This document shows, one piece after another, positions 1 to 51,761 of a stretch of 51,761 nt of DNA (position 1 is the first letter of the stretch; each line of letters starts with the position of its first letter). The notes below the pieces were generated by a model. The model was not told the origin of the DNA and made no database searches. It saw only the letters and a program-made list of their open reading frames with translations. The stretch comes from Porticoccaceae bacterium. Its GTDB lineage: Bacteria; Pseudomonadota; Gammaproteobacteria; Pseudomonadales; GM7GCV1. The stretch covers positions 1 through 51,761 of the forward strand of contig JAYQPQ010000004.1 in the NCBI GenBank assembly GCA_038145405.1, read 5' to 3'. Both the position numbers and the translations under genes were made by a program.

Positions 1-46
1 GCTCAGCCACAGAGGTCCGAGCGTTATCGCTTTTACTATGGTTCAT
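1..46 (-). CDS. 5' end of a gene running off the window (MNHSKSDNARTSVAE...); possibly a paralogous TonB-dependent receptor
   Basis: ATG at 46 preceded by a GGGGG SD-like run. Same ATG-AAC start context and homologous leader/promoter as the receptor gene starting at 3481. The product is inferred from context only. Confidence 0.55.
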   Translation of the reverse strand, partial: MNHSKSDNARTSVAE

Positions 47-262
47 TTTCAACCCCCTAAGGTGAAATGAGTGGTGTTAGAGTCCATTCCTTTTTTGTAC
101 TGAAGCATTCCCGGAGGAATGCAAAGCACCAAGTCCCTTTCGGATACACCAGACGGCCGCCAGCACAGACTGACAGTGTGGATGCATCAGAAAAGAACCG
201 ATAAAACAGAAGATCGCAGGCGAGAGAGTCGCAATACGTTAGGGCGTATCGGACGTGGAGGA

Positions 263-304
263 GTGCATTGTTAAGAGGAAAAGTTTGCCCTCTTAAAAAT
301 GAAC
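263..304 (-). promoter_or_regulatory. Conserved 5'-leader hairpin, copy A
   Basis: Minus strand GTTCATTTTTAAGAGG-loop-CCTCTTAACAATGCAC forms a 16-position stem with two U.C mismatches; homologous to 3688-3726. Confidence 0.65.
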
Positions 305-355
305 TGCAGCGACGCCTTTCTTGTTTTATCCGGCTTTCTGCTTAAGCAGCATCAA

Positions 356-407
356 TGAACTAAATAGTTCAGGGGGCAATTTACCCCTCCTTTTTACGCC
401 CTGTCAA
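356..407 (-). promoter_or_regulatory. Sigma70-type promoter with a palindromic operator at the start site, copy A
   Basis: TTGACA (407-402), N18, TAAATT (383-378), N6, then the dyad TGAACTATTTAGTTCA (371-356). Same layout at 3770-3824. Confidence 0.7.
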
Positions 408-464
408 CCGCTAATGGCCAATCAGTCATCTACGGTTGGCGCACCCGCTGAGCAGGTAACGGGC

Positions 465-493
465 AAAAAAAAGCCAGCCCCTGAGGGCTGGCT
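465..493 (-). terminator. Intrinsic terminator of the TonB-dependent receptor gene
   Basis: GCCAGCCC/GGGCTGGC 8-bp stem, 4-nt loop, followed by T8 on the minus strand, ~25 nt after the stop. Confidence 0.9.
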
Positions 494-517
494 GAATCTT
501 GGGGTTCAATCTTCTTA

Positions 518-3481
518 TTAGAAGCTTTTGCTCAGTTCGACGCGAACCATGCGACCGAACAGATTGTGGACACCAGTATCCACGACACTGCTGCCATCGA
601 TCACGATGGGAGGATCCTTGTCAGTCAGGTTTTGCACGCCAAGGCTGGCGCGAATACCGGACAGCAAGCTGCCGTCATCCGGCGTCTGGTAGGCCACCGT
701 CAGATCGAAGGTCGTCCAATTATCGATTTCGACATCGCCAGAGGGATCATCCGGGTTGGTATAGCCGCCCTCGGTTTTGGCTGACAGGGAAGCATTCCAG
801 TTGTCGTAGCCCCAGGACAAACGATTGGTCATGCGCAGGGAGTTCTGCCAATCCTTGATATCCAGCACATTGAAGTACTGGCCACCCTTCTCCAGGGTGC
901 GCTCCAGGGTGAGGATTTTGGCGACGTTGGAACTGGCGCGGAAAATCCCCCAGTCGTTGGCCCAGGTGTAGGAAATCTGGGTGTCCACACCGTTCTGGTG
1001 CACCGAGCCGACGTTTTGCAGACCCACTTCAATCTCGGCAACGGCAAGGCAGTCAAAACCGTCGCTACCGTTGTAACGCGTGCCGGGATAGCGCAGGAAG
1101 TTGAGGAACTCCGGAGCATAGGTCGAGGTATCGTTCTCCACGCAAGTGGCGGGCTGCGTAAAGGTAGTGATGTAGGGTCGATAGCGTGCAAAGTTCTCCG
1201 GTGAAGTAAAGGCGCTATCCGAGTTCGGCAGGTTCTGAATGCGATCCTCGTACTCGATATCGTAGTAGGTCACTTGCAAATCCAGCCCCTCCACCTGGTA
1301 GGGTGAATATTCGACACCCACGCTCCAGTTAGTTGAAGTCTCTGGCCCTAAGGTGGGCGTACGGCCGCTGCGGCGCATGACCATGATCTCGGGATCACCC
1401 GGCGTCAGTTCACGGCCAACCGTGAGTCCGATAGCAGGATCCACATCAAACCAAGAGGCGCTCATAACTGAATTCACACCCGGATTCACCTGCTCGACCG
1501 TCGGCGCTTTAAAAGCCGTGCCATAGCTGGCGCGCAAGCTCAGGTCGTCATTGACATCCCAAACCACGCCCAAGCGCGGATTGGTGGTACCGCCAAAATC
1601 GGAGTATTCATCGTGGCGCGCCGAGAGGTTAATGGCGAAACGCTGCACGCCCGGCATCGCATTGGCATCGCCAATCAGCGGGATGTAGATTTCCCCAAAA
1701 TAGGAACCTACTTCGCGGCCGTAGGTGGTATCGCGCAGCACGTAGTCTTCCAGTCCGTTGGTCGGGTAGTAGCGTACCGTCTGGTTCAGCCACAGCCAGT
1801 GGTTCTGGTCCATATACTCGGCGCCGATAGAACCGCGCACCGTGCCCCCTGGAAGATCCATCAAGGGTCCTTCAAGACGGGTGACAAAGCCGCTTTGCCA
1901 CTGATCGCCGGCTCGGTAGGTGTCGCCGATCAGGCGCTCGCTCAGATCTTCCGGATTCTGGCCGCCCTGGATATAGGGGTTATACCACTCGGGATTTCCA
2001 CCGCGGGGATTGCCGTTTCCATCGACGCCAATTTCCAGGTAATTGCGATAGCCGACCGGCGTGCCAGCCGGGTCGTGGCGCAGGGCCGCGTTGTTACCCT
2101 CGGTACGGCAGATGTCGCAGCCCTTAGTGCTACCCCAGGACACCGAACTGGTCCACTGAAACTCACCAATATCCCAAATCAAATCCACATAGTGGTTCTG
2201 TGTGCGCGCATAGTTGCGTGCCTTGGCCGGCAGACCGTTGTCACTCATGTTGATGTTGATTGTGTAGCTCGAGCCCGCGCGACGACCTTCGAACGCCACC
2301 AGATCGGCCATGTAGTAGGGGCTGTACTCGGTGACAGTGATGGTGCGCGTGCCGAAGGTCAGATTGCGACTCTCGCGTTTGCTGACCATACCGGTATATT
2401 CCAGCCGGATATCATCGGCGACCTGGAAGCCGGCGCTGACAAAGGCGTTGCGGCGATCCGTGGCGGCCCGATACAGCGCGTAGTCGGCATCGTCCACAGT
2501 CACTACTGGAGCAGCCAGTACCTCGGCCAAGGTCGGGCGCGTAACCGGTGTGGTCAGGGTATAGACCGTAGCATCGTCCGGGTCGATATGGGTGGTGACC
2601 GTTTCACCCGTCCAGCCGGGTGCGGGATTACCGTACAGAGTGTTCCCCACGCGAATCAGGCCATTGGGGCCTGGGTAGCCATTGCCGCGAATGCTGTCAT
2701 TGCGACCGCCGTAGCGAGTCAGATCAGCACTGAGGAAAGGGCTTTCGCTCATGGGCATGGAAGTGGTGTATTCCTTGGACAAGCCAACCATGATGTTGGC
2801 GTTATCCCAGACATGGCCGGCAACGAGCTCGACCTTGCCGATGTCGTAGGGACCACTCTGACCGCTGACCTGCAGATCGAGACCTTCAAAATCGCGGCGC
2901 ATACGGAAATTCACCACGCCGGCAACGGCGTCGGAACCGTAAACCGAAGAGGCACCATCCAAAACCACTTCCACGCGCTCAATGGCGGCGAAGGGGATGG
3001 CATTGGGATCCGGCGCGATCGAAGACACGCCCTGACCCGCCATGCGGTGACCGTTGAGCAACTGCAACGACGCATTGTCGCCCAGGCCACGCAAGTTCAG
3101 GCCGCCGGCACCCGAAGTGTTGCCACCGTCGCCACTTGCTACGCCGGAATCCATCTGCGAGCCCTGCGGCAGGGTGGAGATAATTTCTGCCGCGGCCCGC
3201 ACTGGGGACTCCAGCAGATCTTCACGGGAAAGATTCAGCACCTGCGAGCCGACCGGTGCCACGCCGCGTAGGCCGGTACCGGTCGCGGTGCCCTGGACCA
3301 CGATTTCTTCAATGGATTGACTGCTTTGCACATCTTGCGCCTGCAACTGCGCTGCCGCATGGCTCAGAAGCACAGTGGCAGAAGCAAGCCATATCGCTTT
3401 TTTTAGCTTTCCCGCAGCGCCAGTTCCGAAATAGTCGGTAACCTGCGAGCTGAAAATAGCCGCATTTTTCCTAAGGTTCAT
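518..3481 (-). CDS. TonB-dependent outer-membrane receptor, substrate unknown
   Basis: Signal peptide, TonB-box-like IEEIVVQGT, plug motifs NLRGLG and IERVEVVLDGASSVYGSDAVAGVVNF, barrel motifs, C-terminal Phe. Confidence 0.95.
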   Translation of the reverse strand: MNLRKNAAIFSSQVTDYFGTGAAGKLKKAIWLASATVLLSHAAAQLQAQDVQSSQSIEEIVVQGTATGTGLRGVAPVGSQVLNLSREDLLESPVRAAAEIISTLPQGSQMDSGVASGDGGNTSGAGGLNLRGLGDNASLQLLNGHRMAGQGVSSIAPDPNAIPFAAIERVEVVLDGASSVYGSDAVAGVVNFRMRRDFEGLDLQVSGQSGPYDIGKVELVAGHVWDNANIMVGLSKEYTTSMPMSESPFLSADLTRYGGRNDSIRGNGYPGPNGLIRVGNTLYGNPAPGWTGETVTTHIDPDDATVYTLTTPVTRPTLAEVLAAPVVTVDDADYALYRAATDRRNAFVSAGFQVADDIRLEYTGMVSKRESRNLTFGTRTITVTEYSPYYMADLVAFEGRRAGSSYTININMSDNGLPAKARNYARTQNHYVDLIWDIGEFQWTSSVSWGSTKGCDICRTEGNNAALRHDPAGTPVGYRNYLEIGVDGNGNPRGGNPEWYNPYIQGGQNPEDLSERLIGDTYRAGDQWQSGFVTRLEGPLMDLPGGTVRGSIGAEYMDQNHWLWLNQTVRYYPTNGLEDYVLRDTTYGREVGSYFGEIYIPLIGDANAMPGVQRFAINLSARHDEYSDFGGTTNPRLGVVWDVNDDLSLRASYGTAFKAPTVEQVNPGVNSVMSASWFDVDPAIGLTVGRELTPGDPEIMVMRRSGRTPTLGPETSTNWSVGVEYSPYQVEGLDLQVTYYDIEYEDRIQNLPNSDSAFTSPENFARYRPYITTFTQPATCVENDTSTYAPEFLNFLRYPGTRYNGSDGFDCLAVAEIEVGLQNVGSVHQNGVDTQISYTWANDWGIFRASSNVAKILTLERTLEKGGQYFNVLDIKDWQNSLRMTNRLSWGYDNWNASLSAKTEGGYTNPDDPSGDVEIDNWTTFDLTVAYQTPDDGSLLSGIRASLGVQNLTDKDPPIVIDGSSVVDTGVHNLFGRMVRVELSKSF

Positions 3482-3687
3482 TGTTTACCCCTCTTGAAAG
3501 GTTGCTATTGGTTGGACCCAATCAAAGGAGGGTGAAAAACGATCACGCCAAAGCATGCCTATCCGGAATGCCGCACGCACGCAAACACCGACCCCCTTTG
3601 AAAGGGATCCTAGATGCAAGAGAAATAAACCAAATGAAGAGAGGCTGGCGAGTTGCAACCAGCCCGTGGCCAGTCGAACTCCGGGAA

Positions 3688-3726
3688 GTGCATTGTTAAA
3701 AAGAAAGTATCTTCTTAAAAATGAAC
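3688..3726 (-). promoter_or_regulatory. Conserved 5'-leader hairpin, copy B
   Basis: GTTCATTTTTAAGAAGA-loop-TCTTTTTAACAATGCAC; pairing is retained relative to copy A through a G-C to A-U change and a G-C to G.U change. Confidence 0.65.
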
Positions 3727-3769
3727 TCGTACGAAGCCATCCAACATTCAGCATCCCTACCCGCATCGC

Positions 3770-3824
3770 TGAACTAACTAAATAGTTCAAGCTTCAATCT
3801 ACCCCCCTAGCAAGTGGCTGTCAA
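3770..3824 (-). promoter_or_regulatory. Sigma70-type promoter with a palindromic operator, copy B
   Basis: TTGACA (3824-3819), N17, TAGATT (3801-3796), N6, then TGAACTATTTAGTTAGTTCA. Confidence 0.7.
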
Positions 3825-3850
3825 CCTGGAAAGGGTGCGAAGCTGTACTC

Positions 3851-4174
3851 CTACCATATCCCGGTATCGATCATGAAACGCAGGGCGCCGTTGCGACTGG
3901 TAACACGGAAGGTATAGCTGTGCAGGGAGACATCCTGGCCGCGCTCACCCAGCGCGGCGGTAACACGACCATCGACGGCCTGCACCAGCGATTCGAGATT
4001 GTTGACTGGAGCCGACAGCAGCAGAAAGGCGTGCTGGCGCTCGAACAGGCTGTTGCGAAAACGGAAGCGTCAATTTGCGTCGACGACGGCCAGACCCAGT
4101 GGTAATTCATTCATCGCCTGCGCAATGCGGTTTTCGGTGATCTTGTCGCCCGCAACGCCAATGATGGAGGCCAT
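3851..4174 (-). pseudogene. Small PAS-like protein interrupted by an in-frame TGA (4072-4070)
   Basis: Manual translation gives MASIIGVAGDKITENRIAQAMNELPLGLAVVDAN*RFRFRNSLFERQ...MIDTGIW*. LPLGLAVVD-x-x-x-R-F-x-F-x-N is a typical PAS N-terminal pattern; SD-like AAGGG upstream. Confidence 0.55.
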
Positions 4175-4315
4175 GTCTGTCAGCCCTTACTTAAAGCTGT
4201 TTTGATACTAATGCGGCTCAGCCTAACAGTATTAGCGGGGTGAAAGCGGCATATGCCACTAGCGGAGTGGGGCCTCAAGGCCGCTATAATGCGACCTCTT
4301 TTACGAGCGATTCCC

Positions 4316-5332
4316 ATGCTTTCTTTCCGCTCAATGCTCAAGCTGAGCATGATCCTAACAATACCTAGTCTTGTCCTGGCGCAGGAGCCTAGGCTTGTCG
4401 AAGTTCGGCCCTTGTCCGAGATCGCCAGTTATCCGCTGCGTTCAGCACCCGCCACAGTGATCAGCCTGAACCAGCCGCAAATCAGCGCCGAGATCAGTGC
4501 GCGACTGGAGTCTCTGCCGGTGAAGGTTGGAGACCGTGTTGCCGCAGGTGAAATTTTGGCACAACTGGATTGCCGTGAAACTTCCCTGTCAAGGCGATCC
4601 GCCGAGGCGCAACAACAGGTCGCGGCGGCACATCTGGATCTCGCGCGCGCGCGCCTGAATCGCGCCGAACCCCTGGTAGTGAATCAGTTGCTCTCCCAGG
4701 ACGACCTCGATTCCCGCCGCACTGAACTGCAAGCTGCTGAAGCCCAAGCGCAGGACACGCAGGCGCGTCTTGAGCTGGCCCGCCTGCAGGAGTCACGCTG
4801 CACCATTCGCGCTCCGTTCGATGCTCTGGTACTGGAACGCAGCGCCCAGTCCGGCCAGTGGCTGTCTCCCGGCACTCCGGTAATCAGCTTGCTGGATATG
4901 AGCCGCATCGAAATCAGCGCGCAGGTGTTTGTTGCCGACGCACAATTTATTGATGCCGAAACTGACCTTGCTCTCGAAGTGAACGGCCAAAACTTCGCGG
5001 TTCGACTTCGCACCCTGCTCGACGCCATCGACCCGACCACGCGCAACCGCGAGGCGCGTTTTGAATTCATGACCCAGGCCAGCCTGATTGGCGCTGCAGG
5101 CAAGGTCAGCTGGCGCGACCCTCGACCCCACGTGCCACCGCAACTTCTGCTGGAGCGCGATGGTGCGCTCGGCATTTTCCTGCTGCGGCAGAATCGAGCC
5201 AGTTTCCTGTCCCTGCCCGATGCTCAGCCAGGCCGCAACAATCCCATCGACCTTCCTCTGGATACTCTGGTCGTCGTCGAGGGCCATCTGGGCTTGCGCG
5301 ACGGCGACCCAGCCATAGCCGAGCCGCGCTAA
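4316..5332 (+). CDS. RND efflux periplasmic adaptor (membrane fusion protein)
   Basis: Lipoyl half-motifs VKVGDRVAAGEILAQLD and TIRAPFDALV around a coiled coil. TATAAT at 4285-4290 favours a start downstream of the ORF-track start (4253). Confidence 0.9.
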   Translation: MLSFRSMLKLSMILTIPSLVLAQEPRLVEVRPLSEIASYPLRSAPATVISLNQPQISAEISARLESLPVKVGDRVAAGEILAQLDCRETSLSRRSAEAQQQVAAAHLDLARARLNRAEPLVVNQLLSQDDLDSRRTELQAAEAQAQDTQARLELARLQESRCTIRAPFDALVLERSAQSGQWLSPGTPVISLLDMSRIEISAQVFVADAQFIDAETDLALEVNGQNFAVRLRTLLDAIDPTTRNREARFEFMTQASLIGAAGKVSWRDPRPHVPPQLLLERDGALGIFLLRQNRASFLSLPDAQPGRNNPIDLPLDTLVVVEGHLGLRDGDPAIAEPR

Positions 5333-5336
5333 GACT

Positions 5337-8300
5337 ATGAACTGGCTGCGGGTGTTCCTGGGCAACCACGTACTGGCAAACCTCATGTTTGCGCTGGTAC
5401 TGGTGCTTGGTATCGCTGTCTTTGCGGTGATGCCACGGGAACGCGATCCGGAGATCAACTTTAACTGGATCAATATTCTCACAATACTGCCAGGCGCATC
5501 GGCGGGCGATGTGGAGAAGCGCGTCACGGATCCTCTCGAAGATGCCATCAGTCGTGCCGTGCAGGACATCGACTTCGTTTCCAGCACATCGCGGGAGAGT
5601 GTGTCGACCATTCTGGTGCGCTTCAATCAGCTCGACGAGCGAACCTTCGACAAGCGCATGGCTGATCTGCGTCGGGAAATACAGAACGCCTACACCGATC
5701 AACTTCCGGATGAAGCAGAAGACCCCTACATTCTGGAAATTACCAGTTCCAACGGCTTTCCGACGGCCACCCTGGTAGCGCAGGGACTCGGCACCGACGA
5801 GTCCTTCCGCCGACAGGCACGCAACATCAAGGACGAACTAGAGCGCATCGACGGAGTGAACACAGCCGATGCCGTCGGCCTTTACGAACCCGAACTTCAC
5901 ATTCTCTTCTACCCTGAGCGACTCGGTGGATTGGGCATTGGGCCCGCTGATCTAGCAGACACGGTGCGCAGCTATTTTCGCGACGCCTCGGTGGGTGATC
6001 TAGCCACGGATGAAGGCAAGTGGGTGGTGCGCCTGCAAGGCACCGATGCGGATCCCGCCGTACTGGCTACCTACCCGATCGTCACCGCTCAGGGAGTCGT
6101 GCCCCTGGGCAGCCTGGCAGACATCATTACCACCACGGAAGAGCCTGAGCAGCTGGTGCGCTTCCAGGGCACACCGGCAATTTCCTTCACCATCACCAAG
6201 GACTCCAATACCAATATCCTGGATCTGCTGGACCGCATTAACCAGTACATCGAGGACAAAAACGCACTGGCCGACACCACGGGCATGCGCCTTTATCTGA
6301 TCGACGACCAGACCGTATCGACGCGCGCTGCGCTCAGCCTGATGCAAAACAACGCGCTTATCGGTCTGGTGCTGGTGCTGTTGGTAACCTGGCTGTTTCT
6401 GGGCAGCCGCATTGCCTTCTTTACCAGCCTGGGCATTCCTTTCACCCTGGCGGGTACCTTTCTTATTCTCAACTCCCTGGGCATGACGCTGAACAACTCC
6501 GTGTTACTGGGGGTTGTCATTGCGCTCGGGATGATCGTCGACGACGCCGTGGTGGTGGTCGAAGCAATTTACTACCGCTTCGAACGGGGCGTTCGCGGCA
6601 TGGGCGCCATTATCGATTCACTGAAGGAAGTCTTCGCACCTGTCACCAGTTCGGTACTGACCACGATCGCCGCTTTCCTGCCTTTAACCTTGTTGCCTGG
6701 CATTCTCGGCGACTTCATGCGTGTGATCCCGCTGACCGTCTGCGCAGCGCTGCTGGTGAGCTTGCTGGAGGCCTACTGGATGCTTCCGGTGCACATTGCC
6801 ATGGGGGAAGAAGAGCGCTCCACCGGCGGTGCTCGTCAGCCCACGCGCTGGAAATTTCTGCAGCCAGTGCAGGCTGCCTGGGCTAACTGGAGATCAGCCT
6901 GCCGCCAATGGCAGAAAACAACGCGCAGGCATCGTTGGCAAGCCATCCACTGGTTGCGCCTGAGCTACACCCGCCTTTTGTTGACTACCCTGCGCAACCC
7001 AGCCAAGGCATCTGCAGCGGTTGCTGGTGTCGTCATGGTGGCGTTGGTTGGCGTGCTGCTGGGCGGCGTCAAAGCCAATTTCTTCGCCGCCGACGCCTTC
7101 CGCATCTTTTACGTCAATCTGGAAATGCCGCGCGGCACATCGCTGGAAGAAACCATTGCCGTGGTACAGCGAGCCGAGCGCGAAGCGCTGAGTCTGCTGG
7201 AAGAGGGTGAGCTGCGCGGTAGCGTGGCCTTTGCCGGGCAAATGTTCACCCAAACCGAGGCGCTGTTCGGCGACAACATCGGCCAGGTCATGGTCAGCCT
7301 TGAACCTCGCCTGCGGGGTGGACGGGAAATGCTGGAGATCAATAATCTGGTCGAATCTTCTCTGGCCAGTTGGAATCTGCCAGGCGAACTGACTCTGATG
7401 CGGGTCGAGGATGGTCCGCCGGTTGCCAAGCCTATTAGCGTAAAGGTGCGTGGCGACAACTTCGAAGAAATTCAGGCGGCCGCAGATGCCCTGGAAGACT
7501 TCATGCGCTCTACCGGGGTATTTCAAAACATCACCCAGGACTTTCGGCCCGGCAACCCCGAACTGGTCCTGCGCCACGACGGCGAAGCCATCCAGCGCGC
7601 CGGCATCTCGCCACTCGCTGTGACGCGTACCATTCAGGCCTATGTCGATGGCGAACTGGTGTCTCAGTACCAGAATAACGGCGAGGAGGTGATGGTTAGG
7701 GTGAAGGCGCAGCAGGACAACCTGGCTGGTATCGACCAACTGCTGCGCGAGACGCTCCCGCTTCCCAGCGGACAGTCCGTGGCGCTGGGTGATTTGGTCG
7801 AAGCTACCTATACCCAAGGGCAGCAGAACATTCGTCACTACAACTTCCGTCGAACCATTACGCTGGAATCCGATATTGATGTCGAGGCGGTGAATACCGT
7901 CAGCGCCAACACCATGGTGCAGGATCATTGGCAGCAGATTCGCGAGCAGCACCCTCAAGTCAATCTGGATTTTTCCGGCGAGCTGGACGATGTCTTTGAA
8001 TCCATTGACGCCATCGTCATCTTGATGGCAGCGGGGTTAGGCTTCATCTACCTGATTCTGGGAACCCAGTTTGGCAGCTACTGGCAACCCTTCCTGATCA
8101 TATTTGGCACCCTACCCCTCGCCATCACCGGTGTTGCCCTGGGGCTGCTGATCACGCGCAACCCCTTCAGCCTTTATACGCTCTACGGCACTGTGGCGTT
8201 GATCGGCATCTCGGTGAACGCTGCCATTGTGCTGATCTCGGCGGCCAACGACCGCATCGAACAAGGCATGAGCGTGTTGCATGCGACCGTCTATGCCGCT

Positions 8301-8534
8301 CGACGACGCGTCATTCCCATCCTGATCACCTCGCTGACTACCATCGCCGGCCTGTTTTCACTCGCGGCAGGATTGGCAGGGAAATCGCTGGTCTGGGGAC
8401 CTGTCGCCACCGCGATCGTCAGCGGTCTGACTGTGTCTACCATTCTCACTCTCTTTGTCATTCCGCTGTTTTACCGCATGGCCATGGGTTACTCGCTGCG
8501 CCATCGGCAATCACCCTCGCATTACACCCATTAA
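5337..8534 (+). CDS. RND efflux permease (AcrB/CzcA superfamily)
   Basis: 1065 aa; TM4 GMIVDDAVVVVE, RRRVIPILITSLTTIAG, two large periplasmic domains. Confidence 0.95.
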   Translation: MNWLRVFLGNHVLANLMFALVLVLGIAVFAVMPRERDPEINFNWINILTILPGASAGDVEKRVTDPLEDAISRAVQDIDFVSSTSRESVSTILVRFNQLDERTFDKRMADLRREIQNAYTDQLPDEAEDPYILEITSSNGFPTATLVAQGLGTDESFRRQARNIKDELERIDGVNTADAVGLYEPELHILFYPERLGGLGIGPADLADTVRSYFRDASVGDLATDEGKWVVRLQGTDADPAVLATYPIVTAQGVVPLGSLADIITTTEEPEQLVRFQGTPAISFTITKDSNTNILDLLDRINQYIEDKNALADTTGMRLYLIDDQTVSTRAALSLMQNNALIGLVLVLLVTWLFLGSRIAFFTSLGIPFTLAGTFLILNSLGMTLNNSVLLGVVIALGMIVDDAVVVVEAIYYRFERGVRGMGAIIDSLKEVFAPVTSSVLTTIAAFLPLTLLPGILGDFMRVIPLTVCAALLVSLLEAYWMLPVHIAMGEEERSTGGARQPTRWKFLQPVQAAWANWRSACRQWQKTTRRHRWQAIHWLRLSYTRLLLTTLRNPAKASAAVAGVVMVALVGVLLGGVKANFFAADAFRIFYVNLEMPRGTSLEETIAVVQRAEREALSLLEEGELRGSVAFAGQMFTQTEALFGDNIGQVMVSLEPRLRGGREMLEINNLVESSLASWNLPGELTLMRVEDGPPVAKPISVKVRGDNFEEIQAAADALEDFMRSTGVFQNITQDFRPGNPELVLRHDGEAIQRAGISPLAVTRTIQAYVDGELVSQYQNNGEEVMVRVKAQQDNLAGIDQLLRETLPLPSGQSVALGDLVEATYTQGQQNIRHYNFRRTITLESDIDVEAVNTVSANTMVQDHWQQIREQHPQVNLDFSGELDDVFESIDAIVILMAAGLGFIYLILGTQFGSYWQPFLIIFGTLPLAITGVALGLLITRNPFSLYTLYGTVALIGISVNAAIVLISAANDRIEQGMSVLHATVYAARRRVIPILITSLTTIAGLFSLAAGLAGKSLVWGPVATAIVSGLTVSTILTLFVIPLFYRMAMGYSLRHRQSPSHYTH

Positions 8535-8566
8535 ATCCATTGCGCATGCTGGGTTATGATGAGCCC

Positions 8567-9556
8567 ATGAAAGGGCCACTGGTCGATCCGTTCAACCGCG
8601 CCATCACCTATCTGCGAATTTCGGTGACGGACCGCTGCAACTTGCGCTGCACCTACTGCATGGCGGAAGAGATGAACTTTGTCCCGCGCGAAGAGATTCT
8701 CAGCCTCGAAGAAATTGCCTGGATTGCGCGCGCCTTTGTCGAGCTCGGCGTCAGCAAAATTCGCCTGACCGGCGGCGAGCCGCTGGTGCGTCAGGGCATT
8801 CTGGATCTAAGCCGCAGCTTGGCCGGACTCAGCGGATTGCGCGAACTGGTCATGACCACCAATGCCGTGCTGTTGGAGTCCTGTGCTCAACCCTTGGCTC
8901 AGGCTGGCGTCAAACGGCTGAATATCAGTCTCGACAGCCTTGATCCGGAACGTTTTGCCCGCCTCACCCGCGTCGGCGATCTGTCTCAGGTGCTGGCCGG
9001 CATCGAAGCCGCTCGTCGGGCCGGCTTTGCCCGCATCAAGTTGAATGCCGTGATTCTACGGGGCGAGAACGACAATGAAGTCGTCGACCTGGCGCGCTTT
9101 GCTCTGGAGCACGGCATGGATATCTCTTTTATTGAAGAAATGCCGCTGGGCGAGATCGACTCCCACGAACGAGCGCTATCGCAGCAGGCGAGCCAGCAAG
9201 TGCGCGAGCGCCTAGCGCAGGCCTTCGATCTGGTAGCCAATATCGAAACCACCGGCGGTCCCTCGCGCTACTGGACGGTTTCCGGCTATGCCAACCGCAT
9301 CGGCTTAATCTCGCCTATTTCGGAAAATTTCTGTGCCGGATGCAACAGAGTGCGGCTGACTCCTGAAGGCCAGTTGTTGCTGTGTCTTGGCAACGAGCAT
9401 GCGGTCGACCTGCGCTCGGTGGTGCGGCACCACCCCGGCGATATGACGCTGTTGAAAGCGCGCATTGTCGAGGCGATTGGCATCAAGCCGGAACGCCACT
9501 ACTTCAATCCGCGGGAAACCCGCATTCTGCGCTTTATGAACGCTACCGGGGGCTGA
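8567..9556 (+). CDS. moaA: GTP 3',8-cyclase (molybdenum cofactor biosynthesis)
   Basis: YLRISVTDRCNLRCTYCM radical-SAM motif, second cluster FCAGCNRVRL...C, C-terminal GG. Confidence 0.96.
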   Translation: MKGPLVDPFNRAITYLRISVTDRCNLRCTYCMAEEMNFVPREEILSLEEIAWIARAFVELGVSKIRLTGGEPLVRQGILDLSRSLAGLSGLRELVMTTNAVLLESCAQPLAQAGVKRLNISLDSLDPERFARLTRVGDLSQVLAGIEAARRAGFARIKLNAVILRGENDNEVVDLARFALEHGMDISFIEEMPLGEIDSHERALSQQASQQVRERLAQAFDLVANIETTGGPSRYWTVSGYANRIGLISPISENFCAGCNRVRLTPEGQLLLCLGNEHAVDLRSVVRHHPGDMTLLKARIVEAIGIKPERHYFNPRETRILRFMNATGG

Positions 9557-9566
9557 TCCGCACGTC

Positions 9567-10138
9567 ATGGGCATTCTGATACTCGCCGCCGGAAGCTCGC
9601 GCCGCTTTGGTTCGGACAAGCGTATTGCCGCCTTTTGCCCAATGGCGAGGAAATCCTGCACCAGACACTGCAGCACGCCACCGCGGCAGACTTTCCGGTG
9701 CTCACCTTGCTCGGTCCCGGCGATCTGACACTGGCGACCCGTCTGGCAAAGGACTTTCCTCGCACGGAATTCCTGCGCTGCCCCGAGTCGCCGCTCGGCA
9801 TCGGCCACAGCATTGCCTTTGGCATGGATCACATGAGAGATCTGGGTTGGCGCGTCTGTCTTCTGACGCACGGCGATATGCCCTGGGTGAGCAGTCGTAC
9901 CTATAACGCCATTGGCAAGCGCATTACCCCGGACAAAATCGTGGTGCCCCGCTATCAGGAGCGGGTAGGCCGACCTTTGGGCTATGGCCGGCATTACTTC
10001 GCCGAGCTGGCCGAACTACGTGGCGACAGCGACGACAGTTCCGTCTGGCGTCATCATCCGGACCGGGTCGAATATCTGGAACTTGATGATCGCAGCATCC
10101 TGCAGGATATCGACCTGCCGGAAGACCTGCTGCGCTAG
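9567..10138 (+). pseudogene. MocA/MobA-like nucleotidyltransferase with a frameshift near 9627-9635
   Basis: The frame from ATG 9567 gives MGILILAAGSSRRFGSDKRIA (LAAG signature); the rest (LPNGE...GDMPW...DID) is in the frame of ORF 9635-10138. Confidence 0.8.
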
Positions 10139-10956
10139 GGCGCAAACAACTCCCACACCGGCCTCAGATTCGCAGGAAGGCTCTGCTCAACCCCGGGCCG
10201 GGCAACGCCGCGCCCGGCGCCGTGAAAGTCCGATCCCATGGACGCGTGTAAATTGAACTCGCGGCAGAGCGCGGCCAGATCCCGCGTGGCTTGCAGTGTC
10301 TGAGGACCGCAAATGACTTCCATCGCCTGCCCGCCCGCCGCAGCAAAGTCTGCCAGCAGCTCTCTGAGCCGCGAGCGCGTTAGTCGATACTTGAGTGGAT
10401 GAGCCAGAACTACAACACCGCCGGCCCGCTGAGTCACCTTGGCAACTTCGTCCAAATCCGGCCAGACCTGATGCACATCGCCGGCCTTGCCCTGACCCAA
10501 GTGTTTTTGGAAAGCCTTCTGCTCAGAACTGACCTGCCCGGTCTTCACCAGGTAGGCCGCCAGCTGCGGCCTACCCAGCATGGCGCCCTGGTGACGTGCC
10601 AGGAAATCATCGAGATCGACCTGCAAACCAGACCGTTCGAGGCGTTTGACGATGCGCCCCAATCGCGCACGTCGCGCCGCTTCCTGCCGACGCACCAATT
10701 GCCGGATGGAATCGGCCTCAGCGTTAATGCCCAAACCCAGAACGTGAATGGTGATATGGCGCCACTGGGTAGAAATCTCGATACCCTCAACCAATCGCAG
10801 CGAGTCAGGTACTTCCAGCGCACGATAGGCATCTACCCGATCGTGATCGGTAATGGAGAGGAGCGTCACGCCGGCTTGTCTGGCTTGCTCCACCAACTCG
10901 ACCGGTGTCAGGCTGCCGTCCGAGCAACGGCTGTGAGTGTGCAGGTCAACTTTCAC
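10135..10956 (-). CDS. PHP-domain phosphoesterase (TrpH/YciV family)
   Basis: DLHTHSRCSDG, SITDHD, GIEIS, LAHP and GSDFHG motifs. Confidence 0.92.
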   Translation of the reverse strand: MKVDLHTHSRCSDGSLTPVELVEQARQAGVTLLSITDHDRVDAYRALEVPDSLRLVEGIEISTQWRHITIHVLGLGINAEADSIRQLVRRQEAARRARLGRIVKRLERSGLQVDLDDFLARHQGAMLGRPQLAAYLVKTGQVSSEQKAFQKHLGQGKAGDVHQVWPDLDEVAKVTQRAGGVVVLAHPLKYRLTRSRLRELLADFAAAGGQAMEVICGPQTLQATRDLAALCREFNLHASMGSDFHGAGRGVARPGVEQSLPANLRPVWELFAP

Positions 10957-10970
10957 GCTGGAAGCAAAGG

Positions 10971-12140
10971 TCAGGCAACGCGCTGCAGGATATGGCTGAC
11001 CACGGTGGCACCGGTGCCGCCGATATTTTGCACCAGTGCTGTTTCTGCATTGGGTACCTGATTCTCGCCCGCGCGCCCGGCCAGCTGCTGCCAGGTCTCC
11101 ACCAGCTGATAGACACCCGTAGCGCCCACCGGGTGACCACGGGATTTCAGGCCACCCATGGTGGAAATCGGCAAGCGCCCATTGCGGCGAATCTCGCCAT
11201 CTTTGCCGAAGTGCACGCCGCGTCCGCGCTCGGCGAAGCCGGCTGCTTCCAAACTCAGCGAAGTGATAATGGTGTAGGCATCATGCAGCTCGAAAATATC
11301 GATATCCTCGTGGCTGACGCCCGCCTGCTGCATGGCACGCTGGGTCGACAGTGCCGCGCCATTGAGGAACAGCTTGTCGGTGCGCGAATGCAGTGCCAGG
11401 GAATCGGTGCCGATGGCCGAGCCGCTGATGCGCACCAATGGACCTTGCGGATTGAGTTCGCGGGCGACCTCTTCAGCTGCCAGGATCACCGCTGCCGAAC
11501 CATCGCAGACTGGGGGTGCGTCGAACAGCTTCACCGGGTCAACCAGCATGCGCGAATTCAGGTAAGTCTCCATGTCGATCAGTTTGTGCAAAAAGGCATT
11601 GGGGTTGGTATAGCCGTTCTCGTGCGCGGTGATAGCAAAGTGACCGAAATCCTGGGCGGTGACGCCATAGGTTTGCATATAGAGCGCCATGAGCTTGGCG
11701 TTAAGGGAAATAAAAGACTCGCCATAGCAGCCTTCCAACTCCCAATCGGCGGCTGTGGCGAGCGCTGCTGTAGTGTCATCCTTAGGTGCATGGGTCATGC
11801 GTTCAATGCCCACGACCAGAGCCAGATCGTGGAAGCCGCCGGCTACACCCATGAAGCCCCAGCGGGCCGCCGAAGCCCCCGAAGAGCAGGCCGATTCCAC
11901 TGTTGCCGCTTCGATACCGCGCAGTTCGGCCGCATCGGCGACCAAGGCACCTAACTGCTGCTGCTTGGCCAGAATGCCGGACATCATATTGCCTGTAACC
12001 AGCATGGAAATACGATTACGGTCGACGCCGGCGTGGGCCACGGCCTGACTGATCGCCTCGGCGGCGAGGTAGCGCCCGCGCACCCCGCTGTCTTTACTGA
12101 TTTTGGTCTGTCCTACACCGACCAGATATACATCTCTCAT
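10971..12140 (-). CDS. SCP2/archaeal-type thiolase (acetyl-CoA acyltransferase family)
   Basis: ESACSSG (active Cys), FELHDAY and SRGHPVGATG motifs; start taken at MRDVYLVGVG. Confidence 0.9.
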   Translation of the reverse strand: MRDVYLVGVGQTKISKDSGVRGRYLAAEAISQAVAHAGVDRNRISMLVTGNMMSGILAKQQQLGALVADAAELRGIEAATVESACSSGASAARWGFMGVAGGFHDLALVVGIERMTHAPKDDTTAALATAADWELEGCYGESFISLNAKLMALYMQTYGVTAQDFGHFAITAHENGYTNPNAFLHKLIDMETYLNSRMLVDPVKLFDAPPVCDGSAAVILAAEEVARELNPQGPLVRISGSAIGTDSLALHSRTDKLFLNGAALSTQRAMQQAGVSHEDIDIFELHDAYTIITSLSLEAAGFAERGRGVHFGKDGEIRRNGRLPISTMGGLKSRGHPVGATGVYQLVETWQQLAGRAGENQVPNAETALVQNIGGTGATVVSHILQRVA

Positions 12141-12204
12141 GAAACGAGCTTTCCGTATAGCGGCGAGACAGTTTGGCGGCTTCAATTAACATCATGATGA
12201 CAGC

Positions 12205-12436
12205 GTCCGCTGATCGCCTGGGTGGCAATTGGTCAACCCCAGTGTATGGTAGGGCTCTAACACCAAGACTACTTCGATGTTCCGGTAGACCCCGGCGGAA
12301 ATCAAGTCCACCAAGGCCGCCCGGGTTGGTTGGATGGCGTTCCGCGCTGCGCAGGTTCACCGTACTCCCTTACCAGACCCCTGCGCCAAGCCCAGGGTCG
12401 CAAACAAGGCTGGGCCTAACGGGGATCCGCGCTACG
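12205..12436 (-). ncRNA. Putative structured leader RNA or ncRNA
   Basis: At least five adjacent inverted-repeat stems in a non-coding gap, starting at the predicted sigma54 +1. I do not recognise it as a known family. Confidence 0.45.
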
Positions 12437-12446
12437 AAAATAGAGA

Positions 12447-12462
12447 AGCAAGCCCTATGCCA
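12447..12462 (-). promoter_or_regulatory. Sigma54 (-24/-12) promoter
   Basis: TGGCATAGGGCTTGCT matches TGGCAY-N5-TTGCW with exact GG-N10-GC spacing, oriented toward the thiolase. Confidence 0.75.
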
Positions 12463-12568
12463 ATATTCACCCCCGGCGAAAAGAATTAAACTGCTTCGGG
12501 GAAATTCGCCGGACAGCGCTGGTCCGAGCTGGCTATACTAACCCCTCAACGCAGTAACTCCCGCATTC

Positions 12569-14008
12569 ATGAATACGCGCCGCACCAAAATCATCGCCAC
12601 GCTGGGCCCCGCAAGCTCCAGCGAACATGTCATTCGCCAGCTGATCGCCTCGGGAACCAATGTCTTTCGGCTTAATTTCTCACACGGAGCAGGCCGGGAG
12701 CAGGCCGAGCGCGTGGCCCTTATCCGACGCCTTGCCGACGAGATGGATCAGCAGGTCGCATTGCTTGGCGACCTGCAGGGCCCCAAGATTCGGACACGTT
12801 CCTTTGCCTCCGGCTCTGTCATGCTGGAGCCCGGACAAGACTTTACGCTCGATGCGGACCTTGCCGCCGAAGCCGGTGATCAGCATCAGGTGGGTGTCTC
12901 TTACCCCCAGCTGGCGCAGGACTGCCGGCCCGGCAACCGCTTGCTGCTGGACGACGGGCGCATTGAACTGCAGGTGGAATCAATTGAGGGCAACCGCATT
13001 TACACCAAGGTGGTTACCGGCGGACGTCTGTCCAACAAAAAGGGAATCAACATGGCGGGCGGTGGACTGTCCGCACCGGCACTGACCGAGAAGGATTATC
13101 AGGATATCGCCGCTGCCGCAGAGCTGGATCTGGATTACCTGGCTATCTCATTTCCCAAGTCTGCCGCAGATATGCAGCTCGCGCGCCAGGCTGCTGACAA
13201 GGCCGGCTTTCGCGGCCGCCTGGTGGCCAAGGTGGAGCGCAGTGAGAGCGTAGCCAACCCCGAGCACTTGGATGCCCTGATTCGCGCCTCTGATGCCGTC
13301 ATGGTGGCGCGCGGTGATCTGGGTGTGGAAATCGGCGACGCCCAGTTGGTCGGCGTGCAGAAGCGCCTTATTTTGCGCGCACGCCAGCTGGATCGGCTGG
13401 TGATCACGGCTACGCAGATGATGGAGTCCATGATCGAGAGCCCGCTGCCCACACGTGCCGAAGTGTTCGACGTGGCCAATGCGGTGCTGGACGGAACAGA
13501 TGCCGTCATGTTGTCTGCCGAAACAGCCATGGGCAAGCATCCGGAGAAAGTGGTCCAGGCAGTAGACCGCGTTATTCGGGGCGCCGAAAAAGAGCGTATG
13601 ACCCAGGTGTCCCAACATCGTCTGGATCGCCAGTTCGGACCCTCGGATGAAGTCATTGCCATGGCTGCCATGTACGCCGCCAATCACATGAAAGATATGT
13701 GTGCCATTCTCTGTTTTACGGAATCCGGTACCACACCCCTGCTGATGTCGCGCATTCGCTCCGGCATTCCCATCTTTGCCCTCTCACCCAACTCGCGAAC
13801 CCTGCGGAGGACTGCACTTTTCCGTGGCGTCACGCCGGTGCACTACCCGAATGAAAGCGATACAGTAGTGGGCACCATCCTTGGCGGCATCGCCTTGCTC
13901 AAGCAAAGGGGTGTACTGGAAAGTGGAGACAATATTCTGGTGACCATTGGCGACAGCATCGGCAAGAGCGGCGCCACCAACACCCTCAAAATTCTTCAGG
14001 TCGACTAG
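12569..14008 (+). CDS. pykA: Pyruvate kinase II
   Basis: RRTKIIATLGPAS, RLNFSHG, DLQGPKIR, VMVARGDLGVE, TATQMMESM; TATACT -10 candidate at 12534-12539. Confidence 0.96.
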   Translation: MNTRRTKIIATLGPASSSEHVIRQLIASGTNVFRLNFSHGAGREQAERVALIRRLADEMDQQVALLGDLQGPKIRTRSFASGSVMLEPGQDFTLDADLAAEAGDQHQVGVSYPQLAQDCRPGNRLLLDDGRIELQVESIEGNRIYTKVVTGGRLSNKKGINMAGGGLSAPALTEKDYQDIAAAAELDLDYLAISFPKSAADMQLARQAADKAGFRGRLVAKVERSESVANPEHLDALIRASDAVMVARGDLGVEIGDAQLVGVQKRLILRARQLDRLVITATQMMESMIESPLPTRAEVFDVANAVLDGTDAVMLSAETAMGKHPEKVVQAVDRVIRGAEKERMTQVSQHRLDRQFGPSDEVIAMAAMYAANHMKDMCAILCFTESGTTPLLMSRIRSGIPIFALSPNSRTLRRTALFRGVTPVHYPNESDTVVGTILGGIALLKQRGVLESGDNILVTIGDSIGKSGATNTLKILQVD

Positions 14009-14013
14009 GGCGC

Positions 14014-14853
14014 TTAGTAGCGTCTGGCGATGGCATCCAGCCAGCGCGCAGGCAGCAAGCGCTTTAGCAGCGCAAACAACCGGGTAGGGAATGTGACGCG
14101 ATAGCGCGCCTTGGGGTGGTTTGATTCCAGCGCCCTGATCAGGGCCGCCGTCACCGCCTCAGGACCCAGAGTAAAGGGTACGATCGGACCCTCCTGCTCC
14201 AGTCGCTGCATCAGGGTGCTATAGGCCGGCGCAAAGCGACTCTCAGACCAGCGGATGTGCTGGCGGAAGGCGCTCAGGGCATTCTCCCGGAAGCGGCTGG
14301 CGATAGGACCCGGCTCGATCAAAACGGCCTTCACTGAGGTGCCAGCCAGCTCCAGTCGCAACGTGTCTGTCAGGCCCTCCAGAGCGAACTTGCTGGCGTT
14401 GTACGCGCCCCGAAAACGCATCGCCACCACGCCAAGAACAGAACTGTTCTGCACTATGCGCGCGGAAGGCTGCTGCAAAAATCCGGGCATCAGCAGCCCA
14501 ATCAGCTCGACCCAACCGAAAAGATTAGTCTCAAACTGGCAGCGCAGCGCCTCGCGGCTGAGATCCTCTACTGCCCCAGGCTGGCCGTAACCAGCATTAT
14601 TAAAAAGGGCGGCCAGTCGACCGTCAGATAGCGCCAATGCCTGTGCTACGGCCCGGCGTATGGAGTCGGAGTCGGCCAAATCCAACTGGATGACGTGCTG
14701 CAGTCCTGCGCGGCGCAAATCCTCGACGTCCGATTCACGCCGAGCACTGGCTATCACCAGATAGCCTCTTTGTTGCAGAGCCAAGGCAGCGTGTCGACCA
14801 ATGCCGGAGGAACATCCGGTCACCAGAATCCAGCTGCCCGGTCCCAGGCTCAC
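14014..14853 (-). CDS. Short-chain dehydrogenase/reductase (YbbO-like)
   Basis: TGCSSGIG, NNAGYG, YNASK; start overlaps the nuclease stop (GTGA). Confidence 0.92.
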   Translation of the reverse strand: MSLGPGSWILVTGCSSGIGRHAALALQQRGYLVIASARRESDVEDLRRAGLQHVIQLDLADSDSIRRAVAQALALSDGRLAALFNNAGYGQPGAVEDLSREALRCQFETNLFGWVELIGLLMPGFLQQPSARIVQNSSVLGVVAMRFRGAYNASKFALEGLTDTLRLELAGTSVKAVLIEPGPIASRFRENALSAFRQHIRWSESRFAPAYSTLMQRLEQEGPIVPFTLGPEAVTAALIRALESNHPKARYRVTFPTRLFALLKRLLPARWLDAIARRY

Positions 14854-15761
14854 AATGTACTGAGCAAAAGAGCCAGGCGCATGGCGGCCAGGCGCAGTTG
14901 TTCCGCCGATATGGCGCGGCCTTCCCGAATATAGGAGGGATCGGGTAGCCGATCGACCGAGGTGGCATAGACAAACTGGCCAAAGCGATAGCTCTCATCG
15001 CTCCAGGCAGCGAAGTCGAGAACCGGCTCCCGCTCCGGCTGCGCCTTTGCCGCGCCGATGCGACGAGCCATCTCCTCCACCAACTCCAGGTCCTCCGCGA
15101 ACCCCAGCGCACTATCCCAAGTCTGGTGCAGCGTTGTTTCGCAGCGCTGAGTGGGCTGGCGGCGCACAGCGCAAAAACCATTGCCGCCGGCGTCGTGCTG
15201 ACAGCTGGCATCGGCCTGAGTCAGGTTGTGCAAGGGCTGATGTGCGTCGGCCGTCAGATGCACAATAAAGGCCAGCAGCAACGCCCGCTCCTTATCGGTG
15301 GTGGCGCCGCTGTAGGCCTGCAATAAAAGCGGAAATACGCTGACCAAGTTCACCGGGCCTGCCAGTTCACACTGGGCTACGGCCGGATCGCCGTCCAGGG
15401 CGCGATTGATGAAGTGCCACCCTGCCGTATCCTGAAGGCGCAAGTCCGCCAGGGCCGGAGGCAGTTCGGCGCCGTAGTGCAGAAAGAGCTCGTCCAGCGT
15501 CATGCTTCGATCCATGTCGGGCATGACGGCAATTTGGGCCAGCCAGGACGTTCCCGGGTACCGGCGCATGAGCGTCAGACGTCGCTGCTGATCGAATTCC
15601 ACCACCAGGTCATAAGCGATGTCATTGATGGCCTGAGCCTGACGATCGCTGAGTTGATCCAGCGCCAGCTCGACGACTGCCATATGCAGGGGGGTATTCC
15701 AGGCCTGGGTCGGGCCGGTCCCAAGGAAGAAAAGAAGTATTGCTGCCAGTGTCTGCTTCAT
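14850..15761 (-). CDS. Secreted S1/P1-family zinc nuclease
   Basis: Signal peptide ending TQA, mature N-terminus W-x4-H, and WHFIN, HLTADAHQPLH, DAGGN, LHQTWD Zn-ligand motifs. Confidence 0.9.
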   Translation of the reverse strand: MKQTLAAILLFFLGTGPTQAWNTPLHMAVVELALDQLSDRQAQAINDIAYDLVVEFDQQRRLTLMRRYPGTSWLAQIAVMPDMDRSMTLDELFLHYGAELPPALADLRLQDTAGWHFINRALDGDPAVAQCELAGPVNLVSVFPLLLQAYSGATTDKERALLLAFIVHLTADAHQPLHNLTQADASCQHDAGGNGFCAVRRQPTQRCETTLHQTWDSALGFAEDLELVEEMARRIGAAKAQPEREPVLDFAAWSDESYRFGQFVYATSVDRLPDPSYIREGRAISAEQLRLAAMRLALLLSTL

Positions 15762-15786
15762 ATCGCTATTGGAGTTAACTGGAGTT

Positions 15787-15811
15787 AAAAAAAAACCCGC
15801 TTGTGCGGGTT
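15787..15811 (-). terminator. Intrinsic terminator
   Basis: AACCCGC-ACAA-GCGGGTT running into a T9 tract on the minus strand. Confidence 0.85.
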
Positions 15812-15917
15812 CCGATTTTCGGGGTTGTCCCCTTATAAATTTTTCTTTTTATCCCCCCTCAGTTGTTCAACCCTAGGGATTCTGTTGGTTCCCGCATTAA
15901 CTGCCGGTAACACAGTG
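15787..15917 (-). ncRNA. Candidate ~130-nt sRNA or attenuated leader
   Basis: Bounded by a predicted sigma70 promoter and an intrinsic terminator; A-rich single-stranded tract and small hairpins; no convincing ORF. Confidence 0.45.
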
Positions 15918-15923
15918 GAACCG

Positions 15924-15964
15924 ATTAAATAGGATTTTGCCGCTCATGGCAACACCCTAGGGTG
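15924..15964 (-). promoter_or_regulatory. Sigma70-type promoter with an adjacent 12-bp palindrome
   Basis: TTGCCA (15952-15947), N17, TTTAAT (15929-15924); the perfect palindrome CACCCTAGGGTG (15953-15964) abuts the -35. Confidence 0.6.
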
Positions 15965-15975
15965 CTAGTGCCGCA

Positions 15976-17496
15976 TTAAATCTTGGGCGCGTACTCCTGG
16001 CGGACAGCAGGTACCGGATAAAAATCCTGCACCGGACGCAAGCGGCCGTCGCCGTCCACCACGTGGATGTGCTCGCGGCTCAGATGACGAGGATCCGCTA
16101 CGCCGCAGGAATGGGCGATAACACCGACTTCGCGCACAATGGCACTGGCGTAGTTGGCCACGCGCACAGACTTTTCCGTAGGATCCAGCCCCTTTTGCAG
16201 CTCTGGGTCATGGGTTGTAACCCCGGTCGGGCAGGTGTTGCGATTGCAGCGCAGAGCCTGGATGCAGCCCAGCGCAAACATAAAACCGCGCGCCGATACG
16301 ACGAAGTCGGCACCCATGGACAACGCCCATGCCACAGCACTCGGATTAATCATCTTGCCCGAGGCGATGACGCGGATGCGTTCGCGCAGACCAAACTCCA
16401 CCAGTCGGTTGACGAGAATCGGCAGGCTGTCGCGCAGGGTCAACCCGACGTTGTCCATCAGCGCCTGAGGTGCCGCTCCCGTGCCGCCATCACCCGAATC
16501 CAGCGTGATGAAATCCGGCGCACTGGCCAGACCACGCTCGTGGATGAGACTGAATAACTCATTGAGCCACTCGCTGCGACCCAGCACAAACTTGATGCCC
16601 GTCGGCTTGCCCGTCACACGGCGTACGCGCTCGACCAGATCGAGCATGTCGCCGACACTGCGGATTTCCGGATGACCGTTCGGACTGATCGAATCCTGGC
16701 CCACCGGGATACCGCGCGTCGAGGCAATAACCTCGGTCACCTTGACCCCAGGCAAGATGCCGCCCTTGCCCGGCTTGGCGCCCTGACTCAATTTAATTTC
16801 AAACATGCGTACGGTGTCGTGCGCTGCTACCTGAGCCAGGCGCGCTTCGTCCAGCTCGCCGCGTTCGTTGCGCACTCCGTACTTGGCCGTGCCGATTTGA
16901 AACACCAGATCGCACCCGCCTTCAAGATGAAAGCTCGACAGCCCGCCTTCACCGGTGTTCAGCCAGACGCCCGCGCGCTTGGCACCGCGCGACAGTGCCC
17001 GCACCGCGGGCTCGGAAATAGCACCGAAGCTCATACCGGAAATATTGAAAAAGGACTGTGCAAGGTAGGGCTTGGCCACGAAGCCCTCGCCGATGCATAT
17101 CGGCGGCGCTTCGACGCTATCTTGTTCCACCACGGGCAAGTGGTGATTCAGAAAAAGAAACTCGCCAGTCTGATTCATCAGCTTGGTGGAACCAAAAGCC
17201 AAGGTGGAATCGACATTCTTGGCCGCACGGTAAACCCAGCTGCGCTGCACGCGGTTAAAGGGCATCTCCTCGCGATCCTGGGCGAAGAAATACTGGCGGA
17301 AAAATTCACCCAGATGCTCAAACTGATAACGCAACCTGCCCAGCAGGGGATAGTTACGCCGGATCGTGCTTTGCTTCTGGTTTCTGTCTTGCATATAGAG
17401 ATAGCTCAGCCACAGGGCCAGGGCGAGCAGCGCTAGCATGAAGAGCAAGGCCATAACGGCCAGAAATTTCAGTGCAAACTGGTCGAGGAAGCTCAT
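15976..17496 (-). CDS. FMN-binding glutamate synthase family protein with N-terminal membrane anchor
   Basis: ISGMSFGAIS, NTGEGG, FEIKLSQGAKPGKGG, GGTGAAP and the C-x5-C-x4-C cluster motif CIQALRCNRNTCPTGV. Confidence 0.92.
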   Translation of the reverse strand: MSFLDQFALKFLAVMALLFMLALLALALWLSYLYMQDRNQKQSTIRRNYPLLGRLRYQFEHLGEFFRQYFFAQDREEMPFNRVQRSWVYRAAKNVDSTLAFGSTKLMNQTGEFLFLNHHLPVVEQDSVEAPPICIGEGFVAKPYLAQSFFNISGMSFGAISEPAVRALSRGAKRAGVWLNTGEGGLSSFHLEGGCDLVFQIGTAKYGVRNERGELDEARLAQVAAHDTVRMFEIKLSQGAKPGKGGILPGVKVTEVIASTRGIPVGQDSISPNGHPEIRSVGDMLDLVERVRRVTGKPTGIKFVLGRSEWLNELFSLIHERGLASAPDFITLDSGDGGTGAAPQALMDNVGLTLRDSLPILVNRLVEFGLRERIRVIASGKMINPSAVAWALSMGADFVVSARGFMFALGCIQALRCNRNTCPTGVTTHDPELQKGLDPTEKSVRVANYASAIVREVGVIAHSCGVADPRHLSREHIHVVDGDGRLRPVQDFYPVPAVRQEYAPKI

Positions 17497-17786
17497 GCAG
17501 AATTCTCCGTTGCGGGGTCTGGGCAGACAGGCAGGCACCCTTCAATCAATGCAAGCTTTTCGGCCCGACTCAGGCTTTTTATCTGATACTCGCGCCGCAG
17601 CGCGTTCGATCGGGTCAGTCCCGGCTCGCGGTGCACGATGGCACGCGGCGTGCGACCGGCAAAAAAACGCGCCCCTCGCGCACCCTGACGGTGCTCCAGC
17701 AGGCGTCGCTCAGGATCGGTGGATATGCCCGTGTAGAGCAGGCCATCTTCAGTCTCGATGATATAGACGGTCCAGCTGCTTTGCAT
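17493..17786 (-). CDS. GIY-YIG nuclease family protein (YhbQ/UPF0213-like)
   Basis: WTVYII...LYTGISTDPERRLLEH...ALRREYQIK; ATGA overlap with the downstream gene. Confidence 0.9.
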   Translation of the reverse strand: MQSSWTVYIIETEDGLLYTGISTDPERRLLEHRQGARGARFFAGRTPRAIVHREPGLTRSNALRREYQIKSLSRAEKLALIEGCLPVCPDPATENSA

Positions 17787-17939
17787 TCGCGGTCTTTTCC
17801 AAGTACAAGCGATGTTCTGGTGTAGGGCAGAAAAATTCAAGCCTGTCAGTCTCCCAGCTTACCATCCGTCAACAAAGCTGGGATTGACGCGAGCAGGCAC
17901 TAGACTGGCCTTCTGATTTCTAGTTCGAGAACCTTATTT

Positions 17940-18524
17940 GTGAACCACCCGCTAACGTTGGAACGACTCTTCGATGAGGCACGCACCCAGCGCCGCTACT
18001 TCGACCGTCCCTTGCCGGAGGGCACGCTTGAGGCGCTTTATGAGCACCTGAAGTGGGGCCCCACCAGCGGCAATTACTGCCCTGCCCGATTTACCTTTGT
18101 GCAGTCAAAGCAGGCACGCGAGCAGCTCGCCGATTGTGCCAGTGAAGGCAACCGCGAGCGCATCCGCACGGCGCCGGCCACCGTAATCATTGCCACGGAT
18201 GAAAAATTCTACGAGCACTTGGGCCTGCTTGTACCGCACCGCCCCAACGCCGCCGATGACTTCCGCAACAAACCCGAACTCGCCGCGACGACCGCCTTGC
18301 GCAACGGCACGCTGCAGGGCGCCTACCTGATGCTGGCTGCGCGCGGCTTGGGCCTGGACTGTACCCCCATGTCCGGCTTCAAGGCCGAAGAAGTCAACGC
18401 TCGCTTTTTTGCCGACAGTAGCTGGCGCGTCAACTTTATCTGCTGTCTGGGTTATGGTGATCCGCAAGCCCTGCACCCACGGGCTCCCCGCCTCAGCTTC
18501 AATCAGGCCTGCCAGGTGCTCTGA
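17940..18524 (+). CDS. Nitroreductase-family malonic semialdehyde reductase (RutE/YcdI-like)
   Basis: LFDEART, KWGPTSGN..PARF, ALRNGTLQGAYLMLAARGLGLDC.PMSGF, PRAPRL. Confidence 0.88.
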   Translation: MNHPLTLERLFDEARTQRRYFDRPLPEGTLEALYEHLKWGPTSGNYCPARFTFVQSKQAREQLADCASEGNRERIRTAPATVIIATDEKFYEHLGLLVPHRPNAADDFRNKPELAATTALRNGTLQGAYLMLAARGLGLDCTPMSGFKAEEVNARFFADSSWRVNFICCLGYGDPQALHPRAPRLSFNQACQVL

Positions 18525-18527
18525 AAC

Positions 18528-18845
18528 ATGCCGACCGCGGCAAACTTCAGCGAACGACTCAAGCAACTGCAACGTGAGGGTTGGATTCTATCGATCTCAG
18601 GCGATCAGCTATGCCGTCAGCTGCGCTTTGCCGATTTCGGCTCGGCTTTTGGCCTGATGCAGGAAGTGGCGCGCGAAGCGGAGCGCATCGATCACCACCC
18701 CGACTGGTCCAACAGCTTCAACCGGGTAACCATTTGCCTGACCACCCACAGCAGCCGCTCGTTGACGGAGAAGGATTTGCAACTGGCGGAATTTATCGGC
18801 GCACTGGCGGGAAAACTAGCAAGCGCCGACAGTCAGGGAGAATGA
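18528..18845 (+). CDS. phhB: Pterin-4-alpha-carbinolamine dehydratase
   Basis: AERIDHHPDW...LTTH...LTEKD..LA signature. Confidence 0.88.
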   Translation: MPTAANFSERLKQLQREGWILSISGDQLCRQLRFADFGSAFGLMQEVAREAERIDHHPDWSNSFNRVTICLTTHSSRSLTEKDLQLAEFIGALAGKLASADSQGE

Positions 18846-18914
18846 GCTGCGGTTGCGGCCCATGGCCGCATTGATTAACGTGCTGATCGGTAGCCACCCC
18901 GAAACTGCACCGCC

Positions 18915-20363
18915 ATGAAACTGGAACATTCTGCTTTGTTGCACACCCAATGCTATATCAATGGCAACTGGGTGGACGGCGCCAACGGCACTATTGCCGT
19001 GGATAATCCAGCGACCGGCGAGCTGATCGCCAGCGTGCCGAATCTGGGCGCTAAAGAAACCCGACAGGCCATTGACTGTGCCCAGGCCGCCCTGCCAGCC
19101 TGGCGTGCACGCGCCGCCGCGGAACGCGCCGCCCTGCTCATGCAGTGGTATCAACTTATCAAATCGCATCGCCAGGATCTGGCGCGCATCATGACAGCCG
19201 AGCAGGGCAAACCGCTCACCGAAGCTCTAGGCGAAGTCGACTACGGCGCCTCTTTCGTTAAGTGGTACGCCGAAGAAGCGGTGCGCGTCTACGGCGAAAC
19301 CATACCCGCACCGCGTACCGACCAACGTATCTGGGTTATTCGCCAGCCCGTCGGGGTATGCGCGCTCATTACCCCCTGGAATTTTCCGCTCGCCATGATT
19401 ACCCGCAAGGCTGCTCCCGCGCTGGCTGCGGGCTGCACCCTGATCAGTCGCCCGGCTAGCCTGACGCCGCTGACAGCTCTGGCGCTGGCAGAGCTGGCGC
19501 ATCAGGCCGGCTTTCCGGCCGGTGTGTTCAATGTCATCAGTGGGGATTCGGGGCCTATCGGTGCCGAGCTGACCAGCAATGAAATGGTGCGCAAACTCAG
19601 CTTTACCGGATCTACAGCGGTGGGGCGCAAGTTGCTCGCCCAGTGCGCTGGCAGCGTCAAGAAGGTGTCGATGGAACTGGGCGGCAACGCACCCTTTATT
19701 GTCTTTGACGATGCCGACCTCGACGCCGCGGTCGAGGGTATCATGGCATCCAAATTTCGAAATACCGGCCAGACCTGCGTTTGTGCCAACCGCATTTATG
19801 TGCAGCGCAGCGTCTACCAGGAATTTGCCGACCGCTTGGTGGGGCGTGTGGCAGACCTGCTGGTTGGACCGGGCGATGAAGCCGGCGTCAACCAGGGCCC
19901 GCTGATCAACAGCGATGCGCTGGAGAAAGTAGAGGAGCATATCGCGGATGCCACCAGCAAGGGCGCCGCGTTGCTGTGCGGCGGCAAACGCCACGTCCGT
20001 GGGGGATTATTTTTCGAGCCCTCCGTACTAAGCCATTGCCGTGGCGACATGCTGGTGGCGCAAGAGGAAACTTTTGGTCCCGTCGCTCCGCTGTTTGCCT
20101 TTGAGGATGAAACCGACGTGCTGACGCAAGCCAATGCCACCGAGGTCGGTTTGGCCGCCTATTTCTACAGTCGGGACATGGGACGCATTATGCGCATTGC
20201 GGAAGGGCTGGAAGTCGGCATGGTGGGGGTGAACGCCGGCATCATATCCACAGCGGTTGCCCCCTTTGGCGGGGTCAAGCAGTCCGGTATCGGCCGCGAG
20301 GGAGGACGCCAGGGCCTGCTGGAGTACCTCGAGGAAAAGTACATTCTGCTAGGTGGAATCTAA
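18915..20363 (+). CDS. gabD: NAD(P)-dependent succinate-semialdehyde dehydrogenase
   Basis: ITPWNFP, SFTGST, SMELGGNAP, KFRNTGQTCVCAN, EETFGP, PFGGVKQSG. Confidence 0.92.
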   Translation: MKLEHSALLHTQCYINGNWVDGANGTIAVDNPATGELIASVPNLGAKETRQAIDCAQAALPAWRARAAAERAALLMQWYQLIKSHRQDLARIMTAEQGKPLTEALGEVDYGASFVKWYAEEAVRVYGETIPAPRTDQRIWVIRQPVGVCALITPWNFPLAMITRKAAPALAAGCTLISRPASLTPLTALALAELAHQAGFPAGVFNVISGDSGPIGAELTSNEMVRKLSFTGSTAVGRKLLAQCAGSVKKVSMELGGNAPFIVFDDADLDAAVEGIMASKFRNTGQTCVCANRIYVQRSVYQEFADRLVGRVADLLVGPGDEAGVNQGPLINSDALEKVEEHIADATSKGAALLCGGKRHVRGGLFFEPSVLSHCRGDMLVAQEETFGPVAPLFAFEDETDVLTQANATEVGLAAYFYSRDMGRIMRIAEGLEVGMVGVNAGIISTAVAPFGGVKQSGIGREGGRQGLLEYLEEKYILLGGI

Positions 20364-21364
20364 TCGCCGAATAATGCCTGCCAGCGGGCATTGGTCAAAT
20401 CGTGGAAATTGCTCTCGTCGGCAGGGTCGCGCAGTATCAGTAGCACCGCCAGCCCCTGAGTGTCGGCCAGAGCCAGCCCGCTGGCCGGATCGAGTATCAT
20501 CAGCGCCGTGGCCCAACCATCTGCCATGGTCACGTCTTCAGCTACCACCGAAGCCGATGCGATAGCGTTGTCCGCCGGCTGGCCCGTGCGCGCATCGATG
20601 ATGTGCGAATAACGGCGACCGTCCAGAATAAAGAAATTGCGGTAATCGCCAGAGGTTGCCACGGCCTGATCAACCAGTGGAAGCGTCAGGGTGGCAGAGG
20701 GTAGATTGCCGGCCGCGGGGTTTTCCACCCCAACCCGCCAGGGCTCGCCAAACTTGTCGCCCTGCGCCAGAAGTTCGCCGCCGATCTCAATCAGGAAATT
20801 ATCCAGTCCCTCAGCGCGCAGGTAATTCGCCACGGCATCTACGCCATAGCCCTTGGCGATGGACGAGAGATTTATCTGCAGGTCGTCGCGATCCTTGCAA
20901 AGGCGCGCTCCCGTCAGCTCGAGATGCTGGTAGCCGGAGCGCGCCAGCGTGGCAGCGATCAAACCGGCATCCGGCGCGCTGACACCTTCCGCTGCGCCAA
21001 AGCCCCACAGATCGATGACCGGTCCCAGGCTGACGTCGTAGGCGCCCTGGGTCAGCGCGGAAATCTCCAGCGCCGCACCCATGACCTCGGCAAAAGCCGG
21101 GGAAATATCCACACAGCCCGCCGCCATCTGGTTGAAGCGACTGATCTCCGAATCGGGATCCCAGGTCGACATGGCGCTGTTGACCTCGGCCAACACCTGC
21201 ATGATGCCGGTATGCAGCAGAGTCAAATCGCGATCTTGCGTCTCGGTGAGCACCAGCGACCAGGTGGTACCCATGGTCACGCCGGCCAGGCGCACGCTTT
21301 CCTCGGGCCGGGAGCACCCGGTCAGGGCGAGCAGCAAACACAGCGAGAATAAAGTGCCTTTCAT
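20360..21364 (-). CDS. apbE: FAD:protein FMN transferase lipoprotein
   Basis: Lipobox LTGC, GVTMGTTW, SSIAKGYGVD, ATSGDYRN, YSHIID, ADGWATA. Confidence 0.93.
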   Translation of the reverse strand: MKGTLFSLCLLLALTGCSRPEESVRLAGVTMGTTWSLVLTETQDRDLTLLHTGIMQVLAEVNSAMSTWDPDSEISRFNQMAAGCVDISPAFAEVMGAALEISALTQGAYDVSLGPVIDLWGFGAAEGVSAPDAGLIAATLARSGYQHLELTGARLCKDRDDLQINLSSIAKGYGVDAVANYLRAEGLDNFLIEIGGELLAQGDKFGEPWRVGVENPAAGNLPSATLTLPLVDQAVATSGDYRNFFILDGRRYSHIIDARTGQPADNAIASASVVAEDVTMADGWATALMILDPASGLALADTQGLAVLLILRDPADESNFHDLTNARWQALFGD

Positions 21365-21990
21365 CCTCGCGATTCGGGCCTCGGCATCTCGAAGGTCTCC
21401 TCAATCAGCGCGTAGTCCTGATAACCCAGACGGGCAATGGGGCGTAGTTTGCGGATGTCGACGCGCCCATCGGTGATCACCTTATCGGCAATATGGATGC
21501 CCACTACCTCGCCGATCACGATGCGTGCCTGCACCGAGGGTTTGCGGCTGGGAATATGCAAGACCTGGCGTAGACGACACTCCATGCTGACCGGCGATTC
21601 TGCCACCCGAGGGGGCTTCACCAGTTGGCAATCCGCCTTGGTCACGCCGGCGTACTCAAACTCATCGACCGTCCGGGCCAATGCAGTCGAGCTCTGGTTG
21701 ACCTGCTCACGCAAATCCCAGGTGGCCATGTTGTAGACGAATTCGCCGGTGCGCATGACGTTATAGGGCGTGTCCTTGACGTCGCCTTCCAGATGCGGAC
21801 CCACGGCCGAAAACATCAGGGTCGGCGGATCGTCGATCAGCATCTGGAAGTAACTAAAGGGCGCCAGATTGGCGACGCCCTCAGGGCTGAGGGTAGATAT
21901 CCAACCGATAGGCCGCGGCGACACTAGCGCCTTGATGGGATTAAAGGCCAGGCCGAGTGTCGATTTGTCCTGTTCAGGCCGGAAGAACAT
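21361..21990 (-). CDS. Flavin reductase-like FMN-binding protein
   Basis: PRPIGWIST, NLAPFSYF, KDT..N, PRVAESPV.MEC, PIARLGY; start could also be 22011. Confidence 0.9.
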   Translation of the reverse strand: MFFRPEQDKSTLGLAFNPIKALVSPRPIGWISTLSPEGVANLAPFSYFQMLIDDPPTLMFSAVGPHLEGDVKDTPYNVMRTGEFVYNMATWDLREQVNQSSTALARTVDEFEYAGVTKADCQLVKPPRVAESPVSMECRLRQVLHIPSRKPSVQARIVIGEVVGIHIADKVITDGRVDIRKLRPIARLGYQDYALIEETFEMPRPESRG

Positions 21991-22909
21991 GGGGTTCCTG
22001 ATCGATGGCAATCTGGCGCACCGCCAGCGCTCGATAAATGGGGAAATGTTCGGTTTCCTCCGCTCGACAGGTCAGGAAGTTAGCCACAGTCGATTGGGTT
22101 TCCTCGATGTCCACCTCGAGCAGCATTTGCGTCTCGCGATCCTGAAATCTGATGCAATGCCCTCGATCGCCCCGTGCATGATGGGAGTGGAACTGAAGAC
22201 GATCGATGCGATGGATTCCCACTTCACGACGTGCAAAGATCTCCGCCGCCTGCGTCAATTTAGGGTAGCAGCTGCGTCCGCGCATGTGCTCCGGTGCCAG
22301 TTCTCCCTTTTCGTAGAGCTGCACCAGCTCCAGTGCCTGCTGCGGGGTCACCCGACCGTAGTAAAGGCCGTGCGGCATACAAACCAGGTTGGCAGCAAAG
22401 CGGTCACCTCCGACGTGAGAAGCGCGCCACACGCGTTCGCCCAGGCGCTGGCGTAGGTGTTGATAGACCGGCATGCCGTATTTGGCGCAGCACTTGTCGC
22501 GCTTGCCATGGGTACATACCAGGTAGATTGGACCTGTCTGTGGGCCGGCATAGGTGCCAGCCAGAATCTCCGCATAGGGCAGTTCGAGCAGATCTTCATA
22601 CTCGATCCAATCAAAGCCATAAATCTCGGCCCGCGCATTGCGGCTGATAATGACAAAGGCTTTGCGAACTGGGAGCAGCTTTGCGTCGGAATTGCGAATC
22701 AACAGGATGCTGGACTTTTCCTGGCCAAAGAAGTGCGCCAGATGGTCCCGCACGTGTGGCGGAACCGCACTGCCAGCGTAGGCTTGAATAGCCCAGGCCG
22801 CATGATCCTGTAGCAACAGCCAGGCGCGGCGGGTACCCACCGTGCCGGCCAGCATCTCGCTACTCTGCAGGGAAATATCCCGGCAAAAAATTGCTTTGTC
22901 CAGCATCTC
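21974..22909 (-). CDS. Sucrase/ferredoxin-like (thioredoxin-fold [2Fe-2S]) protein
   Basis: LVCTHGKRDKCCAKYG, SHVGGDRFAANL, YYGRV, RGRSC. Confidence 0.88.
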   Translation of the reverse strand, partial: EMLDKAIFCRDISLQSSEMLAGTVGTRRAWLLLQDHAAWAIQAYAGSAVPPHVRDHLAHFFGQEKSSILLIRNSDAKLLPVRKAFVIISRNARAEIYGFDWIEYEDLLELPYAEILAGTYAGPQTGPIYLVCTHGKRDKCCAKYGMPVYQHLRQRLGERVWRASHVGGDRFAANLVCMPHGLYYGRVTPQQALELVQLYEKGELAPEHMRGRSCYPKLTQAAEIFARREVGIHRIDRLQFHSHHARGDRGHCIRFQDRETQMLLEVDIEETQSTVANFLTCRAEETEHFPIYRALAVRQIAIDQEPHVLPA

Positions 22910-23164
22910 ATTTGCACATGAAATTCGGGCAACGATCATAGCATCCCGAGCTCGATCCGTTACAATGCGCAGCCTTTCGCCATGCGGCCTGCGCCCGCAT
23001 CAGAGCGACCCGATCGACCGAGACCCCACTGAAAATGGTGCAGTGCTTTACAAGACTTAAAAGTTCTAGCGAAAGGCTTACGCCTGCCGCCGAAGGCTAT
23101 CAGTTATCATTTGCAACGGGTTCACTGTCCTCCATTTCACCACTTAACCCCTGATGGAATTTCA

Positions 23165-25363
23165 ATGAAATTTGCGCTGAGAAGCCTGCTGGTAATGTTT
23201 ACCCTTGCCAGTTCTCTCCAGGCCCAGACTGTGAATACGGCAAATAAGTCTTTCCAGATTCCCAAGGTCGACGCCGAACCTACCATTGATGGCCAGCTTT
23301 CCCCAGGTGAATGGGACGATGCCGTGGTGATTGACGACTTCTACGAGGTGCGTCCGATCGAGTTTGCCGAGGCCAAGATGCGTACGGTTTACTACCTCAA
23401 GTACACCGAAGATGCCTTACTGGTCGGTGTCTATGCTTACGACAACCCCGCCAACATCACCGCTCAAGTGTTGCGCCACGGCGTATCTCTCATGAACGAT
23501 GATCGTGTCCATATTCTGCTGGACACTTTTAATAATCAGCGCAGTGGCTACCAATTTCAGACCAATCCCAACGGGGTACGCTACGAGGGGCTCTATACCG
23601 GAGCCAACGGTATATCCTATGAGTGGACCGCTATCTGGGACGCGGGCGCACAGATCGTCGCCGACGGCTGGACCGCCGAGATGCGCATCCCCTTCAAGAG
23701 CCTGACCTTCAGTCCGGATAGTGACACCTGGGGCGTCAATTTCTGGCGCGAAATTCCCCGCGACCGCTCGCGCATTGGCTGGATGTCGCGCAATGGCCAG
23801 AGCAATCTGCCCAACTCCGGCACCATGTCCGGGCTCACCGGGCTGAACCAGGGTATGGGACTCGATATCACGCCGGTGCTGAGCTCGACCTACGCCGACA
23901 ACGAGCTGACCGGAGCGCGTTCAGAGGCCAATCCGTCGCTGGACATGACCTATAAGCTGACGCCGTCGCTGAACCTGACACTCACCCTGAATACCGACTT
24001 TGCTGCAACCGAAGTCGACAGTATTCAGCTCGATCTGGGGCGCTTCAGCACAAGACTGCAGGAGAAGCGCGGCTTTTTCCTGACCGATATGGACATCTTC
24101 GCCTTCGCCCCGCGCGGTGGCATGAGTGGTGGCTCAGGCGGCGGAGGTGGTGGTGGCGCGGGTAGTCCCGACCCCTTCTTTTCGCGCAATATCGGCATTG
24201 TGCGCGGCCAGGCAGTCGACCTGATCGGCGGCGTCAAGCTGAGTGGTCGTATCGGTGGCTTTGATGTCGGCACGCTGCTGATTCGCCAGGACGAAGCCGG
24301 CACGGTCGATGCCACGAACCTCTTCGTTGGTCGACTCAAGCGAACTGTCTTGACCGAATCCGAGCTGGGCGTGATATATACCAATGGCGATCCCTCATCC
24401 AACGATGAGACCTCGACCCTGGGTGTTGACTTTACCTACCGCAATACCCGCATCGGCAATAACCGCGATCTGGAAATTCAGCTGTGGGCGCAGCAGAGCG
24501 ACAACCCAGGAGTGACCTCGGACAATATGGCCTGGAACGCCTCTTTCAATCTGCCCTCGCGCAATTCCTGGAACATGATGGGGCGCGTGCAGGAAGTGCA
24601 GGAGAATTTTGACCCGCGTCTGGGTTTTGCCAATCGCACTGGCGTCCGTCAGTACTCGTTGACTGGCGGCAACTACTGGATCTTCCGCGGTCACCCCTGG
24701 ATTCAGCAAATCCAGTCGAGTCTGGCCCTGGCCAAGTACGAGAACCTCGATGATGGCAGCCGTCAGTCCAGCAGCATCGACTGGACCATCATCAACCTGA
24801 GTACAATAAGTGGCGATGTGCTGAGTCTTAATGCCAGCAAGGATGTCGAGCTGCTGCGCGTGGGTGAGCGCGTCCCGCTGGCCAGTCTGGGCGTCGTTAT
24901 TCCTGCTGATGAATACAACAACTACGACATCAGCTTGATGCTGAACACCAGCGGCGCAAGATCCTGGGATTCCCGCCTGCGTGTTAGCGGCGGTGATTAC
25001 TACACAGGAACAAGGCTGGTGGTAGGACCAGCTTTTGGCTGGCGTCTCAACAAGCATTTGTCCTTCGACCTGAACTACACATTCACCCAGTACGATATGC
25101 CGGATGTAAAGGCCTATACCCGCGTCGCGACCATTACTAATGAAGTCGCTTTCTCGCCGTCGCTTTCGCTGGTCAATATTGTGCAGTACGAAAATGTCTC
25201 GGACAGCTTGGGACTTAACTCGCGCTTCCGCTGGAACCTGGGTGCCGGCAAGGACATCTGGTTCGTCCTGAGCCACAATATGAGCGATACCGACGAAAAC
25301 GGTGAGTTCACGCGCGTAGAAAGCTCAGCCTCCTTCAAGTTCAGCTACACGCTGCGCTATTAG
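23165..25363 (+). CDS. CBM9-like domain plus DUF5916-type outer-membrane protein
   Basis: Signal peptide; PTIDGQL...EW, LDTFN, GWTAEMRIPFKSL, TLNTDFAATEVD, EKRGFF, PFFSRNIG; C-terminal aromatic beta-strand. Confidence 0.8.
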   Translation: MKFALRSLLVMFTLASSLQAQTVNTANKSFQIPKVDAEPTIDGQLSPGEWDDAVVIDDFYEVRPIEFAEAKMRTVYYLKYTEDALLVGVYAYDNPANITAQVLRHGVSLMNDDRVHILLDTFNNQRSGYQFQTNPNGVRYEGLYTGANGISYEWTAIWDAGAQIVADGWTAEMRIPFKSLTFSPDSDTWGVNFWREIPRDRSRIGWMSRNGQSNLPNSGTMSGLTGLNQGMGLDITPVLSSTYADNELTGARSEANPSLDMTYKLTPSLNLTLTLNTDFAATEVDSIQLDLGRFSTRLQEKRGFFLTDMDIFAFAPRGGMSGGSGGGGGGGAGSPDPFFSRNIGIVRGQAVDLIGGVKLSGRIGGFDVGTLLIRQDEAGTVDATNLFVGRLKRTVLTESELGVIYTNGDPSSNDETSTLGVDFTYRNTRIGNNRDLEIQLWAQQSDNPGVTSDNMAWNASFNLPSRNSWNMMGRVQEVQENFDPRLGFANRTGVRQYSLTGGNYWIFRGHPWIQQIQSSLALAKYENLDDGSRQSSSIDWTIINLSTISGDVLSLNASKDVELLRVGERVPLASLGVVIPADEYNNYDISLMLNTSGARSWDSRLRVSGGDYYTGTRLVVGPAFGWRLNKHLSFDLNYTFTQYDMPDVKAYTRVATITNEVAFSPSLSLVNIVQYENVSDSLGLNSRFRWNLGAGKDIWFVLSHNMSDTDENGEFTRVESSASFKFSYTLRY

Positions 25364-25366
25364 TCA

Positions 25367-25399
25367 GCAGCCCGGGTAAGCGAAGCGCCTACCCCGGGC
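25367..25399 (+). repeat. REP-like palindrome
   Basis: GCAG-CCCGGG-TAAGCGAAGCGCCTAC-CCCGGG just after the stop codon; resembles GTAG-type REP elements; single copy in this window. Confidence 0.5.
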
Positions 25400-25469
25400 G
25401 CCCTCAGCAAAATTGGGGCAAAGCTGCTATCCTGCCGCTAGCTCAACAGTCAGCCTGCCAACCATTGAG

Positions 25470-26393
25470 ATGAAGCGCCTTTTTGTCCTGCTCGCCCTTT
25501 TCTGTCTGGTGCCAGCTGCGGCTCAGGCTCAGCTGCCGCAACCGGCTGCGGAGGCCAGCACTCCCCGCACCCTGAGTCTGCAAGGTGAAGTGATAGCTTT
25601 TGATTTCACCAGTCCAGTCACGCGTATTGTCTTGGACGTACGCAACTCCGATGGCAGCGCCTCGGCCTGGACAGCTGAGACGCGTTCGGCGGTCGAATTG
25701 CGACGCTTTGGCTGGACGTCGAACTCCCTTACCCCCGGTGAAGTTATTCTGGTGCGCGGCCAGGTGCTGGATGCCAGCACGGGCCGGTTGCAGTTGCAGG
25801 AAGTCGAGCGGGTAAATGGCACCCGACTGGTACCAGGCGATTCGCGGGCCCTTTCCCAGATCAGCGGCGGGACCTATCAGCTCGTCCCCGGACGCAGTTT
25901 TGTGCGCCTGTCCTTCGACCATCAGGGCTTTTCTACCGCCAGCTTCTGGTTCACTCGCATGCTTGCATCCGTGACGCTGGACAGCGACGCCCAACCGGTT
26001 TCCCTGCAGGTAGATCTACTGACTGAAGATCTGGAGAGCGGATCGGCTGAACTTACCCGCCTGCTGAAGAGTGGTGCCTTTTTTGCAGCTTCCAGTTATC
26101 CAGTCATCTCCTATGCCAGTCGCAAAATTCAGGCCTTGGGTGAAAATCGCTATCGCGTGGATGGCGAACTAAACATCAAGGGCATTGGCTATCCGCTCGA
26201 GCTGCGGACCGTGGTCAACCGGGCAGGAGCCCACCCCCTGACGGGAAATCCTGGTTTCGGTATCTCGGCACGAGGAAGCCTCGACCGGGCAAACTGGTCC
26301 CTCGATCAATTTGGGCCAGCTGTCGGCCTCGAGGTTCAGATCGAAGTTGATGCGGAGTTTGAACTGGGCGTCGGCAGCAACTCAGGTCGTTAA
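25470..26393 (+). CDS. Periplasmic DUF6152-like domain fused to a YceI-like lipid-binding domain
   Basis: Signal peptide; N-half GEV..F.FTSP..I.LDV...W..E......LRRFGW...SL.PGE.I.V.G; C-half FDHQGFS, LKSGAFF...YP.I.Y.S, VDGELNIKG, GFGISARGSLDR. Confidence 0.75.
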   Translation: MKRLFVLLALFCLVPAAAQAQLPQPAAEASTPRTLSLQGEVIAFDFTSPVTRIVLDVRNSDGSASAWTAETRSAVELRRFGWTSNSLTPGEVILVRGQVLDASTGRLQLQEVERVNGTRLVPGDSRALSQISGGTYQLVPGRSFVRLSFDHQGFSTASFWFTRMLASVTLDSDAQPVSLQVDLLTEDLESGSAELTRLLKSGAFFAASSYPVISYASRKIQALGENRYRVDGELNIKGIGYPLELRTVVNRAGAHPLTGNPGFGISARGSLDRANWSLDQFGPAVGLEVQIEVDAEFELGVGSNSGR

Positions 26394-27581
26394 AGTCGCC
26401 GCCAGCGCATCGTAGTCATAGACCCATTTATAAACCTGCCCTAGCGCCTGGTCTCCTCGGCTACCCAACAGGTGCATGCCGCCAAGACGCATCGTGCGCA
26501 GCATTCCACGCGGCTGGTGAAAGGTCTGCATATTCTGTTCGGCGACCCGCTGTATCGCTGCAACACGAGGCAGTCTTAAGCTCTGGTAGCGGTGCAGAGC
26601 TGCGTCCAACTCAATTGGAGCATGCTCAAGCAATACCGCCAGCACGGCGGCATCCTCCAGTGCCATGACCGCGCCCTGCGCCATAGAGGGCAGCATGGCA
26701 TGTGCGGCATCGCCGAGCAGCACAATGCGACCCTTCCACCAGGGCTGACTCCAGTCCGACTGATACAGACCCCACCGGTAACTGGATTCCAGTGGATCGA
26801 GCAATGCAGCCAGCGGTGCAGCCAGATCGGCAAAGGCGGTGCGAAATTCAGTCGAGTCGGCGGCGTTGTGCCAAAGTGGCGGAACCGCCTCGGGGTGATT
26901 GGAGCAGGCCACCAGGTTGAGAAGCGTGCCGCCGCGCAGGGGGTAGTGCACCAGATGTTTGCCCGGCGCCAGCCAGATGCCCGGTTTGCTGATATCCGGC
27001 CGGCCGGCCAGTTCCCGCACATCGACCAGGGCACGCCAGGCAACGCGCCCCGAAAAGCGGGCAGCGTTGCGATGCAGGCCGAGTCGGGCTACCGATGAAC
27101 GCATACCATCGGCGCCGACGAGCAAGTCGCTGTCATACCCTTTGCCCTTCTCCACCAGGGCTTTGACGCCGCTTCTCGACTGCTCCAGCGCCACCAAGCG
27201 TGCGCCGAGCTCGATTCGGATATTGGACTCCGATTGGCAAGCGCGCAGTAGCAGATCCTGCAGATCGGCACGATGCACATGCAGGTGCGGAAATCCGAAC
27301 TGCTGCTCGGCAAAACGACTGAGAGGGAAGGTACAGAGCTTGCGGCCGCTGAGCCCATCGCCGAGCCAGCCAAAGGGCGCGCAAGAGGCGCGCTCGCGCA
27401 AGGCATCAAGCAGGCCCCAGTGGTGCAGAATACGACAGCCATTGGCGCCGATCTGAATGCCCGCGCCAACTCCCTGGATGGCGGCCGCCTGCTCCAGTAG
27501 CTGCACCTGATGCCCGGACCTGGCCAGAGCCAGTGCCAGGCCCAGCCCCCCTATGCCGGCGCCGACAATACAAATCTGCAT
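26382..27581 (-). CDS. FAD-dependent monooxygenase (salicylate/3-hydroxybenzoate hydroxylase-like)
   Basis: IVGAGIGGL, GAGIQ, VHRADL, VGADGMRS, LLGDAAHAMLPSMAQGA. Confidence 0.9.
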   Translation of the reverse strand: MQICIVGAGIGGLGLALALARSGHQVQLLEQAAAIQGVGAGIQIGANGCRILHHWGLLDALRERASCAPFGWLGDGLSGRKLCTFPLSRFAEQQFGFPHLHVHRADLQDLLLRACQSESNIRIELGARLVALEQSRSGVKALVEKGKGYDSDLLVGADGMRSSVARLGLHRNAARFSGRVAWRALVDVRELAGRPDISKPGIWLAPGKHLVHYPLRGGTLLNLVACSNHPEAVPPLWHNAADSTEFRTAFADLAAPLAALLDPLESSYRWGLYQSDWSQPWWKGRIVLLGDAAHAMLPSMAQGAVMALEDAAVLAVLLEHAPIELDAALHRYQSLRLPRVAAIQRVAEQNMQTFHQPRGMLRTMRLGGMHLLGSRGDQALGQVYKWVYDYDALAATLTT

Positions 27582-27636
27582 GTGGTCAGTAAATCGTCTG
27601 GCAGGCGCCAGTGCAAGGGAGCAGCGGAATCCGGCC

Positions 27637-28269
27637 CTATTTCAGAACCAGATGTCCGAATTCGTCCTTGTAATCGGCCATGGCGGCAGAGATCACTTTC
27701 AGCGCCTGCTCGCGACCATAGACGTTGTCGACCTTAATATTGACGTCCTTGCCAGGAACCATTTTGTAGGTCTTGAAGTAGTGCTGCAGGCGCTCGGTCT
27801 TGATGTCGGGAAGATCCTTGATGTCGCGCACCTGCCCCCAGATGTTGTCGCCCTCGAGCACGGCAATAATCTTGTCGTCCGCCTCACCGCCGTCGATCAT
27901 CTGAATGCCACCGATGACTCGGGCGTTCAACAGGATAGGTGAACGCGTAATGGCCCGCTCGGAGTAGACACAGATATCCAGCGGATCGCCGTCGGCAACA
28001 TTGGCGTCGTCGCAGAGTTGGGCCACGCGCGGACCACAGTAAGTCTGCGGAATAAAGCCATAGAGAGCGGGTGGTTGCGAAGTCGTGCGTTGGGGACGGT
28101 CAACCATGAGAAAGCCAGTGAGTTTGTCGACCTCGTACTTGACCGAGTCAAAGGGCGTCATCTCGATGTAGGCGCGCACCAAGTCATCGATGGTCTTGCC
28201 GGGAGGAGCCGGCTCCAGGCCGTGCCAGGGATGCGGGCGCCAGGGCAAATATTCACCGGTATAGGTCAT
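27637..28269 (-). CDS. ppa: Family I inorganic pyrophosphatase
   Basis: HPWHG, KYEVDK, YGFIPQT, DGDPLD, DDKIIAV, FKTYK. Confidence 0.93.
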   Translation of the reverse strand: MTYTGEYLPWRPHPWHGLEPAPPGKTIDDLVRAYIEMTPFDSVKYEVDKLTGFLMVDRPQRTTSQPPALYGFIPQTYCGPRVAQLCDDANVADGDPLDICVYSERAITRSPILLNARVIGGIQMIDGGEADDKIIAVLEGDNIWGQVRDIKDLPDIKTERLQHYFKTYKMVPGKDVNIKVDNVYGREQALKVISAAMADYKDEFGHLVLK

Positions 28270-28380
28270 GGGGTCTCCTTGAACTGAGGATCAGGCCGTA
28301 AGTCTGCATCGGCCTGGGGACTGCGGAGCGCGGATTATACCGAAATTGGTGCAGCGTACCATGCCGCCGGGGCTAGAGGT

Positions 28381-29004
28381 TTAGGCTGCTGTGTGCAAGC
28401 CGCACTCGCGGCCGGTTTCCACCTTGGTCGGGTCGAAGTAGTGCCGGCAGGAAGGCAACTGATGGGCCGCCATGTAACCAGCCAACTGTGCATCGGACCA
28501 GTAGAAAATAGGGGCCACCTTGAGGATACCGCGGCCATCGCGGGACAGCACATCGAGCCCCTTGCGGAAGTCCGTGTCATCGCGACGAATACCGGAGATC
28601 CATAGGCGCGGCTTGAGTTCGTCGAGGGCCCGGTTAAAGGGATCGAGCTTGACGATGCGGGTGAATTTCTCGTGCTGGACGGCATCCTCCAGAGTGGGGA
28701 TGCCTCCCATTAATACATTGAGCCGCTCCGTCGTCATAGCTGGCACATAGATTTTCATGTTCAGATCGAGGCTTTCGATCAACTCCTGGACGACCAGGTA
28801 GGTGTCGCGCAGGTTATAGCCGGAATCGACCCACACGATGGGCGTACGAGGCGCCACCTTGTTGACCAAATGCAGCAGGGCCGCGGAATTGGGACCAAAG
28901 CTGGTGCTGGCAATTAGCGGGCCAGGCTGGCGCGCCGCCCAGGCAATAATGCCCTCGGCGGAGGCATCGCGAAGCTGGTCGTTAAGTTGATCAAGGTTTT
29001 CCAT
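28381..29004 (-). CDS. cysH: PAPS/APS reductase family protein
   Basis: STSFG, WVDSGY, WISGIRR, C-terminal ECGLH. Confidence 0.88.
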   Translation of the reverse strand: MENLDQLNDQLRDASAEGIIAWAARQPGPLIASTSFGPNSAALLHLVNKVAPRTPIVWVDSGYNLRDTYLVVQELIESLDLNMKIYVPAMTTERLNVLMGGIPTLEDAVQHEKFTRIVKLDPFNRALDELKPRLWISGIRRDDTDFRKGLDVLSRDGRGILKVAPIFYWSDAQLAGYMAAHQLPSCRHYFDPTKVETGRECGLHTAA

Positions 29005-29205
29005 GGTCGTCCATAAAACTGCCGGGAAGGTCCCGGCATGGGCGCCACTATAGGCAAGTCGCCATATAATTAGAAATACTAATAAATAATAAATTGGTAG
29101 ATTTTGGCTATTAAACAGAGGCCGGGTTAATTTGCTGTTTGTGCTATTGATTTTTTGCCGTCAAACGCAATCTAATCGGTGACCTTTCATCTGCGGAGGC
29201 ACACT

Positions 29206-30099
29206 GTGTTTCGAATTGGACTCTTCCTGCTGACCAACTTGGCCGTCATCATAATTGCCAGCCTGGTGCTGAGCCTGCTGGGTGTCGACAGCTACCTCGA
29301 ACAAAGCGGCAGTGGCCTCAATCTGCAGGCCCTACTGGTCTTCTGTGCGGTCTTCGGGTTCACCGGTTCACTGTTTTCCTTGCTTATCTCCAAGTGGATG
29401 GCCAAGCGCAGCACCGGCACACAAATTATCGATACACCGCGCACACCGGAAGAACGCTGGCTGGTGGAAACGGTGGCAGATCTAGCGCGCGAAGCCGGCA
29501 TCGGCATGCCCGAGGTCGGCATCTTCCCCGCCCAGCAGTCCAACGCCTTTGCCACAGGCTGGAACCGCAACAAGGCATTGGTAGCTGTTAGCGCCGGCCT
29601 GCTGCAGCGCTTTAACAAGGATGAGATTCGCGCCGTGCTCGGACATGAGATCGGTCACGTAGCCAACGGCGATATGATCACCCTTGCGCTGATCCAGGGC
29701 GTGGTAAATACCTTCGTCATGTTTTTCGCCCGCATCATCGGCTATGTCGTGGATCGCGTCATCCTGAAAAACGAGCGCGGTCACGGCATTGGCTTTTGGA
29801 TCACCACCATCTTCGCCGAAATGGTGCTCGGCATCCTGGCTTCCATGATTGTCTTCTGGTTTTCGCGTCAACGCGAGTTCCGCGCCGACCAAGCCGGCGC
29901 ACAATTAGCAGGTCGCGAGTCCATGATCAGCGCGCTGCAACGCCTGCAAATGGAAACCCAGGCTCACATCCCCAATCAGATGCCGGATACCCTGACTGCC
30001 TTTGGCATTTCAGGCGGGTTCAAGCAAAGCATGATGCGCGCCTTTATGACGCACCCGCCGCTGGAAACTCGCATCCAGGCTTTGCGCAGTCAGTTCTGA
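29206..30099 (+). CDS. htpX: Membrane zinc protease HtpX
   Basis: GTG start with GGAGG SD; [41 protein letters not shown]. Confidence 0.96.
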
Positions 30100-30110
30100 T
30101 CGTTCTTGTA

Positions 30111-30140
30111 GCTCCGCCGTGATTTGGTTCACGGCGGGGC
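30111..30140 (+). terminator. GC-rich hairpin after htpX (possible terminator or stabiliser)
   Basis: GCTCCGCCGTGA/TCACGGCGGGGC 12-bp stem with one G.U pair; no U-tract follows. Confidence 0.45.
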
Positions 30141-30255
30141 AATCTCGTTAATTTTCTTTACTTTTTCCCCCTCGACAAAGCCGGCATCGCACTGCACCAT
30201 GGAAATGCGTTGTAACTCAATTCCACCCTCTCTCAGGATCGAGTAAAGCAGGCAA

Positions 30256-31179
30256 ATGATCAGAGCCGGAATGCAGGATGTCATGGGCATCACGCCTGAG
30301 TCCCTGCAGCGGGTAATCGAGCTCATTCCCGCGCCGGTCTTTGTCATTTCCTCCGATGGGATGCTGGCGGACTGCAACCGGGCCTTTCTTGATTTTTTCA
30401 GTCTCGATGAAACCGTCAAGGGCGGCGCAATTGCTGGCTTGCTTCCCGAAGTGCTGGTCGAGCACTTGACCGGAATCCCCGCCGATTTCACCGCACCCGC
30501 CTTTCTCAGCTTTGAAATGGAATTTACTGCGCCCGGCCATCGGGGTCATAAGACAGCCCGAATTCAACTCTGCCGCTATGGCGCAAGTGGTATGGAGGGC
30601 AGTGTCGGCATCGTCTTCGACGTCACCGAGGATACGCGTCGCGTCGATCGACTGCGCCAGCTTTCGATCCTGGACGAGCTGACGGCACTGCCCAACCGTC
30701 GCCACGGCCTGGAGCGCGTGCAGAACCTGCTGCAGCAGTCGCGTCGCAACGAGTTCAGTTTCGGCTTTCTCATCATCGATATCGACAACTTCAAATCCGT
30801 CAACGATTACGAGGGTCACCAGGCTGGCGATGTCGTGTTGCGGGATATCGCCGACATTATTCAGAAGCTTTGCCGCAGCTACGATCTGGCCTTCCGCTAC
30901 GGTGGTGACGAGATTATTGTCTGCCTGCCCAACACCAGGCTGGTCGCCACGACAGCCTTTGCCGAACGCATCCGCAACGCTGTCGCCTCACACCAGGTGC
31001 AGCTGCCTGACGGCACCCATATCCGAACTGTCAGCATTGGAATAGCCTGTTTCCCCGACCACGGGCAAACTCTGGAAGCATTGCTGGATGCCGCGGACGC
31101 CGCACTGCGCAGCGCCAAGCAGGGCGGACGCAATCAGGTTGTGGTGACCGAAGGCGCCGAACCGAGCTCTGGCTCGTGA
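30256..31179 (+). CDS. PAS-GGDEF diguanylate cyclase (GGDEI variant)
   Basis: PAS start IPAPVFVISSDG...CN; DELTALPNRR, IDIDNFKSVND..GH..GD, RSYD I-site, RYGGDEI. Confidence 0.9.
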   Translation: MIRAGMQDVMGITPESLQRVIELIPAPVFVISSDGMLADCNRAFLDFFSLDETVKGGAIAGLLPEVLVEHLTGIPADFTAPAFLSFEMEFTAPGHRGHKTARIQLCRYGASGMEGSVGIVFDVTEDTRRVDRLRQLSILDELTALPNRRHGLERVQNLLQQSRRNEFSFGFLIIDIDNFKSVNDYEGHQAGDVVLRDIADIIQKLCRSYDLAFRYGGDEIIVCLPNTRLVATTAFAERIRNAVASHQVQLPDGTHIRTVSIGIACFPDHGQTLEALLDAADAALRSAKQGGRNQVVVTEGAEPSSGS

Positions 31180-31511
31180 GCTCCGGTTCCGGGTGGGTCG
31201 AGGTCTGCAGGGTAGAAGATCTCCCCGAGACTTCGACCCGAGGCATCAGCCTCGGCACAAACGAAGTTATCCTGGTCAATTGGTTCGGCCAACTCTTTGC
31301 CTACCGCAACCACTGTCCCCACCTGGGCTGGCCCCTGAATTTCGAGACCGATCGCTTTTTCGATAGCGAACAGCGGTTTTTGCAGTGCAGCAATCACATG
31401 GCGCTGTTTGAAGTGGAAACCGGCCACTGTATCGCTGGCCCCTGCAGCGGCCAGCAACTTGAAACCGTTCCGCTACAGGTCATCGAGGGCAGAGTTTGCC
31501 TGCACCTCTAA
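31176..31511 (+). CDS. Rieske [2Fe-2S] ferredoxin
   Basis: CPH...CSNH Rieske ligands, GHCIAGPC; GTGA overlap with the cyclase stop. Confidence 0.9.
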   Translation: MSSGSGWVEVCRVEDLPETSTRGISLGTNEVILVNWFGQLFAYRNHCPHLGWPLNFETDRFFDSEQRFLQCSNHMALFEVETGHCIAGPCSGQQLETVPLQVIEGRVCLHL

Positions 31512-31543
31512 GATCGGATCGACCGGAGAGAAAACCGGCTTAA

Positions 31544-31684
31544 CAGGGTGTGTCAGAACGTCGCGAGCGGAGGCGGGACAAGGCGGAAATTCGCGAAAAA
31601 GCGGAGCGTACACAGGCGTACATGAGCATTTTGAGCGGATTTCCAACGCATTATCGTCGAGCGCAGCAGTTATGACACAGCCTG
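31544..31684. mobile_element. 141-bp MITE-like palindromic element
   Basis: Terminal inverted repeats CAGGGTGTGTCAGAAC / GTTATGACACAGCCTG (14/16 match); nested internal stems GGAAATTCGC/GCGGATTTCC and GTAC/GTAC; lies between convergent genes. Confidence 0.7.
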
Positions 31685-31685
31685 G

Positions 31686-32246
31686 TCAGGTTGACTTCCA
31701 TTTGATGCTGCAGCCAGAGCTGGGATACTGGGCAGTACTGACCGTCCTGCCGGCAAGCACTGCATCCAGCGCGGCACGCAGATCGGCACCGTCAACGGGC
31801 TGCTGATTGGAGGGCCGCGAGCCGTCCATCTGGCCGCGATAGGCCAGCTTCAGTTGGTCGTTGAACAGATAGAAATCCGGCGTGCACGCGGCCGCGTAGG
31901 CCTTCGCCACCTCCTGGGTTTCATCGTACAGATAGGGAAAGCTGAAGCCGTGCTGCTCGGCAAACCTGGCCATCTTGGCGGAGCCGTCTTCGGGATAGCT
32001 GGCCGCATCATTGCTGCTGATAGCCACCACGCCCAAACCCTTGGGTTGATAGGCTTTGACCAGATCCACCAGGCCATCGATGACATGGATGACAAAGGGG
32101 CAGTGGTTGCAGATAAACACCACCAGGGTGGCCTGCTTTCCGCGCAGGGCATCGAGCGCGAGCGTTTTACCGGTGAGGGGTTCGGGCAGGCTGAAATCCG
32201 GTGCCGATACACCCAGCTCCAACATCTTTGATTCAGTCACTGCCAT
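31686..32246 (-). CDS. Thioredoxin-fold peroxiredoxin-like (AhpC/TSA family) protein
   Basis: APDFSL, FICNHCPFV, ISSND..YPED, AACTPDF, GCSIKWK. Confidence 0.92.
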   Translation of the reverse strand: MAVTESKMLELGVSAPDFSLPEPLTGKTLALDALRGKQATLVVFICNHCPFVIHVIDGLVDLVKAYQPKGLGVVAISSNDAASYPEDGSAKMARFAEQHGFSFPYLYDETQEVAKAYAAACTPDFYLFNDQLKLAYRGQMDGSRPSNQQPVDGADLRAALDAVLAGRTVSTAQYPSSGCSIKWKST

Positions 32247-32305
32247 TGCGGTTCTCCAGTATTGCAGAAGGGGAATTTTATCATTGGCAGCCGGGTATTT
32301 TTTGC

Positions 32306-32776
32306 TTAACGACGGCCGGCTGCAGTCCGGCTAAGGTCCTTGCGATAGACCCAGGCATCGCCGCCGTCCTCGTAGAAACCCGGTCGCGAGGCGACGCGTC
32401 GAAATCCCAGCGATTCGTAGAGCACTACGGCGGCAGTGTTGGTGGTTGCCACCTCCAGTTGCAAGCTGGTCTTGCCATGCTCCAGTGCCAGCGGGGTCAG
32501 CGCTTCCAACAGTCTGCGTCCCACGCCCTTTCCGCGCTGGCTGCTGTCCACGGCGAGCGAATAGATACGCGCCCGGGCACTATTGCGCCGCATCAGCATC
32601 AGGCTGTATCCCACCAACCTGCCCTCGATAAAGGCACCGTGACCATCCGCGGTGGCGCTGTGAATAAAGCGCCGAAAACTGCGTGGCGACAGCAGATCGG
32701 ACGTAAAGCTGGCCTGCTCCAAGCGGGTCAAATCGGCAACCTGGCATGCCCCTAATGGCCTTAGTTCAAGCTTCAT
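32306..32776 (-). CDS. RimI-like GNAT acetyltransferase
   Basis: RIYSLAVD..QRGKGVG acetyl-CoA motif, LEV..N..A..LYE.LGF, YEDG.DA. Confidence 0.9.
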   Translation of the reverse strand: MKLELRPLGACQVADLTRLEQASFTSDLLSPRSFRRFIHSATADGHGAFIEGRLVGYSLMLMRRNSARARIYSLAVDSSQRGKGVGRRLLEALTPLALEHGKTSLQLEVATTNTAAVVLYESLGFRRVASRPGFYEDGGDAWVYRKDLSRTAAGRR

Positions 32777-32857
32777 GAAAAAATTTTCGCGCTGCTAGCA
32801 AAGAAAGATTATCATCGGCGCGCATCATACAAGTAAAAAGGAAAACCTCTTTCCTGC

Positions 32858-34336
32858 ATGTCCCAGCTTTACATCGTCGTCGACAGCAAGGAGGACTGGG
32901 CGCCGTACCAGCCCTCCGATAACCTGATAACGGCCGCCGACTACCTGGAAATTTCCAGTCCACCTGGAGTCAAAACCCGGGTCATTAACCTCTGCAAGGA
33001 AAGCTGGCACTACCTGAGCAAGGGCTACTACGTATCTCTGCTGGCAGAGGCGCGCGGTCACAGCACTATTCCCACAGTCATGACTCTCACTGCTCTATCC
33101 GACGCCAATCCGCGCGAAGTGGCGTTGAAGACCGTCGACGATCGCATTGTGCGCCAGGCCAAGCGTATCGCGCAGAACGGCGAGGCGCAGCTGGAAGTCG
33201 ATATCTTCTTCGGCCGCCCCATGCGGGCCGGTTTCGAAGCTGTGGCTCGATTGCTTTTTGAAATGATGCCCTATCCCCTGCTGCGTGCGCATTTCAAATT
33301 CGACGGCTACTGGAAGTTGAAGGAAGTTGCGCCGCTGTCGCTGAACCAGTTGAACGACGCCTCGCAGACAGCCTTCGCCGATGCCCTGGACGCGCACAGC
33401 AAAAAAATCTGGCGCGTGCCCAAGCAAAAGCGGCCGGCACGCTTCGATATGGCCATCCTGCACGATCCCGATGAAAAGTTGCCGCCGAGCGACCGCAAGG
33501 CGCTGGAGAAATTTATCCAGGCCGGCCGCAAAAAGAACGTGGATGTCGAACTGATCACGCCCAAATCGATCAACCGCCTGAGCGAATTCGACATGCTGTT
33601 TATTCGCCAAACCACGGCCATCAACCACGTGACCTTTGACTTCGCCACGCGGGCCTGGGAAGAGGGGCTGGTGGTGATCGACGATCCGGTTTCCATCGTT
33701 CGCTGCACCAACAAGCTGTTCCTGATGGAACTGTTCACGCGGCATCGCGTGCCCATCCCTCACAGCCGATTGATCCACCGCGACTCGCCCGAGTCGCTGG
33801 CGCAGGCTGGCGAAGAACTGGGCTATCCGCTGGTAGTGAAAATTCCAGATGGATCTTTTTCCCGCGGCATCGTCAAAATCGAATCGCCCGAGCAGCTCCA
33901 CCTGGCCGACGCCCTGTTCGAGCAATCCGAACTTCTCCTGGCGCAGGAGTACATCTACACCAGCTTTGACTGGCGCATCGGCGTGCTCAATGGCAAGCCG
34001 CTATACGCTTGCCAGTACTTCATGGCACGCAACCACTGGCAGATTTATTACCACGATGGTGGGGCAGCGACCTCTGGCGGTTTCAAGACCCTGGCCACCT
34101 ATGAGGCACCCAAGGCCGTGGTGCAGGCAGCGGTCAAGGCAGCCAGCCTGATCGGCAACGGCCTTTACGGAGTGGACCTCAAGCAGCTCAACGACCGCGT
34201 GGTAGTCATCGAGGTCAACGATAATCCCAGTATTGATGCCGGTGTAGAAGACGCCTTTATCAAGGATGAACTCTATTCCATCATCATCGAAGAGTTCATT
34301 GCCCGCGCCGAAGAGCAGCTGGAAGAAGACATCTAG
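32858..34336 (+). CDS. RimK-like ATP-grasp ligase with N-terminal RLAN domain
   Basis: VINLC...YLSKGYYVSLLAEARGH (RLAN); KIPDGSFSRG, QEY...FDWRIGVL, YGVDLK, IEVNDNP. Confidence 0.9.
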   Translation: MSQLYIVVDSKEDWAPYQPSDNLITAADYLEISSPPGVKTRVINLCKESWHYLSKGYYVSLLAEARGHSTIPTVMTLTALSDANPREVALKTVDDRIVRQAKRIAQNGEAQLEVDIFFGRPMRAGFEAVARLLFEMMPYPLLRAHFKFDGYWKLKEVAPLSLNQLNDASQTAFADALDAHSKKIWRVPKQKRPARFDMAILHDPDEKLPPSDRKALEKFIQAGRKKNVDVELITPKSINRLSEFDMLFIRQTTAINHVTFDFATRAWEEGLVVIDDPVSIVRCTNKLFLMELFTRHRVPIPHSRLIHRDSPESLAQAGEELGYPLVVKIPDGSFSRGIVKIESPEQLHLADALFEQSELLLAQEYIYTSFDWRIGVLNGKPLYACQYFMARNHWQIYYHDGGAATSGGFKTLATYEAPKAVVQAAVKAASLIGNGLYGVDLKQLNDRVVVIEVNDNPSIDAGVEDAFIKDELYSIIIEEFIARAEEQLEEDI

Positions 34337-35076
34337 TTCAGCAGCTGATAGGCCAGACTCACCAGACTCAGCCCCAGCAGTACCAGTCCCATCCAGCGAT
34401 AAAAGACCGGCGATTGCAGCGCCAGAATGCGGCGGTGCAAGCGCAGGCCCATGAGGTGGCCGACCAGCGCGCAGGGCAGCAACCACAGCTGATGGCGTAA
34501 CTGCAGATCAATCTCATAGTAAGCCAGAGTCGCCAGCTTGATGGCGCAGCAGATAAACCAGAGCACAAAAAGCGTTGCGCGCAGCTGGTGACGATCCAGC
34601 AGGCGCAGACTCACCGCGGCAATGATTGGTGCACCAGCCAGCGACAAGCCCGACACATAGCCGCCAAACAGCAGGATAGGCAGATCAACCCACCAGTTCT
34701 GGTGAGCGCTGGTGTGGAAGTTGAAAATATAGAACAGCGAATAGCTGATGATGACCAGGTAGACCACCGCCAGCAGAAACCACTCGGGAAAATTGATCAG
34801 TCCGAACACGCCGAGCATGAAGGTCGGCAGAATGATCGCCATCAGCAGGCCCAGCACGCGCCAGTTGATCTTGCCGTGATCCTGAATCAGCGTTGCGGAC
34901 GAAAAGATCATCAACTGTACGCAGATGATCGGCACCAGAAACACCACGGAATCCACCGCTAGCAACGCCACCGGATACATCAATCCGGCGCCGCCAAAAC
35001 CGAGGCCGGCGCGCACCAGGCCAGACCACCAGAAGGCAATGGCCAGCACGATTATGCTGTAGAGCGTGAATTCCAT
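34333..35076 (-). CDS. TauE/SafE (TSUP) family transporter
   Basis: GLVRAGLGFGGAG motif, about 8 hydrophobic segments, 247 aa. Confidence 0.85.
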   Translation of the reverse strand: MEFTLYSIIVLAIAFWWSGLVRAGLGFGGAGLMYPVALLAVDSVVFLVPIICVQLMIFSSATLIQDHGKINWRVLGLLMAIILPTFMLGVFGLINFPEWFLLAVVYLVIISYSLFYIFNFHTSAHQNWWVDLPILLFGGYVSGLSLAGAPIIAAVSLRLLDRHQLRATLFVLWFICCAIKLATLAYYEIDLQLRHQLWLLPCALVGHLMGLRLHRRILALQSPVFYRWMGLVLLGLSLVSLAYQLLN

Positions 35077-35111
35077 GAGGTTGCAGTTCCGCCGAATGGC
35101 GGCAATGGCCG

Positions 35112-35780
35112 CTATTCGGCTTCGAGCTCGTCTCGCATACGCTGAATTACATCCGCGTAGTCCGGCTGACTGAAAATGGCGGAGCCGGCGACAAAGGTAT
35201 CAGCACCGGCACGCGCCACTTCGGCAATATTGTCCACCGTGATGCCGCCATCCACCTGCAGGCGAATATCCAGACCGGATTCCTCAATCAGCTCGCGAGC
35301 CAACTCCAGCTTGTAGATAGTCTCGGGAATAAAGCGCTGACCGCCAAAGCCGGGGTTAACCGACATCAGCAGCAGGATATCCAACTTTTCCAACACGTGT
35401 TCCACCAAACTCAAGCTGGATGCCGGGTTGAGCACCAGGCCGGTCTTTACGCCCAGATCGCGCGCCAACTGCAGCGAGCGGTCGACGTGGCGCGTCGCCT
35501 CGGGGTGGAAGGTAATGCTGGAAGCGCCGGCCTCGGCAAACATACGAATGCATTCGTCGACCGGCTCCACCATCAGATGCACGTCGATCGGCGCATCGAT
35601 GCCATAGTTGCGCAGGGCGCGGCACACCATTGGGCCGATGGTGAGATTGGGTACGTAGTGGTTGTCCATCACATCGAAGTGAATCCAATCGGCACCCGCC
35701 TCGAGCACGGCAATCACCTCATCGCCCAAACGGGCAAAGTCGGCGGAAAGAATGGAGGGTGCGATGATGAAATCAGACAT
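35112..35780 (-). CDS. rpe: Ribulose-phosphate 3-epimerase
   Basis: [43 protein letters not shown]. Confidence 0.97.
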
Positions 35781-35857
35781 GGTGACAACCCCGGTTTAGT
35801 TGCTGGCAGATTACCCGGCCCACCGGGCGACTTCAAACACTCATTGCAGCTCGCTGG

Positions 35858-36541
35858 TCACCCCGCCAGATAATACTGCAATTCCTGCAGGCGTTGCGGC
35901 GTGCCCACGTCGGTCCAGTGTCCCTGCAGCAGCGCGCCGCGCACCCTGCCTTGGCCGATCGCCTGAGCCAGGGGTTGTATGAGCGGGAAAATGGGTGCTG
36001 GAGCTTCCCACTGCGCTACCCAAGACGGGTCGATCAGGCCAATTCCACTGTAGGTGAGGTCGCGCATGCCCAGGCCGCGCGGTCGCAACCATCCTTGCGC
36101 ATCCAGACCAAAATCCCCAGCCGGATGAAATTCCGGATTGGGTACCATCATCAGTTGCGCCAGAGCACCTTGCAGATCGGTTTCAGTCAGCCATTGGTAG
36201 GAAAGGTCGGTCCAGCAATCGGCACTGACCAGCGCAAAGGGCTGCTCAGTGCCCAGCAAGGGTAGTGCCGCACGAATGCCGCCGCCGGTATCCAGCAGCT
36301 CGGGCTCAAAGGACCAGCGAATCGCCACGTCCAGATCGCGGCCGTCGCCAAGCCGGGCCTGCAATAACTCGCCCAACCAATGGCAGTTGATGACCAGCTC
36401 ACCGATGCCCGCATCGCGAAGCTTCTCGATATGCCACTGAATCAGGGGTTTGCCCGCCACTTCCACCAGAGGTTTGGGCAGATGATCGGTGAGGGGCCGC
36501 AGGCGCTTACCCAAACCGGCAGCGAGCAGAAAAGCCTTCAC
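35858..36541 (-). CDS. murU: N-acetylmuramate alpha-1-phosphate uridylyltransferase
   Basis: LAAGLGKRLRPLT..PKPL, TGGGI, WTDVGTP; directly downstream of amgK. Confidence 0.88.
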   Translation of the reverse strand: MKAFLLAAGLGKRLRPLTDHLPKPLVEVAGKPLIQWHIEKLRDAGIGELVINCHWLGELLQARLGDGRDLDVAIRWSFEPELLDTGGGIRAALPLLGTEQPFALVSADCWTDLSYQWLTETDLQGALAQLMMVPNPEFHPAGDFGLDAQGWLRPRGLGMRDLTYSGIGLIDPSWVAQWEAPAPIFPLIQPLAQAIGQGRVRGALLQGHWTDVGTPQRLQELQYYLAG

Positions 36542-36550
36542 CCGGACCAA

Positions 36551-37618
36551 CTACCAGAGAGTCTTGTCATCACCCGCCTGCCTCCAGCCCCGATACCAGT
36601 CCTGCTGTTGAGCGAGCGGTACCAGCTTGTTCTGCATCCAGTCGGCGAAGTCGCGGGTCTGCTCGAGCTGACCGGCAACCTCCAGCACATAACGCATCAC
36701 CAGAGGCAGATCGGCCAGATAACCCGGCTTGCCGTCGCGCAACCAGAGCCGGGAAAAAATGCCCAGCACCTTGATGTGGCGCTGCAGGCCCATGGCGTCA
36801 AAATTCCTGTGCAGGCCGGGAATGGTATGCTCGAGAATCACGCCCTGATCGGCCAGACGGGCCAGATAGCTTTCCAGCTCTGCTTCGACACGTGCCGGCT
36901 GCCAGCGGACATAACAGTCGCGCATCAGGGATACCAGGTCGTAAGTTACCGGCCCCCAAACTGCATCCTGAAAATCGATAACGCCAGGGCAATTGTCCGC
37001 TGTCAGAATCAGGTTGCGGCAATGGTAGTCGCGGTGGACCAACACCTGCGGCTGATCCAGAGCCATCTGAATCAGCCAATCAAATACCTGATTGATCTGC
37101 TCTTCTTCCTCGACGCTCAGCGGATAGCCGAGTAACTGCTCGACAAACCAGGTGGGGAACAGGCTCATTTCCTGGCGCAACTGGGCCTCGCCGTACAACG
37201 GCAGCCAGGCCGGTCGCTCCGCGCAACACTGCATCTTGAGCAGGGCATCCAGTGCCCGCGCGTAGAGCGCAGCGGTATTCTCCGCGCTGAGGCCATCCTG
37301 GTAGCTGTTCTCGCCCAGATTCTCGACCAGCAGCAAGCCCTGGTGCAGGTTGGCGGCAAATACGGTGGGGCTGTGCACTCCCAGACTGCGCAGCAGATCG
37401 GCAATGCGCACGAAGGCCAGGCTGTCCTCTGTTTCGGGCGGGGCGTCGACACCCAGCACCTCGGGGCAGGACTGCCAGCGATAGTAGCGGCGGAAGCCGG
37501 CATCGCCTGGCAGCGGGCTGGGATTTTCCTGGATATCGACAACGAGAGATTGGGGCAAATACTGGCTGGCGAACTCGCTCAGCTGGACCTGTCGCAGGGA
37601 TTCCGATGCATTTGCCAT
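36551..37618 (-). CDS. amgK: Anomeric MurNAc/GlcNAc kinase (APH-like phosphotransferase)
   Basis: GDAGFRRYYR, HRDYHCRNL, IDFQDA, YDLVSL.RDCY, QRHIKVLGIF; divergent from lptD. Confidence 0.9.
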   Translation of the reverse strand: MANASESLRQVQLSEFASQYLPQSLVVDIQENPSPLPGDAGFRRYYRWQSCPEVLGVDAPPETEDSLAFVRIADLLRSLGVHSPTVFAANLHQGLLLVENLGENSYQDGLSAENTAALYARALDALLKMQCCAERPAWLPLYGEAQLRQEMSLFPTWFVEQLLGYPLSVEEEEQINQVFDWLIQMALDQPQVLVHRDYHCRNLILTADNCPGVIDFQDAVWGPVTYDLVSLMRDCYVRWQPARVEAELESYLARLADQGVILEHTIPGLHRNFDAMGLQRHIKVLGIFSRLWLRDGKPGYLADLPLVMRYVLEVAGQLEQTRDFADWMQNKLVPLAQQQDWYRGWRQAGDDKTLW

Positions 37619-37734
37619 GGGCAGCACTTTACACGCGCGACTGCTTGGCGCCAACCAAAGGCAGTGGAAATTCGCCGGCATCCGTTAGCTGCCGGGCTTG
37701 GGGTAAAATGTCGCAAATTTGCCATGCCAGATTC

Positions 37735-40218
37735 ATGTCCCGCAGCCACCTAATTCATCCCGCCTTGCTGATCGCCAGCCTGGTCGTGACATCCACCAGC
37801 CTGGCCCAGGATGGTGCGGTTTCCGCTGCCGAACTCGATTGGGTGCCGCGCTCGGAGCTGCCTGAAGACCTGCTCGCCAGCTGTCCGCGGGGCTGCACCG
37901 GCGGCTACCTGCAGCCCGGCCGCACAGACCCCGCTAATCAGATCGATCCCGCCCTGGCCGAGGTCAACGCCGAGGCCGACAGCTACCAGTTGGACGGCGA
38001 AGGTGGCACAGCCCGACTACAAGGGGAGGTACGCTTCACTCAGGGCTGGCGCCAAGTAGCAGCAGATGAGATCGATATCGATCGCGCTACCCTGTTGTTT
38101 GAAATGCAGGGTCATATCACGCTGCGCGAACCCGACCTGCTGCTGATCGGCGAGTCGGCCCGCATCCAGGCCGACACCAACGAGTTGGTGCTCGAACAGG
38201 CTTCCTACCTAATGCACGACCTGCGCATCCAGGGCAGCGCGGACCAGGTGCGACGCCTGCCGGATGGTCGCATCTTTATCGACAACGCCATCTATAGCAC
38301 CTGCGAACCCGTGGATCAGGACTGGTACTTTGTCGCGGGGCAAATCGAGATCGATCCGGAGGCGGCGCGCATCCTCGCCAGTGACATGCGCATCAAGGCC
38401 GGACCGGTCACCATCTTCTATTCGCCGCGCTTCAGTTTTCCGCTCGGCGATCAGCGCAAGACCGGCCTGCTTTATCCCATTATCGAGAGCAGCGGCGACA
38501 ACGGTATCGACTACGCCCAGCCCATCTACCTGAATCTGGCGCCCAATTACGACCTGAGCCTGACGCCGCGCTTTATCGAGCGCCGCGGCACTATGCTGGA
38601 ATCTCAGTTTCGCTGGCTCCATGGCGCGGGCTCGGGGTCCATCGACGGTGCCTACCTGCCTAACGACCGCGGCGGTCAATCCACCATCACCCGCACCAAA
38701 GATCGCTGGTTCGGCCAGCTGCAGGTCGCACAGTTGGCCTGGGGGGGCGATATCCAACTGGATTACAGCGTCGCTAGCGACAGCCGCTATTTCGCCGACC
38801 TGGGCAATGCCAGCCTAGAGAGCAGCAGCCAGACCTGGCTGGAGCGGCGTTTTGCCTTTGACAAGCAGGGTGCCAATCTGGACCTTCGCCTGACAGCTTT
38901 GTCCTACCAGGATCTCACCGACAAGGAGCTGCGCGGCTTTCGCGAGCTTCCCCGGTTGCAGCTGACGGGCCAATGGCAGGCAGCCCAAAACTGGTATCTA
39001 GAAAGCGACCTGGAATGGGTGGATTTCAGCCCGGTGCACGAAGACACGCAACCGACTTCCCTGCTGCAATCCGATCTGAACGGCCAATGGATCCAGGGTT
39101 CGCGCAGCAGCCTGGATACGCGCCTCGGCTGGCGCTTCCGCAATGCGGGTAGCTTTGTCGATCTCGGCCTGATCGGCGCGCTGCGCCAGTATCAACTCGA
39201 TAATGCCCTGCTCAGCGGTGCCGGTGACCATCCGCAACTCCAGGCGAGCGGACTATTAGTGGATGCCGGGCTGATATTCGAACGCCGCAGCAACAGAGGC
39301 CAGCAAACACTGGAGCTCCGGCTGCAATTCCTCAGCATGCACAGCGACGACCAGGATCAACTGCCGCTGTTTGACACCCTGACCCCGCGCTTCAGCTACC
39401 AGACCCTCTATCGGCCCAATCCATTCCAGGGTGGCGACCGCATCGGCGACGGCGAGCGACTCAGCCTGGGCATCGAGTCGGGCTGGCGATCAGCGGCATC
39501 CGGCCGCGAAACCCTGCGCCTCGGCCTTGCCCAGCAACTCTATTTGAGCGAGCGTAGCGTGCACCTCAGCCCTCGCCTAAGTGCCGGCCTGGTCGACCCC
39601 AGCCTGTTCGCAGCAGATGATCCCCTGCGACTGGCTGCCCAGCGCGGCGCCGAGGAACTGCGCGACCTGATGGCTTCGCGCTCCGGTATTCAGGCATACC
39701 TGCAACTGGCGCCGTCCGACCAATGGTACGGGCGGGCACTGCTGGACTGGTCGGACCAAGGCAACCAGGCAGACTACGGCAGCTTTGAGCTGGGCTATCG
39801 TTCCACGCGTGCCCTGACCAATTTGGCCTACCACTATGAACGACGCAGCCCCGTATTCCGCGACGCCAATCAGGACAATCGCGTGCAGGGGGGCGAGGTG
39901 ATTGAAGGCAATGTGGAACAGCTGGACCTGTCTGCTGTCCTAGAGCTGGACGAAAACTGGACCTTGCTCGGTCGCTGGCAACAGGACCTGACCCACGCCC
40001 GCCCTCTGGAGGTCCTGGCTGGGGCCCGCTATGACGCCTGCTGCTGGAGCGCCAGCCTGGTTTGGCGCCATTGGCTGGAGCGCGATGACAACCTGTTGGT
40101 GCCGGAGCAGGCACTGGAGCACGACAATGGTATATTTGTCAGCTTCGAACTGAAGGGATTGGCAGGCGTCGGTGAGCGCCTAAACAACATGCTTTCCGGG
40201 AGCATCCCGGGCTACTAA
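37735..40218 (+). CDS. lptD: LPS-assembly outer-membrane protein LptD
   Basis: YSTC, RKTGLLYP, YLNLAPNYD, GGDRIGD, YDACCW, FELKGL; upstream of surA; start approximate. Confidence 0.93.
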   Translation: MSRSHLIHPALLIASLVVTSTSLAQDGAVSAAELDWVPRSELPEDLLASCPRGCTGGYLQPGRTDPANQIDPALAEVNAEADSYQLDGEGGTARLQGEVRFTQGWRQVAADEIDIDRATLLFEMQGHITLREPDLLLIGESARIQADTNELVLEQASYLMHDLRIQGSADQVRRLPDGRIFIDNAIYSTCEPVDQDWYFVAGQIEIDPEAARILASDMRIKAGPVTIFYSPRFSFPLGDQRKTGLLYPIIESSGDNGIDYAQPIYLNLAPNYDLSLTPRFIERRGTMLESQFRWLHGAGSGSIDGAYLPNDRGGQSTITRTKDRWFGQLQVAQLAWGGDIQLDYSVASDSRYFADLGNASLESSSQTWLERRFAFDKQGANLDLRLTALSYQDLTDKELRGFRELPRLQLTGQWQAAQNWYLESDLEWVDFSPVHEDTQPTSLLQSDLNGQWIQGSRSSLDTRLGWRFRNAGSFVDLGLIGALRQYQLDNALLSGAGDHPQLQASGLLVDAGLIFERRSNRGQQTLELRLQFLSMHSDDQDQLPLFDTLTPRFSYQTLYRPNPFQGGDRIGDGERLSLGIESGWRSAASGRETLRLGLAQQLYLSERSVHLSPRLSAGLVDPSLFAADDPLRLAAQRGAEELRDLMASRSGIQAYLQLAPSDQWYGRALLDWSDQGNQADYGSFELGYRSTRALTNLAYHYERRSPVFRDANQDNRVQGGEVIEGNVEQLDLSAVLELDENWTLLGRWQQDLTHARPLEVLAGARYDACCWSASLVWRHWLERDDNLLVPEQALEHDNGIFVSFELKGLAGVGERLNNMLSGSIPGY

Positions 40219-40231
40219 CCACATTGGATTC

Positions 40232-41530
40232 ATGATGAGACGCACTCTCGCAGCCGCTCTGGCGGCGACCCTAATGACCAGCTTGGCCCTTCCGGCTCTG
40301 GCCCAGCAACACCTGGACGGCATCGCTGCCATTGTCGACGACGGCGTGGTGCTGGAGTCCCAGATCGAACAGCGACTGGCACAAATCAAGCGCCGCTTCG
40401 CCGGTGCCGCCGGCCAACTGCCGTCGGATGACGTGCTGCGCGAACAGCTGCTCGATCGGCTTATTCTCGAGGAGCTGCAACTGCAGATGGCCAACCGCGG
40501 TGGCATCCGCATCACCGAAGCTGAACTCAGCGATGCCATTCGCCGTATTGCCGCGGCCAACGGCATGAGTGGGGAGGAATTCCTCAACAGCCTGGAAGCC
40601 CAGGGTGAAGATCTGACACAAGCCCTGCGCGATATCCGCGACGAAATGCTGATTCAACAGGTACAGCAGATTCGGGTTGCTCAGCGCATTTTTATCTCCG
40701 ACGCCGAGGTGACTAATTTCCTCAACTCCGAACAGGGGCAGTTCTGGACCGCCCCCGACTACGAACTGCAGCACATCCTTATTTCGCTGCCGGCCACTGC
40801 CTCTCCGACCACCGTGCAGACAGCCCAGCAGGCGGTGAACGAAGTCGAGCAGGCGCTGGCTGCCGGCACCGACTTCAGCACCCTGGCAGTGCAGTATTCG
40901 GAAGGCCCTACTGCCCTCCAAGGTGGCTATCTGGGCTGGCGCAAGACCACCGAGTTCCCGCCCGAAATCGCCGAGCTTTTGATCCAGGCATCGCCAGGAC
41001 AGGTAACTCGCCCAGTGCGCAGTGCAGGCGGCATCCACATCTTTCGCGTCAACGATATGCGCAGTGCTGGCGACCTCAATATGGTGCAGCAAACGCAGGC
41101 ACGCCACATTCTGGTTTCGCCCAACGAGATTCGTACGGAAGAAGAAACGCGCCAGCTGGCCGAGGATATCTACCAACGCGCCCTGCAGGGTGAAACCTTC
41201 GAGGAACTGGCCAAAACCTATAGTGAAGACTCGAGCAATGCCCTGCGCGGCGGCGATTTGGGCTGGGCTTCGCCCGGCAACTTTGTCCCCGAGTTTGAGT
41301 CGGCGATGAATGCCACCGCCGTAGGCGGACTTGCCGCGCCGGTACACACCCAGTTTGGTTGGCACATTATTCAGGTCGAGGGTCGACGCGAAGTGGACAT
41401 GACAGACGAACTTATGCGGCAACAGGCCCGCAACCTGCTCGGCAGCCAGCGCTACGACGAAGAACTGGAGCTCTGGCTGCGCGAAATCAAAAGCGACGCC
41501 TTTATCCAGATACTCGACCAGGATTCATGA
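40232..41530 (+). CDS. surA: Periplasmic chaperone/PPIase SurA
   Basis: [15 protein letters not shown]-domain and two parvulin domains (HIL...GGYLGW; ARHIL...GGDLGW). Confidence 0.95.
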
Positions 41531-42510
41531 CCCCGGTGCGCCTGGCTGTCACGCCGGGTGAGCCGGCCGGGATCGGCCCCGACCTGCTGATCGCGGCGGC
41601 GACACGGCCCTGGCCCGTTGAGCTGGTAGCCGTCGCCAGCGCTACCTTGCTGCGCGAACGTGCCCGCCAGCTCGGCCAGCGCATCCAGTTGCGCAAGTTC
41701 GATGCCAATGCGGCTGCCACCGCGCACCAGCCGGGCGTGCTGACCATCCTCGATCTGCCACTGGCCAGCGCCGCGACCCCCGGGCAGCTCAATCCGGCGA
41801 ACGGCCCCTATGTACTGAACACCCTCGAAGCCGCTACGCAAGGCTGCCTGTCAGGCCAGTTCGCTGGCCTGGTTACTGGCCCGGTACAAAAGAGTCTGAT
41901 CAATGAAGCCGGCATTCCCTTCCGCGGCCACACCGAATTTCTGGCGGAGCGTGCCGGTGTCGACAAGGTCGTTATGATGCTGGCGAGCGAACGGTTGCGG
42001 GTTGCCCTGGTCACCACCCACTTGCCCTTGCGCCAGGTGGCTGACGCCATCACTCCGGCCGAACTGGACACCACACTGGACATCCTGCAGCGAGATTTGC
42101 AGCAGCGCTTCGGTATTGCTGCGCCCCGCATTCTGGTCTGCGGCCTAAACCCGCATGCCGGCGAGAACGGTTACCTCGGCCGCGAAGAGCTGGATATTAT
42201 CGGTCCGGCGCTGCAGCGCGCGCGCGATCGGGGTATGCAGTTGGAAGGGCCACTGCCGGCTGACTCCCTCTTTACCCCGGCCAATCTGGAGCGCGCCGAC
42301 GCGGTGCTGGCCATGTACCACGATCAGGGTCTGGCGCCCTTTAAAGCCCTCAGTTTTGGCGAGGCCGTCAATGTCACGCTCGGCCTGCCCTTTGTGCGCA
42401 CCTCGGTCGATCACGGCACTGCCCTGAGTCTGGCTGGCACCGGCAGGGCGCAAGTGGGTAGTCTGCATGCGGCCATCGAGCTCGCAACGAGGCTCTGCGG
42501 CCATGCCTAG
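41527..42510 (+). CDS. pdxA: 4-hydroxythreonine-4-phosphate dehydrogenase
   Basis: [42 protein letters not shown]. Confidence 0.96.
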
Positions 42511-43312
42511 GGAAGCCCACCTCGGCCATATTCCGCGCAAGCGCTTTGGCCAGAATTTCCTTACCGATCAGAGTGTGATCGATCGCATCCTGGCGACCAT
42601 ACATCCGCGGGCAACCGACGAAATTATCGAAATCGGCCCTGGTCAGGGGGCGCTCACCCGACAGCTTGCCGCCAGTGGTGCTCGCCTCACCCTGGTGGAA
42701 CTGGACAGGGATCTGGTGCAAACCCTGCAGGCAGAGTATGGCCAGCTGCCTCAGGTAAAAGTTGTCAGCGCTGATGCCCTGAAGACGGATTTCTCGCGCC
42801 TGAGTCAGGGCGGCAAGCTGCGCATCGTCGGCAACCTGCCCTACAACATCTCCACGCCCCTGCTGTTTCACCTGACCCATCATCTGGCTCAGATCGCCGA
42901 CATGCATTTCATGCTGCAAAAGGAAGTGGTCGAGCGCATCACGGCAGAACCCGGCTCGTCCGACTGGGGGCGCCTGAGCATCATGTTGCAGCTGCGCTGC
43001 CACACCGAAAATCTGCTCGAGGTGCCAGCCGAAGCCTTCTTCCCGACACCCAAGGTGCAATCCGCCGTGGTGCGACTGACGCCCAAGGCCGAGCAGCCCT
43101 CGACCGAGCAACTGCAGGCACTGGAAACCATTGTGCGCACCGCCTTCAACAACCGACGCAAAACCCTGCGCAACAGTCTTAAGGGGCTGTTTGGCGAAGC
43201 ACAACTGGAAGCTCTCGGAATCGATCCACAGGTGCGCCCCGAAACCCTGCATCTGACTGCCTTCCAACGTCTGGCTGCAGCCAGCCTCCACGCCCCGAGC
43301 ACATCGTCATGA
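42503..43312 (+). CDS. rsmA: 16S rRNA m6,2A dimethyltransferase
   Basis: [34 protein letters not shown]. Confidence 0.96.
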
Positions 43313-43683
43313 ATCCTGCGGACATCGAAATCAAGGTGCGCCCGCGCTATGTGCCGGAACAGTCCAGTCCGGCGCAGAAGAAATTTTTCTTTTCCTACAC
43401 CATCAGCATCACCAATCGCGGCCAGCAACCATGCCAGCTGAAAAGTCGCTATTGGCTGATCATCGACAGCAATGACCAGCAGCAGGAAGTGCGCGGCGAG
43501 GGCGTGGTCGGCAAGCAGCCGGTTCTGCATCCCGGCACGGCCTTTACCTACACCAGTGGCGTCACGCTGAAAACTGCCGTGGGCACCATGCAGGGCACCT
43601 ATTACCTGGTGGACGAAACGGGCAACCCCTTCGAGGCGCCCATTCCAGCCTTTCTGCTGGCGCAGCCCGGCAAGATCAACTAG
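43309..43683 (+). CDS. apaG: ApaG protein
   Basis: QLKSRYWLI, VRGEGVVGKQP, YTSG, GTMQG.Y. Confidence 0.95.
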   Translation: MNPADIEIKVRPRYVPEQSSPAQKKFFFSYTISITNRGQQPCQLKSRYWLIIDSNDQQQEVRGEGVVGKQPVLHPGTAFTYTSGVTLKTAVGTMQGTYYLVDETGNPFEAPIPAFLLAQPGKIN

Positions 43684-43692
43684 ACCGCTGTC

Positions 43693-44514
43693 GTGAGAAC
43701 CTTCGCCGTCGGGGATGTTCAGGGCTGTTACGACGCTCTGCGGCGCCTGCTCGACCGTCTCGCCTTCGAGCCGGCCCGGGATCGTCTCTGGGTAGTGGGC
43801 GACCTGGTCAATCGCGGCCCCCATTCCCTGGAGGTGTTGCGTTTTTGCCGGGACCTGGGCGATCGCTTTCTCACCGTGCTGGGCAACCACGATTTGCACC
43901 TACTGGCCATTGCCCGGGGCCATACCCAGCCGCGCCGCAGCGACACCCTGGACGCCGTGCTGGCCAGTCCCGACCGGGAACCCCTGTTGGACTGGCTGCA
44001 GCGCCAACCACTCTTTTATTACGACCAACAGGCAGAGGTGGCGCTGGTGCATGCCGGCGTGCCGCCGCAGTGGTCGCTAAAGGACTGCCTGGAGCGATCG
44101 GCGGAAATCGAGCAGGTATTGCAGTCTGACCAGGCCGATCACTACTTCGCGCATATGTACGGCAACCAACCTGACCGCTGGGACAGCAGCCTGCAGGGCA
44201 CCGACCGCTGGCGCCTGATTACCAACTATTTCACCCGCATGCGCTTTTGCACGCCTGCCGGCCAGCTGGAACTGGCCCACAAGGCGGGGCCGGAAACCGC
44301 GCCGGTCGGATACTTTCCCTGGTACGCCCTGCCACAGCGTCAGCTGGCCACAACCCCGATCTTGTTTGGCCATTGGGCTAGCCTGATGGGCGCTGTGGCC
44401 ACGCCGCACATCCAGGCTTTGGATACCGGCTGTGTCTGGGGAGGACAGCTGACGGCTGTAGAAGTAGGTGCGGAATTTCGCCGCTATGCCGTGGCCGCGG
44501 AGCCCGAGGCATGA
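43693..44514 (+). CDS. apaH: Symmetrical bis(5'-nucleosyl)-tetraphosphatase
   Basis: GDVQGC, GDLVNRGP, LGNHDLHLL, FTRMRF, FGHWA, LDTGCVWG. Confidence 0.96.
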   Translation: MRTFAVGDVQGCYDALRRLLDRLAFEPARDRLWVVGDLVNRGPHSLEVLRFCRDLGDRFLTVLGNHDLHLLAIARGHTQPRRSDTLDAVLASPDREPLLDWLQRQPLFYYDQQAEVALVHAGVPPQWSLKDCLERSAEIEQVLQSDQADHYFAHMYGNQPDRWDSSLQGTDRWRLITNYFTRMRFCTPAGQLELAHKAGPETAPVGYFPWYALPQRQLATTPILFGHWASLMGAVATPHIQALDTGCVWGGQLTAVEVGAEFRRYAVAAEPEA

Positions 44515-44870
44515 CCCGCCGAGTACGCTGCTCGCAATGCGGCATGCTCTATGACATCAGCACTGGCCGCTGCCCCAAGTGCGACACGCCGCCCTACCAG
44601 GAGAATCGCCGCGCCACCCTGACGGTGGATATTGCCCATCACGGCCAGCGAATGCACGACGCCATCGAACAGTTTGAGGAAGCCTTGCAGCAGGCACGAG
44701 ATCAGGGCTATGGCTACCTGCGCCTGATCGTCGGCTCGGGCAAAATCAACAAGGAGCTGGCGCTCGACTTAGAAACCGCGCGCTGGCGCGGACTGATTAA
44801 ATCCTACCAATACGACGATCCCAATCTGGGCGCTTATCTGGTTAAGCTGGCCTACGACCGCAAGACATAG
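44511..44870 (+). CDS. Small Zn-ribbon plus Smr-like domain protein
   Basis: CSQC-x9-CPKC, then VDIAHHGQ...A...L..A...G...LRLIVGSG...NLGAYLV (Smr-like); ATGA overlap with apaH. Confidence 0.7.
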   Translation: MTRRVRCSQCGMLYDISTGRCPKCDTPPYQENRRATLTVDIAHHGQRMHDAIEQFEEALQQARDQGYGYLRLIVGSGKINKELALDLETARWRGLIKSYQYDDPNLGAYLVKLAYDRKT

Positions 44871-44929
44871 CAACGCTCCAGGCTGCGGGCCGCGCAATAC
44901 CCGCACCATCTCCGTACCGATTTTTGCAA

Positions 44930-46192
44930 CTAGGCTTTTTCTGTCAACAGCAGGTCGGGATCGGGCAGTTCGCAGTGCAGTTTTTGGCCCAGCAGTTTTT
45001 CGATGGGCTCCAGACGCAGGGCATCGTCCTCGCAGGCGAGGCTAATGGAGGTGCCGGTCTTGCCGGCGCGGCCGGTTCGGCCAATGCGGTGTACGTAGTC
45101 TTCCGGCTCTTCGGGAAGGTTGTAATTGACGACGTGGCTGATATCGTCGATGTGAATGCCGCGCCCGGCCACATCGGTGGCCACCAGAATTTTGAGCTTG
45201 CCGCTGCGGAAGTTCTCCAAGGTGCGCACGCGCTTCAGCTGCGGCACATCGCCGGACAGCATGCCCACCGAATAGCCGTCGCGCTGCAGTCGCTCATACA
45301 GCATGCGGGTTTCGTCGCGACGGTTGGCAAAGATAATGGCGCTGTCTACCCCATCCGAGCGCATCAGGTTGCGCAGCAGGCGGTACTTCTCGCTGGCGCT
45401 GACCATGTAGATGTGCTGATCCACCGAACTGGCGGCCAGCTTGTCCGGTTCAATTTCCACAAACACCGGCTTGAACAGCCAGCGTTCCACCAGCCGCTGC
45501 ACGTCGTCGGTCAGGGTAGCGGAGAAAAACAGGGTCTGGCGGTAGTCGTTGTGTGGCGTCATGCGCACCAGTCGCCGCACCTGGGGAATAAAGCCCATAT
45601 CCAGCATGCGGTCGGCTTCATCGATCACCAGCACCTCGACCCGATCCAGAAAGACATCCTGGTTGGTACAGAAGTCGATCAAGCGCCCCGGCGTGGCGAC
45701 CACAATATCCACAAACTCGTGTTTCAGGCGCTCGTGCTGCTTGTGGTAATCCATACCGCCGACCAGTGTGTGGATTTTGAGATCGGTGTAGAGCCCCAGC
45801 AGGCGTGCATCCTCGGCGATCTGCATCACAAGCTCGCGGGTCGGCGCCAGGATCAGCGCGCGCGGTTCACCTAGAAAGCGATGCCCTTCGGGCGGGTTGT
45901 GCAGCAGGTCCTCGAAAATCGTGATCAGAAAGGCGGCGGTCTTGCCGGTGCCGGTTTGCGCCTTGCCCACCACGTCGTGTCCAGCCAGGGTATGGGGTAG
46001 CGCACGGGCCTGGATCGGCGAGCAGTAGTGAAAGCCGAGGTCGGCAATGGCGTGTATGATGCGGTCATCCAGACCAAGATCGTGGAATCGCACCTTGCCG
46101 GGTGCTGGTTCAACCGTGAATTCACTAATATCCCAGGCGGGGGAAGAAGTCTGCTGGTCAGCTTGGCCAGGGCGGGAGGACTTTCGAGTCAA
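44930..46192 (-). CDS. rhlB: DEAD-box RNA helicase RhlB
   Basis: [28 protein letters not shown]; an extended -10 (TGnTATAAT, 46231-46223) suggests the TTG start at 46192. Confidence 0.9.
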
Positions 46193-46342
46193 AATAGAGG
46201 CTGCATCATGATGTGGGCGCAAATTATAACAGCATGTAGCAACCCGGGCGGCCACAGCCCGCGAGTGAAGACTTGCTATTTCGTTGCGGCGCTATAGAGT
46301 TCGGCCTCCACCACCACGACGCCGGGCTTGACGAGACAGCGC

Positions 46343-47740
46343 ATGACTACCAGCCGGGAATTCCGCAGGGAGGCTCTCGCCCTTTGGCATCTGGCCCTGC
46401 CTGTGGTGCTTAGCCAGATGGCCATCATGGGTATCGGTCTCACCGATGTGCTGTTCGCTGGTCGCGCTGGCACGGACCAGTTGGCCGGCGTCACCCTGGG
46501 CGCCAATACCTGGAACCTCTTCGCTTATTTCTTCTTTGCCATCGGCCTGTCGGCGCAGATTCTGGTCGGGCGGCACTTTGGCGCGCGCGATGAGGCCGCC
46601 ATACGCCAGCAGGTTCAGCAATCCCTTTGGTCGGGTCTTCTGTGTGGATTTGCCTGCATGCTGGTGCTGGGACTTGCTGTGGTGGCTATCGGCCTGGTTC
46701 ACTTCGACCCTGAAGTACGCCGTATCGGGCAACTCTATGTAGCCATTCTGATTCCCGGTGGTTTCGCCATGGCCCTGATCCCCGTGTTGCGCACCAGCAT
46801 CGAAGCCATGAACCAAACGCGGGTCGTCATGGTGGTGAACCTCTCTGCATTTCTACTCAATATTCCGCTGGATTACGCCCTGGTATTCGGCAAGTGGGGC
46901 TTTCCCGCGCTGGGCGGGGTCGGCTGTGCCATCGCCTCAACGCTGGTTATCTGGGCCTCGCTGCTGGCTTTTTACCTGCTGTTGAGCAAGCACCCGGCGA
47001 ACCGCGGCCTTGCCATTTTTCACAACTTCCAGCCGCCGCACTGGGCGCAGATATGCAGTACGCTGCAGCTCGGCCTGCCCATTGGCTACTCGGTGCTGAT
47101 CGAGCTGAGCTTCTTCTGTGGCGCCGGCATTCTGATCACGCTGTTCGGTGCGGTGTCCGCTTCCGCTCACGCCATCGCCATCAGCCTGGCTTCCATGTCC
47201 TTCATGATCTATATGGGCCTGGGCCAGGGCATCACCATCCGCGCCGCGCAAAGCCTGGGTGCCGGACTGCCCATCGCAGCGCGTTTCAGTGTGCGGGTGG
47301 GCTTGACCATGACCTTTGTGCTGGCCAGCCTGATCTCCATGCTGTTGGTCAGCTTGCGTCACTGGCTGCCGGGACTCTATACGCAGGATGTCGCGGTGAT
47401 TAGCCTGGCTTCTCAACTGCTGCTGTGGGCAGCCATCTTCCAGCTGGCCGACGCCACCCAAATTTGCGCTGTATCCGGCATGCGCGCCTACAAGGACACG
47501 GCCACGCCGCCGCGCTACATGCTGGTGGCTTTTTGGCTGGTGGCTTTCCCTCTGGCGCTGTGGCTGGCTTACTTCGCACCCTGGCCTGCCTTGCAAGGCC
47601 CCACCGGCTATTGGGCTGCCATGGTGGCCGGCCTGACCATTGCCGCCTTCCGCCTGCTACGACGCCTGCGCTTTATCAGCGCCGAGGAAATCCGCCAGCA
47701 TGTCGGCCCACCAGCAACCCTGACAAAAACGGCACCTTGA
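46343..47740 (+). CDS. MATE family efflux transporter (NorM-like)
   Basis: LALPVVLSQ, NIPLDYALVFGKWGFPALGGVGC, LGLPIG, FQLADATQ, RAYKDT. Confidence 0.93.
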   Translation: MTTSREFRREALALWHLALPVVLSQMAIMGIGLTDVLFAGRAGTDQLAGVTLGANTWNLFAYFFFAIGLSAQILVGRHFGARDEAAIRQQVQQSLWSGLLCGFACMLVLGLAVVAIGLVHFDPEVRRIGQLYVAILIPGGFAMALIPVLRTSIEAMNQTRVVMVVNLSAFLLNIPLDYALVFGKWGFPALGGVGCAIASTLVIWASLLAFYLLLSKHPANRGLAIFHNFQPPHWAQICSTLQLGLPIGYSVLIELSFFCGAGILITLFGAVSASAHAIAISLASMSFMIYMGLGQGITIRAAQSLGAGLPIAARFSVRVGLTMTFVLASLISMLLVSLRHWLPGLYTQDVAVISLASQLLLWAAIFQLADATQICAVSGMRAYKDTATPPRYMLVAFWLVAFPLALWLAYFAPWPALQGPTGYWAAMVAGLTIAAFRLLRRLRFISAEEIRQHVGPPATLTKTAP

Positions 47741-47753
47741 GGTGCCGTTTTTT
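47725..47753. terminator. Bidirectional intrinsic terminator
   Basis: AAAAACGGCACC-TTGA-GGTGCCGTTTTTT between convergent stop codons. Confidence 0.85.
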
Positions 47754-48588
47754 ATGCTGCTTGATCGAAACCAAAGAGTCGCCGCGGCGTATCCCAGAAA
47801 ATGGCCTGGCACACCTGATCGTCGCCGAACAACCGCTCGGCCATTTTTAGCAGGGGGCCATAATCCTGACGTTCCGGCGGACGCAGGAAGGGCCAGTCGG
47901 AACCCCAGACACACTGCTGCGGGGTAAAGGCCTCCAACAGCGCCTGCACATAGGGCCAGGTGTCCGCATAGGGCGTTAATTCGCGGGAAAACTTGGCATA
48001 GCCGGAAATCTTCACCGATACCCGGCCGCTATCGGCGAGCTTGAGCAGCTCCCAGAAGCCGGGCTGCTGTAGACCGGCCTCCGGCGTCGGCCGGGCACAG
48101 TGATCCACCACCACCTTGACGGGAATCTCGGCTATCCAGGGCAGGAACATCAGAAAATCCTGTTGCTGCACCTGCAGGTCGAGAAACATGTCCTGCTCGG
48201 CCAGCTTTTCCACCAGGGCACGCGCGGGCCGATAAAAATCCAGGCCCTCAAAGGTGGGGTTCACCGCTGCGCCGATAATGCCCTGCGCCTTGAGTTCGGC
48301 CAGGCCATCCAGGCTGATGCCATGGTTGATCTTGGCGATGCCCTTGAAGCGGCTACCTCCCTCGCGAACGGCCTGCAGCAAATAGCGGTTGTCTTCGCCA
48401 TAACCCGAATTCGGCTGCACCAGCAGTGCCTGGCGCACGCCGTAGCACTCCATCACCTGATCAAGCTGCTCCAGCCGGCCCAGTTCGCCGCCGGCCGGCC
48501 GAAAGGGCGTGTCGTCCAGATAAGGGAAGCGCACCGGATCAAAGATGTGCGCATGGCAGTCGATCTTGGGCCGGTCAAACAGATGCAT
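47752..48588 (-). CDS. Amidohydrolase-2 family protein (LigI/lactonase-like)
   Basis: IDCHAHIF, LVQP.SGYG.DN, VVDHC, VKISG, WGSDWPF. Confidence 0.9.
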   Translation of the reverse strand: MHLFDRPKIDCHAHIFDPVRFPYLDDTPFRPAGGELGRLEQLDQVMECYGVRQALLVQPNSGYGEDNRYLLQAVREGGSRFKGIAKINHGISLDGLAELKAQGIIGAAVNPTFEGLDFYRPARALVEKLAEQDMFLDLQVQQQDFLMFLPWIAEIPVKVVVDHCARPTPEAGLQQPGFWELLKLADSGRVSVKISGYAKFSRELTPYADTWPYVQALLEAFTPQQCVWGSDWPFLRPPERQDYGPLLKMAERLFGDDQVCQAIFWDTPRRLFGFDQAA

Positions 48589-48605
48589 TGCTAAGGAGCG
48601 CTGCT

Positions 48606-48740
48606 TCAGGCCGTTTTGCAGGTCTTGAGGAAGAGCACCACCATCAGCACCAGGCGCATACCCCGCTTCGTCAGCACTTCGGCAGTGGCCTTGCCAATGC
48701 CCGAGGTGGCGCCGGTGATGAGTGCAGTCTGGTAGTTCAC
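48606..48740 (-). pseudogene. Truncated SDR N-terminus with a foreign hydrophobic tail
   Basis: GTG start with GGAGA SD; NYQTALITGATSGIGKATAEVL..RGMRLVL is a Rossmann start, but the ORF stops after 44 codons. Confidence 0.75.
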
Positions 48741-48791
48741 GTTAATTCTCCCGTCCGGTTGTCGGCTCCATGATAACCCCAGGCTCAAGCC

Positions 48792-49412
48792 CTATGCGGG
48801 GCGAGCGGCGTAGTAGGCTTTCAGTTTGGGGTGGTTGTTCACCCGCTCAAAGTGCTCGACCAGCAGCGGCGCTTCGCGACCGACCAGATCGGTGGGGATA
48901 TGATCCAGCACGCCCGAGAGCAACTGCCGTATCCAGACAAAAACCTTAAGATCGGCCACAGTCAGCCGGTCATCGGCAAAATACTGACCGCCGCGCTGTT
49001 GCAAACAGGCTTCTAACCGCTTTAGGTAAAGCGGCAGCGGGCCCTTCACCAGCGCCTCGCGCGCGGTTTTCTTTTCTACGTCTGCCATAAAGAAGGTGGC
49101 TACCAGTTTATTGGCGACATCCTCCAGCGCATCCATCACTTCGTCGCACAGGGCTGCTTGCCAGGCATTCTCAGGGTAAAGCCCGGCCAAGCGACCGACA
49201 TAGCGATTGATGGTGTTGGACTGGGTCAGCTGATAGCCGTCCACTTCAAGCACCGGAATAGCCAGCAGCGGCATTTGTGGCTTGGCAGCCATCCACTGGT
49301 CGCGCGGAATGCGGTGATCCTCGAAGGCGATGCCGCCAATATGCAGGGCCAGGCGAGCGGGCTCGCCGCGACCGCCGTGCACGTCAAAATAACTCAGTTT
49401 CAGCTTGCTCAT
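48792..49412 (-). CDS. Glutathione S-transferase, sigma-class-like
   Basis: KLSYFD...GRGEPARL, IPVLEVDG..LTQS..I.RYVG, LTVADL. Confidence 0.9.
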   Translation of the reverse strand: MSKLKLSYFDVHGGRGEPARLALHIGGIAFEDHRIPRDQWMAAKPQMPLLAIPVLEVDGYQLTQSNTINRYVGRLAGLYPENAWQAALCDEVMDALEDVANKLVATFFMADVEKKTAREALVKGPLPLYLKRLEACLQQRGGQYFADDRLTVADLKVFVWIRQLLSGVLDHIPTDLVGREAPLLVEHFERVNNHPKLKAYYAARPA

Positions 49413-49451
49413 GGTGCTTCCAATGGGGAGTGGGGAGGACGCCAGTGTGGA

Positions 49452-49964
49452 TTAAAGCGGCTCGAAGGAACAAGTGGGGCAGTCACAGGCATCGACGTCT
49501 GTCAGATGCACAAAGGCACTGCCATCCCACGCATAGTAGTGCGAGGTGGTAGCCCAGCGCGCAGATTCATCCTGGCAGATGGGATCGCTGGGCATTGGCT
49601 CGCCGATATTTTCCGGTGGGTTGAGAATCAGTAGATTGCTGTCGACCCGATAGGCATAGCCGAGGCTGGCAACGGGCGCAAAGTGCACGGCGCCAGTGGC
49701 GCGATCGATGATCGCGGCCATCTGGCAACTGCTGCCGCAGCCCCACTCGGCAAAGGCGAAACGTCCGCCAAAGCGGTCACCCTCGGCCAATGCCAAATTC
49801 AAACAAGCGGCAAAAGTGGGCGCATCGGCATGGCTGGCGAGATCGGGCGCATCCACCCTGGGCGCGGTATCCAATTCAGCAGGAAATTGATCAAAGGCTG
49901 GCGCTTCGGCCACCACCACGCCAGCCCACAGACCAAATAGCAGCATAAGGAGGTGCTTCAGCAT
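49452..49964 (-). CDS. Secreted hypothetical protein with a WGCGSSC motif
   Basis: Signal peptide; FGGRF...EWGCGSSCQ..IID..TG.V, YRVDSNLLILNP; function unknown. Confidence 0.75.
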   Translation of the reverse strand: MLKHLLMLLFGLWAGVVVAEAPAFDQFPAELDTAPRVDAPDLASHADAPTFAACLNLALAEGDRFGGRFAFAEWGCGSSCQMAAIIDRATGAVHFAPVASLGYAYRVDSNLLILNPPENIGEPMPSDPICQDESARWATTSHYYAWDGSAFVHLTDVDACDCPTCSFEPL

Positions 49965-50003
49965 TTGCAGATCACCGGCCCAAAGCGCTGCACAACAGCG
50001 GCC

Positions 50004-50165
50004 CTAGCGGGTGACGAGCCAAATCGCGTGCACCAAGCCCGGAATCCAGAACACCAGGCACAACAGGACATTAATGATGAGGTCTTTGCCGGCGCCCTTC
50101 TTGAGAAAGACGGCCACCGGAGGTAACAGAATAGCCAGAATAATGAGCACGACTTTATTGTTCAT
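50004..50165 (-). CDS. YqaE/Pmp3 family small membrane protein (53 aa, not in the ORF track)
   Basis: MNNKVVLIILAILLPPVAVFLKKGAGKDLIINVLLCLVFWIPGLVHAIWLVTR; GAGGG SD upstream. Confidence 0.92.
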   Translation of the reverse strand: MNNKVVLIILAILLPPVAVFLKKGAGKDLIINVLLCLVFWIPGLVHAIWLVTR

Positions 50166-50367
50166 TTGTCCACCCTCTCGCGTTAGTTATATGAGTTCGC
50201 GTCCTTCGGTGACTGCTCCTTTGCGGCTAGCTTAGCAGGAAGGATGAGGGGAAAGGCAGGGTGCTGATGTGTGCATACCAAATGCGGGCGTGCTCTGGCA
50301 ACGATACAGCCTCAAGACCGATGCAATGCGCGACCCAACTGCGCGCATTCGTATTCAATTTTTCATG

Positions 50368-51048
50368 CTACTCGACCTTGTAGCCCAGGCCATAGACAGA
50401 GTGAATCAAATCGCCAGTACGCGAGTGGGCGTTCATTTTACGGCGCAGGTTTTTCACGTGGCTGTCGATGGTGCGGTCGCTCACCACGCGCTGGTCTTTA
50501 TAGGCCAGGTTCATCAACTGGTCGCGGCTGAACACATGGCCGGGGCGACGCATCATGGCCGACAGTAGGCGGAACTCCACGCGTGTGAGTTCGAGTTCTT
50601 CGTCGTCGACGATGCAGCGAAAACGGGATTCGTCTAGGTGGATGGTGCGGTAGCTGAGTTCGTCGTCCTCGTCCGATTTGCTGGCTTCCACCCGGCGCAG
50701 CACGCTTTTCACGCGCGCTACAACTTCGCGTGGACTGAAGGGTTTGCATACGTAGTCGTCGGCACCCAGCTGCAGGCCTACCAGGCGGTCGACTTCTTCC
50801 ACGCGCGCGGTGAGCATGATGATGGGTACCTCGGAAAAGCTGCGAATTTCCCGACAGACGTCTAGGCCGTCCTTGCCGGGCAACATCAGGTCGAGCAGGA
50901 TCAGCCGTGGCCGGTGTCCGCGCACCCAATCCACCACCTTGGTGCCCTCGGCAAGCCAGTGCACCTGGTATTGGGCCAGCTGCAGGTAGTCGCGCAGCAG
51001 GGCTGCCAGCTTGGGCTCATCTTCCACGACGAGAATGGGGCCGATCAT
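50368..51048 (-). CDS. baeR: OmpR-family response regulator, BaeR-like
   Basis: ILVVEDEPKLA, LLDLMLPGKDG, GADDYVCKPFSPREVVAR, VSDRTIDSHVKNLRRK. Confidence 0.88.
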   Translation of the reverse strand: MIGPILVVEDEPKLAALLRDYLQLAQYQVHWLAEGTKVVDWVRGHRPRLILLDLMLPGKDGLDVCREIRSFSEVPIIMLTARVEEVDRLVGLQLGADDYVCKPFSPREVVARVKSVLRRVEASKSDEDDELSYRTIHLDESRFRCIVDDEELELTRVEFRLLSAMMRRPGHVFSRDQLMNLAYKDQRVVSDRTIDSHVKNLRRKMNAHSRTGDLIHSVYGLGYKVE

Positions 51049-51761
51049 TTTGCCTCCGCAAAGCGAATTTCAACCTTTAACCCGCCCAGCTCGGATGCGC
51101 TGATCTGCATCTCAGCACCGTGGGCCTTGACGATATTGGCGGCGATGGCCAACCCCAGGCCGGCGCCACCGTATTCGCGGTTGCGCGACTGTTCGGCGCG
51201 GAACAGGCGATCGGTGAGGCGCGGCAGGGCATCGGCCAGTACGCCCGGGGCGGTATCTTCCACGCGCAGCAGTACCTGATTGGCGGTGCGCTCCAGGCTA
51301 ACCCGCACTTGTCCGCCTGCGTCGGTATAGCGAATGGAGTTTTCCAGCAGGTTATTGACCAGCTGTTCCAGGCGATCACTGTCGCCATCAATCATCAGGG
51401 CCGCGTCGCCCAGACCGGGCTTCAGGCGCAGTCCCTGGCCGGCAAAGCGCTCGGCAAAGCGATCCAGGCAGTCCTGCACCGGTTCGCGCTGTTCCTTTTT
51501 TTCCATGCTATAGCTGAGCGCGCCTACATCCTAACGCGACAGGGTGTAGAGGTCTTCGATCAAACGACGCAGGCGGTCGATCTCGGCGGCCAGCGATTGC
51601 AGTTCGCGCGGGCTGGGCTCGCGCACGCCGTCGACCAGGGCATCGATCTCTCCCGACAGAATGGCGACGGGCGTGCGCAGTTCGTGCGAAATATCGGCAA
51701 TACAGCGTCGCTGGCGCACCGGGGTGGCAATGAGCGTGGCCGACAGTTTGGTGATGTCCAT
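51045..51761 (-). pseudogene. baeS: BaeS-like sensor histidine kinase, 5'-truncated by the window edge, with an in-frame TAG at 51533-51531
   Basis: ADISHELRTP H-box and NLLENSIRYT / EDTAPG / GAGLGLAI ATPase boxes lie in one frame, separated by LSR*DVGALSY; ATGA overlap with baeR. Confidence 0.75.

Follow-up and report, generated by a model that had tools for sequence, protein, structure and literature searches.

The genes of TonB-dependent receptors are known to carry regulatory RNAs in their leaders, e.g. the cobalamin riboswitch (RF00174) of btuB and the TPP riboswitch (RF00059). In enterobacteria, the leaders of rnc, pnp and ompA are either processed by RNase III, for which a long duplex serves as substrate, or stabilised by a 5' hairpin. 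Breaker-type comparative-genomics surveys of orphan riboswitch candidates and rare structured ncRNA motifs (PMC7266159, PMC11109978) describe structures that are conserved in the intergenic regions before a single class of genes and whose ligand or partner is not known. We analysed a window of 51,761 nt (the whole stretch of DNA under study) that begins with two tandem genes, A and B, both on the minus strand and both encoding TonB-dependent receptors. The source organism is an uncultured, streamlined estuarine gammaproteobacterium with a genome of 1.75 Mb. In front of both genes lies a leader domain that we consider a real, probably functional and undescribed cis-acting leader RNA, probably restricted to its lineage.

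Predicted transcription units and the start-site palindrome

The following features lie at and around the starts of the two genes:

1..57, minus strand: start of gene A, with a GGGGG ribosome-binding site (RBS) at 53-57, the ATG at 46-44 and the first 15 codons, after which the contig ends
356..371, minus strand: palindrome copy A, a perfect 7-2-7 repeat (TGAACTA-TT-TAGTTCA), putative DNA operator
378..407, minus strand: promoter of gene A, TTGACA-18 nt-TAAATT, 10/12 matches
472..493, minus strand: intrinsic terminator of gene B, a stem of 9 bp with T8
518..3481, minus strand: gene B, TonB-dependent receptor of 987 aa (Plug and beta-barrel)
3770..3789, minus strand: palindrome copy B, TGAACTA-TTTAGT-TAGTTCA, arms as in copy A but with 4 nt inserted
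3796..3824, minus strand: promoter of gene B, TTGACA-17 nt-TAGATT, 10/12 matches

A preliminary description of this DNA had proposed retrieving the gene to the left of position 1, and it turned out to be a receptor: the 15 visible residues of gene A are the start of P0004 (991 aa), which is 64% identical to the gene B protein, and a 3231-nt contig links a gene-B-like stretch with window position 1. Exactly two sigma-70-like sites are found on the minus strand of positions 1-4300, both upstream of the structured domain described below (domain 1). The terminator of gene B lies before promoter A and separates the two transcription units. Counted from the predicted +1, the 5' UTRs would comprise ~325 nt (A) and ~308 nt (B), and both copies contain a GGGG motif followed by ATG AAC (GGGG of leader B at 3488-3491). 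Promoters, Shine-Dalgarno sequences with ATG AAC and leader lengths of ~310-325 nt are thus all located where they had been placed before. Where contigs from four DNA runs cover parts of the leaders, their sequence is identical, so that they add no variation.

The operator block that the two leaders had been said to have in common is likewise present, the palindrome arms being the same in A and B. Palindrome A begins 6 nt past the -10 box, and its sequence (TGAACTAnnTAGTTCA, 356-371) is the sole match without mismatch in the 1.75-Mb genome; palindrome B, read in the 16-nt register, has 2 mismatches. Scanning the whole genome yielded 20 matches with up to 3 mismatches, among them 4 with up to 2, and three of these four are found in front of the three receptor paralogues. 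The remaining one, on contig C56, is situated inside a 494-aa ORF, in coding frame, and was discarded. An inverted repeat that starts 6 nt past the -10 box in both A and B and recurs at receptor paralogues is what one would look for in an operator. We therefore regard palindrome A as a likely DNA operator; the alternative is a 5'-terminal RNA hairpin (-4.7 kcal/mol and z -5.5 when folded as RNA).

A structured domain in the 5' half of both leaders

When each leader is folded singly, its first 155-173 nt (domain 1) form a long bulged stem of ~30 bp, P1, which closes a three-way junction with two hairpins, H1 and H2 (bit scores refer to the covariance model R1):

181..353, minus strand: domain 1 of leader A, P1 closing the junction with H1 and H2; R1 199 bits
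3613..3767, minus strand: domain 1 of leader B, same P1/H1/H2 layout; R1 166 bits
262..305, minus strand: H1 of leader A, a stem of 17 positions, two of which are U.C mismatches; z -4.8, 0/200 shuffles
3687..3727, minus strand: H1 of leader B; z -5.1, 0/200 shuffles
228..254, minus strand: H2 of leader A, a hairpin of 10 bp in which one C bulges out; z -4.8
3650..3681, minus strand: H2 of leader B, a hairpin of 14 bp, including three G.U pairs, in which one C bulges out

P1 consists of 10+8 pairs in copy A and 8+14 pairs in copy B, interrupted by one bulge each, with duplex energies of -28.6 and -29.6 kcal/mol. Two elements of the preliminary description reappear in this architecture. Its gap-free block (181-211 and 3613-3643) is real and constitutes the 3' strand of P1, and its long hairpin is H1, an A/U-rich stem whose basal arms are identical between the copies, which retains both U.C mismatches and whose differences (G-C to A-U and G-C to G.U) preserve pairing. 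H2 and the overall P1/H1/H2 architecture are new; 4 of the 10 H2 pairs in leader A differ on both sides from copy B with pairing preserved. A stem of this kind brings to mind a processing or stability element that sets mRNA half-life, either with the near-continuous ~22-bp P1 as an RNase III-type substrate or with the palindrome hairpin guarding the 5' end. The singly bulged, stable P1 duplexes and the hairpin that the palindrome can form at the predicted 5' end are consistent with this explanation, but it leaves the invariant H1 sequence and its mismatches unaccounted for, and we rate it as rather unlikely.

The folding signal is specific to the sense strand. Whole leaders reach z -5.5 and -5.3 in sense orientation (0/100 shuffles) compared to -1.3 and -0.7 in antisense orientation, while the background of this genome, taken from 46 random windows of 335 nt, has a mean of -0.36 (sd 1.13, minimum -3.4). 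The signal is located in domain 1, where 200 shuffles each gave z -4.35 (A) and -5.3 (B) for the sense strand and -2.0 (A) and -1.2 (B) for the antisense strand. Outside H1 the aligned leaders are only 52-58% identical, with 17 gap columns (H1: 35/41 identical positions). On a plain MAFFT alignment RNAalifold nevertheless predicts 47 pairs, of which none is broken, 11 are changed on both sides and 4 on one side, in a comparison of just two sequences, paralogues in one genome, a number too small to give R-scape-type covariation statistics any power. The consensus energy is -38.35 kcal/mol for the sense strand versus -17.55 kcal/mol for the antisense strand; only the sense strand folds well because G.U pairs are abundant. 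In 300 column shuffles the mean was -9.5 kcal/mol (sd 3.0, minimum -20.6), with at most 8 compensatory pairs, corresponding to a consensus z of -9.5. Shifting the partners by 1-3 columns left just 40-48% of the cells paired and 0-2 compensatory pairs. These data support an RNA structure that is specific to the sense strand and that both copies have kept through compensatory changes, and a secondary structure conserved in this manner, here in two sequences, is what an aptamer would display.

Two explanations that grant the RNA no role have to be measured against these numbers. The palindrome and the H1 arms (AGTTCATT ... AATGCACT) might bind one regulator at the DNA level, with an incidental RNA fold: the palindrome and the 5' arm of H1 both contain the half-site AGTTCA, the 3' arm contains TGCACT, and a third paralogue has kept the palindrome alone upstream. 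However, the two copies differ by 3 bp in the spacing of the H1 arms, which are everted with respect to the palindrome; P1 and H2 stay paired through 10 double changes, although a DNA site needs no pairing; and the folding signal is strand-specific and G.U-rich. This makes control by DNA sites alone improbable. A relic of duplication, i.e. residual ancestry with no present function, would fit tandem paralogues for which the genomes and loci searched gave no other homologue, but all 47 pairs are intact in both copies with 15 of them variable, the z-scores of both copies fall below all 46 background windows, and at 64% protein identity neutral DNA should by now be close to randomised. We consider a relic highly improbable.

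Distribution and downstream halves

A search with the 4227 models of Rfam 15, cobalamin (RF00174) and TPP (RF00059) included, at E values up to 10 gave nothing on the sense strand of either leader (47-407 and 3482-3824), in agreement with the earlier statement that the cobalamin and TPP consensus motifs cannot be seen here. For the whole of positions 1-4300 there were 7 matches, all far under the gathering scores and the best of them on the gene B terminator. Model R1 matches only the two copies in the genome and none of 10 family genomes, 150 order genomes or 188 fetched loci, among them 8 orthologous receptor loci; domain 1 is not a dispersed repeat, with only two copies in this genome. The search left out the upstream DNA of the closest orthologues, P0002 (84%), P0003 (67%) and P0005 (68%), the latter two located on a single JGI contig of 798 kb. 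As for the orthologous loci themselves, a single-protein search found none, and a full-alignment search in genome and metagenome contigs was set aside as it returned generic receptors only (22-47% identity); the 8 loci, from GTDB species genomes, were obtained with a subfamily-specific sub-alignment (45-56% identity over the probe segment). Their upstream regions contain other conserved motifs, with palindrome and H1 both absent. Scanning all GTDB genomes for the H1 pattern produced 19 matches in unrelated, mostly AT-rich taxa, which we ascribe to chance; 3 of the 19 give partial, H1-only R1 matches (E 0.08-4.9). Within the same genome, the third paralogue retains only the palindrome, and its leader is without structure (z -1.3). 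The proposal that the leader RNA is common to the receptor family thus had to be given up, as it is absent from the third paralogue and from the 8 orthologous loci. What remains of the undescribed leader RNA postulated earlier is a conserved sense-strand structure without Rfam match in the 5' half of the leaders, with no further homologues in these searches.

The downstream halves differ from this picture:

105..122, minus strand: hairpin GCAUUCC-UCCG-GGAAUGC in the downstream half of leader A, perfect 7-bp stem; z -4.3
3482..3612, minus strand: downstream half of leader B, with the RBS GGGG and the GCAUUCC hairpin at 3553-3571; z -2.5

The hairpin described for both leaders is indeed present in both places (in copy B with one mismatch and a 5-nt loop), but its homology is not significant, since chance alone should give two stretches of ~145 nt about one 7-mer in common. 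The downstream halves of A and B yielded no consensus fold (-9 kcal/mol). Conserved structure can be demonstrated for the 5' half of the leader only.

Pairing between the two halves was evaluated against 6000 genomic and 3000 shuffled nulls. In copy B, the 3' strand of P1 can form 20 bp with the RBS and start codon (-19.5 kcal/mol, reached by ~0.001 of the nulls); the corresponding pairing in copy A is not significant (-13.3 kcal/mol, 0.12-0.16 of the nulls). No expression platform common to both copies was apparent from the downstream folds or from the P1/RBS pairing, which is significant in copy B only. An intrinsic-terminator attenuator in both leaders was also absent: leader A has none, leader B a terminator-like site with a weak tail (3665-3642). 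Three further candidates were rejected. Masking of the AUGAAC start by the H1 5' arm (GUUCAUU) reaches -16.6 kcal/mol in A but lies outside the 7 best partners in B and is not conserved; pairing of the 5' end with the ribosome-binding region (probability ~0.9) is confined to copy A; and a leader peptide was dismissed, as a mechanical 101-aa frame over leader B corresponds, by eye, to one of just 8 codons in A, and the lengths of the indels that separate the copies are not divisible by three.

These results bear on the idea of a true ligand-sensing riboswitch, in which a three-way-junction aptamer would bind the receptor cargo or a related metabolite and ligand-stabilised P1 would free an RBS that is otherwise sequestered by the U-rich P1 3' strand. 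The junction closed by P1, the position before transporter genes, as in the case of btuB, and the P1/RBS pairing of copy B argue for it. The lack of significance of the homologous pairing in copy A, the few conserved junction nucleotides visible, the extremely narrow distribution and the missing Rfam relative speak against it, and we consider it unlikely. Riboswitches are expected before functionally related genes in several lineages; across the family and order genomes and the fetched loci we found none beyond the two copies described here.

A probable cis-acting leader RNA compared with known systems

As best explanation overall we propose, with a probability of roughly 0.6, that domain 1 is a conserved cis-acting RNA domain that regulates the receptor mRNAs via a trans factor. 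We infer that each of the tandem receptor genes has a sigma-70 promoter of its own from which it is transcribed, and that a putative repressor, shared with the third paralogue, probably uses the palindrome at the predicted start site as its operator. The first 155-173 nt of the 5' UTR would then fold so that P1 closes the three-way junction with H1 and H2. As for the manner of regulation, the domain would most likely act in cis on translation initiation and/or stability of the mRNA; a trans factor (protein, small molecule or sRNA) could bind at the invariant H1 or at the junction, and P1 might be the part that switches or gets cleaved. Against this explanation, the strongest sequence conservation resides in a stem and not in the junctions. 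Stem-centred conservation is unusual for aptamers; a DNA site or a short tract of gene conversion might also be behind it.

The genome encodes 9 PQQ-dehydrogenase-like frames, and distant receptor orthologues are situated directly upstream of PQQ alcohol dehydrogenase genes. Based on these frames and this neighbourhood, the receptor cargo could be PQQ or a lanthanide-chelate-type compound. To our knowledge, no RNA sensor exists for either. That a new riboswitch class sensing the cargo, possibly such a compound, has its aptamer in domain 1 appears very doubtful to us.

If real, this undescribed structured leader would join the few RNA elements known to control TonB-dependent uptake genes, in an organism that is accessible through sequence only, and might offer a route to the cargo of a receptor family tied by gene neighbourhood to PQQ dehydrogenases. 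With ~160 nt, a defined model of its stems and an invariant helix that contains mismatches, it is a small, concrete target for synthesis and probing. The narrow distribution restricts its general importance.

Compared with motifs of the type covered in PMC7266159 and PMC11109978, which have many representatives in several lineages, the present leader consists of two paralogous copies in one species. It resembles the rnc, pnp and ompA leaders in its long imperfect duplex and its possible 5'-terminal hairpin, with no relation in sequence. The cobalamin and TPP riboswitches differ from it in architecture, conserved nucleotides and distribution; however, like the leaders described here, the btuB cobalamin and TPP leaders combine a long structured 5' UTR with a multi-stem junction, the closing stem of which might compete for the ribosome-binding region.

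Two tandem receptor genes and their predicted promoters

The window is the start of one contig of a 1.75-Mb genome (59% G+C, 105 contigs, 99% completeness), and the sequencing runs that contain this stretch are estuary and marine metagenomes. Gene A has its start at 46 and continues beyond the contig end. Retrieving the gene to the left of position 1, as the preliminary description had proposed, yielded a receptor: the 15 visible residues match the start of P0004, a related receptor protein of 991 aa with 64% identity to gene B, and in a 3231-nt contig from another run, window position 1 is joined to a stretch resembling gene B. Gene A, cut at the contig end, is a receptor gene as well. A third paralogue, C, lies on a separate contig (57% identity). 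All elements listed in the preliminary description are present, and a minus-strand promoter scan of 1-4300 gave exactly two matches.

Features of the two-gene region
518-3481, minus strand: gene B, TonB-dependent receptor of 987 aa with Plug and barrel domains
493-472, minus strand: strong terminator after gene B
407-378, minus strand: promoter A, 10/12
3824-3796, minus strand: promoter B, 10/12

In both copies the palindrome TGAACTA-nn-TAGTTCA begins 6 nt past the -10 box; it is perfect in copy A, and in copy B the arms are identical but 4 nt are inserted. The whole genome contains 20 matches at ≤3 mismatches, 4 of them at ≤2; since three of these four lie upstream of the three receptor paralogues and the fourth within a coding frame, the palindrome is specific to this gene set. 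Most simply it would be the operator of a putative repressor; alternatively, it would form a 5'-terminal RNA hairpin. Paralogue C carries it 48 nt ahead of its ATG, with no promoter match upstream; a second palindrome, TACTGA-CTAT-TCAGTA, which differs from the shared one, is found about 100 nt upstream of its start (L004 1310-1345). Just upstream of promoter B lies a 107-codon frame (3851-4174, minus strand) whose match to PAS_8 is weak (E 0.038, below cut-off). It contains one in-frame TGA (4070-4072, within ...VVDAN*RFRF...), which recurs in a contig of another run that spans the frame without differences; the frame may be a small PAS-like gene that is disrupted.

A structured domain in the 5' halves of the leaders

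Both whole leaders fold strongly on the sense strand (z -5.5 and -5.3; 0/100 shuffles) and weakly on the antisense strand (z -1.3 and -0.7), against a mean of -0.36 (sd 1.13, minimum -3.4) for 46 windows of 335 nt drawn at random from this genome. Splitting the leaders located the signal in the 5' halves, 181-353 and 3613-3767 (z -4.35 and -5.3 sense; -2.0 and -1.2 antisense); z-scores of the 3' halves are -0.77 and -2.5. Folded separately, both 5' halves (domain 1) take one common architecture, in which P1, a long bulged stem with GAUGC at its start and GCAUC at its end, closes a junction with H1, the hairpin described previously, and H2, a second hairpin absent from that description; the gap-free block reported there corresponds to the 3' strand of P1, which is U-rich.

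The RNAalifold consensus on an unedited MAFFT alignment of the two copies comprises 47 pairs, all of them intact in both copies; 11 differ at both positions and 4 at one. Its energy is -38.35 kcal/mol, versus -17.55 on the reverse complement; 300 column shuffles gave a mean of -9.5 (sd 3.0, best -20.6) and at most 8 compensatory pairs, none reaching 11. When partners were shifted by 1-3 columns, only 40-48% pairing and 0-2 compensatory pairs were left. Identity between the copies is 35/41 in H1 and 52-58% in the rest of the aligned sequence. As the proteins are only 64% identical, neutral positions are probably largely randomised, and the kept pairing would therefore reflect selection on RNA structure. 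Both the compensatory changes and the strand asymmetry speak against an explanation at the DNA level alone and against a relic without function; the asymmetry stems from many G.U pairs, whose abundance itself argues against a purely DNA-level reading.

Outside domain 1 little is common to both leaders. The alignment of the 3' halves is poor, and no convincing consensus fold comes out of it (-9 kcal/mol); GCAUUCC hairpins occur in both, with different loops, and about one common 7-mer would be expected by chance alone. No expression platform common to both leaders was found. A 20-bp pairing of the P1 3' strand with the ribosome-binding site and AUG is possible in copy B (-19.5 kcal/mol, about 0.001 of nulls); the homologous pairing in copy A is unremarkable (-13.3 kcal/mol, 0.12-0.16 of nulls), the predicted partner of its ribosome-binding region being the extreme 5' end instead. 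A terminator-like hairpin in leader B (3642-3665, minus strand), which overlaps H2 at its 3' arm and has a weak U-rich tail behind it, is without counterpart in leader A. The paralogue C leader is unstructured (z -1.3).

Distribution of the domain

The leaders have no Rfam 15 match at E up to 10, and a literature search at the level of abstracts, with passages of PMC11996626, turned up nothing on such a leader. R1, the covariance model of domain 1, recovered only the two copies in its own genome and nothing in the 10 other genomes of the family or 150 sampled from the order; being built on two sequences it is sequence-biased, so remote homologues could escape it. Among 188 fetched loci, including 8 orthologous receptor loci from GTDB species genomes, it gave no full-length match, its only matches there being 3 partial ones confined to H1, in loci that had come up as chance pattern matches; P0002 (84%), P0003 (67%) and P0005 (68%), which protein searches show as the nearest orthologues, lay outside this DNA comparison. 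An H1 pattern scan of all GTDB genomes returned matches judged to be chance only. Of the undescribed structured leader RNA proposed earlier for a receptor gene family, the core is supported, but not the breadth, since the element is not family-wide.

Distant orthologues (L166, L167, L171, L173; L168-L170, L172) have conserved upstream motifs of their own: one group has a common block CGCAT..GACAAT....TTATGC, and the Pseudohongiella group shares a CCCTTGACAGTATTTGA promoter block, its leader being about 110 nt long.

Possible ligand context and modes of action

In 2/2 distant loci tested, a PQQ alcohol dehydrogenase gene follows the orthologous receptor directly, a neighbourhood that we take only as a lead to a possible ligand.

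PQQ alcohol dehydrogenase genes directly after the receptor
L166, 5803-7695
L171, 5692-7665

Loci of this type belong to Woeseiaceae and other gammaproteobacterial MAGs, with MFS, AraC-type or LysR-type genes nearby; a 657-aa frame of L167 (5713-7686) is a further candidate. The source genome itself has 9 PQQ-dehydrogenase-like open frames (contigs C2, C6, C13, C23, C67, C73 and C75; L196-L201). A PqqC search gave zero matches in it, and control genomes were equally silent.

By every computational test applied the element is real, on the basis of two copies that are paralogues and of a start of transcription that is predicted. Domain 1 is best read as a structured 5'-UTR domain that acts in cis, and it could possibly act as a riboswitch, as a protein or sRNA target, or as an RNase III or stability element. 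P1 would be the natural moving or cleavable part, and H1, invariant, mismatched and A/U-rich, looks like a site that a trans factor would recognise.
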